From positions 1,073 through 65,072 of IMG/VR virus record IMGVR_UViG_3300025759_000088: a DNA stretch of 64,000 bases; one strand, given 5' to 3'. Below, piece after piece: positions 1-64,000 of the stretch (positions are counted from its first letter, which is position 1; every line of letters begins with the position of its first letter). Source of the DNA: a virus. Taxonomy: Duplodnaviria; Caudoviricetes. The notes under the pieces are model-generated. The model was not told the origin of the DNA, did no database searches, and saw only the letters and a list, made by a program, of their open reading frames with translations. The position numbers were made by a program, and so were the translations under genes.

Positions 1-66
1 ATTATGCACTGCACTAAACAGTTCGCTCTTGAAAGACGTACACAAGAAATTTCCAGAAAAAGCCAT
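1..66 (-). CDS. Virion protein, 5' part only (runs off the window edge)
   Basis: Translates MAFSGNFLCTSFKSELFSAVHN, homologous to the N-terminus of 60321..60743. Confidence 0.75.
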   Translation of the reverse strand, partial: MAFSGNFLCTSFKSELFSAVHN

Positions 67-75
67 TTTCTACTC

Positions 76-876
76 CTATGGCGTGTTTGCCGTGCCGCCC
101 ATACCACTGTGATTTGAGCAGTAATAATACAGAGTTGGAGCCCCAGAGGCTACCGTGATCTGTGTATACGCCCCTGAACTGCCCGGAGTGCCGTTGTGCG
201 TTACACCGGTGGTGTATTCACTACCCCCCGCATGTGTTCCATTAGAAGTGGTAGAGAATCTGAAGGGATGCCCGGAATTACTGGAATCAGACTGATCAAA
301 TCGATAAGTGCTTCCCTCGTTGAGGGTGAGGGTTGGGGCAGCGCCTGAAAGACCTGCAATATAGTATTTATTACCGTATCCATCGCTTGAAACCGTTACC
401 GTATAAACTGTTATTGCCAATACAGAGACTGAACCTACGGCACTTGTCCCTGCTACGCCAGTTACCGCCGCCGTTGCAGATGCTATGTTAGACGCAACCA
501 CGCTTCCAACGTAACCTTCCGCGGAGATGCCCGTAATTGATACTGAAATAGCTTCTCCCGTCGCACTGCCCGTCGCCACTACCTGCCCGACTGAACCTAG
601 CATGACAGGTACTGGAATATACCTGATGGTGGTAAGATTGAAGGTTGGGAAAGTCACATTCACAGAAAAAATGTTCTGAGTGTCAGGTCTTGGATCACGC
701 AACGCTTGCGGATCCGCTATATTCCGTACAGGAAACAACTGTGGGTGTTTAGGATCAAATTCATCCGGGCCTACAATAGCCCCAGTCCATTCACGCTTTG
801 CGTCCCTATATCTGTACCTCTGACCAGAACGGTCAGAAATAAAATAAGCTCTTTTTCCTGACGCAAATTTAGACAT
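76..876 (-). CDS. Virion protein with C-terminal cupredoxin/plastocyanin-like domain
   Basis: N-terminal SDRSGxRY..PKHPQL motif; C-terminal GHPF...YYYCSNHSGMG (H/C/H/M ligands); homologue at 60752..61489. Confidence 0.7.
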   Translation of the reverse strand: MSKFASGKRAYFISDRSGQRYRYRDAKREWTGAIVGPDEFDPKHPQLFPVRNIADPQALRDPRPDTQNIFSVNVTFPTFNLTTIRYIPVPVMLGSVGQVVATGSATGEAISVSITGISAEGYVGSVVASNIASATAAVTGVAGTSAVGSVSVLAITVYTVTVSSDGYGNKYYIAGLSGAAPTLTLNEGSTYRFDQSDSSNSGHPFRFSTTSNGTHAGGSEYTTGVTHNGTPGSSGAYTQITVASGAPTLYYYCSNHSGMGGTANTP

Positions 877-1544
877 CAATTTACTCGTAAATACTGATAC
901 TGAGGCGTCACGTTAAATGAAGATCTATCCCGATCCTCTGTACGCGCTCTCTCAAACTCCTCTTCATAGACCGCTTTTAAAAGTTGAACGCGTTCAGGAG
1001 CTTTCTTCATTGAAATGTAGTACGCCAGCCCCGCGGCCAAACAAGGGTAAAACCGAAAAGGAACTTCTATTGTGTTTGTATAGACATCCGCATCATCCAT
1101 CCGCACAAGGGCATCGTAAATTATCGTGTCGGTGGCATTCTCAGGAGTGGGGTACAGTTTCAAAGACGGTGTAATTTGCCGATCTAAAAAAAATTGGCTT
1201 GGACGCCCCTGAGTGGTTTTTGAGGGGATGACTATGTACCCATCTCTACTGAGGCGCTGCATAGACAAATCAGAATTGCTTCTGCTGCACACCGCCGACA
1301 ATATGTCGATCACATCCGTGCCAAGATTGTACGCGCTAGTGCCTTGAGACAGGGTCAACGTCCTCTGCGCGATTGTCCATTGGTTCAAGCCACGGTTAGC
1401 CCAATCCGCAAGAAGCAGATTGAGGGAACGTTTTGCGGTGCGGGCATCGTATCCCGTCCTGAACTCTAACCCACACCGCTCAAAAGCTTCTTCGATGTAT
1501 TCATCGACTTGAAGCTCAAAGTTTTTTGACCCCGAAGTAGCCAT
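876..1544 (-). CDS. Head-tail adaptor / tail tubular-like protein
   Basis: 222 aa with GRPSQF..LYPTP motif, inside the structural operon; homologue at 61489..62157. Confidence 0.6.
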   Translation of the reverse strand: MATSGSKNFELQVDEYIEEAFERCGLEFRTGYDARTAKRSLNLLLADWANRGLNQWTIAQRTLTLSQGTSAYNLGTDVIDILSAVCSRSNSDLSMQRLSRDGYIVIPSKTTQGRPSQFFLDRQITPSLKLYPTPENATDTIIYDALVRMDDADVYTNTIEVPFRFYPCLAAGLAYYISMKKAPERVQLLKAVYEEEFERARTEDRDRSSFNVTPQYQYLRVN

Positions 1545-1546
1545 GA

Positions 1547-1705
1547 TTACTTCTTAACCCTGCCACCACGTTTCATTTTCTTTTTAGCCATACCGCCACC
1601 GCGCATCATAAGAGGCTTTTTAGCCATGCCACCACCGCGCATCATCTTTGGAGCCGCCTTTTTAGCCGCTCCGCCGCGCATCATCTTCTTAGCTTTTTTC
1701 CGCAT
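1547..1705 (-). CDS. Very basic small protein with M-x-R-G-G repeats (possible DNA-condensing core protein)
   Basis: MRKKAKKMMRGG...; four MxRGG units; GGAG RBS upstream of the ATG at 1705. Confidence 0.7.
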   Translation of the reverse strand: MRKKAKKMMRGGAAKKAAPKMMRGGGMAKKPLMMRGGGMAKKKMKRGGRVKK

Positions 1706-2270
1706 CTTTAAATCTCCTGTACAAGAATTTACGGTTTTCATACAGTTGAGAAGAGTCATAATACTCTTCGCAGTTGTTATAGTACCCTTTCACTCTAAGG
1801 GCATCCGACGCTTCTTGCAACTTAGTCAATCTTTGCAAAAAGATCATAGCATACGAAACCTCAGAGGTCGATGTTGCGCTTTCAAAGTCCGTGTCATCTA
1901 AAAAATCGTTGTCTTCATCGTCTGGGTGGAACCCCATCAAGAACATGTCTTTGTTTATCAAAACGCCTTCGGATATCATGTCGTTCAACATGTTGAGATA
2001 TCTATCCATCTCATCTATTGGCAACGGACAAAAATCTATAAGAATTACAACGTCTTTAGTGTCATCCCATTGAGAGACTAGGGTGTAAAGATCTTGCCAA
2101 TGGTCATTGTACTTAAAACAAAACCCTACACGATCTTGTGCCCATGCTGTTTTTGCATAGGGGCATGCGGGTAAGTCATTGTAATTTGGATTTATTTTTT
2201 CCAAAGCATGCGAAGACCAATCTCGCATTTCTTTAATAATTTCTTGCTCCAGTTGAAAATTTGGAAGCAT
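1689..2270 (-). CDS. Hypothetical protein, DUF1415-like
   Basis: CPYAK and GFHPD motifs; in operon. Confidence 0.5.
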   Translation of the reverse strand: MLPNFQLEQEIIKEMRDWSSHALEKINPNYNDLPACPYAKTAWAQDRVGFCFKYNDHWQDLYTLVSQWDDTKDVVILIDFCPLPIDEMDRYLNMLNDMISEGVLINKDMFLMGFHPDDEDNDFLDDTDFESATSTSEVSYAMIFLQRLTKLQEASDALRVKGYYNNCEEYYDSSQLYENRKFLYRRFKDAEKS

Positions 2271-2279
2271 TTTATTCTC

Positions 2280-2666
2280 TCAAGTTTGTACAACAGAGCC
2301 TTTTGTTCTTTTTCGGCGGTTCGGCATGACTGCTCCGCAGCCTCTAGCAACCGCAGTTCCGCGAACAGATTTGCCTTTGAAGGGTCTTTTTGGTTTTGTC
2401 GTTGGTACAGCAGCGCCGCCATTTGCCATTTTTCTGACCTTGGCTTCTTTGGTGTTAGATACAACGGTCTTGCCGCCAGCCCCCGCTTTTTTCTTTTTCC
2501 GTGCAGTAGAGGCGCGTTGAGCTTTTGTAAGACTGTTAGCTTTAGCCCGCGGCAGACAGCGATCAGGATTTTTTTTATCTTTAGAAGTGCCGCACTTGCC
2601 TTTAATTGAACCGTCACTACCAATCCTTACCCAATCCTGCTTCAACCATTTTTGAAGCTCACCCAT
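2280..2666 (-). CDS. Small Lys/Arg-rich phage protein
   Basis: LxKWxKxDW start, KMANGG motif and ARGCG motif; related segments in 62367..62645 and 63530..63787. Confidence 0.7.
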   Translation of the reverse strand: MGELQKWLKQDWVRIGSDGSIKGKCGTSKDKKNPDRCLPRAKANSLTKAQRASTARKKKKAGAGGKTVVSNTKEAKVRKMANGGAAVPTTKPKRPFKGKSVRGTAVARGCGAVMPNRRKRTKGSVVQT

Positions 2667-2926
2667 TACTTTCCTTTCCGCTTTCCGCCTTTTGACTTTT
2701 TAGCGTAGTTTGGGTCTTTGCAGTATTTGGATGCGGCCAAGTTTGCATACGCCGACGGGTATGTATCAAACGTCCGTTTAGCCCATGCTTTTCCTTCCGG
2801 GCAAATCTTGGACCCTTTGCTTTTCCTACTGACACCGCCGCCCTTTCTAAAATAAGTGGGCGTTATCTTTTTTGATTTAGGCCCTGTGTTTACTTGCCTA
2901 TTCATTGATCCACGCAGCATAGTCAT
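2666..2926 (-). CDS. Small basic phage protein (PSAYA motif)
   Basis: YPSAYAN motif shared with 63530..63787; FRKGG motif. Confidence 0.7.
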   Translation of the reverse strand: MTMLRGSMNRQVNTGPKSKKITPTYFRKGGGVSRKSKGSKICPEGKAWAKRTFDTYPSAYANLAASKYCKDPNYAKKSKGGKRKGK

Positions 2927-3122
2927 CAGACTTCTCCAACAAAAAATCTTCCCACATGGGAGTAATCATTTCGTGATTAGCCGCAATTTTCTCTTCAACA
3001 TTTTCAAGTTGAACAGTCAAAACCGCTAAATCTGTTTTGACAACAGACATTTCCATCGATATCCAACCAATTCCGGTCAAAATTAAAGCTGGCGCAATCT
3101 TATCCCACGTCAACATTTCCAT
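2898..3122 (-). CDS. Small membrane/coiled-coil protein
   Basis: Hydrophobic N-terminus then coiled coil; a homologous C-terminus is seen at the right window edge. Confidence 0.6.
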   Translation of the reverse strand: MEMLTWDKIAPALILTGIGWISMEMSVVKTDLAVLTVQLENVEEKIAANHEMITPMWEDFLLEKSDDYAAWINE

Positions 3123-3394
3123 CTCTTCCTAGCTTGGCGTAAACGGCTGTTAGGATTTTTTGCAGCCTTTGGAAATTTTTTCATTTGACCCGCGGAACGA
3201 GCGCAAAAGGACTTACGTCTTTTAGCGTCTTTTGAACCCTTCTTTACCTTGCCGGTAACCGCAGTTTTTAACTTACTTCCGGGGTTTGCTTTTCGATACG
3301 CTGCCACCCCAGCTTTGGTCATTCCCGCCCCAGACTTTGTGGGGCGGAAATTTTTTTTGTTTCGCTTCGGCATTTTATCATCACGCGAAGCCAT
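3110..3394 (-). CDS. Small basic phage protein (RRKSFCARS...RWKC family)
   Basis: Lys/Arg-rich ORF in operon with this recurrent phage motif. Confidence 0.7.
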   Translation of the reverse strand: MASRDDKMPKRNKKNFRPTKSGAGMTKAGVAAYRKANPGSKLKTAVTGKVKKGSKDAKRRKSFCARSAGQMKKFPKAAKNPNSRLRQARKRWKC

Positions 3395-3401
3395 AACTCA
3401 C

Positions 3402-3674
3402 CTAGTTAAAAAAGAACGTTACTGCGGTGATATTAGTCAAAGTGCCGACAAAGATGTCGGTGACTCTAATACCTTCCGCAGGAATGTTCACAGAATGCGT
3501 GTCAGAGGCGTTAAAGTCCAAATCTAAGACCGTAGCACCGCCGGAGCCATCTGTAAGAGTGAGCCGTGGAGTTCCAGATCCAGTTTTTAATTGTATCTGT
3601 CTAATACGGGCGGGACCGACACCCAATGAACCAGTGCCGGTGACCCGCTTTGTTTTTACGTCAGAGCCTGCCAT
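3402..3674 (-). CDS. Putative small virion protein
   Basis: Beta-rich 90-aa ORF with GAGGAG RBS. Confidence 0.65.
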   Translation of the reverse strand: MAGSDVKTKRVTGTGSLGVGPARIRQIQLKTGSGTPRLTLTDGSGGATVLDLDFNASDTHSVNIPAEGIRVTDIFVGTLTNITAVTFFFN

Positions 3675-3677
3675 AGC

Positions 3678-3761
3678 TTACTCCTCATTCTTTTTCGTAG
3701 CCTTCTTGATGGCCTTTACAACCTTCTTAACAGGCTTTTTACCGCTGTTGAGCTTACCCAT
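3678..3761 (-). CDS. 27-aa basic peptide
   Basis: MGKLNSGKKPVKKVVKAIKKATKKNEE; fills the operon gap and has a GAGG RBS; not in the ORF track. Confidence 0.5.
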   Translation of the reverse strand: MGKLNSGKKPVKKVVKAIKKATKKNEE

Positions 3762-3771
3762 GATAAGCCTC

Positions 3772-4254
3772 TTACGAAACAGCAGCAGAGAAAGGAGTGG
3801 CTTCAGTGCCTGTTGCTGCGCCGCGGGCAACTACTGAGAACACATTTGACGCCACATCTTGAATCTCAATTGTAGCTCCAAGAATACCGCCGGTGGTCGT
3901 ACCATTTAGAGTAATGGTATCGCTCGTTGCGGCAGTTTCAAAAATAGATGCAGAATTGTCTGAGTCATTAGCAACAATCGCTACACCGGCCATTGTGTCG
4001 TCACCGCTGGCAACCTGAATGATGTAATTGTTTGAGGTGACGGTGGTTGCTACAAAAAACTTGTAAACATTACCCGTGCCGCTGGCGGCAGGAAGAGTAA
4101 CAGTCGCGCCGCTTGCTACACCCAAGACCATTGTACGGCCCGCATTAGAAGCAGAAGTCAATGTTACATCAGCAGCCACAGATACGAGAGAATCTGATCC
4201 TGAAATAAATCCAGCGGTAGAGGTCACCGGACCTGAAAAAGTAGTTGAAGCCAT
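3772..4254 (-). CDS. Putative capsid-associated fibre/decoration protein
   Basis: MASTTFSGPV start, Ala/Thr/Ser-rich, first gene after the major capsid gene. Confidence 0.55.
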   Translation of the reverse strand: MASTTFSGPVTSTAGFISGSDSLVSVAADVTLTSASNAGRTMVLGVASGATVTLPAASGTGNVYKFFVATTVTSNNYIIQVASGDDTMAGVAIVANDSDNSASIFETAATSDTITLNGTTTGGILGATIEIQDVASNVFSVVARGAATGTEATPFSAAVS

Positions 4255-4261
4255 ATTAACA

Positions 4262-4342
4262 CCCTTTGCACAAGGTTTCGCTTTGTAGTCCGTGCAATGT
4301 CAGGTGGGCATGATCCTGTCTACAAAGCTAAGTTGCGCCCAA
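4262..4342 (-). ncRNA. Structured RNA downstream of the major capsid gene (candidate Mu-gpT-DE-like element)
   Basis: 9-bp stem GCTTTGTAG/CTACAAAGC, inner CAGG/CCTG stem, and two possible pseudoknots (TGGGC/GCCCA, TTGCAC/GTGCAA). Confidence 0.55.
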
Positions 4343-4352
4343 AATCAATATA

Positions 4353-4388
4353 TAACAAAAAGGAAAGGGCGGCAACCGCCGCCCTTTC
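4353..4388 (-). terminator. Intrinsic terminator after the capsid gene
   Basis: GAAAGGGCGGC/GCCGCCCTTTC hairpin followed by a T-rich tract on the minus strand. Confidence 0.8.
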
Positions 4389-4408
4389 TCAAATTTATTT
4401 CGCCGCTG

Positions 4409-5314
4409 TTACGCGCCGGGTGTGCCGAAGACACTGCGCCAGTCAGATACGCCGAAGCTATAACGCTCACGTGCCTTGAAGCGCATGTTACCCGTATCAA
4501 AATCACCTTCCATGGCAGTCTTGATTGGCGAACGGTTAAACATCTTAAAGCCGTTAGGTGCATCAGTCTTGATGAAAAATGCATCTGTGTCGGTCAGGAA
4601 GTGGTTAACCACTGCGCCGTCGGGGATCATGCCCATATTCTTCATGGCATTCGCATCATTGTCGGCGGTGCCAACACGAAGGTTTGAGTTCATTACACGC
4701 TCTGCAATAAACTGAAGTTCCTTCGGAATGATGAGCTTCATACCGCGGACAGCAACCTTGAGCCCGCGCTCATCGGTAAAGCCTGCGATATCAATCAGCA
4801 TCTGCTCCAGTGACGTTTCGTTAAGATCCGCCGCTGTAGAAAGCAGGTTACGCTGGTTGCCAGACAGAGATGGGTGAGCGGCAGAACAAAGTGCTGCACC
4901 GTCACCAATCGGGCTACCGGTGCTGAACGCATTGTTCAGAATCGCCGCAGCCTTGATCTGCTTGGTTTGTGCCATTGAACGAGCCAGCGCTTTTGTGTAA
5001 CGCGAAGCCAGACGATCATAAAGATTGTCTTCAATAGCCTCTTCAGTAATTGAAAACGCAAGAGCAATTGTCTCGTGTGTGTAACGAGCCGTATATGTCT
5101 CTTGTGCATCATCAAACTGAACAGCACCACCTTCGTTCTTAACAGGAGCCGTTGTGAAGCCCCCCAACATCACCTCTTCTTCAAAGGCCCGATCTGAGGA
5201 CTCTTCTTCAAAGACTTCTGCATGCTCGTTCTCGTAACGAGAATACTCCAGACCAAACAGCGCGTTTAGGCCCGGCTCTAGCTCTTTTGCTAGTTGTGCG
5301 CGAGAAATAGCCAT
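4409..5314 (-). CDS. Major capsid protein
   Basis: MAISRAQLAKELEPGLNALFGLEY start, typical of this marine phage group; downstream of the scaffold and followed by a terminator. Confidence 0.9.
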   Translation of the reverse strand: MAISRAQLAKELEPGLNALFGLEYSRYENEHAEVFEEESSDRAFEEEVMLGGFTTAPVKNEGGAVQFDDAQETYTARYTHETIALAFSITEEAIEDNLYDRLASRYTKALARSMAQTKQIKAAAILNNAFSTGSPIGDGAALCSAAHPSLSGNQRNLLSTAADLNETSLEQMLIDIAGFTDERGLKVAVRGMKLIIPKELQFIAERVMNSNLRVGTADNDANAMKNMGMIPDGAVVNHFLTDTDAFFIKTDAPNGFKMFNRSPIKTAMEGDFDTGNMRFKARERYSFGVSDWRSVFGTPGA

Positions 5315-5331
5315 TGTCTATATCTCCCTTC

Positions 5332-5979
5332 TTATATGCCAGTAGACGCTGCTGTAGTCTGAGAATCAGAGCTAGAGCAAGGTGCGTTGTGGTGGAAATT
5401 AAACCGAACGATGAAATTCACACCCGCCGACGCATAGTCAAGGTTGGCGACATCTGTCGTCAAACCTACGATACGCATCGCCAAGGTTGCGGTTGTAGCC
5501 GCCGTGGAAATATCAAGTTCAGCAGTTGAACGTCCTGTTGCTGTTGAGCCCGAAGTGGCTGTCGCAAGTGACGCGTTAGCAAAAACATCAGCAAGTGCAG
5601 TTGCACGATCTGTTGTCGTTGTATCCGCGGCTACCATAAACAGTTGATTAGGGTTGTCAGCTACAAGAGCTTTGATTGGAAAGTTCGTATCAACGCTAAC
5701 GTTGTTTGAACCCGGCCAATAATTTTTGAAGACAGTTTTCTTAGTAGAGCTGTCAACATATTCAACGCCCATAAAGACCCCAAGAGCAGGAACCGTACCA
5801 CCGTTTGCATTACCAACAATATCAATCACACCCGCCGCTAGCGGAATGACTGGCGAATACTGATAAATAGCATTCGTATTGTTGGATGCGATCTCATACT
5901 GAGTCACACCAGTGGTGTTAGCCGCTGCACCATTGAGTCCAATTGGACGAAGACCAAAGGCAGTATCTTGGTTTGCCAT
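5332..5979 (-). CDS. Capsid decoration/auxiliary head protein
   Basis: MANQDxAFGLRP start, directly upstream of the capsid gene. Confidence 0.6.
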   Translation of the reverse strand: MANQDTAFGLRPIGLNGAAANTTGVTQYEIASNNTNAIYQYSPVIPLAAGVIDIVGNANGGTVPALGVFMGVEYVDSSTKKTVFKNYWPGSNNVSVDTNFPIKALVADNPNQLFMVAADTTTTDRATALADVFANASLATATSGSTATGRSTAELDISTAATTATLAMRIVGLTTDVANLDYASAGVNFIVRFNFHHNAPCSSSDSQTTAASTGI

Positions 5980-5997
5980 ATTCGTCTCCATTCAGTC

Positions 5998-6483
5998 CTA
6001 TTTTTTAGGACCACCAAAGGTTACACGCGATTGACGATCAGCATTGCTGATCCTCATTGTAGAGTGAGAATTTTCCCGCATCATATCGTGATCCACGGCT
6101 TCCATTTGGTCTTGAGTCCTACCATCAAAGTAAGCACTCCGTTCCGCAACAGTCTCCAATGGGATACGAGCAAGAACTAATCCGCCAACTCCAAACACAC
6201 CAGCATATTTACCTGAATCAACGACGGGGGCCTCAAAATCTGGGTACTCATCTTGGCGGACAAGTTCGTAGCCTTCGCGTAGACGCGCAGAAATGTTTTT
6301 CTGATCATCAAATCCACGAACTTCAGCCCTAATCCAACGATGCTTGTATCCATCGGGCGCAGGTGGTGCGTCTAGCATAGACGGGGGAGCCCAAGGCTTA
6401 CGCCTTGTCTCTTTCTCCCTTGTCTTACTAGCACGGGAGCTACGATCAACGCCGGTAGACCTTGTTACTTCTATGTCAGACAC
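5998..6483 (-). CDS. Conserved head-module protein
   Basis: WAPPSMLDAPPAPDGYKHRWIR motif, between scaffold and capsid. Confidence 0.65.
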   Translation of the reverse strand: MSDIEVTRSTGVDRSSRASKTREKETRRKPWAPPSMLDAPPAPDGYKHRWIRAEVRGFDDQKNISARLREGYELVRQDEYPDFEAPVVDSGKYAGVFGVGGLVLARIPLETVAERSAYFDGRTQDQMEAVDHDMMRENSHSTMRISNADRQSRVTFGGPKK

Positions 6484-6488
6484 TGATC

Positions 6489-7379
6489 TTACTCCTTTAC
6501 GTACTTAGCATACTCTTCAAGAGGCACACCCAATTTCTTGGCTATAGCGACCTGAGAGGGGGTCAATTTGACCTTGCGGCGTCCAGATGTTTTAGCAGTC
6601 CTAGATGCCGAAGCTACCGTCTGAACGGGGCGGCTGCTCGACTGACTGGTTTTGTCAAACTCGTTGGGGAACTTGTCCACAAGTCGTCTGTCAAGCTCAG
6701 TATAGTAATCATCTGAGTTCGGGTCAAACCCTTCATTCTCAACAAGACGTTTATGTATACCAAAGGCCGCATAAGTCATGGCCTCATCCTTACCAAACCA
6801 CTCATTGCGCTCCGCCCAATCCTCTGCTTTTGGATCAGGACGCTGTGGTTCGGAACGATTGTACTGCTGTTCAACAGGAGCAGCCTGTTCTTGCGCCGGT
6901 GGTTGGCGATCAAACTGCGCTTTTGCTTGGCGGGCGCGTTCTTTTGCGACACTTAACTGAGCCAGCCTTTCTTGTGCTTCAACGGCGGCATCCGTGTCAC
7001 CAATAGACATAGCCTGTCGGAGTGCTGTCTTAGCTGTCTCAAGCTCTGACTCAACTCGCCCGGAATACTCTTGGACGTAACCCTCATCTAGGGTTCTCAT
7101 CTTGGTTTTTAATTCGTCAGCTTCTTTTTTTACAGCTTCAGCATAAGCTAACGCATCTTTTTCACGGCGTTCCGCTTCACGTCTCAGTTTTGTAAGACGA
7201 TCAATTCTTTTTTGAGAATCCGAAACTTGTTTTTCCTGTTGAGATGTTTCTTCTTGTGGCACCTCAACAGATGAGTCCTGTTCGCCCTCAACCTCTATTT
7301 CTACAGGCTCTTCCCTTGGCTCCGGCGAACCCGTATCAACGGACTTTTCTACGTCTTTATCTTCCATAAGATTTTCCAT
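6489..7379 (-). CDS. Capsid scaffolding protein
   Basis: Acidic coiled coil with C-terminal LTPSQVAIAKKLGVPLEEYAK helical hook. Confidence 0.75.
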   Translation of the reverse strand: MENLMEDKDVEKSVDTGSPEPREEPVEIEVEGEQDSSVEVPQEETSQQEKQVSDSQKRIDRLTKLRREAERREKDALAYAEAVKKEADELKTKMRTLDEGYVQEYSGRVESELETAKTALRQAMSIGDTDAAVEAQERLAQLSVAKERARQAKAQFDRQPPAQEQAAPVEQQYNRSEPQRPDPKAEDWAERNEWFGKDEAMTYAAFGIHKRLVENEGFDPNSDDYYTELDRRLVDKFPNEFDKTSQSSSRPVQTVASASRTAKTSGRRKVKLTPSQVAIAKKLGVPLEEYAKYVKE

Positions 7380-7387
7380 GATAGCTC

Positions 7388-7816
7388 TCAGTTATGAAGA
7401 ATGTCTTCAGGGTCTAGTACAGTTGCCAGAATTTCGTCGTCATTAAGTATGCGGACTTCACCGCCCTCAATTTTAAAACGAGATCCTGCGTACCTAGCAA
7501 AGATCACCCAATCCCCCTCACGACACCACGGTCCATCGGGAAATTTCTGCTCTTCAGCATAGGCAAGAGCCCCTGCTTTCAAAACATAGCCTACTTGGGT
7601 GGATACCTCATTTTGCTGAACCGCTTGATCCGGCAAATAAATACCCCCGGCGGTCTTCGCTTTGCCTTTGTACGGCAAAACAAGAACCCTCCATCCGGTG
7701 GGTTGAGGCATTCTTTCAATAAGAGATTTATCAAGGAGAGTGGGGTCAAGAACCCTGTCTTTAGGGTCTACCCATGGTGTGGAAGTAACTTCCGCGGGCT
7801 GTATAGCCTCAGTCAT
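7388..7816 (-). CDS. groES: GroES-like co-chaperonin (Cpn10)
   Basis: PTGWRVLV..KTAGGIYLP..GDWVIFARYAG..ILNDDEILA. Confidence 0.9.
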   Translation of the reverse strand: MTEAIQPAEVTSTPWVDPKDRVLDPTLLDKSLIERMPQPTGWRVLVLPYKGKAKTAGGIYLPDQAVQQNEVSTQVGYVLKAGALAYAEEQKFPDGPWCREGDWVIFARYAGSRFKIEGGEVRILNDDEILATVLDPEDILHN

Positions 7817-8006
7817 CTATTAGCTCCTGTTTTTCTAGCAGGCTCTTGAGTTCCTGTTCAACGTATTCAAGACCGTCAATGTTTCCCATCAACCGCCCAT
7901 AGTGTTCCATATCTTTAACACCGCCCGCCATTACAAGCTCTGTGACTTGTTCTTTTTTCTTTCGGACAATATCAAGAATGAACTGTGCGAGATTTATCTC
8001 ATTCAT
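7809..8006 (-). CDS. Conserved small helical protein
   Basis: 65 aa, VKDMEHY..G.I.GL pattern; overlaps the groES start. Confidence 0.65.
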   Translation of the reverse strand: MNEINLAQFILDIVRKKKEQVTELVMAGGVKDMEHYGRLMGNIDGLEYVEQELKSLLEKQELIDD

Positions 8007-8018
8007 ATGAGATTTTTA

Positions 8019-8399
8019 CTACTTCTTCCGAAACTTGTCCAGTCCTCGTATGCCTAATGCTGCGCTACATACGAGAAAAACCAGATATTGATACCAGTCC
8101 GGTAACTCATTCAATCTGTCAAAACCGTTCTTGACCACCTCTTCCATGCCCGGAACAAAGACCAGCACCACCGGAATCAACACGATTACGGTTACAATTT
8201 CGTCTTTGATGCTCGTTGTTGTGGCCTGCGCCATTATGATCTCCCACTTGGAGTCATGGGTGGCGGCGGTCTTCATAATCTCAGCTTTTGCTTCTGCCTC
8301 TGTCTGAGCAAGTGAGGCTTTTGCTTTTTGCTTAGATATCTGTCCTTCCAAGAAAGAGCCCGCAAGTGACGATAACGGTCCCAATAGAGCTTGAAACAT
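8019..8399 (-). CDS. Putative holin
   Basis: Two hydrophobic helices, LPDWYQYL motif and basic C-terminus (GTA 3-TM-holin-like). Confidence 0.55.
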   Translation of the reverse strand: MFQALLGPLSSLAGSFLEGQISKQKAKASLAQTEAEAKAEIMKTAATHDSKWEIIMAQATTTSIKDEIVTVIVLIPVVLVFVPGMEEVVKNGFDRLNELPDWYQYLVFLVCSAALGIRGLDKFRKK

Positions 8400-8413
8400 G
8401 TGACTATTCCTTC

Positions 8414-8641
8414 TTAGTAAATTTTCACCAATTCAGGGTCTACTTGTCTAGGCACACAATATGCCGTCACCCTATCTTTTGCATCAATATATTCAGAAAA
8501 ACCATAGTTGCCGTATCTTTTAGATATTTGTTCCGCAAAATAGTTACATTCAACTATAGAATAAAAATGCATGTTTCCGCTTTCTAGTTTGCGAAAATCA
8601 CCGGTGCCTAAATAAACCATAAGCAAAAAGGCGTCGATCAT
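8414..8641 (-). CDS. Small hypothetical protein (C..CVP motif)
   Basis: Homologue at 63339..63527. Confidence 0.65.
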   Translation of the reverse strand: MIDAFLLMVYLGTGDFRKLESGNMHFYSIVECNYFAEQISKRYGNYGFSEYIDAKDRVTAYCVPRQVDPELVKIY

Positions 8642-8959
8642 TCACTTTCGCGCCATCCAAGCTGTGGTCCCCATATACGCCCCGACTATTCCCGCGCCGG
8701 AAATATAGAATAAACTACTGATTTCACTCAAAGCTTGTATGCGTTCTACTGACACCCATGGTGTAAACATCGCCGCCGTAAAAACACCCATGCCAATCAG
8801 TGTAAACCGCGCCATACGCAATTGAGCCAAGCTCTTTCGCAAATCACGTTCTGTCTCTCGTATTTCTTTGGCGTGTTCTAATTCTTCATCTGTGATTTCG
8901 CCGTCACCGTCGAGATCATACCGCGCATACTCTGTGCCTTCTTGGAACTTTTTGCTCAT
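8642..8959 (-). CDS. EF-hand-like membrane protein
   Basis: DLDGDGEITDEE loop followed by two hydrophobic segments. Confidence 0.55.
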   Translation of the reverse strand: MSKKFQEGTEYARYDLDGDGEITDEELEHAKEIRETERDLRKSLAQLRMARFTLIGMGVFTAAMFTPWVSVERIQALSEISSLFYISGAGIVGAYMGTTAWMARK

Positions 8960-9648
8960 TTCTGACTGTCCCTCACCGCTTTTAAGGTTTCTTGCACCGT
9001 CATCTCTTTCTTAGCGTTTGGATCATACTTGCACTGATATTCAGAAGGAATAAATTCCAAATACTCAAATATCTGAGATTCAATAGTGTAGTTTTGCCCG
9101 CGGAACACACAAACTACCTGACGGTTGTCCATCTTTTCGCATTTAACTTTACGACAGGTTGTCATTTGTTCGGCGTTAGCAGTATGGGACTTTAATAACA
9201 GCACAAAAATAACCAAAGCTGTCGTGCCTACGGCTGCGGTAAGTACCCACGCCACGATTTCAACAAACTTTCGTCTACGCTCACGCTGGCGATACAATGT
9301 TTCTTTACGCCTTTTGCGTATTTGCCCTTCCATTGCTACAAGTTGATCCCATTTTGACTTACCCATAGTCAAAGAAATCCACTGTTGTAACTCGTAACGT
9401 TGTTGCTGCGCCTTCTGCTTGTTGGCAAAAGTCGTTATGGCTTCTTGCTCTACGCTTTGACCACCGAACAGTTTTTTAAATATAGGGGGGTTCTTTGCCT
9501 CTTTCTCCATCTGATCAAGGTCAGATAAAGCGCCCATCCATCTTGACAGGTCAGAGGCCATAGACTCAATGTCCCGGCCAATGGCGAAGCCCTTTTTAAG
9601 GGCTCCAAATGCCGCCGAAGCGGTTGCCATTGCAGATACCGGATCCAT
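8956..9648 (-). CDS. Single-pass membrane protein with Cys-rich C-terminal domain
   Basis: TM helix then four Cys; close homologue at 62647..63342. Confidence 0.75.
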   Translation of the reverse strand: MDPVSAMATASAAFGALKKGFAIGRDIESMASDLSRWMGALSDLDQMEKEAKNPPIFKKLFGGQSVEQEAITTFANKQKAQQQRYELQQWISLTMGKSKWDQLVAMEGQIRKRRKETLYRQRERRRKFVEIVAWVLTAAVGTTALVIFVLLLKSHTANAEQMTTCRKVKCEKMDNRQVVCVFRGQNYTIESQIFEYLEFIPSEYQCKYDPNAKKEMTVQETLKAVRDSQK

Positions 9649-9656
9649 TTAATTTT

Positions 9657-9851
9657 TTACTCACAACCCATGTAGCTGCCACCTTTTGTGGCAGCACCCA
9701 TGCCGCGAACAGTCATCTTCTTCATGCCCGTAGGGGTTTTTACTTCTTTTGCCCCGCCGTATGGAATACGACCCTGCTTGTCAATCTCCGCATACGGCTG
9801 TGCTTTTGGTGCCGCTGCAGGAGTATTGGTGACAATTTTTACCACGCTCAT
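9657..9851 (-). CDS. Small basic protein
   Basis: RGMGAATKGG motif; start overlaps the portal stop. Confidence 0.6.
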   Translation of the reverse strand: MSVVKIVTNTPAAAPKAQPYAEIDKQGRIPYGGAKEVKTPTGMKKMTVRGMGAATKGGSYMGCE

Positions 9852-12253
9852 TCTACACTCCTTTGTTTCAAAAGTTCTCTTTCCATTGCCGCATTGATTC
9901 TAGATGCCGTCTGCTCTTCCTGACTTTGGATGCGTTCGTCAAACTGGCGAGACTTATCCATCATCTGAGCTTCTTTCAGGTTAAGCTCACGCTCTTCCAT
10001 CATCTTGTCGTTCTCTTCCCTAACCGCATCTAGCTGCAGTTCCTGTTGTTTCAACTGAACTACAGGGTCTGGCTTGCCACCGCCGGACAACTGGCGACCA
10101 AGGTCTTGAACCGTCTTCATACCCTCTGCCATAAACTGCGCGGCCATGGCATCTAGCTGTATTTGCGCCTGCGGCGGCAACTGCTGCTCTTGACCGGTTA
10201 GACCAAGCTGCTGCATCGCCCGTTCGCGGGACTCAATCTGCACGTGCTGCATGACATGCTTCTGAAGCGCCACCGCTATAGAGGGGTTTGCTCCAACAAG
10301 AGGTGACCCGGCAAAGACCAAGTGCGCTAAAATGTGCGCCTGATGACTCTGCATTGGGAAGGCCATGAGTCGTACACCATCAAGGGCATCCATGTTCTCT
10401 TGCGCCGGGTCTTTCGGAACGGGCTGTACGGATTGCTCGTTCTTCAGATACTTGTCAATATCCCGAACACCCAAAGCCTCATACATGTCACGATACACTT
10501 CATACATGTTGTGCATCTGTGGAGCCTGTGCCGCTAACTGCATCTGCGTTTGAGCAAGTGCAATACGCTGCGCTTGTGAGAAAACATTAGGATTCGATAC
10601 CGGGATCACGTCAATCCGGTCATCAAAATCCTTTGCTTTTACCGCCGCATCAACACCCTCCAAGGCATATGGATATACCGGCGGCAAACTCTCGCCCATT
10701 ACCTTGGCAAGAAGCTTGAACTCTAAACGCATCGCATAATGCAGGCGTTTATGCACCGCACTCATTACACGAGAACCCTGCTCCATAAGGGCGATTGTAG
10801 TGCCTACAGCGGCCTGCTGGTTGCCATCCCCGACCTTCATGTCAGTTATGGTGGCAAACCGCCTTCCCGCGTCCACAACGAAGCCTAGAAGCTGAAAGAG
10901 CGTCTGGTCCGGCCCCTTGAACGGCAGCGGCATCAAGCTGTCACGGATAGCCCCGCCCGGCGCATCTACGTCCCTGAACTCACCCGGCTGCAGCGGATCG
11001 TCATCGTCCCTGATCCGTAGGCCGCGGGCCTTGAAGCCTGCAGGCAGGTTCGACAACGTACCCGCGTCAATCAACTGCCGCAGTGCCGCCGTCGCAGAAC
11101 GAGACAAGCCACCAATGGTGTGAATCAAACCCAAACCGTAAAAACCAAAGCCCGGCAAGAACTTATAGTGAACAAAATACTGTATTTTCTTCTTGTCGGG
11201 GTCATCTTCGCGATAATTACGACGAATTGACAGAATTTGCCCGTTATCCTGACTAATCGTCACGACATAAGGCAATTTTATGCCTGTCGGCTCCCCGTCT
11301 TCACCCATATCCTCGAATCCTTCCAGATCCAAGTCTGCGTGACACTCCAACAATGTGCAATCATAGTCCACGGACGACGGTTCAATGCCCGTTATCCGGT
11401 TCAATTCGTCGGATAGATCGTCTGTGTCTGATTGTTGTGGCAAAACAGGTATGTCCCTGTAAAAACCGCCAATCTGACGCTTCCGAAGGTCGTTCAAGCT
11501 CATCCGAACAACATGCGTGATGTTCGGACACGTCTCTAAATCCGCGGTATCATAGGGAACAACAAGATGCTCTGCAGGAACGAACTTACTAACCGCACGA
11601 TCCATGCTCTCATCATAGTAAACCTTCTTAAAAGTGCTGCCCGCCAGCGGCAAATAGAACAACATTTGATCAAATTCAGGCGTGTACTCCTCCATCACGT
11701 TCGTGATGTAGAAATTCATAAAATCTTTTACGCGCTGGGCCTGATCTGACGTCGCACTGTTCTGCGAACCAACTATCGCAGTCCGCACGGGCCCTCCCGG
11801 CGGCAACAACTCATTGAACGCTTGGGCCTGAAACTGCACAGCAGCTTCCGCCAAAAGGGGATGGGTGACGCCAGAAGCACCTCTAAACGGCTCAGTCCTT
11901 TCGGAGTAGTTGAACCCAAGTAATTCCAAGCCATCCGCGTATGCATCCTCCCATTCTTGGCGACTCGCCTTGTTTGCATCGTAGTCCGCGGTCAATTCAC
12001 TGGCAACCGCGCCCAACTCACGCTCGTCCATATCTTCTGCTAAGTTTTCAGAAAAATCTCCGCTGGGCATCTCCGACATAGGGTCAAAATCAACGACTGC
12101 GCCGCCCATTTCATCCACTTCAATGTCAATATCAGAAGCTTCGCCCGACATGTCTAACGTGCCGGGGGCCTCAATCTCAATCTCTGCCAGCAATTCTTCT
12201 GTTTCTACTTGCGGATTCTGGTTCTCTACAAGCGAAATGGGCGGTCTAGCCAT
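9848..12253 (-). CDS. Portal protein
   Basis: 801 aa; HPLLAEAAVQFQA, FYLPLAGSTFKKVY, GFYGLGL motifs and Gln-rich coiled-coil tail; near TerL. Confidence 0.9.
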   Translation of the reverse strand: MARPPISLVENQNPQVETEELLAEIEIEAPGTLDMSGEASDIDIEVDEMGGAVVDFDPMSEMPSGDFSENLAEDMDERELGAVASELTADYDANKASRQEWEDAYADGLELLGFNYSERTEPFRGASGVTHPLLAEAAVQFQAQAFNELLPPGGPVRTAIVGSQNSATSDQAQRVKDFMNFYITNVMEEYTPEFDQMLFYLPLAGSTFKKVYYDESMDRAVSKFVPAEHLVVPYDTADLETCPNITHVVRMSLNDLRKRQIGGFYRDIPVLPQQSDTDDLSDELNRITGIEPSSVDYDCTLLECHADLDLEGFEDMGEDGEPTGIKLPYVVTISQDNGQILSIRRNYREDDPDKKKIQYFVHYKFLPGFGFYGLGLIHTIGGLSRSATAALRQLIDAGTLSNLPAGFKARGLRIRDDDDPLQPGEFRDVDAPGGAIRDSLMPLPFKGPDQTLFQLLGFVVDAGRRFATITDMKVGDGNQQAAVGTTIALMEQGSRVMSAVHKRLHYAMRLEFKLLAKVMGESLPPVYPYALEGVDAAVKAKDFDDRIDVIPVSNPNVFSQAQRIALAQTQMQLAAQAPQMHNMYEVYRDMYEALGVRDIDKYLKNEQSVQPVPKDPAQENMDALDGVRLMAFPMQSHQAHILAHLVFAGSPLVGANPSIAVALQKHVMQHVQIESRERAMQQLGLTGQEQQLPPQAQIQLDAMAAQFMAEGMKTVQDLGRQLSGGGKPDPVVQLKQQELQLDAVREENDKMMEERELNLKEAQMMDKSRQFDERIQSQEEQTASRINAAMERELLKQRSVE

Positions 12254-12274
12254 GATAAACCCTCAAAAATTTAT

Positions 12275-15200
12275 TTACTGTACCATATAAGGTATAAAAC
12301 CGGCAACGCCGCTATCAATAGGCCGTCCCTGTGGCTTAATGTTGTCGCTAAAACCTCGCGCTACCGTAGAAGCCTCTGCTTCCGTGTCAAAAACTAAATA
12401 TTCCCCACTGTCAATCGCCCGATTAAACGCGGGCTTGTCGTCAAGACGCGTGAGCCGCGGGCCATCCGGCGTCATCGTAGGAAAAATCGTAGGATAAACA
12501 TAATACTTGCCATCCATTTCAGAGTCCGACAAACGCATTGTTTCGTTGTTCGCAGTCTTTGGAGACTTGGGATCCAAAACTCTCTTTATAAACAACGGCA
12601 TACGGCCTGTTCTGTTTACTGCGTCGGCGACAAGTTGAAATGCACGATCTGCAGATGATACGTCGCCACCGTCCTCGTACAATTTGGCACCGGGCCGCGG
12701 ACCAAAGCGCATTCTGTCTACAATGCCCTCATAGAGATCTAAATCAGGCCCCGTCAATGGCCCCCGTCTTAGTCTTTCTCTAGCGGCTTCTCTAAATTGG
12801 TAATACGCGTCGTCGCCCGCAAGCCGCGCAGTAACTTGCCCTGTTCTCTGGCGAGAGCCGGGGACACCCTTATTAGCAAGCTCTTTAATTATATTAAACA
12901 ACTCATCTCGCTCGTTGCGATATTGCCGGAAAAGATCGTTGTATGCTTTTGCATGACGACCCTTGTTGACTTGACCAGTAAGCGCCCGTTCTCTATCGGT
13001 GTTGCTGTCAAAAATCTGCGCCAAAGCGGGCCGGAGATATGCCGCCGGGACTTCGTCCACCCTCTCATCAAATTTATCTTTAGACCCATGAAGTTTGTTC
13101 ATGGCAGCGGTTACTGCAAACTGAATTGTTAAATACTGCTGTTTTAAATCCCCTTCCAAGAAAGCCTTGGGAGAACCCACATCTGGGAAAGGATCGCCTG
13201 TAGCCGGAAGCGAATTGCGCCTAAACACACCGTCCTCGTCGATATACCCAAGCAACTCCACGATGGCGGCGGCATTAGGGCTTTGCAAAAACTTGTCTGT
13301 TAGTTTTTTAGGGTCAGCAGGTTTATTACCTAATATCCCCGATTGAGTAAGATACCCGGTTCTTGCCAATTCAATTCTGTTTAAATCAATGACCTGCTCC
13401 GGGGTGAACATGTCATTAAAACTGACCAAGTCTATTTCAGTCGGCAAACTTGACTGCCCGAAAGGTGACTTAAACTCAAAAAATGGTGCAAACTTTCTCG
13501 ACTCCCCAGTGAAAGAATCCCGCAAAATTTGTGTCTGTAACTCTGCAGCCTCTCTGCGAACCAACCCTTCGTAAGGGCCAACCTTTAAAAGCGACTTAGT
13601 CGTGGAAAATTTCTTTGCAGCGTCGTACAAACGCCTGCCGTCAGAAATAGCCGCAGAACCTTCGGGGTAAAGCTCATCTAACCGCAAATAACCGTCCCGA
13701 TAGCCTTGAACTACGTTTTTCGCAAAACCCCCAAGGTATTCTTCAACAATAGACAAACTTTTTTGGCCGACGGCGGTGGGGTTGTCCACAGCTAAAGCCA
13801 TCATTCGCATGGATTGATCAACGCCGTCTTTAAAATCTAAACTGCGCGGGTCGAACCCACTCACAGCGGCCATCGCCTCGTCAGCTTTCCTTGCAAACTC
13901 TGTAGATTTTTGTTCAAAATTTAAAGAAGCAACAAGATCTTCTTCTTCTCTGTCAGTCAAAGGACGAACATTCAACGCATGAGATGCGTCTTCTGCGACA
14001 TGAACTTCACTTTCATTAAATTTTGTGTTGGGCTTTCTCAAAAGTGGTTTGTCCGGGTCATACGCAGCTAACAAATACTGCGACGGCGACAGATCCTGAA
14101 CATCGTGCATGGTCATTTCACGTGGCGCATACACAGGGTAACCATCCGCGTCCACTTCGCCCGTCTTTACAAAAATATTTTCTTTTGGCTCTATGGCGAC
14201 AACGCCCTCTGTGCGATCCGCGGCACGTGGGCCAAGACCACTTTCTGTTGCAGTGAAGGTTGTCAACGACAACACAGGGTCTGTACCCACAGAAAATCCG
14301 GGCCGATTTATTTCTGCGCTGGCGGCACGACTGTCGGAAACAATGTTTCTAACCCGGTTACTAAGGCCAAATTCCTTAACCAAATCACCAATGGTCATGT
14401 TTGCACCTTCCGCCGCCTTCAAAACTTCTGGTGAAATAGCGTAACGCTCCGAAGGAGAAACTAATGCGGGTGCGCCTCTGTATGTGTCGTACATCGACGC
14501 AATGCCCCCGCCGATGCCAGTGCCAAAAAAGGCTTCCACCATATGGTCAGGCACATTCTTTTGCCCATCATAATACTTAATACCGTGGGCCAACCCTCTT
14601 ATGCCGCCTCTGCCGCCGCGCAGGGAGCGTGTGGTTACGGGCTTGCCCCCGCCCAACATACCCAAAACGGTGAAATTTGAACCGGGCGCACCTGCTTTTG
14701 TTTCAAACTCAGGGTCAAACTCTTGGTTCCGCGCATCAAATGACCCGTCATCTATGGCTTCGTCCAAAACACTTAAATTATATCGCGCTTCGTCATAATC
14801 TTTTCGGCCCAAAGCTACGGCAAAATTACGCGCCGCAAGCTGCAACTCATTAAATACAGGAAGATTAGCGTGAAAAGCTGCGTACTCTCCCAGCCCCTTG
14901 TCTATGTTTTGTTCAAACTCCTCCAAAGTTGTAGCTTTGGCGGCCTCTCCACGTTCTTTTGCAGTTTCAAGATCAAACCTATAATTCGTTTGCGTGTTTT
15001 CTTGAATTTCTCGTTCAAAACCATACGGGCTGTTTAAAACACGGGTAAGATTTTTAATCTTGGTCTTTGCGTTACTTGAGAAATCGCCGCCGTACTCCAT
15101 CATACGGTGCAAAAGATCCCCACCATGTTCAATCGCATAGCTGTTTACGCCGCCGCCCATATAGCCCTGCAATTGGCCCATTTTTAACTCTGGGAATCCG

Positions 15201-15808
15201 CGTTGCAGGTTAGCAACGCCATTGAACGCAGACTCCCTGTCTGTGCGTGTGCGAATTTCTCTGGCGTCTTTCATCAAACGCTGTATTTGAGAGGTGAACG
15301 CGCTATCCCCGCCACCTAACATACCTACTGGAACGCCGCTCCCATCGGGCGCGTCGGCCATTGCCTTGATGCCCCTCATAGTTCCGTAAGCTATTGGGGC
15401 CCCGGCGGCAACACTCAAAGACAAAGGATCAAAACGGTCATAAGTGTTTGTTTCGGGGTCAAAGGTATCCGTAATTCCGGTACTCGCCGCCAATATTCCT
15501 TTATCTATTTCTTCTCCCATGCCTTCTATGGCACCAACGACACCTGTTTTTGCAGACTCTACAGGGTCGTCCATGAAAGCTTTAAAAGCATCAATCCCCG
15601 ATGTAACTATTTGTGGCGTTGTGAAACTGTCAAAAGCATACTTCCCCGGCTTTACCAGAGCGTAACCGCCCATGTCGTCAACCACAGCAGAGCGCCGGGG
15701 CTCCACAACAGAAAACCTTGTTGGCGATAACATAGACAGAAATTTATAGATGCCCCCGCCTGCATCAGGTTCGGGCAATCCTACAATGGTTTCTTCTTTT
15801 TCAGCCAT
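12275..15808 (-). CDS. Large modular (polyvalent-like) protein with putative ADP-ribosyltransferase-like domain
   Basis: Duplicated GMLGGG linker; HG...FSVGTDP...ESEV motif order; YEDGG motif; lies between TerL and portal. Confidence 0.55.
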   Translation of the reverse strand: MAEKEETIVGLPEPDAGGGIYKFLSMLSPTRFSVVEPRRSAVVDDMGGYALVKPGKYAFDSFTTPQIVTSGIDAFKAFMDDPVESAKTGVVGAIEGMGEEIDKGILAASTGITDTFDPETNTYDRFDPLSLSVAAGAPIAYGTMRGIKAMADAPDGSGVPVGMLGGGDSAFTSQIQRLMKDAREIRTRTDRESAFNGVANLQRGFPELKMGQLQGYMGGGVNSYAIEHGGDLLHRMMEYGGDFSSNAKTKIKNLTRVLNSPYGFEREIQENTQTNYRFDLETAKERGEAAKATTLEEFEQNIDKGLGEYAAFHANLPVFNELQLAARNFAVALGRKDYDEARYNLSVLDEAIDDGSFDARNQEFDPEFETKAGAPGSNFTVLGMLGGGKPVTTRSLRGGRGGIRGLAHGIKYYDGQKNVPDHMVEAFFGTGIGGGIASMYDTYRGAPALVSPSERYAISPEVLKAAEGANMTIGDLVKEFGLSNRVRNIVSDSRAASAEINRPGFSVGTDPVLSLTTFTATESGLGPRAADRTEGVVAIEPKENIFVKTGEVDADGYPVYAPREMTMHDVQDLSPSQYLLAAYDPDKPLLRKPNTKFNESEVHVAEDASHALNVRPLTDREEEDLVASLNFEQKSTEFARKADEAMAAVSGFDPRSLDFKDGVDQSMRMMALAVDNPTAVGQKSLSIVEEYLGGFAKNVVQGYRDGYLRLDELYPEGSAAISDGRRLYDAAKKFSTTKSLLKVGPYEGLVRREAAELQTQILRDSFTGESRKFAPFFEFKSPFGQSSLPTEIDLVSFNDMFTPEQVIDLNRIELARTGYLTQSGILGNKPADPKKLTDKFLQSPNAAAIVELLGYIDEDGVFRRNSLPATGDPFPDVGSPKAFLEGDLKQQYLTIQFAVTAAMNKLHGSKDKFDERVDEVPAAYLRPALAQIFDSNTDRERALTGQVNKGRHAKAYNDLFRQYRNERDELFNIIKELANKGVPGSRQRTGQVTARLAGDDAYYQFREAARERLRRGPLTGPDLDLYEGIVDRMRFGPRPGAKLYEDGGDVSSADRAFQLVADAVNRTGRMPLFIKRVLDPKSPKTANNETMRLSDSEMDGKYYVYPTIFPTMTPDGPRLTRLDDKPAFNRAIDSGEYLVFDTEAEASTVARGFSDNIKPQGRPIDSGVAGFIPYMVQ

Positions 15809-17258
15809 AATACGAGCGTACCTGAGTATAGTTGTCCTCGTCTATGTCCCAATCGTCCGTAGGTAACGATACGAAATTGCCCTGACGGTATCGCATCAGA
15901 GCTTGGGTCATACTATCGACAAGGTCATCATACTCACCATTGGGAAAAGCCGCAACTTCCTCAATAAGCTCGTCCGCAAATGTCTCATCCGGCGCATACA
16001 CCATCCCCGCCTCAAACAAAGGAGATACAGAATGGACACGCGACACCTTATCGTTGCCGCGAGATGGCGTAAAATTCACAACAGGAATGCCCATGTTACG
16101 TAATTCGTGTGTCAAAGGAGTCCCTGACGCCTTTGCTTCCACGATTACAGTATCGGGTTCCCAGAACTGATAGCTTTCATAAGCTTCTGCTTTCAACTCT
16201 GGAAAATCCCACCGGCCCTTCTTGCTATCTAACAAAATGACCGCCGGGGGCCCCCCAATTTCTTCCGGGCGAAATACACCCCACGTCGTTATAGCGCTGT
16301 AGTCAGCAGTCTCGCGCTTTGAAAACGCCGTGTCATAACTTTGAATGACATACTCAAGATTAGGGACGTTGTCTTTTTCCCACCGCTTCCACCACTCTCG
16401 CGGGATAATTGCGTTCTCTTCACCTGTAGGACGCTGTTGATACTGCGCGTTCCACTTTGACGGCGGGATAGACGCCTTGACCCTTTCAAGATCGTCTTTT
16501 GACCAAAACTCCGGCCAACAAGGTTCCTCATCGTCCATAATCGCAGGAAGTTCCACAACTTCCCACTGATCCGCTTTCTCATCTTTACCCATTTGACGAA
16601 TAAGCTGACCGGTCAAATCCTTTTGTGACCAACGAGTCATTACCAAAATGATCGCCCCGCCGGGCTGCAAACGCTGTCGGGGGCCCCCTGTGTACCAATC
16701 CCAGTCATTGTCAAAACCCGACGCCGACATAGCCGTCTGCTCAGAATGGGGGTCGTCAATAATAATTAGATCGCCGCCGCGGCCAGCAAGATTACTGCCA
16801 ACGCCGACAGCATAGTACATGCCGCCACGTGAAGTGTCCCACCGGCCTGACGCCTTGGAATCCGCCGATAATTTCGCTTCAGGAAAAATCTCAGCATAAT
16901 CTTCTCGCTCTAGAAGGTTCTTCACCTTACGGCCAAAGGATACAGCAAGCTCCGTGGTGTGCGTTGCCTGAATGATTTTCATCGCCGGGTTCTGCCCAAT
17001 AAACCACGCAGGCAGAAGATAACTGGCAAACTCAGACTTTGTGTGACGCGGGGCCATGTTGATGATCAAACGCTTCAATTCGCCCTTGGCTACGCGCTCA
17101 AACTTCTCTGCAATTATACGATGATGCTCGCCAGCAATGAAGTCCGGCCAGACCGCTTTCACAAATCCCAAGAAGTCCGTCTGACAGTGTTCAACACGAT
17201 TTAATTGAGCTAGTCGAAGCTGTAACTTGACTACTTTATCTTGGATTTCATCGCTCAT
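15801..17258 (-). CDS. terL: Terminase large subunit
   Basis: IINMAPRHTKS Walker A, IIIDDP Walker B, VMTRW; nuclease SYDTA..DYSA..DDLVDS. Confidence 0.95.
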   Translation of the reverse strand: MSDEIQDKVVKLQLRLAQLNRVEHCQTDFLGFVKAVWPDFIAGEHHRIIAEKFERVAKGELKRLIINMAPRHTKSEFASYLLPAWFIGQNPAMKIIQATHTTELAVSFGRKVKNLLEREDYAEIFPEAKLSADSKASGRWDTSRGGMYYAVGVGSNLAGRGGDLIIIDDPHSEQTAMSASGFDNDWDWYTGGPRQRLQPGGAIILVMTRWSQKDLTGQLIRQMGKDEKADQWEVVELPAIMDDEEPCWPEFWSKDDLERVKASIPPSKWNAQYQQRPTGEENAIIPREWWKRWEKDNVPNLEYVIQSYDTAFSKRETADYSAITTWGVFRPEEIGGPPAVILLDSKKGRWDFPELKAEAYESYQFWEPDTVIVEAKASGTPLTHELRNMGIPVVNFTPSRGNDKVSRVHSVSPLFEAGMVYAPDETFADELIEEVAAFPNGEYDDLVDSMTQALMRYRQGNFVSLPTDDWDIDEDNYTQVRSYYG

Positions 17259-17496
17259 AATAAGCCAGTAAACCTTTTTTCGGTTGACCTACTTTATAGG
17301 GGCCCCTGAAGAAAAGTCAGAATACACTATTTATCCCATATTGATATCGTTTTTTACAGTATTGTTTGCGAAAAACATGGACTTTGACGTCGTCTGCCAC
17401 AGGTGCGGGGCTCATTTTGAGCGATTCATGCGCTATGTGCCTGTATTTATTGCTAAAATTAAGTTTACCGGGGCCCCGTGTAACTAATTATTAAAA

Positions 17497-17617
17497 CGCG
17501 GATCACGTGCCGCGGATCACGTGCCGGGCATGATCCGGCGCAATTTTCCGGCCCGCTGCTGACGCAATTTTAACGCCAGATCGCGGCACCCGGTCCCCGG
17601 ATCGCGGGCCATGCGCC
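17497..17617. repeat. 14-bp tandem repeat and degenerate 7-bp periodic GC-rich repeats
   Basis: CGCGGATCACGTGC twice (17497, 17511); CGCGGCA-CCCGGTC-CCCGGAT-CGCGGGC run near 17582. Confidence 0.7.
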
Positions 17618-17683
17618 GTTGTCATAAGTTTAAAAACATGGGCGGGCGGGGCGCGGGGCAAGTTTTGGGGAAAATAGATATTT

Positions 17684-17701
17684 TGCGGGATTGTTCCCGT
17701 A
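17684..17701. promoter_or_regulatory. 18-bp palindromic operator
   Basis: TGCGGGA-TTGT-TCCCGTA. Confidence 0.6.
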
Positions 17702-17762
17702 TGTTGTGCGCGACGGGCTTTCCTGCAGCTGTTTGGTGTCTAGATGTAGTGCGGGCAAAAAT

Positions 17763-17797
17763 AAAACCCGCCGGGCGCGATGTCCGGCGGGTTTTTT
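17763..17797. terminator. Bidirectional intrinsic terminator
   Basis: AAAACCCGCCGG...CCGGCGGGTTTT just past the stop at 17803. Confidence 0.8.
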
Positions 17798-17802
17798 GTG
17801 TT

Positions 17803-18984
17803 TTATGCGGCTTCAAGTGATGCGCGGCTGATTGCGGTCCAGTCGGATTGCTTCATTTCTAAAACACGTCCGCCCAAACGCTGCCAATCATCAATATCAT
17901 CCGGTTGCACCATGGGATTACCCGATGCATCCCGCATTTGCGGCACGGCTGTTATGGCATTCATCAGCGTTGCACGGCTGACGGGTTCGCCAACATATCC
18001 ATCCTGCGCCCGCGTTTGCACTAATCCCTCAAGAACAAGGGACCGGCGCTTTTGCGGGATACCTAAGATCGATCCCATTTTGTCGACTGCCTTTTCTGTA
18101 TACGTACCTTCGATGACGTCGGCGGCTGCGTCTTTCATCTTTTGCAGTATTTCATCAAAGCTGTCCCGGCTGCTGAAAGCCCGCACCATGTCCCGCAATT
18201 TCAGAGACATTGCCGCGTTGTCGGCTTTCTTTGCTTCCTCTGTCAGGACTGACCAAACGTCCGCGTCACCGCGGCTGCTGGTCAGATGCGGGGACCGGAT
18301 TTTGTTTTCGGTTTGCATCCCGTTAAGGCAAGCCAACGTCCAGTTGATTTGTGCAACCTGAATTGATCCGTGCCCCGTTTCTGAATTGCTAATGAGCAAT
18401 CCAAGCGCCATTAGATCACCAACTTTCGCACCTTCGCCGACAATGGTGTTTGATTTAAATCGAGCCATTAGTTTTTTGTCGGTGCTATGCCAGTTTTGAA
18501 GCTGCCACCCGGCGTTGTCTTCATCGTTTGCTTTGATCAATTCGGGAATTGCCGTCTCAATCAAATCCAGATTGTCATAGGTTTTAAACCTATCAGACAA
18601 CATAGCGCGGGCGGTCCCGGTTCTTTCATCATCCATGAACGTCCGCAATAAGCGCGGCTTTGGTTCCTGTTGCCAGATTGCATTAATCAGGCCGTCCCAT
18701 TGTTCGGGATAATTGTCAGACAACCGGCGGGCAGTCCGAACGTCAATTTCTGCTGTCTTGGCGATGCCGTCAAAACAAACATTATTCACGTCAAGCTGGC
18801 GGGTTGGTTCCCCGCCCTGCCCCTCTAAAAAGATTGCTGTCTGCTTACCGTTTCCGGTTTCCCGCGTCCGATATTCCATCTGGCCGGTGTTGGCCTGATA
18901 ATCAACCGAACGGCTGTTTTGCTCCATAACGTGACGCAAAAGGGTTTCCATGTCGCGGTTCGCATTGTCGATATTTTGCAGCAT
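17803..18984 (-). CDS. DUF932-family-like early protein
   Basis: RAMLSDRF..DN and ISNSETG.GS...ACLNGM motifs. Confidence 0.55.
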   Translation of the reverse strand: MLQNIDNANRDMETLLRHVMEQNSRSVDYQANTGQMEYRTRETGNGKQTAIFLEGQGGEPTRQLDVNNVCFDGIAKTAEIDVRTARRLSDNYPEQWDGLINAIWQQEPKPRLLRTFMDDERTGTARAMLSDRFKTYDNLDLIETAIPELIKANDEDNAGWQLQNWHSTDKKLMARFKSNTIVGEGAKVGDLMALGLLISNSETGHGSIQVAQINWTLACLNGMQTENKIRSPHLTSSRGDADVWSVLTEEAKKADNAAMSLKLRDMVRAFSSRDSFDEILQKMKDAAADVIEGTYTEKAVDKMGSILGIPQKRRSLVLEGLVQTRAQDGYVGEPVSRATLMNAITAVPQMRDASGNPMVQPDDIDDWQRLGGRVLEMKQSDWTAISRASLEAA

Positions 18985-19173
18985 GTCTTTAACTCCATTT
19001 TAAAAGGTTGTTTGGTTTTGCATAATATAGGGCTGCTATGTGGTGTCCCTGCAGCGGGCCCGGACTAGCACGGGGCGGGGGTGCGAACGTCAACCGAAAA
19101 GGGGCAAGGGATAAACAAAAAACGCAATTTGAAAATCCCGACCAAAACGATTTCGCCTAGTCAATTGGCAGAT

Positions 19174-19191
19174 TATGCGATTAATCCCGCA
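19174..19191. promoter_or_regulatory. 18-bp palindromic operator overlapping a minus-strand CATAAT -10
   Basis: TATGCGA-TTAA-TCCCGCA. Confidence 0.6.
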
Positions 19192-19265
19192 AACGCAAAC
19201 GTATTTTTAAAAAAAGAAAACCCGCCGCGCCGGGATGGCGGGCGGGCTGCAGCGGGGCGGGCGTT

Positions 19266-20006
19266 CTATTCTTTCCCGATGTCCCCGGCTATGTGGTGCC
19301 GCAATATTGAACGGGGCGGCAAGTTGCGGGCAAAGTCTCGCAACTTTTCCCCGTCGGGCTTTGCCTGCGTCTGGCCCGGCATGCGCCGCCAGTGAATGGC
19401 AACGTTACCGGTGCCCGCATAACATCCGCCCTGCGTCTCGCTATCGCCTGCCCGGTTTTTGTCCGTCCCGTGCGCCGTAAATGCAATTATGTAATCGCGA
19501 TTTAAACGGGCGCATAACGGGCCGCCGCGCCCGCCGCAATCCGCGCATCCTCTTATTGCGCCGGTTTCTTCTGGGCAGCGCACAAATTGAACATGGTCAA
19601 TTGTCCGGTTTTTTTGCGACTCTTGCCAAAACGTCGGGGGCACTACGGTCACCATAGGAAATTGCCATTGATCCGGCGGGGCTTTCCGCATTGCATTTTT
19701 TAAAAACGCGGCTGTCTCCGGGTTGGCGGTGCTGTAATTAACAACGGTTTTAATCGGGCTTAATTTGTGGGCCCAGTGCATGGGGCTAAAATGGGTATAT
19801 GTGAAACTGTAACCCGCCCGCGGCTTGCTATCTAAAACAGCATCCAAATAATCATGGTCAATCTGCCCCGCGCCGCATCCCTTGCCTGACGGATTCAGTT
19901 CGCAATCCGCCGGGCACGTGCCAAACATGTTTTTATTACCGCTGCGATATGTGACGGCGCATCCTTTCAGTTTCTTGGCGGTGCTGATTTCAACTGTCTT
20001 TAACAT
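19266..20006 (-). CDS. Cys-rich early protein (GP88-like, possible Fe-S/metal binding)
   Basis: TCPADC, CPE..CADC..LC, GGCYA and LRHHIAGD motifs. Confidence 0.45.
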   Translation of the reverse strand: MLKTVEISTAKKLKGCAVTYRSGNKNMFGTCPADCELNPSGKGCGAGQIDHDYLDAVLDSKPRAGYSFTYTHFSPMHWAHKLSPIKTVVNYSTANPETAAFLKNAMRKAPPDQWQFPMVTVVPPTFWQESQKNRTIDHVQFVRCPEETGAIRGCADCGGRGGPLCARLNRDYIIAFTAHGTDKNRAGDSETQGGCYAGTGNVAIHWRRMPGQTQAKPDGEKLRDFARNLPPRSILRHHIAGDIGKE

Positions 20007-20024
20007 TTTTAAAATCTCCTGTTG

Positions 20025-20067
20025 TCTAGGACTAATCCCATATTAGAGCGCAAAATAAAAAAGGCAA
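20025..20067 (-). promoter_or_regulatory. sigma70-type promoter with overlapping operator
   Basis: Minus strand TTGCCT-16-TAATAT; operator TATGGGA-TTAG-TCCTAGA at 20025-20042. Confidence 0.6.
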
Positions 20068-20199
20068 GCGCTAGCCTGCCTTTTGTTTTTATTTTTTCCG
20101 CCGTCGTTTTGTGGGCTCAATGCTATATCGGCTTTTTATTTTGTCCGGGTCTGGCGATCCCCAAAACAGCCAATAATAAAGGCGCGACAATATCCACAT

Positions 20200-20625
20200 T
20201 TAATAATTACCCGCGGCGCAAACTTCCATGTCAAGCTTGCCAGAATACCGGCGGCGTCCATCGCCCTTTATTATTTGCTCTGCGCGGCGGCTTGCAGCTT
20301 CTAAACTGACGTCACGGACGGCAAAATCAAAATCCCGCATGTTACCGCTTGTTGTGCAATAGCTGCCATTTGCCCAGAATAATTTCACGTCCGGCGTCGG
20401 GCTATCAGATATTCTTTCAACCACAACGTCCCCGTCTTGATCTCTTTTTATTCCGACAAGAACGTTAACCGGTTCAGCCTCTCTTGCCTGCAGCATGACA
20501 TCCACACTGTCCCACCATTTTTTTTCTGCAGCCTTTTCCATATTTGCAAGCGACAGATACTCATCAAAGTACATGTCAAACTCAAACGTGCGTATTTCAC
20601 GAACGCGAAAGGTAGCTTTCTTCAT
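20200..20625 (-). CDS. Hypothetical early protein
   Basis: GGGAGA RBS and its own promoter/operator. Confidence 0.65.
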   Translation of the reverse strand: MKKATFRVREIRTFEFDMYFDEYLSLANMEKAAEKKWWDSVDVMLQAREAEPVNVLVGIKRDQDGDVVVERISDSPTPDVKLFWANGSYCTTSGNMRDFDFAVRDVSLEAASRRAEQIIKGDGRRRYSGKLDMEVCAAGNY

Positions 20626-20651
20626 TTCGTTTATCTCCCGTTGTTGGTGCG

Positions 20652-20682
20652 TATAAGATAGTTCTTACACCGGGATTGTCAA
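20652..20682 (-). promoter_or_regulatory. Promoter with operator
   Basis: TTGACA-16-TATCTT on minus; TATAAGA-TAGT-TCTTACA at 20652-20669. Confidence 0.6.
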
Positions 20683-21099
20683 ACGGAAAAACTGCTCCCA
20701 ATCAATCGGGGCATCTATTTTAAAATGCGGTTTTAAAAGAAGCCCGCGGTCAACAAGCTCAACCGCCTGATCCGCACGATACACGTGGGCGTGTCGATCC
20801 TTGCAGCGCACAATGACAAACGATGCGGTGTGCTTGTGCTGCTCCATCCATGCAACCTGATGAGGCGATAGCCGAACAGCAACGCCGGTTGCCGTTTTTA
20901 ACTCCCAAAAAGAAAAGTCCCCTGTCTCGCCGCAAACGACAAGATCGGGGACGCCTTGAGATGCCCAGCTTTCTATTCGCGTCAGCCTGACGTCAGGCCG
21001 GTGCTTCTTCTGGTTCTTCTTTATACTCTGGTAGAAGCTCGCTTCCAGATTCTTCGGCGTCTTTTTCGACGGGCGTGATATCGATAACGGAAGATCCAT
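20665..21099 (-). CDS. PD-(D/E)XK nuclease (VRR-NUC/resolvase-like)
   Basis: E..F, GVPDL, WELK and LSPHQVAW motifs. Confidence 0.75.
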   Translation of the reverse strand: MDLPLSISRPSKKTPKNLEASFYQSIKKNQKKHRPDVRLTRIESWASQGVPDLVVCGETGDFSFWELKTATGVAVRLSPHQVAWMEQHKHTASFVIVRCKDRHAHVYRADQAVELVDRGLLLKPHFKIDAPIDWEQFFRLTIPV

Positions 21100-21568
21100 A
21101 TTGCTTTTTAATCTCTTCTAGTTCTTTCATCACTTCATCACGGCTCATGCTGTCAATAGAACCGTGCCGCACTTCAGATTTGCTGATGTAGATATCCCCG
21201 TGCGCCTGCCCCCGGCGGTACTCCGCCTGCACGGCGGCTGAATATGCTCCATTGTCCAAAGCTTCATCACGTATGCGCTGCAGGTCACGGACATGACGAT
21301 GGTAAGTGATTGCATACCGCTCGTTCAGTTCGTCCCGATACATCTTGATCGCCTTGGCAACATTCGGGTGCTTGTGGGGGTTCAAAAGTTCAGAAGCTTT
21401 GACCGACGCACTCTTTTCAGAGAAGCCCGCGTTTAAAGCGCATTGCTTCTTACTAATCATGCCGTCGTTGGAAACGTATTCCTTAACGAATTTCTTTTGC
21501 TTTTCAGAGAGCGGGGAGTCCGGTGTCAGCCGCGGACGACCAACAGGGTTTACTTTTACGATTTCCAT
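20993..21568 (-). CDS. terS: Terminase small subunit
   Basis: LSEKQKKFVKEY..CALNAGFSEKSA..ASELL HTH typical of TerS. Confidence 0.75.
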   Translation of the reverse strand: MEIVKVNPVGRPRLTPDSPLSEKQKKFVKEYVSNDGMISKKQCALNAGFSEKSASVKASELLNPHKHPNVAKAIKMYRDELNERYAITYHRHVRDLQRIRDEALDNGAYSAAVQAEYRRGQAHGDIYISKSEVRHGSIDSMSRDEVMKELEEIKKQYGSSVIDITPVEKDAEESGSELLPEYKEEPEEAPA

Positions 21569-21629
21569 GACGTGCCCTTATGTTTGAAATCATTCCAAAT
21601 ATAAGGGTAAGTGCGGGTTTAAAACAAGG

Positions 21630-21853
21630 TGTTACACCTCTAATTTCGCGTTACACAAAAAAGTAACGATATTTGCCTTCTTTATGTAAGGATTTCAACG
21701 ATGTTACACTTTTCACATTTGTCACAGCACTGTGGGAAGAAAAAAAATTATTTTTTTTTCTAGCCCTATAGAAAAGTTTTGGATTTTAGAACCCTTTGTC
21801 ACCTTGGGTTTGAGCGTTACATATTTGGTTTTTCAAAAGTGTAACAAAGTAAC
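21630..21853. repeat. Cluster of GTTAC(AC)/GTAAC repeats (iteron-like)
   Basis: GTTACAC at 21631, 21650, 21703; GTTACAT at 21816; GTAAC at 21663, 21841, 21849; TGTCAC variants; AT-rich non-coding region. Confidence 0.65.
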
Positions 21854-21918
21854 GCCCCGCCCTAAGAAAGGACGAGGCGCTACAAACCAAAACAACACGG
21901 AGAAAGAACACAACCGTT
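21843..21918 (-). ncRNA. Putative antisense sRNA against early-gene ribosome-binding leaders
   Basis: Promoter TTGACG(21952-21947)-17-TACGGT; GU-rich body; 11-bp hairpin fully paired only in minus orientation (G-U pairs), then a U-rich tail. Confidence 0.6.
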
Positions 21919-21955
21919 AATGAACCGTAGGCCGCGTTCTCTGCCCCGTCAAGCG

Positions 21956-22180
21956 TTATTCGTCATTCCTTGCAACTTTTAGTGTTGCGGATGCTTCGAC
22001 GATGTTTGGTATTCTCATTCTGGCTTTTATCATCAGGGACTGTGCTTCGTGCAGCTTGCTGATTGCTTCGTCGAGGAAGGGCTTTTCGCCCGGCAGCGCT
22101 TCCAGCCACAGGTCATTGACGGCGTGGATAGCTTGATTAAGCAGTGCGGCTGCTTCTTGGTGTTCATTGACACTATTCAT
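21956..22180 (-). CDS. Hypothetical protein
   Basis: ATGA overlap with the upstream gene; start moved to MNSVNEH. Confidence 0.55.
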   Translation of the reverse strand: MNSVNEHQEAAALLNQAIHAVNDLWLEALPGEKPFLDEAISKLHEAQSLMIKARMRIPNIVEASATLKVARNDE

Positions 22181-22368
22181 TCCCAATATACTCCCAGTGT
22201 TTCGACGCGGATGCACACCGCTTCTTCATTTACGGGCATATCTTCCCAGAACATTTTTGTTGCTGCGACGTGGCATTGTGCAATGGTGTCGAAGACTCCT
22301 ACGTTTTTCACGATGAACTCTTCAACACCTACCGCGGTGATCCACAGCAACACCCAGTTAACCGTCAT
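22177..22368 (-). CDS. Small hypothetical protein
   Basis: Hydrophobic N-terminus with a C...C pattern; start moved to MTVNW. Confidence 0.55.
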   Translation of the reverse strand: MTVNWVLLWITAVGVEEFIVKNVGVFDTIAQCHVAATKMFWEDMPVNEEAVCIRVETLGVYWE

Positions 22369-22657
22369 TTTTCTTTGGGCGTCCGCGTTTCTTGGGCGCG
22401 GGCTTGTTTTCTTCTGCCAGCACCCAATTTCCAAAGCCGTTCCATTCGGTATTTTCTGGCCGTTGGAATTGAAGCGTTTGCTGCATCCGGTGCATCAGCG
22501 TTTCCAGATTACGCAAATCGGAAATCCAGAGATCGTTGCATTCCCAGATGGTTTGCAGCGCTGTCCGCAGTTCGTTGTGCGAGTCGAGCAGTTTCCGGCG
22601 GGCGGCTGCGTCGATGGTCAAGTCCCCGGTTGTGGGGCTCACGTGGCTTTTATTCAT
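22358..22657 (-). CDS. Hypothetical protein with basic KKRGRPKK tail
   Basis: AGGAGAG RBS before the ATG at 22657. Confidence 0.6.
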   Translation of the reverse strand: MNKSHVSPTTGDLTIDAAARRKLLDSHNELRTALQTIWECNDLWISDLRNLETLMHRMQQTLQFQRPENTEWNGFGNWVLAEENKPAPKKRGRPKKNDG

Positions 22658-22685
22658 TGGTGTCTCTCCTGTTGTTGACCCGGTT

Positions 22686-22713
22686 ATTATGGGAACCGTC
22701 CCATACAAGTCAA
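22686..22713 (-). promoter_or_regulatory. Leftward early promoter with perfect palindromic operator
   Basis: TTGACT-16-CATAAT on minus; TATGGGA-ACCG-TCCCATA at 22688-22705. Confidence 0.75.
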
Positions 22714-22851
22714 GCAAAAAAATGCAGATGTTTTTGTATTTGCTTGTTAACCATATTCTGGTTGACTGCACATTAGAATCATTTCAAGTTAACCACATTT
22801 CAGTTTAACTAATTGATTTCATTAATAAAAAAGGTGCGACACTATGTCACA

Positions 22852-22880
22852 TGGACTGTATGGGAGTTATCCTTTAAGAT
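22852..22880 (+). promoter_or_regulatory. Rightward early promoter with operator in the spacer
   Basis: TGGACT-17-TAAGAT; TATGGGA-GTTA-TCCTTTA at 22859-22876. Confidence 0.7.
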
Positions 22881-22924
22881 AGAATGTTAGCTCGAAATAG
22901 GGCTATGGGCTTTCGGGCCCGGAA

Positions 22925-22940
22925 TGTTTCACGTGAAACA
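22925..22940. promoter_or_regulatory. parS: parS centromere-like site
   Basis: Exact TGTTTCACGTGAAACA inside a 22-bp palindrome (22922-22943). Confidence 0.8.
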
Positions 22941-22984
22941 TTCGCTATTTGAAATCGTAAACCAAACAACCAACGGAGGTCAGT

Positions 22985-23293
22985 ATGTCTGACGCCAAAC
23001 CGTCTTTCCTTGCCATCATCTTTATTGGGTGCGGAAGCTCTTGGGCCTACGGCTCATCGGCTGACGAAGCCGCCACCAGTGCAGCGAGCATTCTTGTTCG
23101 TGACTGGAGCAGCTTGTACACCTTTAAAGAAGAGGTGCCGGTCAACATCTTCGATGTCGAAGATTACGACGGGTTCCACGCCACCCATCAGGGTGTGTTC
23201 GGAACCAAGGATGATATCCCCGACGACGAAGGGGTAGCGTTGGAGTGCCTTGAAACGAGGCACGTGCCGACGCCCCCGCAGCCGCGGAGATAA
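22985..23293 (+). CDS. Hypothetical early protein
   Basis: GGAGG RBS; first gene after the rightward promoter. Confidence 0.7.
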   Translation: MSDAKPSFLAIIFIGCGSSWAYGSSADEAATSAASILVRDWSSLYTFKEEVPVNIFDVEDYDGFHATHQGVFGTKDDIPDDEGVALECLETRHVPTPPQPRR

Positions 23294-23355
23294 GACCTAC
23301 GCCCCCCTACCTACGGTAGGGGGGTAGACCTCCCAGCCACCAAAGGAGAAAGTAA

Positions 23356-23655
23356 ATGGCTGAATTAAACGACACTGAGTTGAACGTAATGTGGGAAGCT
23401 TTAAACACTGTCTACTTCACAGACGAGAAGGGGATAGATGCCCACCGCAAGCTTTTGATGAAATACCGGCGGCAGGTTGCAAAGCAGCTTCACGGCGGTG
23501 CCATCAACGCGGCGGATGTCGAGTGTGGTACGCTTGAACATTACAACGAGCTTCGTGCCAAACGAAAGAAGGCTGTAGCCGACTCTGCTATGCAGAAGAT
23601 AAAAGAACAAGCGGAGTTAGACCATCTTCAAAAGACATTGGGGAAGATAGGCTGA
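23356..23655 (+). CDS. Hypothetical protein
   Basis: AAGGAG RBS. Confidence 0.7.
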   Translation: MAELNDTELNVMWEALNTVYFTDEKGIDAHRKLLMKYRRQVAKQLHGGAINAADVECGTLEHYNELRAKRKKAVADSAMQKIKEQAELDHLQKTLGKIG

Positions 23656-23930
23656 TGGCGCTTGATCTTGAAATTCATCTTTCGCAGTACGATCACAACG
23701 GCGCAGATTTCATCTGCCGGATAACCGGCAGAAGATTTGAGCTTGGCAATGAACCGGGGCTCTACGGCGGCGTGGTCTTCTATGAGGACGACGTCGATAG
23801 CCCCATCATGCGCTTTGGCCGCAACTACAAATCAAAACGTAGTACGCGGATTGCAAAGATACTTGAATGGTTTGAGGACCGTGAGGAGTTTCACGGGGGC
23901 CTTGTGGCAGTAAAGGTGAATAAAAAATAA
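23655..23930 (+). CDS. Hypothetical protein
   Basis: TGATG coupling to the upstream gene; ends at a terminator. Confidence 0.65.
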   Translation: MALDLEIHLSQYDHNGADFICRITGRRFELGNEPGLYGGVVFYEDDVDSPIMRFGRNYKSKRSTRIAKILEWFEDREEFHGGLVAVKVNKK

Positions 23931-23933
23931 AGG

Positions 23934-23960
23934 AAGGGCGGTCAATGACCGCCCTTTTTT
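23934..23960. terminator. Terminator between convergent genes
   Basis: AAGGGCGGTCA/TGACCGCCCTT hairpin plus T tract. Confidence 0.8.
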
Positions 23961-24243
23961 AATGCCGTGTTCCGTGGTCTAGGGTGTTTTGTGCGATTTC
24001 TTTTGCCATGCCTATCAGTTCATCGACATCGTTTTCATCGCGGCAGGCTTGCATTGCGTACTGCATCAGTGCGGTCATCACGCCCAGAATGACGATTGGT
24101 TCGTGTTCCGCGGCCTGTGCATCGACGTGCTTGCTTATTAAGTCGAGGGCATCGATACCCATTTCGTGACCAAGGCTGAAGTCCCCGCCGTTGGGATCCA
24201 GTTCTACTTCTTCTGCTTCATCAAACATGTTGGCAGTCTCCAC
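23959..24243 (-). CDS. Acidic hypothetical protein
   Basis: ORF behind a leftward promoter; start uncertain. Confidence 0.55.
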   Translation of the reverse strand: METANMFDEAEEVELDPNGGDFSLGHEMGIDALDLISKHVDAQAAEHEPIVILGVMTALMQYAMQACRDENDVDELIGMAKEIAQNTLDHGTRH

Positions 24244-24254
24244 TGTTCCAAACC

Positions 24255-24322
24255 GTTATATGGGATTATTCTTAGAATCGTCAAGGAAAAAGGTTGACGG
24301 CGTATGGGATGGCTCCTATCTT
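24255..24322. promoter_or_regulatory. Back-to-back divergent promoters, each with an operator
   Basis: Plus: TTGACG-17-TATCTT with TATGGGA-TGGC-TCCTATC (24303-24320); minus: TTGACG with TATGGGA-TTAT-TCTTAGA (24259-24276). Confidence 0.7.
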
Positions 24323-24357
24323 TAAAAGGTCAACAACGACAAACAAAAGAGAGAAAA

Positions 24358-25236
24358 ATGCAGATCATCAAAACACAGTCTGAAAAAGAGACAGAAATCA
24401 AGAACTTGGAGAAGTTTCTCCGCAAGTCCCCGACGAACAGCGTGGTGATGGAGTTCACACCATCGTTAGCAGAGTACATTTTGTCTAAGCTTAATATCGG
24501 CAATCGTCCTCAGAAGCCGCAGCGTATTGTAGATTACGCTAAAGACATGGCTTCGCACAACTGGTCATTGACCGGCGAGACAATCTGCTTCGGCGACAAC
24601 GGGCGTCTTTTAGATGGTCAGAACCGGTTAGCTGCTTGCATCCGGGCTCAGACATCATTTAAGACACATGTCATTTTTGGCATTGATCCTGCAACGTTCC
24701 ATCACATGGACACAGGAAAAAATCGTGGCGGGGACGATATTCTCGCAATCATGGGTGTACCAAACTCCGGTAAGGTAGCTGGTGCATTGAAGATGATACG
24801 GGCTTGGAAGCGCGGTGTAACGAACACGCAGGGCACTGTATCGAACCAGATCATTAAGGACATGTACCTTAATGAGATTGACGAAGAGCTTATGCAGCGG
24901 GCGATCAAGTCAGCTAAGAACGTTTACAACGTAATCAGCTACCCGATTGGTCAGACAGCTTCGCTGTACTATCTTGCCAGCTTGAACGGCGACGAAGAGC
25001 TTGTAGATAAGTTTTTTGCGGAGCTTCGCGTCGGCGGTTCGGGGACAAGCAAGTATCAGCCGTCCCGGCATCTTGTCGAAACATTGACGCGTATGAAGAT
25101 GAACCGTGAACGGCGGATCACGTCACATGACTATAGTGTGATGCTCACGCGGTCTTGGTACAATTTCAAGCACAAGAAGCGGAGCAAGAAGGCCGACATG
25201 GAAGTGTACCTTGACGACAAGCTGATGGAAATCTAG
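24358..25236 (+). CDS. ParB/Srx-like N-terminal domain protein
   Basis: NRP..RIVDYAKDM..W...GETI.F...GRLLDGQNRL motif. Confidence 0.65.
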   Translation: MQIIKTQSEKETEIKNLEKFLRKSPTNSVVMEFTPSLAEYILSKLNIGNRPQKPQRIVDYAKDMASHNWSLTGETICFGDNGRLLDGQNRLAACIRAQTSFKTHVIFGIDPATFHHMDTGKNRGGDDILAIMGVPNSGKVAGALKMIRAWKRGVTNTQGTVSNQIIKDMYLNEIDEELMQRAIKSAKNVYNVISYPIGQTASLYYLASLNGDEELVDKFFAELRVGGSGTSKYQPSRHLVETLTRMKMNRERRITSHDYSVMLTRSWYNFKHKKRSKKADMEVYLDDKLMEI

Positions 25237-25409
25237 TGCGCCATCGTGATGACATGACGCTTGAAGAGTTTAAAAAAGCTCTTCAAGCTATTCGTCAAAA
25301 GGCTCTTTACATACCGATACTAGAACACAGTAGACGAGGGCCTGAGACGCGTTCTTTAAAAAACACAACTCAGGCCGCTCGCGGTAGATTTTTTAGGAGG
25401 GAAGGATGA
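25236..25409 (+). CDS. Small hypothetical protein
   Basis: Open frame coupled to the ParB-like stop; not in the ORF track. Confidence 0.35.
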   Translation: MRHRDDMTLEEFKKALQAIRQKALYIPILEHSRRGPETRSLKNTTQAARGRFFRREG

Positions 25410-25576
25410 AGAGAGTTATGTTCTACTCAAAGTGTGTTGAGTGCGGCGACAAAGCCGACACAGCATATGGCAAGCTTTTCTACTGTGCCGCCTGTTGGTT
25501 GAAGTTTTTCTCTTCTGGAAGGGTATCGACAGGCTTGTCTTGCATCAAACTGGACGCGCAAACCCCCAGATTATAA
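25406..25576 (+). CDS. Small CxxC..CxxC zinc-finger-like protein
   Basis: AGGAGG RBS; CVEC...CAAC; overlaps the convergent gene. Confidence 0.4.
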   Translation: MKRVMFYSKCVECGDKADTAYGKLFYCAACWLKFFSSGRVSTGLSCIKLDAQTPRL

Positions 25577-25731
25577 AGAGCTTCCTGCATAGGATTGTCT
25601 GAAGCTTTCCCGCGGCCTGTGAGAAACACCTCGCAGGCCGTTCCTGTTTGTGGATGATAGCTGACGGTTACAGTGAGGCCCATGCCTACATCTTCTGTGA
25701 CGCATGGTCGGCGGTTAGGTAAGGCTGTCAT
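25480..25731 (-). CDS. Stand-alone TSCPD-like domain (class II ribonucleotide reductase C-terminal-like)
   Basis: LPNRR..T....TV.Y......EVF....K pattern. Confidence 0.55.
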   Translation of the reverse strand: MTALPNRRPCVTEDVGMGLTVTVSYHPQTGTACEVFLTGRGKASDNPMQEALYNLGVCASSLMQDKPVDTLPEEKNFNQQAAQ

Positions 25732-25782
25732 GGTTTTCTCCCGTTGTTAAACAATAACGATATGTAGAAAAAACCAGAAGTT

Positions 25783-25950
25783 CTAGCCTTGACCTTTCTT
25801 TTTTATTTGGTAGCCCTCTGTGCGGCAGAACACGTCGAACATAACGCGCAACTGACCGGAGATGCTTCTGTTCTCCATCTGTGCGATTTGTTTAATCCCG
25901 CGGTAAATATCCATCGGGACTACGATTGATTTCCACTTCTCGACATCCAT
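25783..25950 (-). CDS. Ribbon-helix-helix (Arc/CopG-like) DNA-binding protein
   Basis: 55 aa MDVEKWKSIVVPMDIYRGIKQIAQMENRSISGQLRVMF..; own promoter TTGCAA-17-TATATT; not in the ORF track. Confidence 0.7.
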   Translation of the reverse strand: MDVEKWKSIVVPMDIYRGIKQIAQMENRSISGQLRVMFDVFCRTEGYQIKKKGQG

Positions 25951-26012
25951 AACACCCTCTACTGGTACAGTTATACTCTGAGAGAATATAAGACTTTATG
26001 TTAATGATTGCA

Positions 26013-26133
26013 ACAAAAAACCCCGCCGAAGCGGGGTTTGCTTAAATGTCCCAGTCTGCTTTTTAAGGAGGATAAATCCTCTGACAAGGGAGTTCTAAGT
26101 TTTTAGAAAAACACTGGTGTGTCTCTCTCGACA
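26013..26133 (-). ncRNA. Putative sRNA with anti-Shine-Dalgarno motifs
   Basis: TTGACA(26167-26162)-17-CATATA promoter; CUCCC and UCCUCCUU motifs; CCCCGC-UUCG-GCGGGG terminator with U tract. Confidence 0.5.
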
Positions 26134-26168
26134 ATCAATATATGAAGGACGAAGGCATTACTGTCAAC

Positions 26169-26194
26169 AAAAAAGGCCCCGCCGGAGCGGGGCC
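26169..26194 (-). terminator. polA terminator
   Basis: GGCCCCGC/GCGGGGCC hairpin plus T tract on minus. Confidence 0.8.
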
Positions 26195-26222
26195 AGTCTC
26201 TAAGGGAGGAATACCATGAAAA

Positions 26223-28127
26223 CTACATCGAATCGCCCCAACTGGAGCCCATTTCGATATCGGTCTGCATCGGCACTTTTAAATCTATTGCATCACACAT
26301 GATTCCTGCAAGTGTTTTTGCTTCTGCCTCGTCGGCGACACTGAAGGCTAGCTCGTCATGTACCTGCAGCAGGGGCAGCACACCAGCTTTGTAGATGTCT
26401 ACCATTGCCTTCTTCGTCATGTCGGCGGCGGACGCCTGTATGAGCCTGTTAAGGGCTTTGTATGCATATGCCCGCTGCAGGCTGACATTGGGCCCGTAAT
26501 AAGCTTTGGCTTCCTCGTAGGGCATTGCCTTGTGCATGCCGAAGCTCTGCGGCTCAAAGTCAGGAAACCGGCACTTACGCCCCAGCAGGGAGCGGATAGA
26601 GCCTTCTTTGTTTCCGTTCTGCACACGCTCCTGCACCGCCCGCATCAGACGCTTCACAAAGGGGACGCGGCTATCATACTGCGTCATTAGTTCCTTTGCT
26701 TCCTCCTTCGACAGGTCAAGCTGATCGGCAAGCTTTCCTACGCCCATGCCGTACATCATGCCAAGGTTGATCGTCTTTGCCTGTTTGCGCGGGATATCGG
26801 CGATACCAGCCACCATGTCATGGAAATCCATGTCGGGGTTGTTAGTGTAGCCGTCCACAAACTCATCCACCCGCGGCATTTCTTTGCCGGTGGCTTCCTG
26901 AAAAGCCGCTGCAAAGTGAACCAAGATCCGTGGTTCCTGTTGCGAATAGTCTATAGAAGCCCACTTCTGGCCTTCTTCTGGTTTGAACACGGATCGTATC
27001 AACGGGCCAAGGTCCGGGTGCCGTGCAGGAATTTGCTGCAAGTTGGGGTTTGACATGGATATGCGCCCGGACACTGTACCGCCGTCATCTGACCTGATTT
27101 GGTTGATGTGGCCGTGGACACGCCCATCCTTGCCGACGTGCTTTAAAAGCCCATCCATGAAGGTGTTCTTGCTTTTGTTAAACTCACGCGCCTGCAGGAT
27201 TGCTTTGGGCAGATCGTGCGTGTGCGTGGTCAGGAAAGCTTTGGTAAAGGATGGCGCATTCTTTTCAGTCTTGGGGTAGCTGATGTCGAGCTTGTCGAAG
27301 GCTTTGGCTATTGACTGCGCTGCCCATATTTCTACATCGAAGCCGACCAGAGACTTTATCTGTTTCACGGCGGCTTTCTCTTGCTGCAGCATAAACTGGC
27401 TGGCGCGTTCCATTGCGTCAGTGTCCACCCGGATACCGCGCAGAGTCATATCCACAAGACATGGCAGCAAGTCTCGCTCCAGCGCATGGACGGTGGTGAG
27501 CCCCTGCTTGCCTATCTCAACTTTAAAATATGTCCAAAGTTCCAACGTAAGCTCCGCGTCGGCGGTAGCATACTCTCCCACAAACATGGCGGGCATCTTC
27601 CACATTTCGGACTTGGGGTCCAAGCCAAAATCCTTTGCCGCTTGCACCAGACCCTTTTCGGACTTGGTCTTGTTCAGGTGGTCGTAACAAACAGAGTTAA
27701 GGCTATAACTAAATCTATTTTCATCTAGCAGCGCAGCGACGACCATCGTGTCGATGATATGGCCGTTCACTTCAAAGCCGCTCGCTTTGAGCCATCCAAG
27801 ATCATACTGTGCGTTATGCATTACTTTGTCGGCGGGGCAGGCAAGCACCTTCTTCATCCAGTTGTTGACGATGCGCTTGTCGAGGTTGCCGCCGCCAAGG
27901 TGGGCGATTGGTAAGTAACCGCTCCACCCGTCACAGGCGACAGCGTAACCTATAACTTCCCCGTCATTGCGGGGCCAACCGGGGCCCAACGTCTTCAGGT
28001 TCGGGTCACGAGTTTCCAAGTCGATAGCAATTTCTTTTCTATCGGTAATGTCGGGCAACTCTGACGGCGGTGTCCAATCTGTCTTTTGATTAAACATCAC
28101 CAGTTGCAGTCCATCATTCCTCTTCAT
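26223..28127 (-). CDS. polA: DNA polymerase family A (3'-5' exonuclease plus polymerase)
   Basis: DLET, HNAQYD, SGRISMSNPNLQQIP, DYSQQEPR, KTINLGMMYG and QVHDEL motifs. Confidence 0.95.
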   Translation of the reverse strand: MKRNDGLQLVMFNQKTDWTPPSELPDITDRKEIAIDLETRDPNLKTLGPGWPRNDGEVIGYAVACDGWSGYLPIAHLGGGNLDKRIVNNWMKKVLACPADKVMHNAQYDLGWLKASGFEVNGHIIDTMVVAALLDENRFSYSLNSVCYDHLNKTKSEKGLVQAAKDFGLDPKSEMWKMPAMFVGEYATADAELTLELWTYFKVEIGKQGLTTVHALERDLLPCLVDMTLRGIRVDTDAMERASQFMLQQEKAAVKQIKSLVGFDVEIWAAQSIAKAFDKLDISYPKTEKNAPSFTKAFLTTHTHDLPKAILQAREFNKSKNTFMDGLLKHVGKDGRVHGHINQIRSDDGGTVSGRISMSNPNLQQIPARHPDLGPLIRSVFKPEEGQKWASIDYSQQEPRILVHFAAAFQEATGKEMPRVDEFVDGYTNNPDMDFHDMVAGIADIPRKQAKTINLGMMYGMGVGKLADQLDLSKEEAKELMTQYDSRVPFVKRLMRAVQERVQNGNKEGSIRSLLGRKCRFPDFEPQSFGMHKAMPYEEAKAYYGPNVSLQRAYAYKALNRLIQASAADMTKKAMVDIYKAGVLPLLQVHDELAFSVADEAEAKTLAGIMCDAIDLKVPMQTDIEMGSSWGDSM

Positions 28128-28305
28128 CCGGCAAACGCCTTTCTTCAGCGAGAAGATTTAAAAGATGCCTTGCCAATTCTTGCGCCTGTTCTGGCGATAT
28201 GGCGTACACGTTGTAGTCATCCCCTTTCCCGCTGTCCTTTGTCAGGACAGCGAGATTCAGGGCACCCTTCTTTTGAAGGCTGCAATATACGATGTGCTTC
28301 TTCAT
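28114..28305 (-). CDS. Small hypothetical protein
   Basis: Translationally coupled within the replication operon. Confidence 0.5.
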   Translation of the reverse strand: MKKHIVYCSLQKKGALNLAVLTKDSGKGDDYNVYAISPEQAQELARHLLNLLAEERRLPDEEE

Positions 28306-28598
28306 TTCTTCGCCTTTGTGGGGCGTCCCCTTTTCTTCGGGGCAGCTTTTTTCTTTGAAGCGGCCTTTTTAGCTGGGGCCTTACCGCCTACCCAAGCCTC
28401 ATTGACGGCGGGTGTTTTGGTGTTGTCCGCCACCAGACGACCTTTGTCATCTCTGGCTCTTTCTGGCTTTTCGCCCGCAACCAATTTACCTTTTTCGTCG
28501 TAATGCATCGTAAAGCTGCGGGGGTTTAGTTTAGGCTTTTCACTCTCCGGCGGTGCCACAAAGGTGGGGAAGAACAGTTTCAAGAATTTTTTAAACAT
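28302..28598 (-). CDS. Basic protein with RARDxKGR..NEAW motif and histone-like KKAA tail
   Basis: AGGAG RBS before the ATG at 28598. Confidence 0.6.
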   Translation of the reverse strand: MFKKFLKLFFPTFVAPPESEKPKLNPRSFTMHYDEKGKLVAGEKPERARDDKGRLVADNTKTPAVNEAWVGGKAPAKKAASKKKAAPKKRGRPTKAKK

Positions 28599-28629
28599 GC
28601 TTTCACTCCTCATGTTTCTGGTTTTTCGC

Positions 28630-30165
28630 TCATATTTGATAGCTACGCAAGCCATCCATGGGCGACACGATGTACAAGCTTTCTTTTGTCCGCGTGACGC
28701 CGACGTAAAAAAGCCTGTGAAGATCATCCATCATGCGTCTTCCTTCTAACGTGTTGGATGAAACTGCTTGGTCAGATGCGTGGGATATGTCTGTGTACAG
28801 GACAACGTTGTTTGCCTCTCCCCCCTTTGACCCATGTATTGTCGATACCTTGATCCGTGGTTCGTGTCTCAGGTTCTCCCCGCGGCGGAGCAGGGCGGAC
28901 ACGTAGGTATTCAGATGCTCTGGCACGTTGTTCATTGCTTCTTGCCACGGCATGTCGCCGGTAGCTAGCAGACCAAAATCCGTTTGTAGTGTCGTTAAGT
29001 TGTATGTGCTTTGCACGTCGATAGTGGACAGAGCTTTGAAACCGCGTTTAATCCGGCTACCTGATTTCATGTAGTAGTAGAGGTTTCGCGCAGACATAGC
29101 GTCGATCTCACCACCACCACACAGGGCTTCCCATGCAATCAACGCCGACGCCAGCTTCTCGCTAATGCTTTTGCTACCGCGGTTCTCAAAGAAATAGCCG
29201 TGTATCTTCAGTTGCTCGCATATGTCATTCAACATGTAGTTGCACTGCGCCATGACTAGCCACTCATCTTGTGCAAATCGCTTCATGTCTGGCATGAACA
29301 CACGGTCTACAACGCCCGTCATGTCTTTTGGCCGGTACTTTTTTGGTCTGCGGGTTTGGATCCGGTTGACGATGCGAGTAGCCACGTCATGCACCTTTGA
29401 AGGTATCCGGTAGGATTGCGACAACACCTCTGACCCATCTTCTACACCAAGGAAATGCTCAACATTCGCTCCTGCCCAACGATAGATAGCTTGATCGTCG
29501 TCACCGGCGGCATACATGCGGCCTGCATTGTCATTCAAGATATGTGCCACTTCCCATTGAAGCGGGGATAAGTCTTGCGCCTCATCCAGAAAGACCATAC
29601 TGAAGGGCGGGCATACCCGTGAGCCGTGTTCCGCGAACCATTCTAGGATGTCGGTGTAGTCGTAGAGGTTGTTAGCTGTTTTAAAAGCTGCGTATGCCTC
29701 GTTGATATACTTGACCGTGGTCAGCGGCTCCTCGACAGCGCTTTCTCTATATGTGGTTTCTATGCGCTCTTTCTTGAGCCGGGCCAACTGAATCAACTGC
29801 ATCATAGGGTTGTCGCGGGAATTGGATCCTATGTCGTCGTCGTAGTCATCGCTGCCTTTTGCCATAAGGTTGAAACCAACGCTTTGGCCGAACTCTTTAA
29901 GATGCTCATTACCCATCAAGTTGTTTTGATTGATATCCGACAGGTGGTAGCAGAAGCTGTGCAGCGTCCTGAAAAAATTCAGGTCTTTCTCAAGATCCAG
30001 TTTGAACTGACGTGCCGCCCGCTCTCGCGCCTCTCGCGCAGCTTTGCGCGTAAACGCCAGAAAAGCGATAGAGCTTGGCGCAGTGCCGTTGGCAATCGCT
30101 TTTTCAACCATGTTCAGCAGCGTGGTTGTTTTGCCTGTGCCCGGCGGGCCATAGATAACAAACAT
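28630..30165 (-). CDS. UvrD/Rep-like SF1 helicase
   Basis: GPPGTGKT, DEAQD, GDDDQAIY, STIHGSKGGE and YVGVTR motifs. Confidence 0.92.
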   Translation of the reverse strand: MFVIYGPPGTGKTTTLLNMVEKAIANGTAPSSIAFLAFTRKAAREARERAARQFKLDLEKDLNFFRTLHSFCYHLSDINQNNLMGNEHLKEFGQSVGFNLMAKGSDDYDDDIGSNSRDNPMMQLIQLARLKKERIETTYRESAVEEPLTTVKYINEAYAAFKTANNLYDYTDILEWFAEHGSRVCPPFSMVFLDEAQDLSPLQWEVAHILNDNAGRMYAAGDDDQAIYRWAGANVEHFLGVEDGSEVLSQSYRIPSKVHDVATRIVNRIQTRRPKKYRPKDMTGVVDRVFMPDMKRFAQDEWLVMAQCNYMLNDICEQLKIHGYFFENRGSKSISEKLASALIAWEALCGGGEIDAMSARNLYYYMKSGSRIKRGFKALSTIDVQSTYNLTTLQTDFGLLATGDMPWQEAMNNVPEHLNTYVSALLRRGENLRHEPRIKVSTIHGSKGGEANNVVLYTDISHASDQAVSSNTLEGRRMMDDLHRLFYVGVTRTKESLYIVSPMDGLRSYQI

Positions 30166-31709
30166 TAGAAGGGGATATCCTGTTCGTTGACGCCGTAATC
30201 TGGCGTGGTGATGTCGGATACTCCTTCTTCAAACGCAGGAATTTGCCATACGCGCACGACGCGGCCTTTGATGCGTAGCACCGTGGATTCGCCGTTGATG
30301 TCGCGTAGACGCTGGGCAATGCGGTGTGTTTTAAATTCAAAGAACCGTTGGCGCTTGAGATAGCTTTCAAAATCTTTGAGCCGGAAATATGTCAGATCAT
30401 TTTCTTCATCTGTCCATGGGCGGCGGAGCAGTATCTCTTCCTTGTCAGCGGCGGTCTGCATGTTGCGGCAGAAATCCTCAAGATACTCGTAGAATGCGCC
30501 GTCGATAGATGCGTCAGTGCTGGCCTCAATCACGCCGCCCTCTGTCTCTGTCATGTCCCGCAGCAGTGCTGCCACACGGTTTTCCCACACAGGCTTACTG
30601 ACTGTCGGCGGCATGACGTTAAGCTGTTCGATGCAGGACTTTTGAAAACTACCTTGGTTTTGCAAAGCGTCAGTGTCCAACTCCAAAGGCTCCCCGTTGA
30701 CATCCATAAACCATATGGGGGGCTTGGAATTATACTTGCGAAGGTTTGCAACTGTGGCTGCAGTGCCTACGTTGCCCACCCCGTAACGGCGCGTCAGGCA
30801 CCGCTCACGGTCACAGTGGTCATTGATAGGTGCATCGTTGCACTTGTAGGCGTAGTCGCGTCTCTGAAGCTGCCTAGCGATAACGTTTACTTCTGCCAGC
30901 GGCAGCGGCGGCTCAAAATGCTCCATGTTGTAGCGCATCAGTTCGTCTTCCCATGTGTCGGGAGAGAACTTGCGTAAGTACACACCAATATTAAACAGGC
31001 CATTATTTCGTGTACCTTCAGGAAATCCCTGTGTACAAAGGTGCTGCAGACAGGGGGGGCCTTCCATTATTGGTGAAACTTCACTCGTGCTTTCTACGGA
31101 AAGACCAGTGACTTGCTCCGCCGTCTGCACGAACCGTGTATGCAACTCAAAGAACTCTTCAAGCGTGGCTGCAGAGCCATCGTCCTTGAAGGCATACCGC
31201 AATCCTTCTTCTGCATTGTAATACGGCAGGTTTAAAAAGTTGCCCACGTCGCCGCGCTCAAGATGCAGGCGAATTTGTTTTGGAAATATCTCGCAACCTG
31301 CGTAGCCCAAACCGGCGGAGATAGTGGACAGCGTGTCCTGCATTAGCTTTGCGGCAATCCAATCTGATGTGAACAGGAACACATGTGCGCCCCCGGACTT
31401 TGACCGTGCCACAACGAGTGGCAGTTCGCGCTCTCGTATCTTGTTTATCAATTCGACGTGGTTGAAACCTGCATACTGATCAATATCAATGCAGCCCCAC
31501 TTACACATGTTATCTTCATTAATGGGAATGATGCCCAACGCAACGCCTGCGCCGCTCAAATGCCCTTCCCATAAATCCATGGTCCGCGGGCTTTTGATCA
31601 CGCTGGCTTTACCGGCTTGCTTGCCGTTGTTTTGTTCGCGTTGGATTTCGTAAGTGCCGTAGGCAGCTTCCAACCCGACAAAAATCTGTGAAAATTGTTC
31701 TGCAGACAT
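30165..31709 (-). CDS. Primase (AEP-type catalytic domain plus PriCT-like region)
   Basis: CIDID, SKSGGAHVFLF and EGTRNNGLF motifs. Confidence 0.8.
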   Translation of the reverse strand: MSAEQFSQIFVGLEAAYGTYEIQREQNNGKQAGKASVIKSPRTMDLWEGHLSGAGVALGIIPINEDNMCKWGCIDIDQYAGFNHVELINKIRERELPLVVARSKSGGAHVFLFTSDWIAAKLMQDTLSTISAGLGYAGCEIFPKQIRLHLERGDVGNFLNLPYYNAEEGLRYAFKDDGSAATLEEFFELHTRFVQTAEQVTGLSVESTSEVSPIMEGPPCLQHLCTQGFPEGTRNNGLFNIGVYLRKFSPDTWEDELMRYNMEHFEPPLPLAEVNVIARQLQRRDYAYKCNDAPINDHCDRERCLTRRYGVGNVGTAATVANLRKYNSKPPIWFMDVNGEPLELDTDALQNQGSFQKSCIEQLNVMPPTVSKPVWENRVAALLRDMTETEGGVIEASTDASIDGAFYEYLEDFCRNMQTAADKEEILLRRPWTDEENDLTYFRLKDFESYLKRQRFFEFKTHRIAQRLRDINGESTVLRIKGRVVRVWQIPAFEEGVSDITTPDYGVNEQDIPF

Positions 31710-31762
31710 AATAGCTCCAAAAGGATCGGGGCGGCAGACCGTGCTTCTGCCACCCCGAAGGC

Positions 31763-32548
31763 TTAGAACGGGATATCGTCTCCGGTTTTATCACCGGCGT
31801 CAGCACCTTCTTGAGTGTGCTTGACCTTTACCTCGCCCTTTTCAATTGACTGGTTGAAAGTTTTTGCGGAGTCATACTGCCCCCGCGTCGTGATGGGCCC
31901 TTCAAGGCTCATCTCCCAACCATGCCAACTTCCTTTGCTATTTTCTTCCTGAATAGTCTTCAGCAAGTAGATGTGGCTATACATCGGCGGAACAAATGCC
32001 CCATTCTGCCCCTGCATTTCGCGAGACAGGATCATGCTCATCCATTTACGCGACTTTTTAAGCTGCGTAGATTTCATAGCAATAAGGGCATTGGTAGCGC
32101 CGTTGTCTGACAGCACTTTGACATACCACTGCGACGTCTGTTCGATGTAATCGCCAGAGCCGTCCTTCAGATATTCTTTGTTATCGTTAGGATCACGCTC
32201 TGTTTCGGGCATGTCGTCGCTTGGGTCGTAAATTGCCACCGGCGCTCCAGAACCAGAACCTCGTGGGCTCCACTGGATATACTTACGCTGGTAAGCGCAC
32301 GGGATCACCTTGATGCCGTCTTTGCCTTTGAACACCTCACCCGTAACGGTATTGAGAATGTCACCCTTGCGGACGTCTTCACGCTCATCAAGGATTGGAT
32401 CAAGGCCAGATACGATCTTCAGGAACGGCAGCGCCATATCTTCCTGATCGACTTTGCCCAATCCGCCATGTGCATCTGCTTCAAACATTGAAACATCGAA
32501 CGCAGCAACGGCGGACTCTTCTTTCTTCACAACTTCATTTTTCGCCAT
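31763..32548 (-). CDS. Putative ssDNA-binding/replication protein
   Basis: Acidic DDIPF C-terminus; start at MAKNEVV coupled to the upstream stop. Confidence 0.6.
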   Translation of the reverse strand: MAKNEVVKKEESAVAAFDVSMFEADAHGGLGKVDQEDMALPFLKIVSGLDPILDEREDVRKGDILNTVTGEVFKGKDGIKVIPCAYQRKYIQWSPRGSGSGAPVAIYDPSDDMPETERDPNDNKEYLKDGSGDYIEQTSQWYVKVLSDNGATNALIAMKSTQLKKSRKWMSMILSREMQGQNGAFVPPMYSHIYLLKTIQEENSKGSWHGWEMSLEGPITTRGQYDSAKTFNQSIEKGEVKVKHTQEGADAGDKTGDDIPF

Positions 32549-33126
32549 TACTTCGCTCCTTTGATAACAGCACGTTGACCTACCCATGCGCCGAACATTT
32601 CCATTGGCAGCGGACGCCCCGCTTCCACTTCGTCCTTTACGAACGAACGTAAGGTTGACGGATGAACCGACTCTTTTTGATCGGGGTGCAGGCCCTTTGA
32701 CTTTGCTAAGTCGGCGAACTCCGCTGCCATGGAGTCTTCCCCCATTTTGAAGTCTACCGACACGATATTCTTGACCATGTCTCCATGACCGTTCTGCCTT
32801 AACCATGAGAACGCCTCTTCCCTGCTTGCCACCGGTATGCTCGCACCGTAGGTCTTTTTAATTTCTACTTGCGAGCCGTCGGAAAGCTTGAAAGACGACA
32901 CACCCATTTCCGCCAACATGCTGGGCAACTCTTCATCAGTCAGACGCAGAAGATCCTTCTTCTTGGCCTTGACCTTTTCTTCAAGTTCAGCAAGTTCTGT
33001 TTCGCGGCTGGCGATATCTGCGGCCAATTTAGCAACCCCTTTCAGGTTGCCGTCGTCAAATTGACCCAGTGGGGAAGCTTGTTTGGACTGGGTGTCCGCT
33101 TCCATAAGTGATGAAAGATCACTCAT
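32548..33126 (-). CDS. Conserved replication-module protein
   Basis: Coiled coil, AFSWLRQNGHGD and VHPSTL motifs; AGGAG RBS. Confidence 0.65.
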   Translation of the reverse strand: MSDLSSLMEADTQSKQASPLGQFDDGNLKGVAKLAADIASRETELAELEEKVKAKKKDLLRLTDEELPSMLAEMGVSSFKLSDGSQVEIKKTYGASIPVASREEAFSWLRQNGHGDMVKNIVSVDFKMGEDSMAAEFADLAKSKGLHPDQKESVHPSTLRSFVKDEVEAGRPLPMEMFGAWVGQRAVIKGAK

Positions 33127-33214
33127 ACTCGTCTCCTTTCGTGATTGAGTGCTGTTTAAGCACTTGAGGTATCCTATATAATGATATATATTCTCACAGT
33201 CAAGGAGAAAACAA

Positions 33215-34672
33215 ATGCGCCGTAAATTTGACAAATACGTATTTAAAACAGAGCCTTACGACCACCAAAGGTCCGTGTTCCGTGATTCGTGGCACAGGGA
33301 ATGTTATGCTTTATTTATGGAGATGGGTACAGGCAAGTCCAAAATCGTAGTCGATACGATTGCATTATTGCAAGAGGTTGGCGAGATCAACACAGTGCTG
33401 ATCGTCGCTCCGAAAGGTGTTTTCCATAATTGGGTGCGAAAAGAAATACCGACGCATCTGCCTGATAGGATTGAGCATTCTGTATGTGCATGGCAACCGA
33501 ACATCACGCAAAAGTACCGGGATGAATTTCAAGCGTTCATCAATTCAGACAAGCTGAAGATATTTGTAATGAACGTTGAGGCGTTCTCTACGCCCAAGGG
33601 TGCGGAGACAGCGGCGTGGTTTGCTAAGAAGTTTGGTGAGAAGGGCATGATGGTGGTGGACGAATCGACAGCCATCAAAAACCGTAAGGCCAATCGAACC
33701 AAAGCTATCGTCGCGGCGGGTAAGTTTTTCACTTACAAGCGTCTGCTGACTGGCTCGCCGGTGACAAAGTCGCCGATGGATTTGTTCTCGCAGTGCCTGT
33801 TTCTGGGCGACAACTACTTAGGCTACCCTAACTATTATGCCTTTCAAGGCCGCTACGCCGTCGTACAGCGGCGTTCTATGGGCCACCGGTCTTTCCAACA
33901 GATCGTGGGCTTCCAGCGTCTGGACGAGCTTAATTTGAAGCTTGACGACTTTAGCTCGCGGGTACTGAAGAAAGAATGCCTTGATCTGCCAGAAAAGGTT
34001 TACATCCGCCGGGAAGTGGAACTGACCAGCGAACAGAAAAACCTGTACCGTCAGATGAGCAAGCTGGCCTTGGCGCAGCTACAGGATGGCTCGCTGGTGT
34101 CTACCAACAACGTTCTGACGCAGATCATGCGCCTGCAGCAAATCTGTTGCGGCTTCGTGCGTGACGATGATGAGCGCACACGTGAACTTTCGTCGAACCG
34201 TGTGCAGGAGTTGTTGAACGTCTGTGAAGAAATAGACGGCAAAGCCATCATATGGGCCACATATGTTCACGACATTGAAAAGATCTGTGAAGTTTTGTCG
34301 AAAGAATACGGGCCTGACAGCTTTGGTGCGTTCTACGGCGCTACCGCTCAAGATGAGCGTCAGCGCATCGTGGAAGAGTTTCAAAACCCCGACTCTCCTA
34401 TGCGCTTCTTTGTGGGCAACAGTCGCACCGGCGGTATGGGGATCACGCTGACAGAGGCTAGCACAGTCATTTATTACTCAAACAACTACGATCTGGAGAT
34501 TCGTGTGCAGTCTGAAGACCGGGCGCACCGCATTGGGCAGAAAAACAATGTCACTTACATTGATCTGGTGTCGCCGCGGACAATCGATGAAAAGATATTG
34601 ACCGCGTTGCAAAACAAGCAAAACATTGCAAGTACGGTTTTGGGCGAGGAGTTGCGAGAATGGTTCCAATAG
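33215..34672 (+). CDS. SNF2-family SF2 helicase
   Basis: MEMGTGKS, VDES, LTGSP, GITLT and QSEDRAHRIGQ motifs. Confidence 0.92.
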   Translation: MRRKFDKYVFKTEPYDHQRSVFRDSWHRECYALFMEMGTGKSKIVVDTIALLQEVGEINTVLIVAPKGVFHNWVRKEIPTHLPDRIEHSVCAWQPNITQKYRDEFQAFINSDKLKIFVMNVEAFSTPKGAETAAWFAKKFGEKGMMVVDESTAIKNRKANRTKAIVAAGKFFTYKRLLTGSPVTKSPMDLFSQCLFLGDNYLGYPNYYAFQGRYAVVQRRSMGHRSFQQIVGFQRLDELNLKLDDFSSRVLKKECLDLPEKVYIRREVELTSEQKNLYRQMSKLALAQLQDGSLVSTNNVLTQIMRLQQICCGFVRDDDERTRELSSNRVQELLNVCEEIDGKAIIWATYVHDIEKICEVLSKEYGPDSFGAFYGATAQDERQRIVEEFQNPDSPMRFFVGNSRTGGMGITLTEASTVIYYSNNYDLEIRVQSEDRAHRIGQKNNVTYIDLVSPRTIDEKILTALQNKQNIASTVLGEELREWFQ

Positions 34673-34848
34673 TTGTTGGCGACGGCGTCATGGCTCAACG
34701 AGAAAAAAATGGGTTGTGCCCTAAGTGCCAAGCTTTTTGGAAAAAGGGACAGACCCAGTGCAGGGTCTGTGACTTGGTTATTTTAACGGCGGAAGACCGG
34801 CCTCAAAAGCCGCTGCCATTGGATCAGCGCCCCGACCTATCGCCATAG
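34660..34848 (+). CDS. Small CxxC..CxxC protein
   Basis: CPKC...CRVC; overlaps the convergent gene. Confidence 0.35.
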   Translation: MVPIVVGDGVMAQREKNGLCPKCQAFWKKGQTQCRVCDLVILTAEDRPQKPLPLDQRPDLSP

Positions 34849-36349
34849 ATGTACGTGGGGTAGCATCTCCAAATGCGTACACCGCTCTATTCGCTCTCAT
34901 TCGTGCTTCGGCGCGGTCTACGCCTTGAGCGACAAGCTGGTTTTCTATCTCCTGAACTCTTCTATTTTCACCCATCAACCGGGCTCTTTCGTCACCTATA
35001 GTCGCCTCTCTAGACACAGACGTCGGGGTCACCGTCGTTGTCGGAGCGGTTGTTCGCGCCGACGTGGAAGCTCTGTCGAACATCCCGCTGTACGACGGCC
35101 CATAGCCATAGAGATATGGAATGGCGTCCATAGCACCCTCTATGACGGATGAGGGAGCAGTGGTTGGTAATGATGTTGAGCCCAAAGTGAGCATGTCAAA
35201 ATCATCTATTTGATCAGCGGCTTCGGGGACCGAAGCTATTGGGTCACCCAGCGGGTTATTGATTCCTAACAGTCTTTGAGCCTCTCTTATTCCTTCAATA
35301 TTCTTCCGCTGTTCAGATTGACGAGCTAGTTCATGCACGTCCATCATTGTGTTGAAATTTGCCAATTCTTGTTGTTCGGCGAGTCTAGGGTTAGCTGCTT
35401 GGCCGACAAGGTTTTGAATGTTTTGAGCATTTCTGTCTCGCACTTGATTAGCCAGAATCGCGTCCATTATGTTCTCTCTCGTAACGGCGTCAGGAGAAGG
35501 AGAATAATCTCTGTCGAGAGTTTGCCCCACATTACTTAACGCACTGTCTACCAAATCTGTTGTCTGTTGGGCTCTGTTTCGTAAATCCAACAAATCGGAC
35601 ACGTTTGTTGGGCGCGGGGTTGGCAGTGTCATGTCTACCATGTCTGCGGCAGGATCTGGAAACGCCTGACCACCGGGGTTGGCAATTGCTTCCATTGGGG
35701 ATACGTTGTCGCCGATGCTGCCGCCGATTTCTCTTATAGGGTTTGCTATGGGCATGTTGTTTTGCAGCATCTCTGCCGCATTGTAAGGCTGCGGTGCTTG
35801 CCGTGCAGCACTTACTGCCGCCGGATTTGGAACACTGTTATACATGACCGCACCTAAAGCATCACCATCTGGCGAATAAGGGGCCGCGGGGGGATTGGGA
35901 GCAAACCTACGAGGTGCTTTACCACCGATGTCAGATAAAAACGCGCCTAGAAAACCGCCGTCTTTAAAAAACGAACCAAGGCCGGTGCCTCTTGGCGTAG
36001 CACGTTGCACTGTCCCGCCGGGCACATATTCACCGATTTTTAAAGCTGGAGCATACCCCTGTTTTGGGGAAGTCATTCCACTACCTTGGTAGCCTTCCCC
36101 GCTTTGTAAACCTAAAAATTGTTCATAGGCTAGTCGGTTAATATTATCGATTGACTTCTGCGTCATGCCACGATTGTTGGTGCTAAGAGGGTCGCCTCTA
36201 TAATCGGCGTTTCTTCCAAACATACCGGCATCGCCATACGGATTTTTATCCGAACGACCAGTCATGGCTTTGAATTTATCAAATTCGTATTGTTCTTGAC
36301 CGCCGCGAGCAGCTATATCCGCTAACCGCATCTCATTTGGACTTGCCAT
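34778..36349 (-). CDS. Low-complexity putative internal virion protein
   Basis: Last gene of the late operon; Ala/Pro/Asn-rich. Confidence 0.55.
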   Translation of the reverse strand: MASPNEMRLADIAARGGQEQYEFDKFKAMTGRSDKNPYGDAGMFGRNADYRGDPLSTNNRGMTQKSIDNINRLAYEQFLGLQSGEGYQGSGMTSPKQGYAPALKIGEYVPGGTVQRATPRGTGLGSFFKDGGFLGAFLSDIGGKAPRRFAPNPPAAPYSPDGDALGAVMYNSVPNPAAVSAARQAPQPYNAAEMLQNNMPIANPIREIGGSIGDNVSPMEAIANPGGQAFPDPAADMVDMTLPTPRPTNVSDLLDLRNRAQQTTDLVDSALSNVGQTLDRDYSPSPDAVTRENIMDAILANQVRDRNAQNIQNLVGQAANPRLAEQQELANFNTMMDVHELARQSEQRKNIEGIREAQRLLGINNPLGDPIASVPEAADQIDDFDMLTLGSTSLPTTAPSSVIEGAMDAIPYLYGYGPSYSGMFDRASTSARTTAPTTTVTPTSVSREATIGDERARLMGENRRVQEIENQLVAQGVDRAEARMRANRAVYAFGDATPRTSMAIGRGADPMAAAFEAGLPPLK

Positions 36350-36867
36350 TACACGTTCCCCATTTTTAGCGAAGCTTCCAACGTTTCATTGTTGCGCCGC
36401 AGCCAACCTTTACCAAAAGTATCAAAAGTTTTTAAAGAGCGATAGTAACCTTCACGGTCTTCTGCCATCGCTTTAATTATGTACTCAGGCTCAAACTGAG
36501 CGACTTGTTCCAAGGTCCGTGGCCCGATGGCCCCGTCTGGTGTGGCCTCGACAATACTTTGCAGATATTTAGCTGCGCGTCCGGGCCCAGAGTTCACGGC
36601 CCAATCAAAGGTGCTGAAGTCTACACCGCCGGGCAGTTCGTCGCCTTTTACTTTGTCCCAGTATCCCTGCTTGTAAATAAGCTCGACATGATCGTCTGAG
36701 ATGTTTTTTAACTCATCCACGTCTTCTAGCGGGCGACCAAGAAACTCTGAGTAAGTACGGTGCGTGATGCCTTTGTTGGTAGCACCGCCGGGATCTTTAG
36801 GGTGATCTACAAAACCGCCCTCATGCTTCAATACCATCTCAAGGCTTTTAAAAAAGTTAGCTTCCAT
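36349..36867 (-). CDS. Lysozyme, glycoside hydrolase family 108 with PG-binding domain
   Basis: HEGGFVDHPKDPGGATNKGIT, FDWAVNSG, DGAIGPRT and FGKGWLRR motifs. Confidence 0.92.
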   Translation of the reverse strand: MEANFFKSLEMVLKHEGGFVDHPKDPGGATNKGITHRTYSEFLGRPLEDVDELKNISDDHVELIYKQGYWDKVKGDELPGGVDFSTFDWAVNSGPGRAAKYLQSIVEATPDGAIGPRTLEQVAQFEPEYIIKAMAEDREGYYRSLKTFDTFGKGWLRRNNETLEASLKMGNV

Positions 36868-39800
36868 TATCCAGTTCCCATTAAGCCCATGATCCCATCG
36901 CCGGGAAAGGCTGCGGCCATACGACGGCGTGTGTCAGGTTGAGGAGGTGCCTGCGCCAACGAGACTGGTGAGGCAGATGTTGTCTGCGGCGCAGGCATAG
37001 GCACCGCGGGAGGAGCGGGTGCCATGCTTAGATCAAAGCCAAAGGGTTGATCTGGAGTAGACGGAATAGAAGGGTCACGTGCTTTAATTGGCTCTCGAAA
37101 ACGACGATCTTCAAAATAGGTTTCTACATCTTCTGGAATATCGTCTTCTGCAAGCGTAAGACCAGCGTTAATTAAAAAGCCTCGCATTCTGGCAATCGCT
37201 TTTTTCGCTGCTTCTGGTGTGTCTGCTTTCTGCAGAAGAGCCACCATGGTTGGGGCGTCGTATACTGCTTTTTCTAGCAACGCTATTTGAAATTTTGCGG
37301 GGACTCTTTCAAATAGTTTTCCTGCTAATTTGGCACCAAGCCCCGCTTCCACCAAACCTTGTGGGCGAACAAGTGGAACCATTTCACCCGCTCTGCCTGC
37401 AGCACCCGCACCAAGCCAGCGAACCATAGCAGACAAAATATCGTCTGTTTCTTTAACAAGCTTCCCAGCGTTTTTGCCGCCAGCTTCTGCTACCTGAATG
37501 TTTCTTCCGGCGTCGATTATATATTCAAGGCGATCTAACTCAGCTTGAGTAAAAATACCTTGATCCTTCAAAATATCTGCAAGTGATGTAAATCTTCCGG
37601 GCTTTCCCGCTCCCGCGGGTCTTTTAAACGCGGACTTTGGTGGGGCTGCTTCAAGAGGGCCGAAAATGTATTCTTTCATTTGAGCGAAGTTAGGGCTTGC
37701 GGAAGTGCCGCCATTTCTCACCCACATTGCTTTAATTATTGCGGATTTGAAGCCGTTTGTTACATCAGAGCCCGTAATACCTTCTCCAAGTGAGGCTAAA
37801 AGCTCTTTGTCGCTCGCTGCGCTAGAAACGAGCTTCACAAGATTCTCTAATTCTGTGTATGGTTTTTTGCCCTCTATGGCTTCCGCAATCGCGATAGACG
37901 GGCTGTCATAATTTATGACATTTGCAATTGCGTCTGTTTCTTGTAACCGCTTATCAAGCGCAGCTTTACCGGCCTCTGTTTCAGCAAGTTTTGCTGCAAC
38001 AGTTAACTGATCACCTGTGGTAATCATGTCGCGCACTTGTGGGAACATCTCAAAAAGACGCTGGTTAGCTCCATCTTCAAGAAAATCTTTTGCTTTAGTC
38101 GGATCAACCTTCAAGTCACCGTTTTCATCACGCCTTAAAATCTTACGTGCGGCGTAACGAAAAACCTGTTCTAAAGAACTTTCGATGTCTTGAATGGGCA
38201 CGGGGGCAAGATCAATTACCTCTGGCTCGCCGCCGATTGTTTGACCGGTAGTTCTAGGTTGATCCGAAATTCCGCCACGAGGCACAACTACATCTTCTGG
38301 AACGTCCAACTCTTCAATTAAATTTTTCACCGTAGAAGCGGCGTCCAACATTTCTGCAATACGCAAAGCTGTAGGCCCAGATCCACCTTGCAAAACCTCT
38401 TCAATCAAAAGGTCCGGGTGAATCATCCTACCGCGGTTGGGTAATTTAAGTTCTGTTGCCCCCGCAAACGTGCGAACAATGGATTGATTCCGTGCGAGAG
38501 AAAAAGCTTTTGCGCGTTCATAGGCTGCGCTACCGCCCGCGGCGGCAATGTTATTGTCCATATCGCTGCCAACAGCGTCAGCAAGTTCTCCAAGCGCAGC
38601 AGCTAAAGCCTTATTAGGGTTGTCCCCACCATATGCATTTGCCGCTTCATTAAGAAGAAAAGACCGAAACTTTTTTAAGTCATTAAAGACAAGTTCAGGT
38701 TCTTGTACGTCTTGCAAAGCTGTTTTTTCAACGCTTGCGTAAGAAGCTTCTTCTTGAACAAGATTACTTTTAGCTTTGTTGATACGCTCAAAACGTTTAA
38801 ATCTGCTGTCGGGCAAGTTACGGCGACGTCTGTCCGCCATAATTTCTAAAATTATGTCGTCTGGGGTCTGACCTTTACCAAGATCACTGACATCTACATC
38901 AGGAGCATATATCCGCAAAGCCTCTGTATTAGGTCTTAAACCTCCGGCACTACCCTCATCTTTAATGAAAAACCTATTAACAAAAGCATCATACTCTGCA
39001 ACATCTCCGCGTGGGATATCTTGCAAGGCTTTCTTTGCGCGAGTAAGCGACGTCGGTTCACTTACCTCAACTATTTGAAGCCCCAAGGCCCGCTCAAACG
39101 AACGTAGTTCATTCTCCACCGCGGGCGGCAAAGTCCCGCTGCGTAGAACATAAGACTCTCTGATGTTATCAATAGCACCTTGAATGTAGCGTATATCGTC
39201 TATTGCAATGGTGCCGTCAACTTCATCATATAAGGCAGTTTCTTGTGCTTTAGCATTTGCATTCAACTGTCTTAAATTCTTATATAGGTTCCTAGAAATT
39301 ACTTCCGGTCTTGCATTTTCAGATATGTTTAAAGTATCCGCCGCGGCAACTGCTTTTGCATTTGCTAACAGAAACTGTTGCTCTAACAACGAAGCATCTG
39401 TCGCTATTCGTATTTCTGTCGCTAACTTAAAATCTGAAGGGTCACCACTAGCCTCAAGTGCCTCAATTAATCGTATTGCAAAATCGTACCCCTCTTTGTT
39501 TCTTTCTTGCAGAGCCTTATCCAAGAGAGAGAAAGCGTTGGTTTGCGTTGCGACTTTTTCCGTGTCTTGTTGCAGTCGAGCTAAAAACGGAGAGCCCGAA
39601 ATTTGAGCCGGGGTTAACTCTGGGACTAAGCTCTCATCACCAAGCAACTCTTTCGCCAAAGCACTAAGCTGTTCGGGATTTTTTTCTAAAGACTGTAGAA
39701 TGCTCTCTACAGATTCTCCGGGCGCTCGTGCTTGAATTAATCTAGCTATTCTATTTGCTACGCGACCTTCTTGAGCTTCTCTTCCGGTAACTTTCTGAGC

Positions 39801-40748
39801 GCCACTTATTATTTTAGGCATAAATTTTATTAGTAGACTTGTGGGTGTCAACGCTGACGCTACACCCCCAGCGATCTGAAATCCGGCGCTAGTGGATGCG
39901 TCACCGGGATCATAGGCTTCTGCAATACCTGCTCCACTAGTAGCCGCAAGAGTTGCTGCTGTTTCCCCTGCAAAAAAACCCGCACGAGTGCTTTTTCCCA
40001 ATTCTCCTCTAGCCGCCGCCCCAGCTTTTTCTAGACCTGTTTCAAGAGCCCTAGATGTTCTATACGGAGCGCGAGCTATTGACGCCAAGGGGCCTGATTT
40101 TTTCAAAAGATTTTGAGAAATAAAATACCCGGAAAAAGTATTGTATGCTTTTCGTGGCAAAAGGTAAGGAGATGCGGCAACAACAAGAGCATCATATCCC
40201 GCTACCTTACCCATCTCTGCAAAAACGTTGTTTTCAGGAAACAACGGTCTGCCTTCAAAGATGCCTAAAGATTGCCCGGTTTCTACGGCTTTTTGTGCAG
40301 GAATGTCTCCTAACAGCATTCCACCTACAAAACCAACCCCCGCCGCCGCAGGCTTTACTTGCGGGGGAAGAGGCAATTTGCTGGCGGTTTTAGCCCCGGC
40401 TATGCCAGTTCCTATTTGAAAAGCGGCTTCGGTAGCACCTTGTAAAGCAAACTGCGTAAACCGCGTTATTGGGGCGGCTTTCGGCGCAACATTTGAATAA
40501 CGATATAGAAATTGATCGTGGCTATAATTGCCCGCAGCTATCCCTTCATTAAAATTAGACACTGCCTGATTTATGCGTGTATTTAATTCACTTGGGTCCG
40601 TTATTCCCGCGTTTGTGGCGTCGTCATATGTTTTGAAACGAACCAAAGCTTCGTTGATGTCTGGCGTAGAAAGGCCATTCTGCCTCAAAGCATCAAAGTT
40701 CAAATCATAAAGTTGATCTGCTTTGGTTACACCTTCAAATGTTTCCAT
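36867..40748 (-). CDS. Large internal virion (ejection) protein
   Basis: 1293 aa, helical, Gly/Ala hydrophobic segments; position after the tail genes. Confidence 0.65.
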   Translation of the reverse strand: METFEGVTKADQLYDLNFDALRQNGLSTPDINEALVRFKTYDDATNAGITDPSELNTRINQAVSNFNEGIAAGNYSHDQFLYRYSNVAPKAAPITRFTQFALQGATEAAFQIGTGIAGAKTASKLPLPPQVKPAAAGVGFVGGMLLGDIPAQKAVETGQSLGIFEGRPLFPENNVFAEMGKVAGYDALVVAASPYLLPRKAYNTFSGYFISQNLLKKSGPLASIARAPYRTSRALETGLEKAGAAARGELGKSTRAGFFAGETAATLAATSGAGIAEAYDPGDASTSAGFQIAGGVASALTPTSLLIKFMPKIISGAQKVTGREAQEGRVANRIARLIQARAPGESVESILQSLEKNPEQLSALAKELLGDESLVPELTPAQISGSPFLARLQQDTEKVATQTNAFSLLDKALQERNKEGYDFAIRLIEALEASGDPSDFKLATEIRIATDASLLEQQFLLANAKAVAAADTLNISENARPEVISRNLYKNLRQLNANAKAQETALYDEVDGTIAIDDIRYIQGAIDNIRESYVLRSGTLPPAVENELRSFERALGLQIVEVSEPTSLTRAKKALQDIPRGDVAEYDAFVNRFFIKDEGSAGGLRPNTEALRIYAPDVDVSDLGKGQTPDDIILEIMADRRRRNLPDSRFKRFERINKAKSNLVQEEASYASVEKTALQDVQEPELVFNDLKKFRSFLLNEAANAYGGDNPNKALAAALGELADAVGSDMDNNIAAAGGSAAYERAKAFSLARNQSIVRTFAGATELKLPNRGRMIHPDLLIEEVLQGGSGPTALRIAEMLDAASTVKNLIEELDVPEDVVVPRGGISDQPRTTGQTIGGEPEVIDLAPVPIQDIESSLEQVFRYAARKILRRDENGDLKVDPTKAKDFLEDGANQRLFEMFPQVRDMITTGDQLTVAAKLAETEAGKAALDKRLQETDAIANVINYDSPSIAIAEAIEGKKPYTELENLVKLVSSAASDKELLASLGEGITGSDVTNGFKSAIIKAMWVRNGGTSASPNFAQMKEYIFGPLEAAPPKSAFKRPAGAGKPGRFTSLADILKDQGIFTQAELDRLEYIIDAGRNIQVAEAGGKNAGKLVKETDDILSAMVRWLGAGAAGRAGEMVPLVRPQGLVEAGLGAKLAGKLFERVPAKFQIALLEKAVYDAPTMVALLQKADTPEAAKKAIARMRGFLINAGLTLAEDDIPEDVETYFEDRRFREPIKARDPSIPSTPDQPFGFDLSMAPAPPAVPMPAPQTTSASPVSLAQAPPQPDTRRRMAAAFPGDGIMGLMGTG

Positions 40749-40759
40749 AACTGTATCCC

Positions 40760-43708
40760 TTAATCAACTTTAACCGGATCAAAAACACTATCCATTGAAT
40801 TGTCCGTATTGCTTATTGTCGAACCGGGATCGCCCGCGGCGTTAAAGTTTCCAGCAAGCATGTTACTCAACCGAATGTATTGTTCTTCCAAGTTTTCTAG
40901 TTCATACAACGATGAAAGTAAACGCGCCCTTTCTTTTTCGTTTCGGGTGGTCGCGGGCAAATTATCTCTTTCTGTCATAACGTCAACCTTCATATTATAG
41001 AGAAAGGTAGCGACTTTCTTTGCATCTGCCGCTCTTTGCTGATTTGCCTCTGTTATCCCCGTAATGTTTGGTAAAGTCTTTTGAAATTCATCTACTAGAG
41101 AACCCTTGGTTTGTGCGGGCAAAGCGTTGCGATAAATAATCAAGGCATAAGTGTTTACTGCCTCTACATCTTTTACAGCTTGTCTAGATTCAGGAAAAGC
41201 CGCAGTGGCTCTACCCAAAAACAAGTTTTGTAATGGTACGAAAACCCCGTCTATACCTCTCTTAATTTTCCCTGAAACACCAAGATTAGATTCACTCAAG
41301 TTTAAGTCGCTACTAATCATGTCTGCAAATGTTGGTGTTGCAGATTCCGTCGGCTTTGCCAACAACCCGAAATCATTGATGGCCGTTTTAACCCCAGCGG
41401 CTCTAGCCTCTTCAAGTGTTAAGCCCTGATTTAATTCAGTTAAAGTGTCCATCACAAAACTTGGAATCGACGGCGGCAAAGAAACTTGCCCACCTTCCAC
41501 TGTCGTAGAAATGTTTGCAGTGCCCGACCTATCAATGAGCGCGGCAAGATTATTTTCAAAACTACGGCGCAGTGTTTCAAACTCAGCATCTGGTAAACCC
41601 TCAGTCATTATTTGAGGGACAATGCTTTCCAAGTTTGTTCGTGCTTGAGATTCTGTCAGTTTTGGTGCTTTGTCCGTGCCTTGATCCACTGCTTCAAACA
41701 GGCTCATGTTGTTGTTAACGAAGTCCGCCGGAACTGGCTTAACTTGACCCCTTGCTCCTACAACACCATCTTTATTTACAGACTGCAAAAATCTGACATT
41801 TATCATGTTTGGCTTTACCGGATCTGGTTTTTTGCCAAAGGCATTCGGGTTTTGTTCATTAATGGCATCTACCGCGGCAGGAGTAAGGGGTCTACTTTCT
41901 CCAGCCTCTACAGTAATCGTGTTGCCTGTAGGTAATTGATACGTACCAGCTTCTAAGAACGTCATATTGTTTGTTTTCTTAGCATCTTTGTCGTCGGCTC
42001 TTTGTGCCGCGACATCTTCGGATGTACGAAACTTGCTTCTATTTTTATCGTAAAAGGCTTGTGGTACTTTTGCGATCATTTGCCCAGCAGGCAGTGTTTC
42101 ACCGTTAAGAACAATGTCTTCAATCGGCGTTAAATTACTTACATATTTTTCGTCTTTTTTGGCAGGTGGCGCAGTAGTGGTATAGCTACCTTCTGGGAAC
42201 CCCGCAATCGTGCTTAATTTGAAATCAGCCGGAGTCCCCGCCGGGAATACTGTGTCCGCCCCGTTTACCTTAACGGTGGTTGCCTGACTGAAGTAAACAG
42301 TGTCGGTAGCGTTCGGATCGTCTATAGAATATTTACTACGATCATTATCGTATTCACTAAACGGTAATTTTATTTTGTTACCGGTTTCTAAATCAAAAAC
42401 GTCCATAAGCGTGTCCGGGCCCGGTTTTGTGTATCGGGTAGTATTTTGACGAGCTTTTGCATCTGGTATGCTCACAACAACTTTTTTGACGCTATCAAAA
42501 TATTCGCCAAACTTTATGTCAGGTTGAGTGAAACCATAACCTTCAGGCACCTCATCTCCGGGCTGAATAGTCATTGACCGGAATCCACGTGGAGCATCAA
42601 GATCCACAATAAATATATCTTTACCGAACTTCGGTTCAGACGGCACCGGACCCAAATTATTTTTCTGGTCTTCCGGCAGGGCATCTACTTCTTTGTCTGT
42701 ATAAAGTCTTAGGCCATCTATTGATTTATCAAAATAAAACGTCGGCTTTCCTACTTCTTGGCCCGGTGGTCGGCTACTTTCTGTAAAGCCTTGCCCCGCT
42801 GCAGTTTGAGCCTGTTCCAAAGTGGTTACATAAGTTGACTCGTAGCCACCATCAGTCACTTTATAAAGAGAGGTGGGCGTGAAAACCGGAGCTTTTGGAA
42901 CGCCTTTTCTAACAAGAGTGGGCCCGCGATAAAGATCCTTTGTTGGATCGCGTTCCGTTAATTTATTTTGTTCGGCAAACTGAGTTGACGCCATGTTCAG
43001 TGCAGCCTGACGCTGTGCGTCCCGTGTCTTGCGCTTCGCTGCGTCCACGCTTGCGCCAGCTTTGCCAAGCTCTGGCAAGCCGCGCATCAAAGCTTCCTCA
43101 ATAGGCATGCCTTGAGCAATCGCCAAACCAAGTGGTGCCGCGGTGCCCAACAAGAACTGACCCGTCGCCCGCTTGCGAAGCTCGTCAGTGTCGTCGCCGT
43201 AAATCTCTTGAATCATAGGCAGGTTTTGCTTGTAAAGCTCTGCCAAGCTTGCCTGACCGCCAGACTGCATACGCACAGGCTGCATGATGCCTTGCGCCAT
43301 CTTGCCTTCTACCGGCGTGTCCATGGCCTTTTGTGCCACCTGACCAATGCCCTGATCAACCTGACCCATCTCACGCATTTCCATAACAGGCTGTACCAAA
43401 GTCAGCACAGACTCCGGCGTCTTCTTGGCATCCTTCATGCCTACAATGCCGCCAAGCTCTTCACGACGCTGCTCTACGGACTTATCATCCCCCCGGAATG
43501 CATTCATGGCCCCACGATAATCTTCAGCCGCTTTTACGCCCGCCGTCATGTCCTTCATAACACCGGCAATGCCCTCTTGGATCATAGGGCCAGCAACACT
43601 TTGTGACATGTTCGCCATAGAAGAAACCGCCTGAGTGGCGGCTTTTGGCGAATTACCACGAGCCGTGGGCCGTGATCCGCGGAACATGTTTCTATCGTAA
43701 ACAGCCAT
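40760..43708 (-). CDS. Internal virion (ejection) protein
   Basis: 982 aa; TPESVLTLVQP and MQSGG motifs. Confidence 0.6.
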   Translation of the reverse strand: MAVYDRNMFRGSRPTARGNSPKAATQAVSSMANMSQSVAGPMIQEGIAGVMKDMTAGVKAAEDYRGAMNAFRGDDKSVEQRREELGGIVGMKDAKKTPESVLTLVQPVMEMREMGQVDQGIGQVAQKAMDTPVEGKMAQGIMQPVRMQSGGQASLAELYKQNLPMIQEIYGDDTDELRKRATGQFLLGTAAPLGLAIAQGMPIEEALMRGLPELGKAGASVDAAKRKTRDAQRQAALNMASTQFAEQNKLTERDPTKDLYRGPTLVRKGVPKAPVFTPTSLYKVTDGGYESTYVTTLEQAQTAAGQGFTESSRPPGQEVGKPTFYFDKSIDGLRLYTDKEVDALPEDQKNNLGPVPSEPKFGKDIFIVDLDAPRGFRSMTIQPGDEVPEGYGFTQPDIKFGEYFDSVKKVVVSIPDAKARQNTTRYTKPGPDTLMDVFDLETGNKIKLPFSEYDNDRSKYSIDDPNATDTVYFSQATTVKVNGADTVFPAGTPADFKLSTIAGFPEGSYTTTAPPAKKDEKYVSNLTPIEDIVLNGETLPAGQMIAKVPQAFYDKNRSKFRTSEDVAAQRADDKDAKKTNNMTFLEAGTYQLPTGNTITVEAGESRPLTPAAVDAINEQNPNAFGKKPDPVKPNMINVRFLQSVNKDGVVGARGQVKPVPADFVNNNMSLFEAVDQGTDKAPKLTESQARTNLESIVPQIMTEGLPDAEFETLRRSFENNLAALIDRSGTANISTTVEGGQVSLPPSIPSFVMDTLTELNQGLTLEEARAAGVKTAINDFGLLAKPTESATPTFADMISSDLNLSESNLGVSGKIKRGIDGVFVPLQNLFLGRATAAFPESRQAVKDVEAVNTYALIIYRNALPAQTKGSLVDEFQKTLPNITGITEANQQRAADAKKVATFLYNMKVDVMTERDNLPATTRNEKERARLLSSLYELENLEEQYIRLSNMLAGNFNAAGDPGSTISNTDNSMDSVFDPVKVD

Positions 43709-43719
43709 GCTAATCAGTC

Positions 43720-44628
43720 CTATCCAAACAGGCTTTGTATGCCCGCCGCGCCAGACAATGCCGCGGTTCCGTAACCAAACAGTTTCTCAAACGGTGATGC
43801 CGTGTTGCCGCCCGCGGCTCCTGTGACGGTGGTCATCTGCGTAGAAGGAGCGCCCTGATATATATCAGATACAAAACCTAATCTCTTATATGGCTCGTAC
43901 AGATTTTCCAGATTGCCCGCACGTAACGCATCAATCTCTGCCTGACCCTGCGCCTGTTCCCGTGCCCCGACATCAAAGCCAAATCCAACACCCTGCTGCT
44001 CAAGACCTTGCTGAAGTTGTGCCAGCCCGGCTCCTTGTCCTGCAAACCCTGCGCCTTGCCCGGCAAGGCTGGCAATACCACCGGCGGCAGAGCCAAGACG
44101 ATTTGCAGCATCTGTAAAAGCGGCACTGCGAAGCTGAGAGCCAATGCGCCCAGCTTCTCTGATGGCGTCCCGATCAATCATACCTTGCTGGATTTCACCG
44201 CGAGAACCAAATGCCGCGTCACCCGCGGCAGCAATGCCTTCTGCAGTTGCCCGGTTGCCCTGCATTTGAGCTTGTTCAAAGATATCTTGCTGCGCTTGGT
44301 CGATGACCTCGTTGACATACGGATCCATAGCACCGCGAATACCGGCACCGCCGTCGCGTCCAAGAGACTGCAGAATCAAATTCTGTGCATCAGTAAGCTG
44401 TTGACCCGCACCAGTTAAACCCAACCGGGCCGCGTCAATGTCGGCGGTAGGGTCATACATGCCCCCCGCACGTCGAAGTGCAGCTTTTTGAAGTTCTGTA
44501 AGCCCCTCTACGTCATAGCCGGGTATGTCAATTGGAGTGTCGGCAAGTGTTTTTGCCGATTCCATGAGCCCTAGTTTAAGAGCTTCTACTTCAGGAGCTT
44601 CGCGGACTATTTGAGTTTGAGTAGCCAT
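43720..44628 (-). CDS. Internal virion/DNA pilot-like protein
   Basis: Gln/Ala/Gly-rich; MDPYVNEVI and AFGSRG motifs. Confidence 0.6.
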   Translation of the reverse strand: MATQTQIVREAPEVEALKLGLMESAKTLADTPIDIPGYDVEGLTELQKAALRRAGGMYDPTADIDAARLGLTGAGQQLTDAQNLILQSLGRDGGAGIRGAMDPYVNEVIDQAQQDIFEQAQMQGNRATAEGIAAAGDAAFGSRGEIQQGMIDRDAIREAGRIGSQLRSAAFTDAANRLGSAAGGIASLAGQGAGFAGQGAGLAQLQQGLEQQGVGFGFDVGAREQAQGQAEIDALRAGNLENLYEPYKRLGFVSDIYQGAPSTQMTTVTGAAGGNTASPFEKLFGYGTAALSGAAGIQSLFG

Positions 44629-45719
44629 TATGCTGTCGCCTTGTTTTCTAGGTCACGCATTACATCATACATTCGATCAATGCCTTTCTTGACACTGCCG
44701 CCGCCTGCACCTTTAACTGCGTCACGTGTCATCACAAACTCTCCATCCATAAGAAGCGCGGGAACATCATCCTTTGTTCCAGAACCTATTCCGGGGCCAA
44801 TGCCGCCGGTACGGCGTGGGTAAGCTTCACCACCGGCCTTGTATTTTGCAGCAAGAGAGGGGTCAATTTTCTCCTGAACAGCTTCGGGCAGCTTTGAAAA
44901 GCCTTTGTAATTGTTTGGTACAGCGCCGCCGTCTTGATACAAATTGATATTGTACCGGTCAGGGTCAGCGTAATACAGGTCGGCCCCTGTCTCCATGTAC
45001 TCTTCTTCTTCTTCTTCGTCGCCAGAGAAAGCTGCGAGGGATGCAAGCCCCAGAGCGGGAACGCCAAAGCGAGAAAACGCTGACGGGGTGTATTCTTCTT
45101 TTAAGAGTGAAAGTGCTTTGTCAGGGCTTATGCCCTGCTCTGTTAAAGAAGCAAACTCGCTTGAGTTCAGTATAGTGTCTGTGGTTGGCCCGCTCTCAAA
45201 AGGGTTTGCAAAGAAACTTCCGGGTTTGTCGCCCAATGAAGGAGCGGGGTTGCCCAATTTGTTTAACAACTCTGTCGAAGAATTAAGATTCATTGTAGCT
45301 TCTGCCGGATTGGCGGCGGGCTGGTTAGCTAATGGATTTCTGCCCAAGAAGCTCTCTCTTAAAGTCCTGTCTCCACCTGCAGCGGAGTCACGAAGAGGAC
45401 GACCAAAAATACCAGTGTCTTGTGTTCCTTGGAAAGAACGTTTCATCCCTTCGGTAAAGCCACCGCCATCCTGCATCAACCCGCCAATACCGCCTTGTAC
45501 CGCACCAAGAGCGCCGCCGATAGCCGCTGACTTAAGAGCATCTTCTGGTTTGCCGCCCTTCAACAATGTGCCGATACCTGCACCAAGAGCTTGCCTGCCC
45601 ACCAAACTCATGCCGGGAGCAAAATAAGATAGGGCTATAGGCAGTAAAACAGGAGCCGCGTCTACGACAGCGTCCTTTACGTCCTCAAAAACATCCCCGA
45701 TTTTGTCAAATAAGCCCAT
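44628..45719 (-). CDS. Internal virion protein
   Basis: Gly-zipper N-terminus; GSGTKDDVPALLMDGEFV motif; YQDGG and YKAGG. Confidence 0.6.
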   Translation of the reverse strand: MGLFDKIGDVFEDVKDAVVDAAPVLLPIALSYFAPGMSLVGRQALGAGIGTLLKGGKPEDALKSAAIGGALGAVQGGIGGLMQDGGGFTEGMKRSFQGTQDTGIFGRPLRDSAAGGDRTLRESFLGRNPLANQPAANPAEATMNLNSSTELLNKLGNPAPSLGDKPGSFFANPFESGPTTDTILNSSEFASLTEQGISPDKALSLLKEEYTPSAFSRFGVPALGLASLAAFSGDEEEEEEYMETGADLYYADPDRYNINLYQDGGAVPNNYKGFSKLPEAVQEKIDPSLAAKYKAGGEAYPRRTGGIGPGIGSGTKDDVPALLMDGEFVMTRDAVKGAGGGSVKKGIDRMYDVMRDLENKATA

Positions 45720-45763
45720 GGGTCAACTCTTATTAGCTACTACAAGTATACGCAAAAACGCGC

Positions 45764-45994
45764 TTATGTCACGATCTTCACTGTACCGCTGTCATTAAAT
45801 AACGCACCAACCTCTAAACCAGTCGCGCTGGTAGGCAATTCAGTAAGCGTGATCCGTGTTCCGCGAAGCTCGCCCGGATTTCTTTCTTGCGCGATAAATA
45901 ACTCTAAAGCCCGCAACAAATCAGCCATGTATTGCGGGCTATACTCAAAAGGAGCTTCCGGTAATCGCGGTGGTGCAATCTGATTTGATGACAT
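45764..45994 (-). CDS. Small tail protein
   Basis: PRLP..P.EY and LPTSATGL.VG.L.ND.GT.KI motifs. Confidence 0.6.
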   Translation of the reverse strand: MSSNQIAPPRLPEAPFEYSPQYMADLLRALELFIAQERNPGELRGTRITLTELPTSATGLEVGALFNDSGTVKIVT

Positions 45995-47871
45995 TATCGT
46001 CTCCCATCAGGCCGCATATCAACACGCGGGCTACCCAGTTTCCACTTAGCACCTAGTGCCTCTGATTCGATACGCATTGCAAAAGATCTGCCTCGCGCCC
46101 GCAAATATAACTGCTCTGTAAACTTTTCTACCGGAGATTCAGATGTTCGTATAGCCGCAGATGCCGCCGTATTATCAAAACTAGCGCCGGGGAAGTTTCT
46201 GGCTTTGACAGTAAACGTGGCTTGCGGGCTACTCAAGTTTGTTGACCCGGTAAATGTCAGGTCAGGTATCACCTTGTTTATGTAAACAAAACGGTCCCCG
46301 TCTTCGATATCAATTGCAGCGGACTCAATGAAAGAGTTCATCGCTGAACCATCGTCATCATATCCTAACTCATGGTTATACAAATAAGAGGATTCCGCAG
46401 CGATTGGATACTGCCGCACCCCACGGTCAAGCCAAGCACTTCTAGACATAGTGCCAAAGTACCAGACTTTTTCACCGTAATTATACACAACATACCGGTC
46501 ATTATCATTGCTTGCCGCCGATGGGTAGAACCAAAATACCTCAGAAAACTCAGAGTTGACGCCCGCTACAACTTTAGCTGTCTGACTAAAGTTAAAGTCT
46601 AGGAACACTTTGTTCTTTACGGTGCATGGCAACTGTTGCGTCTGACCGGCATAAACGTAGAAATTGTCGATACCCATCCAGAAGACAACGTCTTCAGTAG
46701 CTACCGCTGCATTTGGACCCATGATCGTAATGTTGGATGCAAGCTGTTGCAGGCCAAAAGTAAACGGCGGGCCGATAAATCGCATAGAATTTAGCGCGGT
46801 ATCTGTCCAGACAAGTATTTCTCGCTTTGTTTCAACAGCCTGTACAAAGGTAGAACCGGCACCAAGACGTATGTCACCGGCGGTGTTTGTGGCTGTAGGA
46901 TACCAATCTATCGGGTCTTCTTGGGACGAAAAGCGGATCAACAATGGGTCTTGTGTGCCGTTTCCTTGCGCTGCGGTATTGCTTGAGTTCAGCCCGTCAC
47001 AACCAAAGGCAATCACATGACGGTCTTGATCAGATACCAAGATCTGTTTTGCAATCGTAGGCACACTTCGTTTTGTTCCAGAAATAGTGGACAGTTCAAT
47101 CGCTCGTGTGGAGAGGTTGTTTGTTCTGTCCCAGTAAAAAATATTACTGTCTCTGGCGTTAATCAGTAGGTCTTCGCCAAAGTTATCGTGCGACCAAAGC
47201 CTGATTTCAGTTGTCGTTGTCAAACCGTTAGGCTCCGCAGAACCCCACGCGCCTCGACCCCACGTCCCTGCACCCCAACCGGTGCCGCCGACGACAGAAT
47301 CAAGACCCACATTTATCTGATACGCTGCAACGGTGTTGCTGCCGCCGTTACCAGAATCTGATCCACTTGCAGTGGCACTTGCCGTAATTTTATAGGTGTT
47401 CGCATCTACGATTTGCGTGATCTGATGTTCAACATTAAGAACCGCAGCGGTGATGTTGCCCCCCAGAGATGCTGCGCTTGAAAAAGTAACAAAGTCATTC
47501 TCGACTGCGCCATGAGAGCTATCAGTTACAGTGATGACGGCGCTGCCGTTGGTCGCAGCAAACGTCGCGTCACCTGCCCCTGTAGTAGAGCGAATAGGGG
47601 TGATGTCTGAAAACGCCTGACCTTCTTCAATGTAATATTTAAGGTGAGTGCCAACGCCCAAGTAATTAGAACCGTCAAGCGCGATCCAGTTGTGCAGCGC
47701 ACGAGCAGAGCCAAGATATGTAGAAGAACTATATTTTTCCCACCCGCCTATCTTTTCAGGATAGCCAAAGCGAAACCTGATCTTATCACAATCACGCCAA
47801 CCACCTTCGTTGGAGTACGAGGTGATCTCTTGGTTTACACCGGGCTTAAATTGTAACTTTCTAAGCGGCAT
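45994..47871 (-). CDS. Tail nozzle/stabilisation protein (P22 gp10-like)
   Basis: 625-aa beta-rich protein with DPLLIRFSSQE; includes a fibre-like insert. Confidence 0.65.
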   Translation of the reverse strand: MPLRKLQFKPGVNQEITSYSNEGGWRDCDKIRFRFGYPEKIGGWEKYSSSTYLGSARALHNWIALDGSNYLGVGTHLKYYIEEGQAFSDITPIRSTTGAGDATFAATNGSAVITVTDSSHGAVENDFVTFSSAASLGGNITAAVLNVEHQITQIVDANTYKITASATASGSDSGNGGSNTVAAYQINVGLDSVVGGTGWGAGTWGRGAWGSAEPNGLTTTTEIRLWSHDNFGEDLLINARDSNIFYWDRTNNLSTRAIELSTISGTKRSVPTIAKQILVSDQDRHVIAFGCDGLNSSNTAAQGNGTQDPLLIRFSSQEDPIDWYPTATNTAGDIRLGAGSTFVQAVETKREILVWTDTALNSMRFIGPPFTFGLQQLASNITIMGPNAAVATEDVVFWMGIDNFYVYAGQTQQLPCTVKNKVFLDFNFSQTAKVVAGVNSEFSEVFWFYPSAASNDNDRYVVYNYGEKVWYFGTMSRSAWLDRGVRQYPIAAESSYLYNHELGYDDDGSAMNSFIESAAIDIEDGDRFVYINKVIPDLTFTGSTNLSSPQATFTVKARNFPGASFDNTAASAAIRTSESPVEKFTEQLYLRARGRSFAMRIESEALGAKWKLGSPRVDMRPDGRR

Positions 47872-48923
47872 TAGTTATCGGTCCCTGAAAAACCAGAAGT
47901 ATCGAAGTTTCCCTCGCGACGAGTCCCGTTAGCATCTTGCAGAACAGAACTTCTTTGACTGTTACTGGTGGTCAATGTGGTCTGAGTATGACCGGGTTGA
48001 ATGTACCTGTTATTAGCCACATCCATATTAGTGGGCTTGTTATTGGACCCAAACCAATAATACATGGTCCCACTAACCACTTTTTTACCGATGCCAATAT
48101 CTCTAACGTCTCTGCTATATGCACCGACTTGACTGTTTTGATCTAAAGAACTTGTGTTCGTGTAATCAAAGCTGCTGCCAGAAAGAGGGAACATAGAGGA
48201 AATATCTAAACTACCCGCACCCGCATTGGAATAGTCCATTTCGTTATATGTCCATGACAACGTAAAGGTGTTGCCGCTACGAGTTAACTTTGAATTAAAC
48301 CCACTACCTCCGTAATCAGAATGATGAATGTCGCTGCCGGATGCCCCGCCAAATCCTCCAAGGTAGTTTATCTGAACTGACCCATCGCTTTGCAAAGCAG
48401 AAACAAACTCTGCACGAGTGCCTGCGGTAAATGTGCCGTTTCCAGTCACAACAATAGTTGTAGAGGTGTTGTTGTCCACGCCCTTTGACCCAACCGCATT
48501 AATGGTGCCGTTGTTGATAAGCTCCAAGTCACCACCGCCGTTAGATGGGTAGTCTAATGCTGAATCAAGCACTGCGCTCACACTGAGCGTAACACCGTTG
48601 TTGACGGTGACACGCTTTTTGTAGTTTCCCGCATAATCGTCGCCAAACACTGTGGCCGCACTTTGATCCGTCTGACTAGAAGAATAAACATACGCAAACG
48701 CACGTTCAGAACCGTAAAAGTTACTAAGGGTAATTGCGCCCGAAGCAGGGATGTTTGGTGCTAAATCTGTGCCACTGTTGTTAGAGGCTTTTGATCGAAC
48801 AATGGCATTGCCCCCGGCGGAGCCTTTATACAGACTTTGCAAATCAATAGAGCTATTACCGCCTACAAATTCAGCGCGGATATCATTAAGAGATATAGCT
48901 CCAGAACTTGGCAATGCGCTCAT
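47871..48923 (-). CDS. Tail-tip/adhesin-like protein
   Basis: LPSSGAISL.DI..EF and IP.SGAI.LS.FYG N-terminal module; variable C-terminus. Confidence 0.55.
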   Translation of the reverse strand: MSALPSSGAISLNDIRAEFVGGNSSIDLQSLYKGSAGGNAIVRSKASNNSGTDLAPNIPASGAITLSNFYGSERAFAYVYSSSQTDQSAATVFGDDYAGNYKKRVTVNNGVTLSVSAVLDSALDYPSNGGGDLELINNGTINAVGSKGVDNNTSTTIVVTGNGTFTAGTRAEFVSALQSDGSVQINYLGGFGGASGSDIHHSDYGGSGFNSKLTRSGNTFTLSWTYNEMDYSNAGAGSLDISSMFPLSGSSFDYTNTSSLDQNSQVGAYSRDVRDIGIGKKVVSGTMYYWFGSNNKPTNMDVANNRYIQPGHTQTTLTTSNSQRSSVLQDANGTRREGNFDTSGFSGTDN

Positions 48924-49666
48924 TAGATAGATCCATATGCTGTCACGTTTCCGGTTACCTTTAAGTTTCCGCTTGTATCAAGCTCCATCTTTGCAGTGCC
49001 GGAGTAGCTGATAATCAACTTGTTTGACGAAACAGTAAACGTCCAGTCGTTAGATGAGTTGTCTAGAGTAAACTGGCCGCCCTGAACGGTGCCCGTGCTT
49101 GTGATGTTAGCCGAACCTGTACCAATCGCACCTGATGAAACCGCCCCAGTTACAGTAAGTGTACCGGTGGTATTGATGTTTCCAGTGCCAGTAATATTGT
49201 TGGAATTAAGATCAAGGTTGCCACCTAGTTGTGGAGAACTGTCCTCTACAACCTCACTAGGAAGAACCCTAACCTGTGCGCCAGCACCCGCACCATCAGC
49301 ATAAATCCACTTGGAAGTAGAAGCCGGAATAGTAACATTCCCGCCGGAACCCTGCGTAAATACAACACTTTGGTTTGTAGTGTTGTTTGCCAAATACATT
49401 TTGCTTTGGTCGTTAGGGCTGATTGTGATTGTGTTTGTGCCAGAGGGGGATCCGGCAAGTATTAAAACCTTGTAGTGACCATCTGACAAAGAACCATCTG
49501 ACGTGCTTAACGTAGTGGTTGTGCCTGTCAGCGTAAGTGTGCCGACGCCGTTAAGCACACGGTCAATAATGTCAAAGTTTGTGTTTGTGGTTGCGCCCCA
49601 AGTACCTGACTGTTCTCCGGTGCCGGGTTTTTCAATGCCACTGTTTACTGTATATGTGGAAGCCAT
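48923..49666 (-). CDS. Tail fibre/needle-like protein
   Basis: GEQSGTWG.TTNTN and DSSPQLGGNLD motifs. Confidence 0.6.
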   Translation of the reverse strand: MASTYTVNSGIEKPGTGEQSGTWGATTNTNFDIIDRVLNGVGTLTLTGTTTTLSTSDGSLSDGHYKVLILAGSPSGTNTITISPNDQSKMYLANNTTNQSVVFTQGSGGNVTIPASTSKWIYADGAGAGAQVRVLPSEVVEDSSPQLGGNLDLNSNNITGTGNINTTGTLTVTGAVSSGAIGTGSANITSTGTVQGGQFTLDNSSNDWTFTVSSNKLIISYSGTAKMELDTSGNLKVTGNVTAYGSI

Positions 49667-50380
49667 TTAAACCACCGTTTCTGTCCATGTATCTGTTGTA
49701 CCACCTGTAGAGATTTCTGTCCACGAGTCGCCGCTGTGTGTGATTGCTGCCCAATTCGGCGAACCGTCAGGATCTATACGCTCCCACAACAGCCCGCCGT
49801 CCGTGGTCATCACAAAAACAGCGATAATTTCTGCGGCACCGCTAAGAATAAGATTAGCCGTCGTCGTCTGATCAAACGCAAAGTCCATTGTGGCGCTGTC
49901 GGTTCTAACTCTGATGCCGACAGTCGTCTGATCAAACTGTGTGTTGATGTTTATAAGGCCGTGAGCGATCAGGCTTGCTGTGCTGACCTGTGTAAAGTTG
50001 AACGATTGCTCTGATATGCCGCTGACAACTGTTATGCCCGCACTACTTTGCGTAAAGTTGGCGTCAAGCGTAGACACACCAGAGCCAATAAATATACCGG
50101 CGGCGCTTTGCGTAAAGTCAAAGATGGAGCTTGCTGCTCCTGTTTGTATCCGTGTCCCTGTTGATGTTTGGGTAAAGTTGAATGACTTCACAACATCTGC
50201 GCTGGCGATCATTACCGCGTCAGTGTCTTGGGTAAAGTTAGCAGAGGCTTCCATGATGCCAGTCAACAGACCGGCGGCTGCGCTCACCTTGCTGAAGGTG
50301 CCGATCATACTGGAACTGCCGAAAGACAGGATACCCTGTGCGGCTATCGCCCTTTCAGATAATGCCAGTTCGCCGAACAT
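49667..50380 (-). CDS. Virion protein with ~20-aa FTQ repeats
   Basis: Repeated (N/D)FTQ/FDQ units. Confidence 0.6.
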   Translation of the reverse strand: MFGELALSERAIAAQGILSFGSSSMIGTFSKVSAAAGLLTGIMEASANFTQDTDAVMIASADVVKSFNFTQTSTGTRIQTGAASSIFDFTQSAAGIFIGSGVSTLDANFTQSSAGITVVSGISEQSFNFTQVSTASLIAHGLININTQFDQTTVGIRVRTDSATMDFAFDQTTTANLILSGAAEIIAVFVMTTDGGLLWERIDPDGSPNWAAITHSGDSWTEISTGGTTDTWTETVV

Positions 50381-50559
50381 CAGTCGGCGTCCGCGATGGT
50401 CAGTGTACCGGCGGCGACCTGTCGCATGATTTCGTCGTAGTGGCGGTTGCCGGGGGCAAGAGGTACAGAAATTGTTTCGCCGTCGATAACCGCATCAATG
50501 TGGTCATTGATATTGTTATGAAGAACATACTTTGCAGAAGTGACATTTATTTCATTCAT
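50380..50559 (-). CDS. Small tail-associated protein
   Basis: VPL.PGN.HY..I pattern; start moved to MNEINV. Confidence 0.55.
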   Translation of the reverse strand: MNEINVTSAKYVLHNNINDHIDAVIDGETISVPLAPGNRHYDEIMRQVAAGTLTIADAD

Positions 50560-50560
50560 A

Positions 50561-51682
50561 TTATAACTCCGCATCCACTTTAATACTGTTTGTTTGTATG
50601 CTGTATACTTGTGAAGCAGCATTAGAGGTTAGACCTCCATAACTACTACCCACAATACTACAGCTATGTCTGTTAATAGCAGATGCTGTGTTACTACCGG
50701 TGGTGCTTGGATAGTTGTTATTAGCAGCTATGAAAGTAATGTTGTTTGAACTTTGTCCTGCTGTTGGCAGAGTCACTGATGGAGCAGCCCTCATTTCTTT
50801 TAAAAATGGAAATGCAGCATAAGCATTATTGGCATTGTATGTTGCTCCCATCGCTATTACAGATGTATTAACGTAATCAAATTGTTGATAATACCTCTGG
50901 CACCTAGCTAATTCATCGCCAAACGACCGATGCTCGAAATCCGTCGCTGAGGAGCCGACCTCAAGCTGGATGCCGGTGATTTCCATAAAGTTGCTAGTTG
51001 ATGCAAACAGACTGCCTACACCCGCTGCACGATTGGCATTGTTTGCAGCCGCCCAGTCTGTACTAAGGGTGCCGCCGGAATAAGTAGAGCCAGCGTGTAG
51101 CCAAAAGTTTATCGTCAATTCAGCACTGTTGTCGTTGTCTATCTGCATATTGCTTGCAGACGCTGGCACAGAAAACTCAAACCGCTGCCAAGATGAAGAA
51201 GTTGTGAAAAGTTTAGCAACCTGACGATTTGTGCCATTGGATGTACGAGCCTCAACGCTAAACGCACGACTCTCGTTGGCTTTTGCATAAAAAGAAATAG
51301 TAAACGCTTTAGTTGAGGTCGATGTTTCCATCAGACTTTGTACGTCTTGACCTTCAAAAACATATTGAACAAGCATAGCTTCACTTGCGGCGATGCTAGT
51401 GTCGGCTGTTGTACATTGGAATTTAACAGCATTAGAAAACCCAGCAAGGTCTGTGACATCTGATTGTGTCATTGTAAACCGCCCCGCTGTAGCGGTAGAA
51501 CCCTTCGCCACTTTTATTCTGTCTACGGTGTGATAAGCATTTGACCCTGCACCTAAGTCTGTTGCTGACGTAGCCCTCTGCGCCACCTGCATCGCACCGT
51601 TGATGACAAGGTTCCTGCCTGTAATGCCACCGGCATCAGCCGAACCGGCGAGGTCTGCAAATTCACGCGCTCTACTCATCAC
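50561..51682 (-). CDS. Tail fibre protein
   Basis: RNLVINGAMQVAQR and QLEVG..AT.FEHRS.GDEL.RCQRYY modules. Confidence 0.75.
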   Translation of the reverse strand: MMSRAREFADLAGSADAGGITGRNLVINGAMQVAQRATSATDLGAGSNAYHTVDRIKVAKGSTATAGRFTMTQSDVTDLAGFSNAVKFQCTTADTSIAASEAMLVQYVFEGQDVQSLMETSTSTKAFTISFYAKANESRAFSVEARTSNGTNRQVAKLFTTSSSWQRFEFSVPASASNMQIDNDNSAELTINFWLHAGSTYSGGTLSTDWAAANNANRAAGVGSLFASTSNFMEITGIQLEVGSSATDFEHRSFGDELARCQRYYQQFDYVNTSVIAMGATYNANNAYAAFPFLKEMRAAPSVTLPTAGQSSNNITFIAANNNYPSTTGSNTASAINRHSCSIVGSSYGGLTSNAASQVYSIQTNSIKVDAEL

Positions 51683-52072
51683 TTACTCCGGTTTTGTCGG
51701 CCACGTTACATCGTCAAGGCTGGTCGCGCTGTCGGTGATGTCACGCAGCGCCTGACGATACGCTGTGCGCTCCGTACTCATGGTCAGATCCGAAGAGGCC
51801 CACCAGTCTGTCTCGGCGATACGGCGGTCACGCTCGGCACGAAGCAGCTTCATAGGCTCGGCGGCATCAAGCTCTGCCTTCTTTGCAGATACCGTGGTCC
51901 ACGATACACCCCAGTTATGTGGGTTGCTGGACTCGACAGCACTGCCATTGTCGTCCTCGCCAATAATCCGGCGAAACATGGCATTGAACTCATCCTCTGT
52001 GGTCGGTTCACCACGAAGCACCCACTGTTCGTCAGGGATTAGAGCTACGATTGCGTCTGCTACTGTTGCCAT
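51683..52072 (-). CDS. Tail fibre assembly chaperone
   Basis: LRAERDRRIAETDW..YRQALRDIT..WPTKP. Confidence 0.75.
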   Translation of the reverse strand: MATVADAIVALIPDEQWVLRGEPTTEDEFNAMFRRIIGEDDNGSAVESSNPHNWGVSWTTVSAKKAELDAAEPMKLLRAERDRRIAETDWWASSDLTMSTERTAYRQALRDITDSATSLDDVTWPTKPE

Positions 52073-52074
52073 GT

Positions 52075-52584
52075 CTAACCCATCAGTATCCCAGAAAAGT
52101 GGTTGTGGTCGCCGCCATAGTAATAAAGGCTTCCATTATCAGACGACATAAAAGCTGTATCATTAACTCTTAAATGACATATAACAGAGTAACTTGTTGT
52201 TCCTCCAGCTTGAGCGCCGGTATCATTTCCAGCAATTGGTCTAAATCCACTGGGGTGATTGCTTGAGTTGTTTACAAAAAGACAAGGTCTTGAACCACTC
52301 CCTGTGTTGTTCGTTAAAGAAGACCAAGTGAACAAATAAAACCCTTCAACGGGCGCGGTAAATTTGTATGTTGAAGTTGAGTAGTGACCGCCCACATTCT
52401 TGTATGCGGTGTTCGCCGGAAAGGGACTACCAGAAGAAACAGACAAATAATTACTATTACCTGTAGCAGCCGCCATAAATGCTGGTCTCGCCGGGGTCAA
52501 CACTCGGCCAGACGAGTCGATGGTCAGCGCACTGTTCCCGTTAGTCGGGTCTTGGATTTCGGAGACCTTCAGTATGCTGCTCAT
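52075..52584 (-). CDS. C1q-like receptor-binding protein
   Basis: RPAF..YKFTAPV.G.Y.F..FSG pattern. Confidence 0.65.
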   Translation of the reverse strand: MSSILKVSEIQDPTNGNSALTIDSSGRVLTPARPAFMAAATGNSNYLSVSSGSPFPANTAYKNVGGHYSTSTYKFTAPVEGFYLFTWSSLTNNTGSGSRPCLFVNNSSNHPSGFRPIAGNDTGAQAGGTTSYSVICHLRVNDTAFMSSDNGSLYYYGGDHNHFSGILMG

Positions 52585-53066
52585 TGGGCAATCTCCATCG
52601 CGGTCACATAGCTTGTTGAACCCGCAGCGCCGTTTACCTGTGCGTTAGTCCCATTGTACTTCGAAACTTGGATTTTGATTGTGACTGCTGACGTTGAAGC
52701 TGCCGTAACGTAAACTTGTCTGGACATGCGGATATAAAAGGTCTGGTCAACCACTGAATGCAAAAAGTCTATGGCGTTGGTCTGTGGATCAATATTACTG
52801 CCGTTGTAGTTTATAAGAGCTTGTCCGCTTGGTCGCTCTCCGCCGCCGCCTGTAAACTGAAAAGATGTGTCAGCCATAATCAGAATTTTATTGGTGGCGC
52901 TCGTGGGCGTGATAGTGAAGCTACTACCGCCAGCGTCTACAAACCCACCTGTCGTAGTTGTGTTTGTTGTGTAGCTGTGGTTCACAACCTGCACCACATG
53001 CCCCGGTATCTGCACCCCGTTGCCGCTGGTCTTCTCGTTGATGGTGTCTACGAATAGTGTACTCAT
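52581..53066 (-). CDS. Tail fibre tip-like protein
   Basis: GHVVQV..ITPTS..NKILI..MEIAQ. Confidence 0.6.
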   Translation of the reverse strand: MSTLFVDTINEKTSGNGVQIPGHVVQVVNHSYTTNTTTTGGFVDAGGSSFTITPTSATNKILIMADTSFQFTGGGGERPSGQALINYNGSNIDPQTNAIDFLHSVVDQTFYIRMSRQVYVTAASTSAVTIKIQVSKYNGTNAQVNGAAGSTSYVTAMEIAQ

Positions 53067-53069
53067 GTC

Positions 53070-53555
53070 TTAACCCGCCAAATGTCCGCTAAAATATGAA
53101 TACCCGGAGTTTGTGTGATGCGAAGTGCTACCAGTAGACACATAAACTTCATGTCCTGAATCACAATACAATGTCCAACTTCCCGATATGCCCAGATAGT
53201 TTTGCGCGTTCGTGTAGTTGCATCTACTACCAGCGACAACGACATCGTTTTGATAAAGAGTAAAACTTAATTCATTCGTGCCTTCTGTATACACTTGATT
53301 GCTGAACACATAAACGCCATCTACCGGCGCGGTAAATTTGTATGTTGTCGTTGAAAAATGCGCGCCCTGATTAAAGCATCCGGTGCTGGTCACATCATTA
53401 TATTTAATAATTCCAGTTTGACTATATTGGGTAGCGGCACGAGCAAAAAATGCTGGACGCTGCGGCATGATTACATAGCCGGAGGAGGCTACAGTCAGCC
53501 CATCCGTCGTGCTGCCTGTCGCCCTAATCTTGTCTACATTTATTATCGAAGCCAT
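53070..53555 (-). CDS. C1q-like receptor-binding protein
   Basis: Paralogue of 52075..52584. Confidence 0.65.
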   Translation of the reverse strand: MASIINVDKIRATGSTTDGLTVASSGYVIMPQRPAFFARAATQYSQTGIIKYNDVTSTGCFNQGAHFSTTTYKFTAPVDGVYVFSNQVYTEGTNELSFTLYQNDVVVAGSRCNYTNAQNYLGISGSWTLYCDSGHEVYVSTGSTSHHTNSGYSYFSGHLAG

Positions 53556-53562
53556 ACGCGCC

Positions 53563-54297
53563 TCACAGAATTGTCAGACTGCCACCGCTGGCAACCGTTA
53601 TTGTTACGCCATCAGCAATCGTCAGAGGACCGATGCCAAGGGCATTCTTTGTGGCGGCTATGGTGGTGTCCTCGCTGACCGTCTTGTCGTTGGTGCGGAA
53701 CGCCGCCGTGTCCACTAGGGTGTTCGTTGTCTGGAAGGACGGTGCGGTAATCTCACCGCTGAACGTGCCGCCAGACGCTTTGGATACTGTATCAGTAACA
53801 GTGAAAGCACGATAGGCGCGTATTACCAACTCATCATTAGTCGCGGCCCCGGTGCCAAGTGTGATTGTATTGCCGTTGCTTGCTGTGAAGTCTGAACTGT
53901 CCAGATGCACCCCGTTAAGGTAAACATCGACATCATCACCACTAAAAGCCAGTATCGCACCATTTGCATCTGCCCCCGTAAATGCCGTCTGGTTGTTGGT
54001 AGCTACATACTTGAACAACTGCATCGCGTAGCTGGTTGGCTGGTCAACAGCGCGACCAAAGAAGCGCACAGTGATTACATCGCCGTTAGCAGGGGCGGCA
54101 GAGAATGTCAGGGTGTTGCCCTGCGCCGTATACGCCTTGCTGGTTCCCGGCTCCTGCACGACGTTACCAATGGTGACAAGCAAAGCCTCTCCAGACACGA
54201 CGCTTTGCGCCAGCGTGAAGGCCGTCGCACTACCTGTCCCAGTAAAGGTCTGAAAGGTGATGTCACCTATATTTGGATCTACGCCTATGTAGGCCAC
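53563..54297 (-). CDS. Tail fibre protein (MAYIG-type N-terminus)
   Basis: Shares its N-terminal module with 55543..56709. Confidence 0.65.
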   Translation of the reverse strand: MAYIGVDPNIGDITFQTFTGTGSATAFTLAQSVVSGEALLVTIGNVVQEPGTSKAYTAQGNTLTFSAAPANGDVITVRFFGRAVDQPTSYAMQLFKYVATNNQTAFTGADANGAILAFSGDDVDVYLNGVHLDSSDFTASNGNTITLGTGAATNDELVIRAYRAFTVTDTVSKASGGTFSGEITAPSFQTTNTLVDTAAFRTNDKTVSEDTTIAATKNALGIGPLTIADGVTITVASGGSLTIL

Positions 54298-54298
54298 A

Positions 54299-54348
54299 TT
54301 TTATCTCCTATGGTTAAACTGTCCGACCCTCACCATCCGGTGGGGTTA
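54299..54348 (-). repeat. ~50-nt conserved intergenic element, copy 1
   Basis: TAACCCCACCGGATGGTGAGGGTCGGACAGTTTAACCATAGGAGATAAA on minus. Confidence 0.85.
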
Positions 54349-55203
54349 TCCTGTTATGTAAGTAGCGTTAAAAAGTAGGTAACGGTTAGTTCCGGGACTA
54401 TGCTGCAAGGGATACCAAGCATCGTTAGAACGATTTGCGTAGAAATACCATTCTGTGGCCCCATCACCTAGTCTGGCGAATAATCCACTACTCGCAGAAT
54501 CCCAAGTAGCCGCGCTGTAACTAGCAACACTCCCACTAACTTGTCGCACTGTTCCGCTGGGGTCAGAGGCTGCAAAGGGCATTCCAAAAACGCTAATCTG
54601 TCCAGCGTAGTTTGGAGAGCCAGTGGTGGTCACGTTATTAAATTCAAAGCTAACAGTGACCTTGTTGCCAACTTTTGTATATTGACCTGTAGTTTGCAGT
54701 CGTGATGAAGGGTGATTAGAGCCGCCATTCAGCGTTGCGGTGAACGTGCCTTCCTCATAATCATTCAGAGCATTCGCCGCCGCCGTGTCGCCGTTGAAGG
54801 TGAGGCCACCGCTCGACTTCATTCTAGCGATTTCTGCTGATGTAGACCCTGCATTTCTGGCCCGAAAAACTAGATCGCCATTGAAAGCCGACTGAAACTC
54901 ATTTGCCACTAGCCAGCCCGCTGCCTGATTGCTGCGAGTTTCAATCCGCAGCCCAGAGTAAGTGGCGCTGTCATTAGTATTCATAATCACCAAGCCAAGA
55001 TTGTTATCATCTTGCTGGACTAAATAATTCGTTGGGATGCTGCCGGTGCCACTTGGGTGGGTGTGCAGAAGGCACCGCGCATTTGAGGTTGCAGGGGTGG
55101 CTATACCAACTCTTTCAGAGCTATCAATCGTGATGGCAGTGGCATCTGAGTTATCATCAATGCCAGTGTTTAAACTGTCTCTTACGATTTTACTCAGTGC
55201 CAT
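54346..55203 (-). CDS. Tail fibre protein (DYEEGTF module)
   Basis: GIDDNSDATAI and ANALNDYEEGTFT..YTKVG motifs. Confidence 0.7.
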   Translation of the reverse strand: MALSKIVRDSLNTGIDDNSDATAITIDSSERVGIATPATSNARCLLHTHPSGTGSIPTNYLVQQDDNNLGLVIMNTNDSATYSGLRIETRSNQAAGWLVANEFQSAFNGDLVFRARNAGSTSAEIARMKSSGGLTFNGDTAAANALNDYEEGTFTATLNGGSNHPSSRLQTTGQYTKVGNKVTVSFEFNNVTTTGSPNYAGQISVFGMPFAASDPSGTVRQVSGSVASYSAATWDSASSGLFARLGDGATEWYFYANRSNDAWYPLQHSPGTNRYLLFNATYITG

Positions 55204-55214
55204 TACCTAGCTCC

Positions 55215-55493
55215 TTATACTTCCTGCGCGTCTATAGCGGCCTGATACGCAGTCTTCACAGCGTCGGACCAAACGGCGTTGCAAATGCCTTGCACCTCAG
55301 TGCTTTCGCCAGAGATGTCTGTGTCGCCCCAAGTGTCACCTGACTTGGTGCTGCATTGCAGAACATGCCGGTGAAAGTTGCGGCTAATCTCCACGCCGTC
55401 ACGCTTGATGACAGTGGCGGTGCGTACTTGCACAGCTTTGTAATCGCCGACGACTTCAATCTTGTCTTCTACTGTTTCTTCTGTAAGTGCCAT
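55215..55493 (-). CDS. Small tail-fibre-associated (chaperone-like) protein
   Basis: MALTEETVEDKIEVVG..FHRHV..ICNAVW; follows a DYEEGT fibre gene. Confidence 0.6.
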   Translation of the reverse strand: MALTEETVEDKIEVVGDYKAVQVRTATVIKRDGVEISRNFHRHVLQCSTKSGDTWGDTDISGESTEVQGICNAVWSDAVKTAYQAAIDAQEV

Positions 55494-55494
55494 T

Positions 55495-55542
55495 TTTATC
55501 TCCTACGGTTGGACTGTCCGACCCTCATCTCCGATGGGGTTA
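55495..55542 (-). repeat. ~50-nt conserved intergenic element, copy 2
   Basis: TAACCCCATCGGAGATGAGGGTCGGACAGTCCAACCGTAGGAGATAAA on minus. Confidence 0.85.
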
Positions 55543-56709
55543 TTACGTCATGTAAAAGCCATTAATATGAATATCGTTCAATTCCTGCAAATCACTGTCG
55601 TTACCCTTTAACGTGCCGCCATCAGACTTTTTGTAAAACAGCACATGCGTATCATTTTCCTGTATGAAAAGCGTCGGGCCACCTAGTTGAACATACCAGT
55701 TGTTGTTGTAAGTTATAAATGCACCGCCATAAGCAGCAGCAGATGTGTCTGAATTAAAAGGCAGACCGGATATTCTCACTTGATTGCCGTTTGTTGTTGC
55801 AGCACTTGCCCTAATGCTTATTTGAAAATAAACAAGACGCCCCACCTTAGTGTATTTTCCACCCCTAAATTGATAAGAAACGCTTGTCAAACCTTCTGTG
55901 TAAGCTGGCGTAAACGTGCCCTCCTCATAGTCACTCAGAGCATTTGCACTGCCGGTGCCGCCAAGATACAGGTTGCCGCCAAGATAAAGGTCTTTGAAGC
56001 GGTTGTTAGATGCGCCTAAATCACTAGTGCCGTCACTATCGCTTCCGTTTTCTCTTGGTGTGATTGCGCCGTTGGCAAAGCGAATGCCTTCGTGACCGCT
56101 TTCACCATCAATGTAAAAGCCGCTAGACTGTATGCCAATACTCCCCACCGTGGTGTTGTCTTTACGAGCCTCAATAATAGTGCCGTCACTTGATTTTCTG
56201 TTCACATAAAGGGCTGTTGCACCATCTTTTGTAAAACCAGCGGTAGCAGATGGACTTATCTGAAAGCCTATGTTGTCAAAGCTGGCAGAAGTTTTGCCCC
56301 CCGTCATAAACACGTTGTTGCTATCTATAATTACAGCGGTGGCACCCGCATTGTCGTCGATGCCGGGTGATGTAAATGCGCCGGTAAACGTACCCGTCGT
56401 CGCCGCCAGCGCAGAGTTAGCATCATGCTCTAGGCGCGGGTTGATAGTCGCCTCACCACGGTAGATGACATAGATGTTGCCGGTGCCCGAAGCAGGGGCT
56501 GCGCTGAACGTCAGCGTCGTACCGCTGGCAGTATACGCCTTGCCTGAACCCGGTTCCTGCTGGACGTTGTTGACAAACACCTCTAGGTCTTCGCTCACAT
56601 TGACGGACCTGTTCAGCGTAAACGCAGTCGCCGAACCAGTGCCGTTAAACGACTGACTCGTTGTCTGATTTACTATCGCTGTGTTTGGTGCCTTGCCAAT
56701 ATATGCCAT
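55543..56709 (-). CDS. Tail fibre protein (MAYIG and DYEEGTF modules)
   Basis: Mosaic of modules shared with both 53563..54297 and 54346..55203. Confidence 0.7.
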   Translation of the reverse strand: MAYIGKAPNTAIVNQTTSQSFNGTGSATAFTLNRSVNVSEDLEVFVNNVQQEPGSGKAYTASGTTLTFSAAPASGTGNIYVIYRGEATINPRLEHDANSALAATTGTFTGAFTSPGIDDNAGATAVIIDSNNVFMTGGKTSASFDNIGFQISPSATAGFTKDGATALYVNRKSSDGTIIEARKDNTTVGSIGIQSSGFYIDGESGHEGIRFANGAITPRENGSDSDGTSDLGASNNRFKDLYLGGNLYLGGTGSANALSDYEEGTFTPAYTEGLTSVSYQFRGGKYTKVGRLVYFQISIRASAATTNGNQVRISGLPFNSDTSAAAYGGAFITYNNNWYVQLGGPTLFIQENDTHVLFYKKSDGGTLKGNDSDLQELNDIHINGFYMT

Positions 56710-58121
56710 TAGCCAGCCTCCAGTGCTGCGATACGAGCCTTCGCTTCATCAAGTTCGGTTTTCAGTTCTTGGATTGCTTTGATGCACAGCGACACCATAT
56801 TTCCATATGCAAGCGCATCCGGCTCATCATCGTCGTTGTATTGAACAAACTCTGTCAAGCCAGCGTCGTGGACTTCTTCAGCAATCAAACCGCCGAATAC
56901 TGTGTCGCCATCGTTGTTACCTTTGTAGGTAATGGGACGAAGTGTAAGCAGTTCAGTGAGGCCGTGTGTGGCGTCGGTTATAGTGTTCTTGTAGCGGCGG
57001 GATGATGTGGAACGATGAATTACTCCTGCGGAGTTAACTTGCATATTTGCTGGATTACTTGTGGTGTCGTTGTAAATTTGCGGTACAAAAAGTGTTCCAT
57101 TGGCGTTTAGGTAAAGACGAGGATTACCATCTCCATCTGACAGCACGATATGGTTATAAGCAGCACTGATGTTTAGGCCGCCTTGATTGCCGTTGTATCG
57201 GCCAAGAATGGTGTTTCTATAACCAGTACTTACCCGTGACCCAGAGCCGTTGCCTATAAAGGTGTTTCTGTCGCCAGTGGTGCTACCACCAGCACCGCCG
57301 TAAGTTCCATCGGTACTGCCTACAAAAGTATTGAAACTTGCAGTTGTAGCTGAGGCACCAGAATCTGCTCCTACGTATGTATTATATTGGCCTGTGGTTG
57401 TGCCAATTCCTGAGTTATATCCCGCTGCAAAATTCTTGGTACCCGTAGTGTTGTTAATTAAAGCCGCATAACCTACCGCCGTATTGTTGGATGCGGTGGT
57501 GTTTGCAAAAAGAGAATTAACACCTACAGAAACATTATTTGCTCCCGTAGTATTTGAATACAGGGCTTGATAGCCATAGGCACTATTTGCGTCTGCTGTT
57601 GTATTGGTCGATAAAGCGTTGACACCAAAAGCGGAGTTGTTATCACCTGTTGTATTAGCATCAAGAGCAAGCGAACCCACAGACGTATTTGCTGCGCCGG
57701 TGGTATTAGCACTTAATCCAACATAACCCACTGCTGTGTTGTTAGATGCCGTAGTATTCGCTCGTAACGCATTTTTTCCAACAGCTACATTACTGCCCCC
57801 AGTAGTATTTCCACTCAAAGATTGCGAACCTACTGCGGTGCTATTATTACCAGAGGTGTTTGCATCAAGACTATTCCATCCGACAGCCACATTTTCTTGA
57901 CCGCCCTCGTTCTCACCAAGTGCAGCCTCTCCTACCGCCACGTTATAGCCACCAGACAAAGAGCCATCATCAAGTGCGCCATCCCCTAGAGCAGTGTTGT
58001 CTGTGCCTGTGGGAAATGCCCCATCTAACTTGATAGTGCCGCCGTCCGCGCTGACGTTACCGGAAACCGTTAGTGACGCCGCAGAATCAATTTGATTTGA
58101 ACCAACCTTACTAAGTGCCAT
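56709..58121 (-). CDS. Tail fibre with 14-aa N-x-A-V-G (YadA-head-like) repeats and C-terminal S74 autochaperone
   Basis: NTTG.NN.AVG repeats; SSRRYKNTI..GLIAEEV..IKAIQEL. Confidence 0.8.
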   Translation of the reverse strand: MALSKVGSNQIDSAASLTVSGNVSADGGTIKLDGAFPTGTDNTALGDGALDDGSLSGGYNVAVGEAALGENEGGQENVAVGWNSLDANTSGNNSTAVGSQSLSGNTTGGSNVAVGKNALRANTTASNNTAVGYVGLSANTTGAANTSVGSLALDANTTGDNNSAFGVNALSTNTTADANSAYGYQALYSNTTGANNVSVGVNSLFANTTASNNTAVGYAALINNTTGTKNFAAGYNSGIGTTTGQYNTYVGADSGASATTASFNTFVGSTDGTYGGAGGSTTGDRNTFIGNGSGSRVSTGYRNTILGRYNGNQGGLNISAAYNHIVLSDGDGNPRLYLNANGTLFVPQIYNDTTSNPANMQVNSAGVIHRSTSSRRYKNTITDATHGLTELLTLRPITYKGNNDGDTVFGGLIAEEVHDAGLTEFVQYNDDDEPDALAYGNMVSLCIKAIQELKTELDEAKARIAALEAG

Positions 58122-58450
58122 CAGCTAATCTCCAACAACGACACAGTCACATCAGCGGCTGACGCTTGACTTGCCGTAATTCGCAAGATGTCACTCGCGT
58201 TCAAAACAATCTTCTGGTCACCCCCAACAGCCACCAAACTACTGCCCACCGGCACAATAGCCGACTTGACGATGTGTACGTTGTCGCCGTCGTTGTTGAT
58301 TAGCTGGACATTTACGGTGATGGAGACGGTCAGGATGTTGGCAATGTTCAGTCCGATAATGGTTGTTTCTGTCGAACTGGGGCATGTGTAAACATCTGCG
58401 TTAGCGGTGCCTACCGCCGTGTCTGTAAAGGTCTTAAAGTTATTAGGCAT
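58121..58450 (-). CDS. Small virion protein
   Basis: Beta-rich 109-aa ORF ending SLLEIS. Confidence 0.6.
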   Translation of the reverse strand: MPNNFKTFTDTAVGTANADVYTCPSSTETTIIGLNIANILTVSITVNVQLINNDGDNVHIVKSAIVPVGSSLVAVGGDQKIVLNASDILRITASQASAADVTVSLLEIS

Positions 58451-58454
58451 ATCG

Positions 58455-59231
58455 TTACCCCAGTGCTATCGCCATGACTACGCTTTGCCCAGCGGATTCA
58501 AAGTCGGTTGTGTTAGATGTGGCTGCGCTACCTAACCCCAGTGATGTTCTGGCTGTTGCGCCGCTCTCAGCTACAAAATTAGACCCATCACCCACAATAA
58601 AGTTACCGTTTGTAACCGCCAGCCCCGCCACGTCTTGTAGCTGTGCGTCCAACCTAGCGTTAGCCACTGTCCCGCTAGAAAGGTTGCTGGCGTTCAATGC
58701 CGTCAGATTACTACCATTCGCCGCCGGTAGTGTCGCGGGGAACCGCGCATCTGGAACTGTACCGGAGCCAAGATTGCTGGCGTTCAACGCAGTGAGGTTT
58801 ACACCACTAGCCGCTGGCAGCGTTGCGGGAAACCTAGCATCTGGGACCGTGCCAGAAGCAAGGTTGCTGGCATTGAGTGCAGTTAGGTTGCTACCGTTAG
58901 CCGCCACCACATTTCCAGAGGCATCAAGGAAAGACATCTTCTCCGCTGGCAACGTGCAGAAAATCGTCCTTGTACCGGAACTCCAGTTCACAGCAGCATC
59001 ACTGTTGCTCGACTGAAGCACCGTAGTTCTGGCTAGTGTGGTGCCTGACGCAGTGTAGGTTCCAATGCCGACCTCAAAGTCGGTTCCGTCAGAACAAGCG
59101 TAATATGTCGTGTTCCCATCGCCCACGCTGCCGAAAGTCTCAAAACCAGAAACAGCGCCTGCAAGCGTGTACGTTGCAGTGCCGGTGGTTGTGGTCGTTT
59201 CTTTTACGCGATCTCTGAGAACAAGTGCCAT
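58455..59231 (-). CDS. Tail fibre base protein with 29-aa internal repeats
   Basis: DRVKETTTTTGT start; NLTALNASNL.SGTV three times; ends MAIALG. Confidence 0.7.
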   Translation of the reverse strand: MALVLRDRVKETTTTTGTATYTLAGAVSGFETFGSVGDGNTTYYACSDGTDFEVGIGTYTASGTTLARTTVLQSSNSDAAVNWSSGTRTIFCTLPAEKMSFLDASGNVVAANGSNLTALNASNLASGTVPDARFPATLPAASGVNLTALNASNLGSGTVPDARFPATLPAANGSNLTALNASNLSSGTVANARLDAQLQDVAGLAVTNGNFIVGDGSNFVAESGATARTSLGLGSAATSNTTDFESAGQSVVMAIALG

Positions 59232-59232
59232 G

Positions 59233-59661
59233 TTACTTTAGCTCTATCGACAGGTTGCCTGCGTTAATGCGGAAGATATCGCCAGTGGCGATTGTCTTAC
59301 TTGCATCAAGTGCGCCAACGAACAGGATGTTTCCGCTACTAGCCGCGTCTACAACAAACGCATGTGTGATCGTGTTGTTTGTGCCGGTAGACGCCGGGAA
59401 CTCAATATTGGCCGCGTTTGTTGCGGTCTGAGCATCTGTTCCCACTGCGGGAACTGTCCAGCCGGAAGCCTGAACCTGCTGCCTAGCGTAAGATCCAAAC
59501 GTGGCCTCTGTTAGAGAGCCTGTTTCAATACTAGATACGGCGGTTGCAAGGCCGACATAAATGCTGTTGCCGGGGGTGGCAAAGCTCTCCGAGTTATTCT
59601 TGAACAAGAAATCAAGGATCGCATGTTCTAGATAATTGGTTGCTGCGTTTGACGTTGCCAT
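59233..59661 (-). CDS. Virion structural protein
   Basis: YLE..ILD..YVGL.T..YARQ..N...I.FP pattern. Confidence 0.65.
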   Translation of the reverse strand: MATSNAATNYLEHAILDFLFKNNSESFATPGNSIYVGLATAVSSIETGSLTEATFGSYARQQVQASGWTVPAVGTDAQTATNAANIEFPASTGTNNTITHAFVVDAASSGNILFVGALDASKTIATGDIFRINAGNLSIELK

Positions 59662-59673
59662 GTCTTCTACTCC

Positions 59674-60321
59674 TTATGTACGAGGCCGATCTGGCAGACC
59701 TCTGCGATACGCATCGCTGTTTTCTCTAGCTTCCGCCAGATCTTTAATCCTGGTCATTGCCTCGGTGAACTGTTTCTCATACATCTGAAGCATGTCCTGC
59801 TCACCTTTCATGTATATATACGCTTCAACCAAAGAACCGTAAAGCAGGGCGTTGGGAGCGTTGTCGCTCAACCACGTGGTTCCACTATCACTGCCAGCGG
59901 TCAGAGATGCCGGCCTGTAATAGTAGTGAAGCTCAACAGCGTAGTTGCTGTCAGGGGTTGGCGCCATAATGAAGTTATCTTTATCAAAAAACGCATAATA
60001 CTTTGGCGTTCCTGTCGTTGCCGGATTCGGATTGTATTCTTGGATGTAGTTCACATCTTTTTGAAGCAGGAACTCCTTCGAGCTACTGTTTGTGACAGAC
60101 AAAGAAAAAGATGAAAGATAGTCGCTCGGCACAGAAAGATACGGATCACCTTGTGTTAGCGCACTTGTCGCGTTCTTGCGAAAAATCTCAAGGTCAACCA
60201 GCTTGAAGATACGATCTTCGGCTGCGCGAATAAACACAGGTAGATTCGTCACGAAGGACGTTTCAGTGTTTTCGGTATAATCTTGGATGGCTGTTTTTAG
60301 CTGTGCGTATGTAAAAGCCAT
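59674..60321 (-). CDS. Adaptor-like virion protein
   Basis: GTPKYYA..APTPD..Y.VELHY..LLYGSLVEA. Confidence 0.6.
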   Translation of the reverse strand: MAFTYAQLKTAIQDYTENTETSFVTNLPVFIRAAEDRIFKLVDLEIFRKNATSALTQGDPYLSVPSDYLSSFSLSVTNSSSKEFLLQKDVNYIQEYNPNPATTGTPKYYAFFDKDNFIMAPTPDSNYAVELHYYYRPASLTAGSDSGTTWLSDNAPNALLYGSLVEAYIYMKGEQDMLQMYEKQFTEAMTRIKDLAEARENSDAYRRGLPDRPRT

Positions 60322-60743
60322 TAAGCGATCCTTACAATCGCGCTACTCGCGCCCGCTGTTGGAATGGTAATAGTAAAAGTAGATGAAGAAGAAGCTTGAT
60401 CGGCTCCAAAATCAAACACCGCAATCGCTTTGTCAGATGCACTGCTGTTATAAAGCAGTGCTCCTCGTGCCGTTATTGTAGAGTTAGCAAAACTAACGTC
60501 AGCAAAATCTATAAAAGCAGTTGTGCCGCTGGTGTTGATGGTTATGCTTGTGACGGTAGCACCGCCCGCGCTATAGCCTGTTCCGCTTACTTCGTTAGCT
60601 GTTGAGTATGCGGTTGTGGTCGCGTCGAGAGTGGCGCTGTTTGTGAACAGCGCCATCTTAAATGTGTGACTTGCAAAATTGTGGACGGCTTGAAGCAGTT
60701 CGCTTTTAAAAGACGTACACAGATAATTTCCAGTAAAAGCCAT
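60321..60743 (-). CDS. Virion structural protein
   Basis: CTSFK.ELL...H.F..FK.AL pattern. Confidence 0.65.
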   Translation of the reverse strand: MAFTGNYLCTSFKSELLQAVHNFASHTFKMALFTNSATLDATTTAYSTANEVSGTGYSAGGATVTSITINTSGTTAFIDFADVSFANSTITARGALLYNSSASDKAIAVFDFGADQASSSSTFTITIPTAGASSAIVRIA

Positions 60744-60751
60744 GTTTACTC

Positions 60752-61489
60752 CTATGGCGTGTTCGCTGTACCGCCCATGCCGCTGTGGTTTGTGCAGTAA
60801 TAATACAGAGTTGGAGTCCCCGAGGCTACCGTGATCTGTGTGTAAGCTCCCGAGCTACCCGGGGAACCGTTAGTAGATACACCTGTTGTATACTCGGAAC
60901 CCCCGGCGTGAGTGCCGTTGGCAGTTTCTGAAAACCGGAAGGGATGCCCCGAGTTGCTGTTGTCTGATTGATCGAACCTGTAGGTAGAACCCTCGCTTAA
61001 CGTAAGCGTCGGAGAAGCCCCCGACAAACCAGCAACATAATACTTATTGCCTGTTCCGTAAGAATTTGTTCCCGAAGCAACAGTAACTGTGTAGTTCGTA
61101 ACGATTCCAACTGAAACAGAATTTACGCCGCCAGTGGCGGAAACCCCGGTTATGGATACAGTAACAGTCCCTGATGGTGTTGTACCTGTTGTGACTACGT
61201 CTCCCACAAATCCATGCATGACTGCAACAGGAGACACTTCCAGCGTCCGTGAGTTAAACGTGGGAAATGTTATAGTGACTGAATGAATAATCGAGGGTGG
61301 TCGTGGATTGTGAAGAGCCTGCGGATCCGGCCCCACTCGAACGGGCTGTAGTTGAGGATGCTTCGTCTCATACTCATCAGGTCCGACTTTTAAACCATTC
61401 CACTCCGTAACCATTTCTCGAAGACGATACCGGAATCCGGATCTATCCGAATAGCCCCAGGCGTCTTTTCCTGAAGCGAACCGCGCCAT
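60752..61489 (-). CDS. Virion protein with cupredoxin-like domain (second homologue)
   Basis: Homologous to 76..876. Confidence 0.7.
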   Translation of the reverse strand: MARFASGKDAWGYSDRSGFRYRLREMVTEWNGLKVGPDEYETKHPQLQPVRVGPDPQALHNPRPPSIIHSVTITFPTFNSRTLEVSPVAVMHGFVGDVVTTGTTPSGTVTVSITGVSATGGVNSVSVGIVTNYTVTVASGTNSYGTGNKYYVAGLSGASPTLTLSEGSTYRFDQSDNSNSGHPFRFSETANGTHAGGSEYTTGVSTNGSPGSSGAYTQITVASGTPTLYYYCTNHSGMGGTANTP

Positions 61490-62157
61490 TAGTTCACCCT
61501 CAGATACTGAATGCTTGGCTGTAGCTTGAGAGCCACACGATCTTCATCTTCATCTGCGGCTCGTTGAAACTCTTCTTCGTAAACCACTTTCAAAAGCTGC
61601 ACACGTTCCGGCGCTTTCTTCATCGCAAGATAGTATGCAAGACCAGCGACCATACACGGCAGAAATCTAAACGGTGCATCCGTGGTGTTCACCAAAGCAT
61701 CAGCGTCTTGAATTCTTTGCACGTAATAATAAACTAAGCTGTCTGTCGAATTTTCAGGAGTCGGCCACAGTGTAACTTGTGGTGTTACTTGCCTGTTGTA
61801 GAAATACTGGCTGGGGCGTCCTGTCTGTGTTTTATTGGGCGTCGTCAAGTATTCGCTTCGAGACATGCGGTCAAGCTGGTAGTCCGTGCCGCTTCTTCGA
61901 ATCACAACCTCAAGTAGATCCGTGTACGCTGTGTCGAAGGTGTACGTAGCAGTTCCTGCGGTCAACGCCTGTGTTCCCTGCTGCACCGTCCACAGATTCA
62001 AGCCACGGTTAGCCCAGTCTGCAAACATAAGATTCAGAGACCTACGAGCCGTACGCGCATCATAACCGGTGCGAACCTCAAGACCGCACCGCTCATATGC
62101 TTCTTCGATAATCTCTGCTACATCGAGATCAAAATCTCTGGATCCGGAAGTTGCCAT
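61489..62157 (-). CDS. Head-tail adaptor / tail tubular-like protein (second homologue)
   Basis: Collinear 222-aa homologue of 876..1544. Confidence 0.65.
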   Translation of the reverse strand: MATSGSRDFDLDVAEIIEEAYERCGLEVRTGYDARTARRSLNLMFADWANRGLNLWTVQQGTQALTAGTATYTFDTAYTDLLEVVIRRSGTDYQLDRMSRSEYLTTPNKTQTGRPSQYFYNRQVTPQVTLWPTPENSTDSLVYYYVQRIQDADALVNTTDAPFRFLPCMVAGLAYYLAMKKAPERVQLLKVVYEEEFQRAADEDEDRVALKLQPSIQYLRVN

Positions 62158-62367
62158 CTATTTATTCTTCTTGTGTGTGCCGCCGTAACCAAAACCAGGA
62201 ACGCCGCGACCTTTTAGAATATCTTGCTTCGTGACCTTACCATCACCTGTTAGGTCGGGGAAGTTACCACCACCCATTTTAAAACGAGTGCGGCTAGGAG
62301 CCTTGTTGTTGCGAGTAGGCATTACCATCGCGCCGGCAGCGGCTTTTCGAGGAGAACAATGAGACAT
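62158..62367 (-). CDS. Small basic protein with DxxGDGK loop
   Basis: FKMGG and FPDLTGDGKVT..DIL motifs. Confidence 0.6.
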   Translation of the reverse strand: MSHCSPRKAAAGAMVMPTRNNKAPSRTRFKMGGGNFPDLTGDGKVTKQDILKGRGVPGFGYGGTHKKNK

Positions 62368-62645
62368 TATTTTTTCCTTCTCTTTAGTGATTTAACCCGT
62401 CGTGGCTTACCGGCAGGCTGTCCAATGCGTTTCTTTTGACTGATTCTACTACGCTTTTCAGCCGCTGTCATTTCTGACGATGTTTTAGGAGTCTTCGAAG
62501 AAACTCGTTTGGAAGGACGACAATAAGGAGTGCCACGCTTTTCACCCTTTTTTCTGCCACACGCCTTGCCAGTGCGTACATCTTTCCAATCCTCTTTAAA
62601 CCAGCGCTTTAACGCCAATCCTTTTTTGGTTTTTCGTACAGCCAT
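62367..62645 (-). CDS. Small Lys/Arg-rich protein
   Basis: LKRWFKEDW motif, related to 2280..2666. Confidence 0.65.
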   Translation of the reverse strand: MAVRKTKKGLALKRWFKEDWKDVRTGKACGRKKGEKRGTPYCRPSKRVSSKTPKTSSEMTAAEKRSRISQKKRIGQPAGKPRRVKSLKRRKK

Positions 62646-62646
62646 C

Positions 62647-63342
62647 TCAGTCTCTCGACTTCCGTATTTGTTCAAGACTCTCTTGTATTGTCATGTCTTT
62701 TTTTGCATTCGGATCATACTTGCACTGATATTCGTTTGGCACAAATTCTAGGTACTGAAAAAACTGAGACTCAATGGTATTGTTTGCGCCTCGGAATACG
62801 CAAACCATTTCTCTGTTATCCAGCTTTTCACACTTCACCTTACGACAAGTAACCATTTGATCAGCACTAGCTGAATGCGCTTTTAACAATAGTATAAAGG
62901 CCAATAAAGCCGAGACAGCAATTCCGGAAAACAAAATCCACGCTACGATCTCTACAAACTTACGTCGGCGTTCACGTTGACGGTACAACGTCTCCTTGCG
63001 CCTCTTTCTTATTTGGCCTTCCATTGCCACCAGTGAATCCCACTTGGACTTGCCCATAGTGAGGCTTATCCACTGCTGTAGCTCATAGCGCTGCTGCTGC
63101 GCTTTTTGCTTGTTAGCAAAAGTCGTTATGGCCTCTTGTTCGACGCTCTGGCCGCCGAACAGTTTTTTAAAAATTGGAGGGTTTTTTGCTTCTTTCTCCA
63201 TCTGATCAAGGTCAGATAAAGCGCCCATCCAGCGCGAAAGATCAGACGCCATTGCCTCAATATCACGACCAACAGCAAAGCCCTTCTTTAAAGCCGAGAA
63301 TGCCGCTGAAGCGGTTGCCATTGCTGATATAGGATCCATCAA
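62647..63342 (-). CDS. Single-pass membrane protein (homologue of 8956..9648)
   Basis: Near-identical N-terminal ~130 aa. Confidence 0.75.
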   Translation of the reverse strand: MMDPISAMATASAAFSALKKGFAVGRDIEAMASDLSRWMGALSDLDQMEKEAKNPPIFKKLFGGQSVEQEAITTFANKQKAQQQRYELQQWISLTMGKSKWDSLVAMEGQIRKRRKETLYRQRERRRKFVEIVAWILFSGIAVSALLAFILLLKAHSASADQMVTCRKVKCEKLDNREMVCVFRGANNTIESQFFQYLEFVPNEYQCKYDPNAKKDMTIQESLEQIRKSRD

Positions 63343-63527
63343 TAAACCTTCGTGTCTTCATCAACCAGCCGAGGCACACAGTAGGCGGTGATCTTCTGAC
63401 CTTGTTTGTGAAGCTGTCGAGCAAAGTACGTACACTCGTTAATATCTCGAAAGTACATGTCGTTACTTACCAGCTTCTTTTCTTCTCCCATCCCAACGAA
63501 CACAAACAATAAAAATGCATGGATCAT
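63339..63527 (-). CDS. Small hypothetical protein (homologue of 8414..8641)
   Basis: MI.AFLL..C.YFA..TAYCVPR. Confidence 0.65.
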   Translation of the reverse strand: MIHAFLLFVFVGMGEEKKLVSNDMYFRDINECTYFARQLHKQGQKITAYCVPRLVDEDTKVY

Positions 63528-63529
63528 CG

Positions 63530-63787
63530 CTAAGAGCAGCGTGTCTTCTTTCGCCGTCCGTTCATCACACCGCCGCAACCTCGAGCAACAACCTGATTGG
63601 CCTCTAGGTTTCCTCGGAAGGGGCGTTTGGCTTTTTGCTCGTGGATTCCGCCAGCGGCTTTTTTGGTCTTATTACCCCAGTTTGCGGCTCCGACCTTACG
63701 GCACTTGGCGATGGCCCCGCTTGCGTACGCCGACGGGAAAACCTTATATCTTGCCTTAACTTTGCGATAGCATGCATCTTTAGCCAT
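63530..63787 (-). CDS. Small basic protein (PSAYA motif)
   Basis: MAKDACY..FPSAYASG..ARGCG. Confidence 0.65.
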   Translation of the reverse strand: MAKDACYRKVKARYKVFPSAYASGAIAKCRKVGAANWGNKTKKAAGGIHEQKAKRPFRGNLEANQVVARGCGGVMNGRRKKTRCS

Positions 63788-63938
63788 TCCTTCGTTTCCT
63801 CTTACTGGCGCAATGTGCTTTTTCACTAAACCCTTTAGGACGCTTGCAATTCACTTTTGCCTTACGAGCCTTGGTCCATTTTTTCTTTTGTGGAGGCTTG
63901 GATATCTGCTGCCTCATCGAACCACGCGACATCGCCAT
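63780..63938 (-). CDS. Small basic protein
   Basis: MAMSRGSMRQQI..VNCKRPKGFSEKAHCA; not in the ORF track. Confidence 0.55.
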   Translation of the reverse strand: MAMSRGSMRQQISKPPQKKKWTKARKAKVNCKRPKGFSEKAHCASKRKRRNG

Positions 63939-64000
63939 TTCTTTGTCTCCGAACGTAATCTTCCCATAAAGGTGTCAACATCTTGTGGTTAGATTCAACC

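Follow-up and report, generated by a model that had tools for sequence, protein, structure and literature searches.

In phage lambda, the PR'-6S RNA-tR' unit gives rise to a short terminated transcript directly upstream of the late/packaging genes and on the same strand. Untranslated regions and RNAs derived from longer transcripts provide further precedents, since the 3'UTR of the icaR mRNA of Staphylococcus aureus is said to pair with its own 5'UTR around the SD, and the c4 RNA of phages P1 and P7 is reportedly cut from the same operon transcript. Published accounts describe a 3'UTR-5'UTR interaction for icaR (PMC3868564), an action of the c4 antisense RNA on ant mRNA (reviewed in PMC12197685) and, for sRNAs of the GcvB type, a GU-rich seed that silences CA/ACA-rich enhancer sequences beside the SD (PMC3879156). 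None of the RNAs named in the accessible part of the same review of phage-derived sRNAs targets a group of early leaders belonging to the phage itself (PMC12197685).

An RNA of precisely that kind had been proposed for the locus analysed here. According to the original prediction, an independent sRNA of ~70-80 nt would be transcribed from a minus-strand promoter, TTGACG-17-TACGGT, carry a GU-rich body complementary to a leader motif and repress the accessory/early class in a GcvB-like manner. As detailed below, the flagged stretch is unproven as a separate regulatory RNA, and its position, structure and distribution favour a simpler reading.

A leftward operon ahead of terS

The window, i.e. 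the whole stretch of 64,000 nt that was analysed, is nearly all of a one-contig 65,072-nt phage-like genome, with almost every gene on the minus strand. A DNA-level search of a phage collection, in both near and distant modes, returned no match to the window, and the nearest named phages by TerL (53-61% identity) are 023Pt_psg01, the Pelagibacter phages HTVC027P and HTVC023P, and DSL-LC04. The phage comes from an abundant, uncultured aquatic group (its TerL is ~60% identical to those of HTVC027P/HTVC023P), and for HTVC027P the accessible part of a report gives the function of every early-expressed gene as unknown (PMC12753301). The neighbourhood is organized as follows.

20993..21568, minus strand: terS (phrog_51, E 1.6e-16), which opens the packaging/structural module beyond the terminator
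17258-15801, minus strand: terL, an annotated neighbour
12253-9848: portal gene, beyond terL
26-35 kb: genes for DNA polymerase, helicases and primase
Among the annotated neighbours of terS/terL: an HNH-like ORF and several accessory genes without known function

Upstream of terS, and on the same strand, lies an operon of three short, translationally coupled genes (here A, B and C).

22686..22713, minus strand: sigma-70-like operon promoter, TTGACT-16-CATAAT, with 10/12 consensus matches
22358..22657, minus strand: gene A, 99 aa, no Pfam family
22177..22368, minus strand: gene B, 63 aa, no Pfam family, with a start overlapping the gene A stop
21956..22180, minus strand: gene C, the last gene of the operon, no Pfam family, with a start overlapping the gene B stop

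Nine nucleotides separate the -10 of the operon promoter from the CAACAAC leader of gene A, which contains AACAACAGGAG at 22676-22666. Gene C encodes 74 aa from its ATG (86 aa in the ORF list), and its relatives found by tblastn start at residues 12-17. Its TAA stop codon occupies 21958-21956 and the flagged segment begins 4 nt beyond, so that the segment is the 3'UTR of operon A-B-C. This position had been missed in the original prediction.

The distance from the stop of gene C to the terminator hairpin described below is 72 nt on the same strand, and a further 280 nt lead from the hairpin (21883-21849) to the start of terS, with terL and portal further on. The -35-like hexamer of the putative sRNA promoter is thus found 4 nt past the TAA of a gene that is coupled to B and A behind a 10/12 promoter. 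This arrangement argues for the most economical reading, which is that the segment is a 3'UTR/terminator module closing the accessory operon ahead of the packaging module; we put the probability of this at about one half.

Two hairpins in the 3'UTR

The minus strand between gene C and terS contains four structural features.

21897..21949, minus strand: hairpin 1 of the 3'UTR, predicted, 19 pairs of which five are G-U
21884..21908, minus strand: GU-rich body, or anti-leader, the complement of AAACCAAAACAACACGGAGAAAGAA
21849..21883, minus strand: intrinsic-terminator-like hairpin, 15 pairs (9 G-C, two G-U) and a loop of 5
21838..21848, minus strand: U-rich tail TTACTTTGTTA, invariant among variants

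The terminator scan called the second hairpin, whose stem is followed by TTTGTTACAC, on the minus strand only and, together with the folding of both strands, bears out the earlier claim that it is fully paired on this strand alone. The stem is well kept in eight close variants, where one of the 15 pairs is doubly changed (C-G in six, U-A in two), two are changed on one side and none is broken. Such strand specificity and the compensatory change are in keeping with the module proposed above, and it is credible from the sequence that the minus-strand hairpin 21883-21849 would act as an intrinsic terminator.

The 3'UTR as a whole is equally strand-specific. Folded as a 121-nt RNA, the minus strand forms two hairpins with an energy of -54.9 kcal/mol (z -6.74), a value reached by 0 of 200 shuffles, whereas the plus-strand RNA reaches -24.3 kcal/mol (z -0.43) and 63 of 200 shuffles fold equally well. 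The 5' arm of hairpin 1 is the purine-rich '-35/spacer' stretch of the putative sRNA promoter, the loop contains the -10 and the presumed start site, and the 3' arm, GGUUGUGUUCUUUCUCCGU, is the anti-SD half of the body. The unpaired probability of this half is ~0 in the 121-nt form, as would suit a plain 3'UTR, and the presence of hairpin 1 in the operon transcript would mean that the anti-leader is masked. This pairing is retained in variants: in all eight, RNAalifold found a shared hairpin in which the body and the '-35' region are paired, with two one-sided changes (G-U to A-U) and zero double changes. In the L003/L004-type variants, both the spacer and the body's 5' part carry substitutions that move the register to GCGGAGA/UCUCCGU pairing, and the body is still paired.

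The short form behaves differently. An 80-nt minus-strand RNA folds with -30.4 kcal/mol (z -5.6) and leaves the body unpaired, and the presumed start site (~21917, counted from the -10) is exactly the foot of the 3' arm of hairpin 1. A transcript from ~21917 would therefore contain only this arm and display a free anti-leader, a coincidence that counts against a plain terminator module and keeps the independent sRNA under consideration.

A promoter-like site within hairpin 1

Whether such a transcript is made would depend on the following promoter-like site.

21924..21952, minus strand: promoter-like TTGACG-17-TACGGT, -35 at 21952-21947 and -10 at 21929-21924

The claimed minus-strand promoter holds up in part. 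Its hexamers and 17-nt spacer are present, but the match is 5/6 for the -35 and only 3/6 for the -10 (8/12) with no TG extension, the site is absent from the list of the promoter scan tool, and its frequency is no better than chance, since 91 sites at least as good are found in 130,144 nt (both strands), i.e. about one per 1,430 nt. This favours the 3'UTR/terminator module over a separate transcription unit. Conservation pulls in the other direction, since none of the 12 hexamer columns varies among 13 aligned sequences, as against 4/17 columns in the spacer and ~20% nearby (48/280 in the remaining intergenic region and 58/303 in terS); the chance of fully invariant hexamers, by our own arithmetic, is ~0.07. 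However, this invariance is also accounted for by hairpin 1 and by a conserved inverted block (see below), and not by promoter function alone. A promoter-driven, independent sRNA of the kind originally envisaged is, in our view, clearly improbable.

The same promoter-like site would be required if the segment were a late-operon leader transcript in the style of lambda PR'-6S-tR', in which a constitutive promoter would drive a short terminated RNA and a phage antiterminator would later allow read-through into terS. The order is suggestive, with a promoter-like site, ~70 nt of transcript and a terminator ahead of terS and the structural genes, all on one strand, and from the hairpin to terS the scan listed nothing further on the minus strand that resembles a promoter. 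However, the promoter matches no better than chance, the neighbours tested include no protein recognized as antiterminator-like, and relatives with ~58% TerS identity keep the terS-upstream architecture behind other upstream genes, with neither the unit nor an anti-leader. We therefore hold this scenario to be very improbable. A repeated T7-like TATAG promoter was likewise considered and dropped, the motif being intergenic on the minus strand only at 21771.

A mirror image of a shared leader

The complement of the body resembles a motif, AACAAC-N0-5-GGAG, that has six occurrences in the 65,072-nt genome, counting both strands. In four cases it is found 7-10 nt ahead of the starts of genes 22985, 25731, 22657 (gene A) and 20625, a fifth is within a late gene (52311-52298) and the sixth is the plus strand of the candidate itself (21891-21902). 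Besides that of gene A, the leaders concerned are the following.

22965..22978, plus strand: leader motif of gene 22985, AACAACCAACGGAG, preceded by AAACCAAAC
25738..25748, minus strand: leader motif of gene 25731, from the motif scan
20635..20645, minus strand: leader motif of gene 20625, downstream of TTGACA-16-TATCTT (20682-20655)
19007..19019, minus strand: AAAACCAAACAAC in the leader of gene 18984, from the motif scan

The stretch AAACCAAA(A)CAAC is common to the candidate and the leaders of 22985 and 18984. None of the leaders outside 17.4-26 kb carries AACAAC-N0-5-GGAG, in agreement with the earlier remark that those structural-gene leaders that had been checked lack the AACAAC part. 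That several accessory genes share a CAACAAC-GGAG leader is a solid observation, and the occurrence of this motif in relatives, with variants and before different genes, points to a cassette-style exchange of accessory genes.

The presence of the full motif on the plus strand, as in four true leaders, raises the question of whether 21884-21902 is a decayed or orphaned promoter-leader cassette, or the leader of a tiny ORF, whose minus-strand complementarity is a by-product. In line with such a relic, 12 nt (AAACCAAACAAC) in the L003, L004 and L006-type variants match the leaders of 18984 and 22985 letter for letter, the region is mosaic, with a neighbouring block inverted with respect to distant relatives, and the ATG of the small ORF has become GTG in variants. 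This is difficult to reconcile with the properties of the two strands, since the plus-strand RNA is unstructured while the minus strand has a G-U-dependent structure, and the sole plus-strand promoter-like site (21796-21825) is not conserved in variants. The small ORF itself (ATG at 21920, 20 codons in the window) was rejected because GGAG is too remote from the ATG (17 nt), its length is different in L006/L003 and it displays several non-synonymous changes. A plus-strand relic thus appears highly improbable.

The complementarity was evaluated over 78 gene starts, which are hand-curated, ORF-based calls made with no independent annotation. The accessory set consists of 16 genes in 17.4-26 kb, without terS, i.e. 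the eight genes of the original prediction and eight others; 'early' is here a label given by position and not from measured expression. For these 16 leaders, a set defined after the leaders had been seen, the mean duplex energy with the candidate is -20.18, compared with -17.23 ± 0.94 for dinucleotide shuffles (1/756 as low), while the 62 remaining leaders used for comparison give -16.47 against -16.48 ± 0.46 (373/756 as extreme). The difference between the two sets, -3.71, is equalled by 0/756 shuffles (-0.75 ± 0.89), and six accessory leaders are among the best ten (2.53 ± 1.19 in shuffles; 5/756 as extreme). When unfolding costs are included (cofold ddG), the leaders of 22657, 18984, 25731, 22985 and 20625 rank 1, 3, 4, 5 and 6 of 78 in the short form, with a Mann-Whitney p of 0.0015 for the enrichment of accessory leaders. 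The postulated resemblance and the enrichment over shuffled controls are therefore well founded, which speaks for the independent sRNA; so high a complementarity, far above that of shuffles, is needless for a plain terminator.

Several results restrict what can be drawn from this. Silencing of the 'whole early class' by one sRNA is too broad a claim, since only ~6/16 accessory leaders are strong partners and 5/16 are at rank 33 or lower, down to 74 of 78, which is awkward for the independent sRNA. The best pairing energies are at shuffle level, both for the best single duplex (-26.7 against -26.68 ± 2.2; 335/756 shuffles as good) and for the mean of the best ten (-23.91 against -22.97 ± 1.01; 125/756 as extreme). 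In a plain duplex scan of 13,008 genome windows, 0/8 of the leaders originally singled out were among the best 45, and the top was made up of the candidate's own complement, the hairpin 1 arm and G/C-rich coding sites here and there. A GU-rich RNA can form wobble pairs at many sites, so that a genome-wide duplex scan is non-specific, and it was set aside as unsuitable for target calling. A look-elsewhere test with 8-mers gave a similar picture, in that the candidate window touches 4/16 accessory leaders and 0/62 others but is equalled by 130 windows away from leaders (~9 separate places), which depend on the low-information words TTTTAAAA or GTTGTTGA. The 6- and 7-mer versions of this test were discarded, the measure being non-specific. 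The body thus truly resembles the leader motif, and does so specifically in the accessory region, but this resemblance alone is not enough to pick out targets.

The best of all 78 partners is the operon's own leader (22657), ranked first by both duplex energy (-26.7) and ddG (-20.1), with a predicted duplex that spans CAACAAC and GGAGAG. This brings in a further possibility, i.e. that the anti-leader regulates from within the 3'UTR with no need for its own promoter, either in cis on the leader of gene A, as in icaR, or in trans after a nuclease has cut hairpin 1, in which case a fragment consisting of the 3' arm and the terminator would block CAACAAC-GGAG SD regions. The body is necessarily co-transcribed with gene C if the operon is expressed, the predicted duplexes with leaders span GGAG and the upstream CAACAAC, and accessory leaders are still enriched when the 3'UTR form is used (Mann-Whitney p 0.02), all of which would fit. 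On the other hand, the anti-SD half is paired in this form and, with the five strongest leaders that bear the motif, ddG drops to between -9 and -11.6, about half the short-form values, any processing site is hypothetical and, as just mentioned, the best energies do not exceed those of shuffles. Taking into account the relatives discussed next, we consider regulation from the 3'UTR conceivable but unlikely.

Relatives and RNA-library contigs

Contigs from IMG/VR and from metagenomes are 88-100% identical over the full intergenic region and contain only ~8 distinct 3'UTR sequences; beyond these the element is absent in L039 and L012-L021. It is, judging from this distribution, young and lineage-restricted. 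Its confinement to such close genomes, together with the lack of any Rfam match at gathering score in the whole window, counts against an independent sRNA. L039 has the same C-to-terS order (C is ~67% identical) with only a terminator, 8 nt after the stop, and no body, which favours the 3'UTR/terminator module and weighs against an anti-leader acting from the 3'UTR. As for conservation and covariation, which the original prediction had proposed to examine in related genomes, the stem has its compensatory pair, but the body has a T-run indel (UUUU or UUU) with no matching change in the leaders of the variants, and distant relatives lack the element.

In these distant relatives, a homologue of gene C ends the operon and is followed by a different 3'UTR that also contains, between the last stop and the terminator, an SD/anti-SD hairpin (GAUCUCC/GGAGAUC), a parallel that lends some support to regulation from the 3'UTR; this 3'UTR folds on both strands. 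After the hairpin come the terminator, a promoter and a CAAC(A/T)AC..GGGAGG leader before varying genes. A ~40-nt block in that 3'UTR is homologous, in inverted orientation, to the 'promoter' stretch of the L003-type sequence (36/45 nt; z 8-11, 0/300 shuffles); the window itself is more diverged here, and its similarity to the block falls short of significance (z 0.2-1.2). No -35/-10 hexamers were seen by eye in this inverted block, consistent with a 'promoter' stretch that belongs to the 3'UTR/terminator module.

A metagenome scan with a 20-mer beside the hairpin yielded 11 stretches, of which only L055 and L057 are new 3'UTR variants (L056, L058 and L063 are unrelated chance matches). Both of these, like contig X17 from an RNA library, resemble the window closely as far as 21960 and lose this identity within gene C, suggesting that the module travels with the terS side, as would be expected of an independent sRNA.

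Sixteen DNA runs contain at least half of the sampled words, and four metatranscriptome runs from three studies contain parts at 90-99% identity. RNA-library coverage, compared over 19500-24500, is known from contigs only, in which DNA carry-over is possible and which are no proof of transcription. Within these bounds, X19 (21899-22147, depth 3.1; a contig without strand or ends) joins gene C to the body across the putative promoter, as the 3'UTR reading would have it, whereas X17 (21641-21960, depth 15.3; likewise without strand or ends) crosses the hairpin, at which termination is predicted. The latter could be read-through, the other strand or DNA.

Proposed function of the module

Taken with the observed gene order and strand specificity, the structures, the motif statistics and the limited conservation outline how the 3'UTR/terminator module might work. 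The minus-strand 3'UTR RNA would fold into hairpin 1 (21949-21897), followed by the G+C-rich terminator hairpin and its U-rich tail (21883-21838). Its main job would most likely be to stop host-polymerase transcription of the accessory operon before it reaches the control region and terS of the packaging/structural module, and it would probably also shield the 3' end of the operon mRNA. Within the operon mRNA, the purine-rich arm would trap the anti-SD half of the body in hairpin 1. We infer that the module terminates and insulates, and that the anti-leader is dispensable for both; possibly, the module carries a masked anti-leader with a function of its own.

The most elaborate form of such a function would be an antisense copy of the common accessory leader, kept in the tail of one early operon, masked by an arm that mimics the leader and freed either by a transcription start in the loop or by cleavage of the hairpin, which as a ~75-nt RNA would block the ribosome-binding sites of several unrelated accessory genes, including those of its own operon, and so provide a self-timed translational shut-off before the packaging genes are expressed. 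This is a tentative scheme that we would not expect to hold. The mirror-image leader is nevertheless a genuine oddity, even if action from the 3'UTR is doubtful and action from a promoter of its own decidedly unlikely. Should the anti-leader be functional, a lytic-type phage would control a class of its own genes post-transcriptionally via a shared 5' leader, and the locus would be a compact example of a regulator RNA that is masked until released. Should it not be, the case calls for caution, since mirror-image copies beside terminators can mimic sRNAs in mosaic phage regions made up of repeated promoter-leader cassettes.

Comparison with known systems

The likeness to GcvB lies in the candidate short form, a GU-rich single strand facing CA-rich leaders upstream of GGAG, and in the multi-target logic; there is no sequence or Rfam relation to GcvB, the candidate pairing also covers the SD, and here the RNA's own promoter is putative. 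Like c4, the candidate RNA would be made by the phage itself, with complementarity to the ribosome-binding region of genes that the phage carries at other sites, but c4 acts on one defined mRNA in an immunity circuit, whereas here several unrelated accessory genes are concerned and processing is hypothetical. The lambda 6S unit differs in that here no antiterminator has been identified, the promoter is at chance level and an operon upstream has its 3'UTR overlapping the unit.

The locus shares with icaR an anti-SD stretch in a 3'UTR; out of 78 leaders, this stretch is predicted to pair best with the one around the SD of its own transcript. It differs from icaR in that the transcript is a polycistronic phage operon, the leaders of other transcripts are also matched, the stretch is masked by a local hairpin and the interaction is predicted only. 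There is also a match with the rho-independent terminators that close an early operon at the early/late boundary of phages, which have the same G+C-rich stem-loop and U-rich tail, after a stop codon and in gene orientation; likewise, the stem here is kept by a compensatory change. Unlike the usual terminator of an early operon, this one has in front of it another long hairpin together with 25 nt that mirror a leader motif employed at other sites in the genome, and its tail is interrupted (TTACTTTGTT).

Possible promoter-leader cassettes in the accessory region

Extended similarity, following the pattern GTATGGGA..TCC.AT..GGTCAACAAC, was found, in opposite orientations, between the promoter-leader regions of different accessory genes. 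Two pairs of similar regions illustrate this in the window:

22671-22706 and 24302-24337: similar promoter-leader regions
20025-20043 and 24258-24276: similar promoter-leader regions

This similarity suggests that the mosaic accessory region holds repeated promoter-leader cassettes. Gene 22985 has a perfect 22-nt palindrome (22922-22943; GAATGTTTCAC/GTGAAACATTC) just before its leader. The palindrome resembles an operator, in the divergent promoter region, to which a dimeric regulator would bind.

When the GU-rich minus-strand body (21908-21884) was paired against the whole genome, its best non-self duplex partner was found at 58521-58560 on the minus strand (-35.5 kcal/mol; 29 base pairs, including 8 G-U pairs). 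This site, ~100 nt downstream of the start of a late gene (58450), is probably a chance match.

From the operon end to the terminase genes

Distant relatives have a conserved element 3' of the operon's last gene, in which GAUCUCC/GGAGAUC form the arms of a hairpin and a terminator comes next (L036:1335-1462; also in L032, L041 and L044-L046). Approximately 40 nt of this element recur, inverted, in the L003-type 3'UTR (L003:3632-3672).

Between the terminator of the leftward operon and terS, the intergenic region contains GTTAC/GTAAC inverted repeats, as well as an A9/T8 tract and a TATAG motif:

21569-21848: intergenic region, with inverted repeats such as CGTTAC-N8-GTAACG and GGTGTAACACC

Relatives with only ~58% TerS identity share this layout ahead of terS, with TATATAG, long A tracts and GTAAC repeats. 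The stretch 21569-21848 may serve as a packaging site or in late control. An HNH/endonuclease-like ORF (20665-21099; phrog_93, E 1.4e-9) overlaps terS at the latter's 3' end by ~100 nt. This ORF lies between terS and terL, along with ~4 kb of unknown genes that have their own promoter-like sites.

A duplicated four-gene block

Four consecutive minus-strand genes are present in two copies, with gene-by-gene amino-acid identities of 60-85%:

genome 63-2616 (window -1009..1544), minus: first copy
window 59674-62157, minus: second copy

The block is a diverged duplication rather than a terminal repeat.

Follow-up and report, generated by a model that had tools for sequence, protein, structure and literature searches.

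A canonical parS site in the early control region of an aquatic phage

The window analysed here, a 64,000-nt stretch of a 65,072-bp virus record, contains a control region in which a 16-bp parS-type site lies downstream of a rightward promoter and ahead of a small operon. The features of this region are as follows:

22686..22713, minus strand: divergent leftward promoter, TTGACT-16-CATAAT, with the palindrome TATGGGA-ACCG-TCCCATA, recovered by promoter search and alignment
22746..22809, no strand: GTTAAC-N10-GTTrAC repeats, at the place where 7/10 related IMG/VR contigs have a second perfect parS
22835..22851, no strand: palindromic operator, TGCGACACTATGTCACA / TGCGACAcTATGTCaCA, overlapping the -35 element of the rightward promoter
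22852..22885, plus strand: rightward early promoter, -35 element TGGACT at 22852-22857, -10 element at about 22873-22885, TATGGGA motif in the spacer
22886..22984, plus strand: inferred 5'UTR with two small hairpins, the parS hairpin, the GCTATTTGAAATCG element and a ribosome-binding site, GGAGG, at 22975-22979
22922..22943, no strand: perfect palindrome of 22 bp that encloses parS
22925..22940, no strand: parS, downstream or 5'UTR copy, TGTTTCACGTGAAACA, of the canonical chromosomal type
22985-23293, 23356-23655 and 23655-23930, plus strand: three small ORFs forming the operon behind parS, with no family match
23934..23956, no strand: bidirectional terminator-like hairpin that ends the operon
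24358..25236, plus strand: ParB/Srx-like protein of 292 aa, likely start ATG at 24358, with an invariant DGQNR motif and a helical C-terminal half

The sequence TGTTTCACGTGAAACA is the consensus used to locate parS across bacteria (Livny et al. 2007, as cited in PMC10197239), and the site at 22925-22940 agrees with this general bacterial consensus, which may not be that of the host, at 16/16 positions. A sequence-only reading of this DNA had reported an exact chromosomal parS here, about 45 bp 3' of an operator-bearing promoter; the site is indeed present, and its distance from the promoter, which was itself read by eye, comes to about 40-50 bp. Pattern scans returned it as the sole site at up to three mismatches in the window and as the sole one at up to two mismatches across the whole virus record. 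From base composition 1.6e-5 exact matches are expected in the window, the higher figure of 0.36 being the expectation for matches with up to three mismatches rather than for exact ones. Only four perfect palindromes of at least 14 bp occur in the window, and the one containing parS is the longest. The site is placed between the sigma-70-like, operator-bearing promoter and the ribosome-binding site of the small early operon, with 44 nt separating its 3' end from the ATG at 22985.

The rightward promoter was modelled on two TATGGGA-type promoters obtained in the promoter search, which did not list this one; it is conserved in the alignment of relatives, and transcription from it would start at about 22885-22892. 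The operator recurs between two parS sites in the related genome G037 and 5' of parS in G012. Within the 5'UTR the GCTATTTGAAATCG element is conserved, the UTR as a whole is retained even in front of a different downstream gene (L145/L146), and GCTATTTGAAA adjoins parS again in G012 and G016. Within the operon, the ORF at 22985-23293 is swapped for another gene in L145, L146 and L182, and homologues of those at 23356-23655 and 23655-23930 are kept in G012. Neither these three ORFs nor the neighbouring small ORFs could be given a function from Pfam, NCBIfam, PADLOC or PHROGs. A search of 21000-26500 against Rfam gave no family at the gathering score; weak Rfam matches at 26.0-26.2 kb resemble terminator hairpins.

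The stretch is found in DNA runs labelled freshwater metagenome, and parts of it occur in three marine metatranscriptome runs. RNA-library contigs span 22518-23558 and 22807-22957, that is, they run across the rightward promoter itself and may represent carried-over DNA; assembled contigs of this kind cannot reveal transcription starts or levels.

Absence of partition and integration genes

Profile searches in which the positive controls were detected did not find a ParA-type ATPase (PF13614) or ParB_N (PF02195) in any of 12 parS-bearing records, of which four are 95% complete or more. Neither turned up in the virus record of the window, and HTH_ParB (PF17762) and the tyrosine and serine recombinases were likewise not found there with working controls, and a PHROGs scan of 81 ORFs yielded no integrase, repressor, ParA or partition family. 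The earlier statement that the phage has no ParA and no integrase is upheld by these searches, and parS is an orphan site, parAB genes having been found neither beside it nor elsewhere on the replicon. By the same repressor and integrase searches the record gives no sign of a temperate or carrier lifestyle.

These phages are related to the HTVC023P-type pelagiphages, and the records of the nearest cultured relatives give Pelagibacter as the host; the G+C content of the window's phage is about 49%. Searches bearing on the host of this phage gave no assignment: no tRNA genes were found in it, scanning genome contigs of bacteria and archaea for TerL uncovered no relative, and blastn of 21500-26500 against cultured phages gave no match.

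Conservation of parS across related phages

Close relatives that share the promoter cassette carry perfect parS, exact to the letter, in 10/10 IMG/VR contigs and 14/14 metagenome contigs, at least four of the 14 being of the same length as an IMG/VR contig and probably the same records; as the whole of the 5'UTR around this downstream copy is conserved, its conservation in the close family is inseparable from that of the UTR. A second perfect parS occurs 47-60 bp 5' of the operator in 7/10 of the IMG/VR and 7/14 of the metagenome contigs, embedded in four different flanks; the order parS - operator - promoter - parS is seen in seven of the ten IMG/VR cassette contigs as well as in G037. The upstream copy sits between the divergent promoters. 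Neither inferred transcript would include it, and this speaks for a role at the DNA level.

A broader view comes from TerL relatives (24 whole contigs, 695 kb), which contain nine perfect sites, one site with one mismatch and one with two, distributed over nine contigs. The expectation for 695 kb is 1.7e-4 perfect sites and 0.19 at up to two mismatches, and a reversed-pattern control in the same 695 kb produced no matches. In relatives with TerL 75-89% identical a perfect parS persists immediately 5' of the terminase gene or in promoter regions that have diverged in other respects, and the flanks of parS are unrelated between the contexts of diverged relatives. Over 40 flank contexts, mostly gathered through an exact 16-mer search that cannot show conservation within the 16-mer, the only preference is for AA/TT, about 70% of half-sites having A at -1 and -2, with nothing further out. 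Still more distant are L025 and L065 (TerL about 30% identical), in which five perfect sites fall within about 0.9 kb of non-coding DNA 5' of terL, a cluster that resembles a centromere. In G016 two parS sites flank a promoter-like stretch from which the full operator is absent. Related phages carry one, two or five perfect copies, always in the non-coding DNA that leads into an operon. The position is in the 5'UTR, with 30-100 nt to the first start codon, and there is often a second copy 5' of the promoter, the two then bracketing an operator-bearing promoter.

The distribution has its gaps. No parS at up to two mismatches is present in the complete genomes G017 and G026, nor in the cultured phages HTVC023P, 023Pt_psg01 and DSL-LC04, and the only site in HTVC027P has one mismatch and lies within a coding region. 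The sequence-only reading had set its proposal against the case of relatives that keep a hairpin at this place but not the parS sequence; what is observed in the cassette relatives, and in the diverged contexts besides, is the opposite. Being conserved past its flanks and commoner than chance, parS is, to judge from these comparisons, maintained by selection. It is a genuine, selected orphan copy of the canonical chromosomal parS, in a phage in whose record neither ParA, ParB nor integrase was found.

What might read the site

The constancy of the site despite TerL identities of 75%, and of about 30% in L025/L065, suggests a constant reader, for which a conserved host protein is a better fit than a phage regulator. 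We favour, with some reserve, the explanation that the 16-mer is a nucleation or loading site for the host chromosomal ParB, kept in the main control region by phages without ParA and ParB of their own. Four other explanations need to be weighed against it.

The first of these holds that the palindrome is read by a phage protein, either as a pac site of the small terminase or as the operator of an early regulator, its identity to parS being coincidental or convergent. In every context the distance to the start of terS or terL is no more than about 1.5 kb and often 30-150 bp, a constant proximity that fits packaging recognition; one to five repeated sites next to terminase genes are typical of pac regions. 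The sites are also operator-like in being located at promoters, and other palindromic operators exist in the same region of the close family. Such operator-regulator pairs, like pac-TerS pairs, normally co-diverge, however, and the exact 16-mer is retained even though TerS is 56-68% identical and TerL identity declines to about 30%. G017 has a TerS homologue (56% identical) but no site, and in G014 and G018, where the site immediately precedes terL, the stretch examined contains no TerS homologue. The genes 3' of parS, too, vary between contexts. As for coincidence, parS is one of 65,536 possible 16-bp palindromes, although over the very many windows scanned some functional palindrome could match it by chance at that rate (1/65,536). 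We regard recognition by a phage protein as unlikely on balance.

A second explanation treats the sites as a DNA decoy, with phage copies carrying one or two sites each soaking up ParB and upsetting chromosome segregation and division-site placement in the host. It requires no phage protein, consistent with the absence of ParA and ParB, and the sites, because they match the consensus perfectly, are presumably of the highest affinity; moreover, extra parS copies are harmful in bacteria with essential ParB. For a decoy, though, any location would serve and many copies would help, whereas in most genomes there are one or two sites, set in a fixed promoter/5'UTR architecture. We hold this explanation to be improbable.

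Thirdly, the downstream copy could work at the RNA level and not on DNA, as a 5'UTR hairpin with an effect on mRNA stability or translation. At least five diverged contexts do have it within the inferred 5'UTR, 30-70 nt ahead of the start codon, and in the window parS folds as the third of three 5'UTR hairpins. The fold of the window's 5'UTR is nevertheless unremarkable (z = -1.87) and corresponds to no Rfam family at the gathering score. A stem would tolerate compensatory changes and yet the sequence is invariant, and the upstream copies, which either follow a stop codon or are placed between divergent promoters, are outside the inferred 5'UTR. We consider a role of this kind very improbable.

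Finally, the product of 24358-25236 could itself read parS, the two forming a minimal phage ParB-parS pair. The sequence-only reading had noted a ParB/Srx-like ORF 1.4 kb from parS, and this is a real ORF, found at that distance in the window and in all close cassette relatives that extend that far; its name rests on a weak fold match and on one source that calls a homologue 'ParB/Sulfiredoxin domain-containing protein'. Pfam gave nothing for the 292-aa protein with E values as high as 10 allowed; sequence searches of NCBIfam, PADLOC and PDB were likewise empty, there was no match to HTH_ParB (PF17762), and a six-frame search likewise gave no match to ParB_N (PF02195). Its predicted model (pLDDT 88.9) has an N-terminal half that weakly resembles the ParB-N, Srx, KorB-N and DndB folds: the best Foldseek match is pNOB8 ParB-N, a weak one (E = 0.033, probability 0.85), with Noc and Srx next, and VIA-align scores, all below the level that the tool calls reliable, are Z = 5.0-5.1 for sulfiredoxin (rmsd 4.5 over 85 residues), PadC (3.3 over 92) and DndB (7.4 over 214), and Z = 4.8 for KorB-N (3.3 over 87).

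The phyletic pattern of the gene is at odds with such a pairing. It is missing from 10/10 further relatives, several of them parS-bearing, including the complete G012 and the 95%-complete G020 (with a one-mismatch site), in a search that did find the positive controls G000, G002 and G006, and it is also missing from the 4.5-kb cassette contig L172. In the other direction, where the gene occurs at no more than 58% identity there is no site within 4 kb. These contigs, L147-L166, were considered as candidate parS carriers and rejected, with no parS at up to three mismatches in the 4-9 kb examined for each and with no promoter or UTR motifs either; the palindrome that several of them have about 2 kb upstream falls within coding sequence. 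They are different phages that have only the ParB-like gene in common. Two-mismatch sites appeared in three of five such carriers in a whole-contig scan and were not counted as parS; one of them is intergenic and follows a terminator hairpin. Since complete relatives keep parS and do not have the gene, the protein is not the reader of parS and, judged by this distribution, is a neighbour of the parS system and not a part of it, which bears out the earlier suspicion that the two are unrelated; the notion of a self-contained phage pair is close to refuted by the missing co-occurrence and retains scarcely any probability.

Loading of host ParB and its possible consequences

Returning to the host-ParB explanation, we envisage that after entry host ParB-CTP dimers would load at the phage parS sites and that the resulting ParB clamps would spread over the early and terminase control region. 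Binding of host ParB to the phage parS is likely, as suggested by the sequence and its conservation, and two outcomes, which are not mutually exclusive, are the most likely consequences inferred from it. In one, ParB would damp or time the bracketed promoter, in the manner of ParB-family proteins at promoter-proximal sites; given binding, such control is quite possible, if somewhat short of an even prospect. In the other, the ParB-coated phage genome would be positioned or segregated by the host ParA machinery, with lysis deferred, in a way comparable to phi29 with Spo0J; given binding, we rate this outcome only slightly below the first. Titration of ParB, or some further effect, would be a rather unlikely result of the same binding.

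Relationship to known partition and regulatory systems

The site shares with chromosomal ParABS centromeres the identical 16-bp sequence and the grouping of one to five copies within a short region, and it differs from them in the lack of a parAB operon in cis and in its setting, a 65-kb phage genome with sites beside early promoters and terminase genes. Plasmid-prophages with partition cassettes (P1, N15 and the actinophage parABS) specify their own ParA and ParB and have parS sequences of their own. They resemble the present case in having a centromere-like site on a phage genome and are distinguished from it by the two proteins, which are not encoded here.

The closest precedent is phi29, whose genome has five parS sites for host Spo0J that are used in spore entrapment (Meijer et al. 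2005, as cited in PMC2731898); the phi29 promoters are repressed by Spo0A, which is also a host factor (PMC2731898). In that source phi29 is classed as lytic, has several host-type parS sites without a ParA or ParB of its own, and has its genome moved by the host ParB homologue. The window's phage is alike in having a host-type parS, with ParA, ParB and integrase not found in its record by profile searches and PHROGs. In phi29, by that account, the sites serve entrapment in Bacillus spores, whereas the cultured relatives of the present phages, by their records, infect Pelagibacter and no sporulating host is indicated. A further difference from phi29 as described there is that the sites here are of perfect consensus and in a fixed promoter/operator/5'UTR arrangement. 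This precedent, which the sequence-only reading did not mention, makes the window's parS a variant on a known principle and lowers its novelty accordingly.

With regard to promoter control, ParB-family protein sites occur next to promoters in the KorB/OB system, with KorA, of plasmid RK2 (PMC11790492), and repression next to parS3/parS4 is described in Pseudomonas aeruginosa (PMC5521831). The likeness to KorB/KorA, as presented there, lies in ParB-family sites beside a promoter that also has a separate small palindromic operator, with two sites bracketing the promoter; it is a resemblance of position only, and KorB and KorA are plasmid-encoded whereas ParB would here have to be supplied by the host. 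The use of a foreign partition system has its own parallel in SGI1, which hijacks the parABS system of IncC plasmids (PMC10954446). SGI1 too is a mobile element with a cis site only that relies on the partition proteins of another replicon; unlike that integrative island with its helper-plasmid proteins, the element here is a phage and the proteins proposed are those of the host chromosome.

Combining these parallels, it is conceivable, though rather a long shot, that the host ParB-CTP clamp would be a borrowed regulator and anchor in a widespread group of aquatic podovirus-like phages. Two parS sites would bracket the promoter, and a small phage protein would read the operator and capture the clamps, following the KorA/KorB logic with a host-supplied ParB. 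Early silencing would go together with tethering of the unintegrated genome to the host segregation machinery. In non-sporulating bacteria this would give a carrier state that is coupled to the host cell cycle and needs neither repressor nor integrase.

General implications

The comparisons presented above suggest that a group of aquatic phages without partition genes keeps perfect parS sites beside its early promoters, probably to load host ParB on the phage genome. For genome annotation this means that an orphan parS on a viral contig need not be a sign of contamination by a plasmid or chromosome. If the proposal is true, it would extend the phi29/Spo0J principle beyond spore-formers and would provide a natural case of chromosomal ParB acting at promoters on foreign DNA. 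More generally, a conserved putative site for a universal host protein offers a handle on how integrase-less phages persist in slow-growing hosts.

An exact parS in a divergent early control region

An exact copy of the 16-bp canonical bacterial chromosomal centromere site parS, TGTTTCACGTGAAACA, lies at 22925-22940 of the window, where it is the sole match within three mismatches, with 1.6e-5 exact matches expected. It occupies the centre of a perfect palindrome of 22 bp (22922-22943), which is longer than the window's three other perfect palindromes of at least 14 bp, and is located in a divergent intergenic region of 325 bp. This region and the operon that it precedes are organized as follows:

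22686-22713, minus strand: leftward promoter, the leftmost element of the region
Between the leftward promoter and the operator: GTTAAC-N10-GTTrAC repeats
22835-22851: palindromic operator, TGCGACAcTATGTCaCA
Right of the operator, plus strand: sigma-70-like promoter with a TATGGGA motif in its spacer
Following, 5' to 3': putative 5'UTR with two small hairpins, parS, GCTATTTGAAATCG, GGAGG and the ATG at 22985
23934-23956: strong bidirectional terminator at the end of the small-ORF operon

Just two further promoters of the window carry the TATGGGA motif. We infer the start of the rightward transcript, and hence the extent of the 5'UTR. The three small ORFs behind this UTR showed no family match.

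Several other features of this neighborhood were recorded. The first early leftward ORF (22361-22657, minus strand) has an AT-hook-like tail, KKRGRPKK, and an ORF opposite the terminator (23959-24228, minus strand) codes for a strongly acidic product; neither has a family match. The non-coding stretch from terS to the small leftward ORFs (21600-21960) is dense in GTAACA/TGTTAC words and contains two 12-bp words in inverted orientation (21702-21713 and 21835-21846) separated by 121 nt; such words cluster similarly in a distant relative (L147, ~2030-2270), and the stretch may serve as origin, pac region or regulator array. A perfect 14-bp palindrome, GCCTGACGTCAGGC, is found at 20985-20998, where the terS and VRR-NUC genes overlap. 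A short element 3' of the polymerase gene (26010-26233) gave weak, sub-threshold Rfam matches (SorX, mmgR and other sRNA models) and differs among sequencing-run contigs; in one RNA-library contig, from some relative, a copy of it is joined to parS ~140 nt away.

The phage and its gene content

The window comprises 64,000 bases of a 65,072-bp IMG/VR virus record rated complete by CheckV. It encodes a tailed-phage gene set (small and large terminase, SU10-type portal, head and tail-fibre proteins, endolysin) and a replication module of family-A DNA polymerase, AEP primase, UvrD-like helicase and SNF2 helicase. Its large terminase (TerL) shares 59% identity with that of Pelagibacter phage HTVC027P, 53% with that of Pelagibacter phage HTVC023P and 61-62% with those of two phages of uncultured hosts, which places it near the HTVC023P-type group. 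Members of that group average 58.8 kb and 42.1 +/- 6.4% G+C according to PMC9599517, against ~49% G+C here. Searches of this phage found no tRNA genes, no tyrosine or serine recombinase, and no ParA-type ATPase, ParB_N or HTH_ParB domain, positive controls being recovered in each search for the latter three; PHROGs assigned none of the 81 ORFs scanned to an integrase, repressor or partition family. Two ORF pairs at opposite ends of the window share PHROGs, namely 79-1544 with 60755-62157 (tail-fibre phrog_30742, phrog_12985) and 8959-9648 with 62650-63342 (phrog_32327); either a duplication of tail-fibre modules or an assembly effect close to the record ends may account for this.

Conservation of the site in close and diverged relatives

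With just the operator-promoter pattern as query, IMG/VR yielded ten contigs, and a pattern of the two UTR flanks that left the parS position free retrieved the same ten; in every one of them the UTR contains the perfect 16-mer. It is likewise present in all 14 metagenome contigs with the promoter pattern, at a distance of 90 or 113 bp from the start of the operator; at least four of these contigs equal an IMG/VR contig in length and are probably identical records. Three contigs (L145, L146 and L182) have the first gene after the UTR replaced by another, with UTR and parS kept. Seven of the ten IMG/VR and seven of the 14 metagenome contigs have a second perfect parS between the divergent promoters, 47-60 bp upstream of the operator and in four different flanks, a position that GTTAAC repeats occupy in the window instead. 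Since this upstream copy falls outside both inferred transcripts, it argues for a function at the level of DNA rather than RNA.

A search for TerL relatives gave 80 loci, of which we scanned 24 (20 from among the longer contigs and four short contigs from close relatives, together 695 kb), excluding contigs already scanned. Sites within two mismatches occurred in nine of the 24 contigs, perfect in seven, amounting to nine perfect, one 1-mismatch and one 2-mismatch site; the numbers expected from base composition are 1.7e-4 for perfect sites and 0.19 for sites with up to two mismatches, and a reversed-pattern control gave no match. The contexts of these sites are unrelated in sequence and alike in architecture:

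Contexts of parS in diverged TerL relatives
G012 (complete, TerL 89% identical): same operator, perfect parS in a diverged UTR
G037 (complete, TerL 75%): parS, operator TGCGACACTATGTCGCA, promoter, parS, in this order
G016, G029: two sites, 181 bp apart, around a promoter, directly after terS and a VRR-NUC gene
G014, G015, G019: site directly adjoining a TATGGGA-type promoter motif, 32 bp before the terL start codon
G018: site ~60 bp upstream of terL
G020 (95% complete): 1-mismatch site in the UTR behind TTGACA-N17-TAGAAT

In three otherwise diverged contexts, those of G012, G016 and the window family, the downstream parS is followed by a small near-palindrome, GCTATTTGAAAT(C/A)G (22948-22961 in the window; also L307 and L308), which may bind a second protein or belong to the UTR structure.

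An exact 16-mer scan of IMG/VR matched at least 137 stretches. Among the matches listed, 11 have a TerL homologue on the same stretch, and in most of these terL or terS starts 34-154 bp downstream of the site (~0.7-0.8 kb in L071 and L025). Two of the 11, L025 (1501-2288) and L065 (1501-2428), whose TerL is only ~30% identical, have five perfect parS each, spread over ~0.9 kb of seemingly non-coding DNA that immediately precedes terL; the parts of these contigs examined yielded neither a ParB_N nor a ParA-type gene. The 40 distinct flank contexts, mostly gathered via the exact motif and hence uninformative on conservation within the 16-mer, show a preference only at the two positions adjoining it (A in ~70% of half-sites each). 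In the mismatch-tolerant scans, which are informative on this point, perfect sites predominate.

Other relatives lack the site. No parS within two mismatches was detected in G017 (complete, 39% G+C, TerL 78% identical), in which a comparable palindrome is also absent from terS to the polymerase gene, or in G026, HTVC023P, 023Pt_psg01 and DSL-LC04. HTVC027P has a 1-mismatch version, CGTTTCACGTGAAACA, at L192 4413-4428 (record 16412-16427), within an unannotated ORF that by eye resembles the VRR-NUC gene of the window's relatives and in which it encodes the residues FHVKH. Three of five contigs that share the ParB-like gene alone have 2-mismatch sites of uncertain meaning. The parS trait is therefore a property of a subclade and not of the whole group.

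Identity of the reader

The site is probably read by host ParB, judging from the sequence comparisons: the exact consensus is kept despite phage divergence, for which a conserved host protein is the simpler explanation, and neither ParB_N nor a ParA-type ATPase is encoded by any of the 12 records with parS. A role of parS as a packaging site is kept alive by its closeness to terS and terL; we consider this and other phage-encoded readers, taken jointly, unlikely, as such a reader would need to have held the exact universal bacterial consensus despite TerL divergence to 75% identity, and to ~30% in L025 and L065.

The sequence-only reading had pointed to a ParB/Srx-like gene 1.4 kb away (24358-25236, plus strand), while allowing that it may be unrelated; as a parS partner its 292-aa product is very unlikely, for it does not travel with parS across relatives. 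The family profile found it in G000, G002 and G006 and in none of ten further relatives, including the complete G012 and the parS-bearing G014, G016 and G019; the 4.5-kb contig L172 lacks the gene, terS coming immediately after its whole parS cassette, and in relatives whose copy of the gene is at most 58% identical, parS is absent from the vicinity. The protein, whose family has an invariant DGQNR motif, had no match in sequence-family searches, and its confident structure model (pLDDT 88.9) weakly resembles ParB-N, sulfiredoxin, PadC, KorB-N and DndB (best Foldseek E = 0.033; VIA-align Z ~5).

Possible functions and relation to phi29

Position, copy number and conservation of parS are the observed basis of any mechanism. 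Host ParB, in its CTP-bound form, would load at the parS sites and then spread across the control region. One outcome could be an effect on transcription, with parS in the 5'UTR or abutting the -35 element, an upstream partner often present and the operator-bearing promoter thereby bracketed; the fixed placement of parS points this way. ParB-family sites likewise adjoin promoters in RK2 and at parS3/parS4 of Pseudomonas aeruginosa, as described in PMC11790492 and PMC5521831, respectively. The clusters of five sites and the example of phi29 rather suggest that the unintegrated phage genome is positioned or segregated: according to PMC2731898 and PMC9437464, phi29 is classed as a lytic phage, and its genome carries five parS sites that host Spo0J uses for spore entrapment. 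As non-coding DNA in the parS-bearing genomes studied here is concentrated in this control region, placement alone cannot choose between transcription and positioning.

In the literature searched, which covered few subscription journals, orphan host-type parS sites in phages were reported for the phi29 family only, and the HTVC023P-type phage papers covered made no mention of ParB (0 occurrences in PMC9599517). The window's phage group would share the principle with phi29 but is another, ecologically widespread group, for which nothing indicates a sporulating host. Its parS sites are perfect, and their promoter-linked arrangement is conserved.
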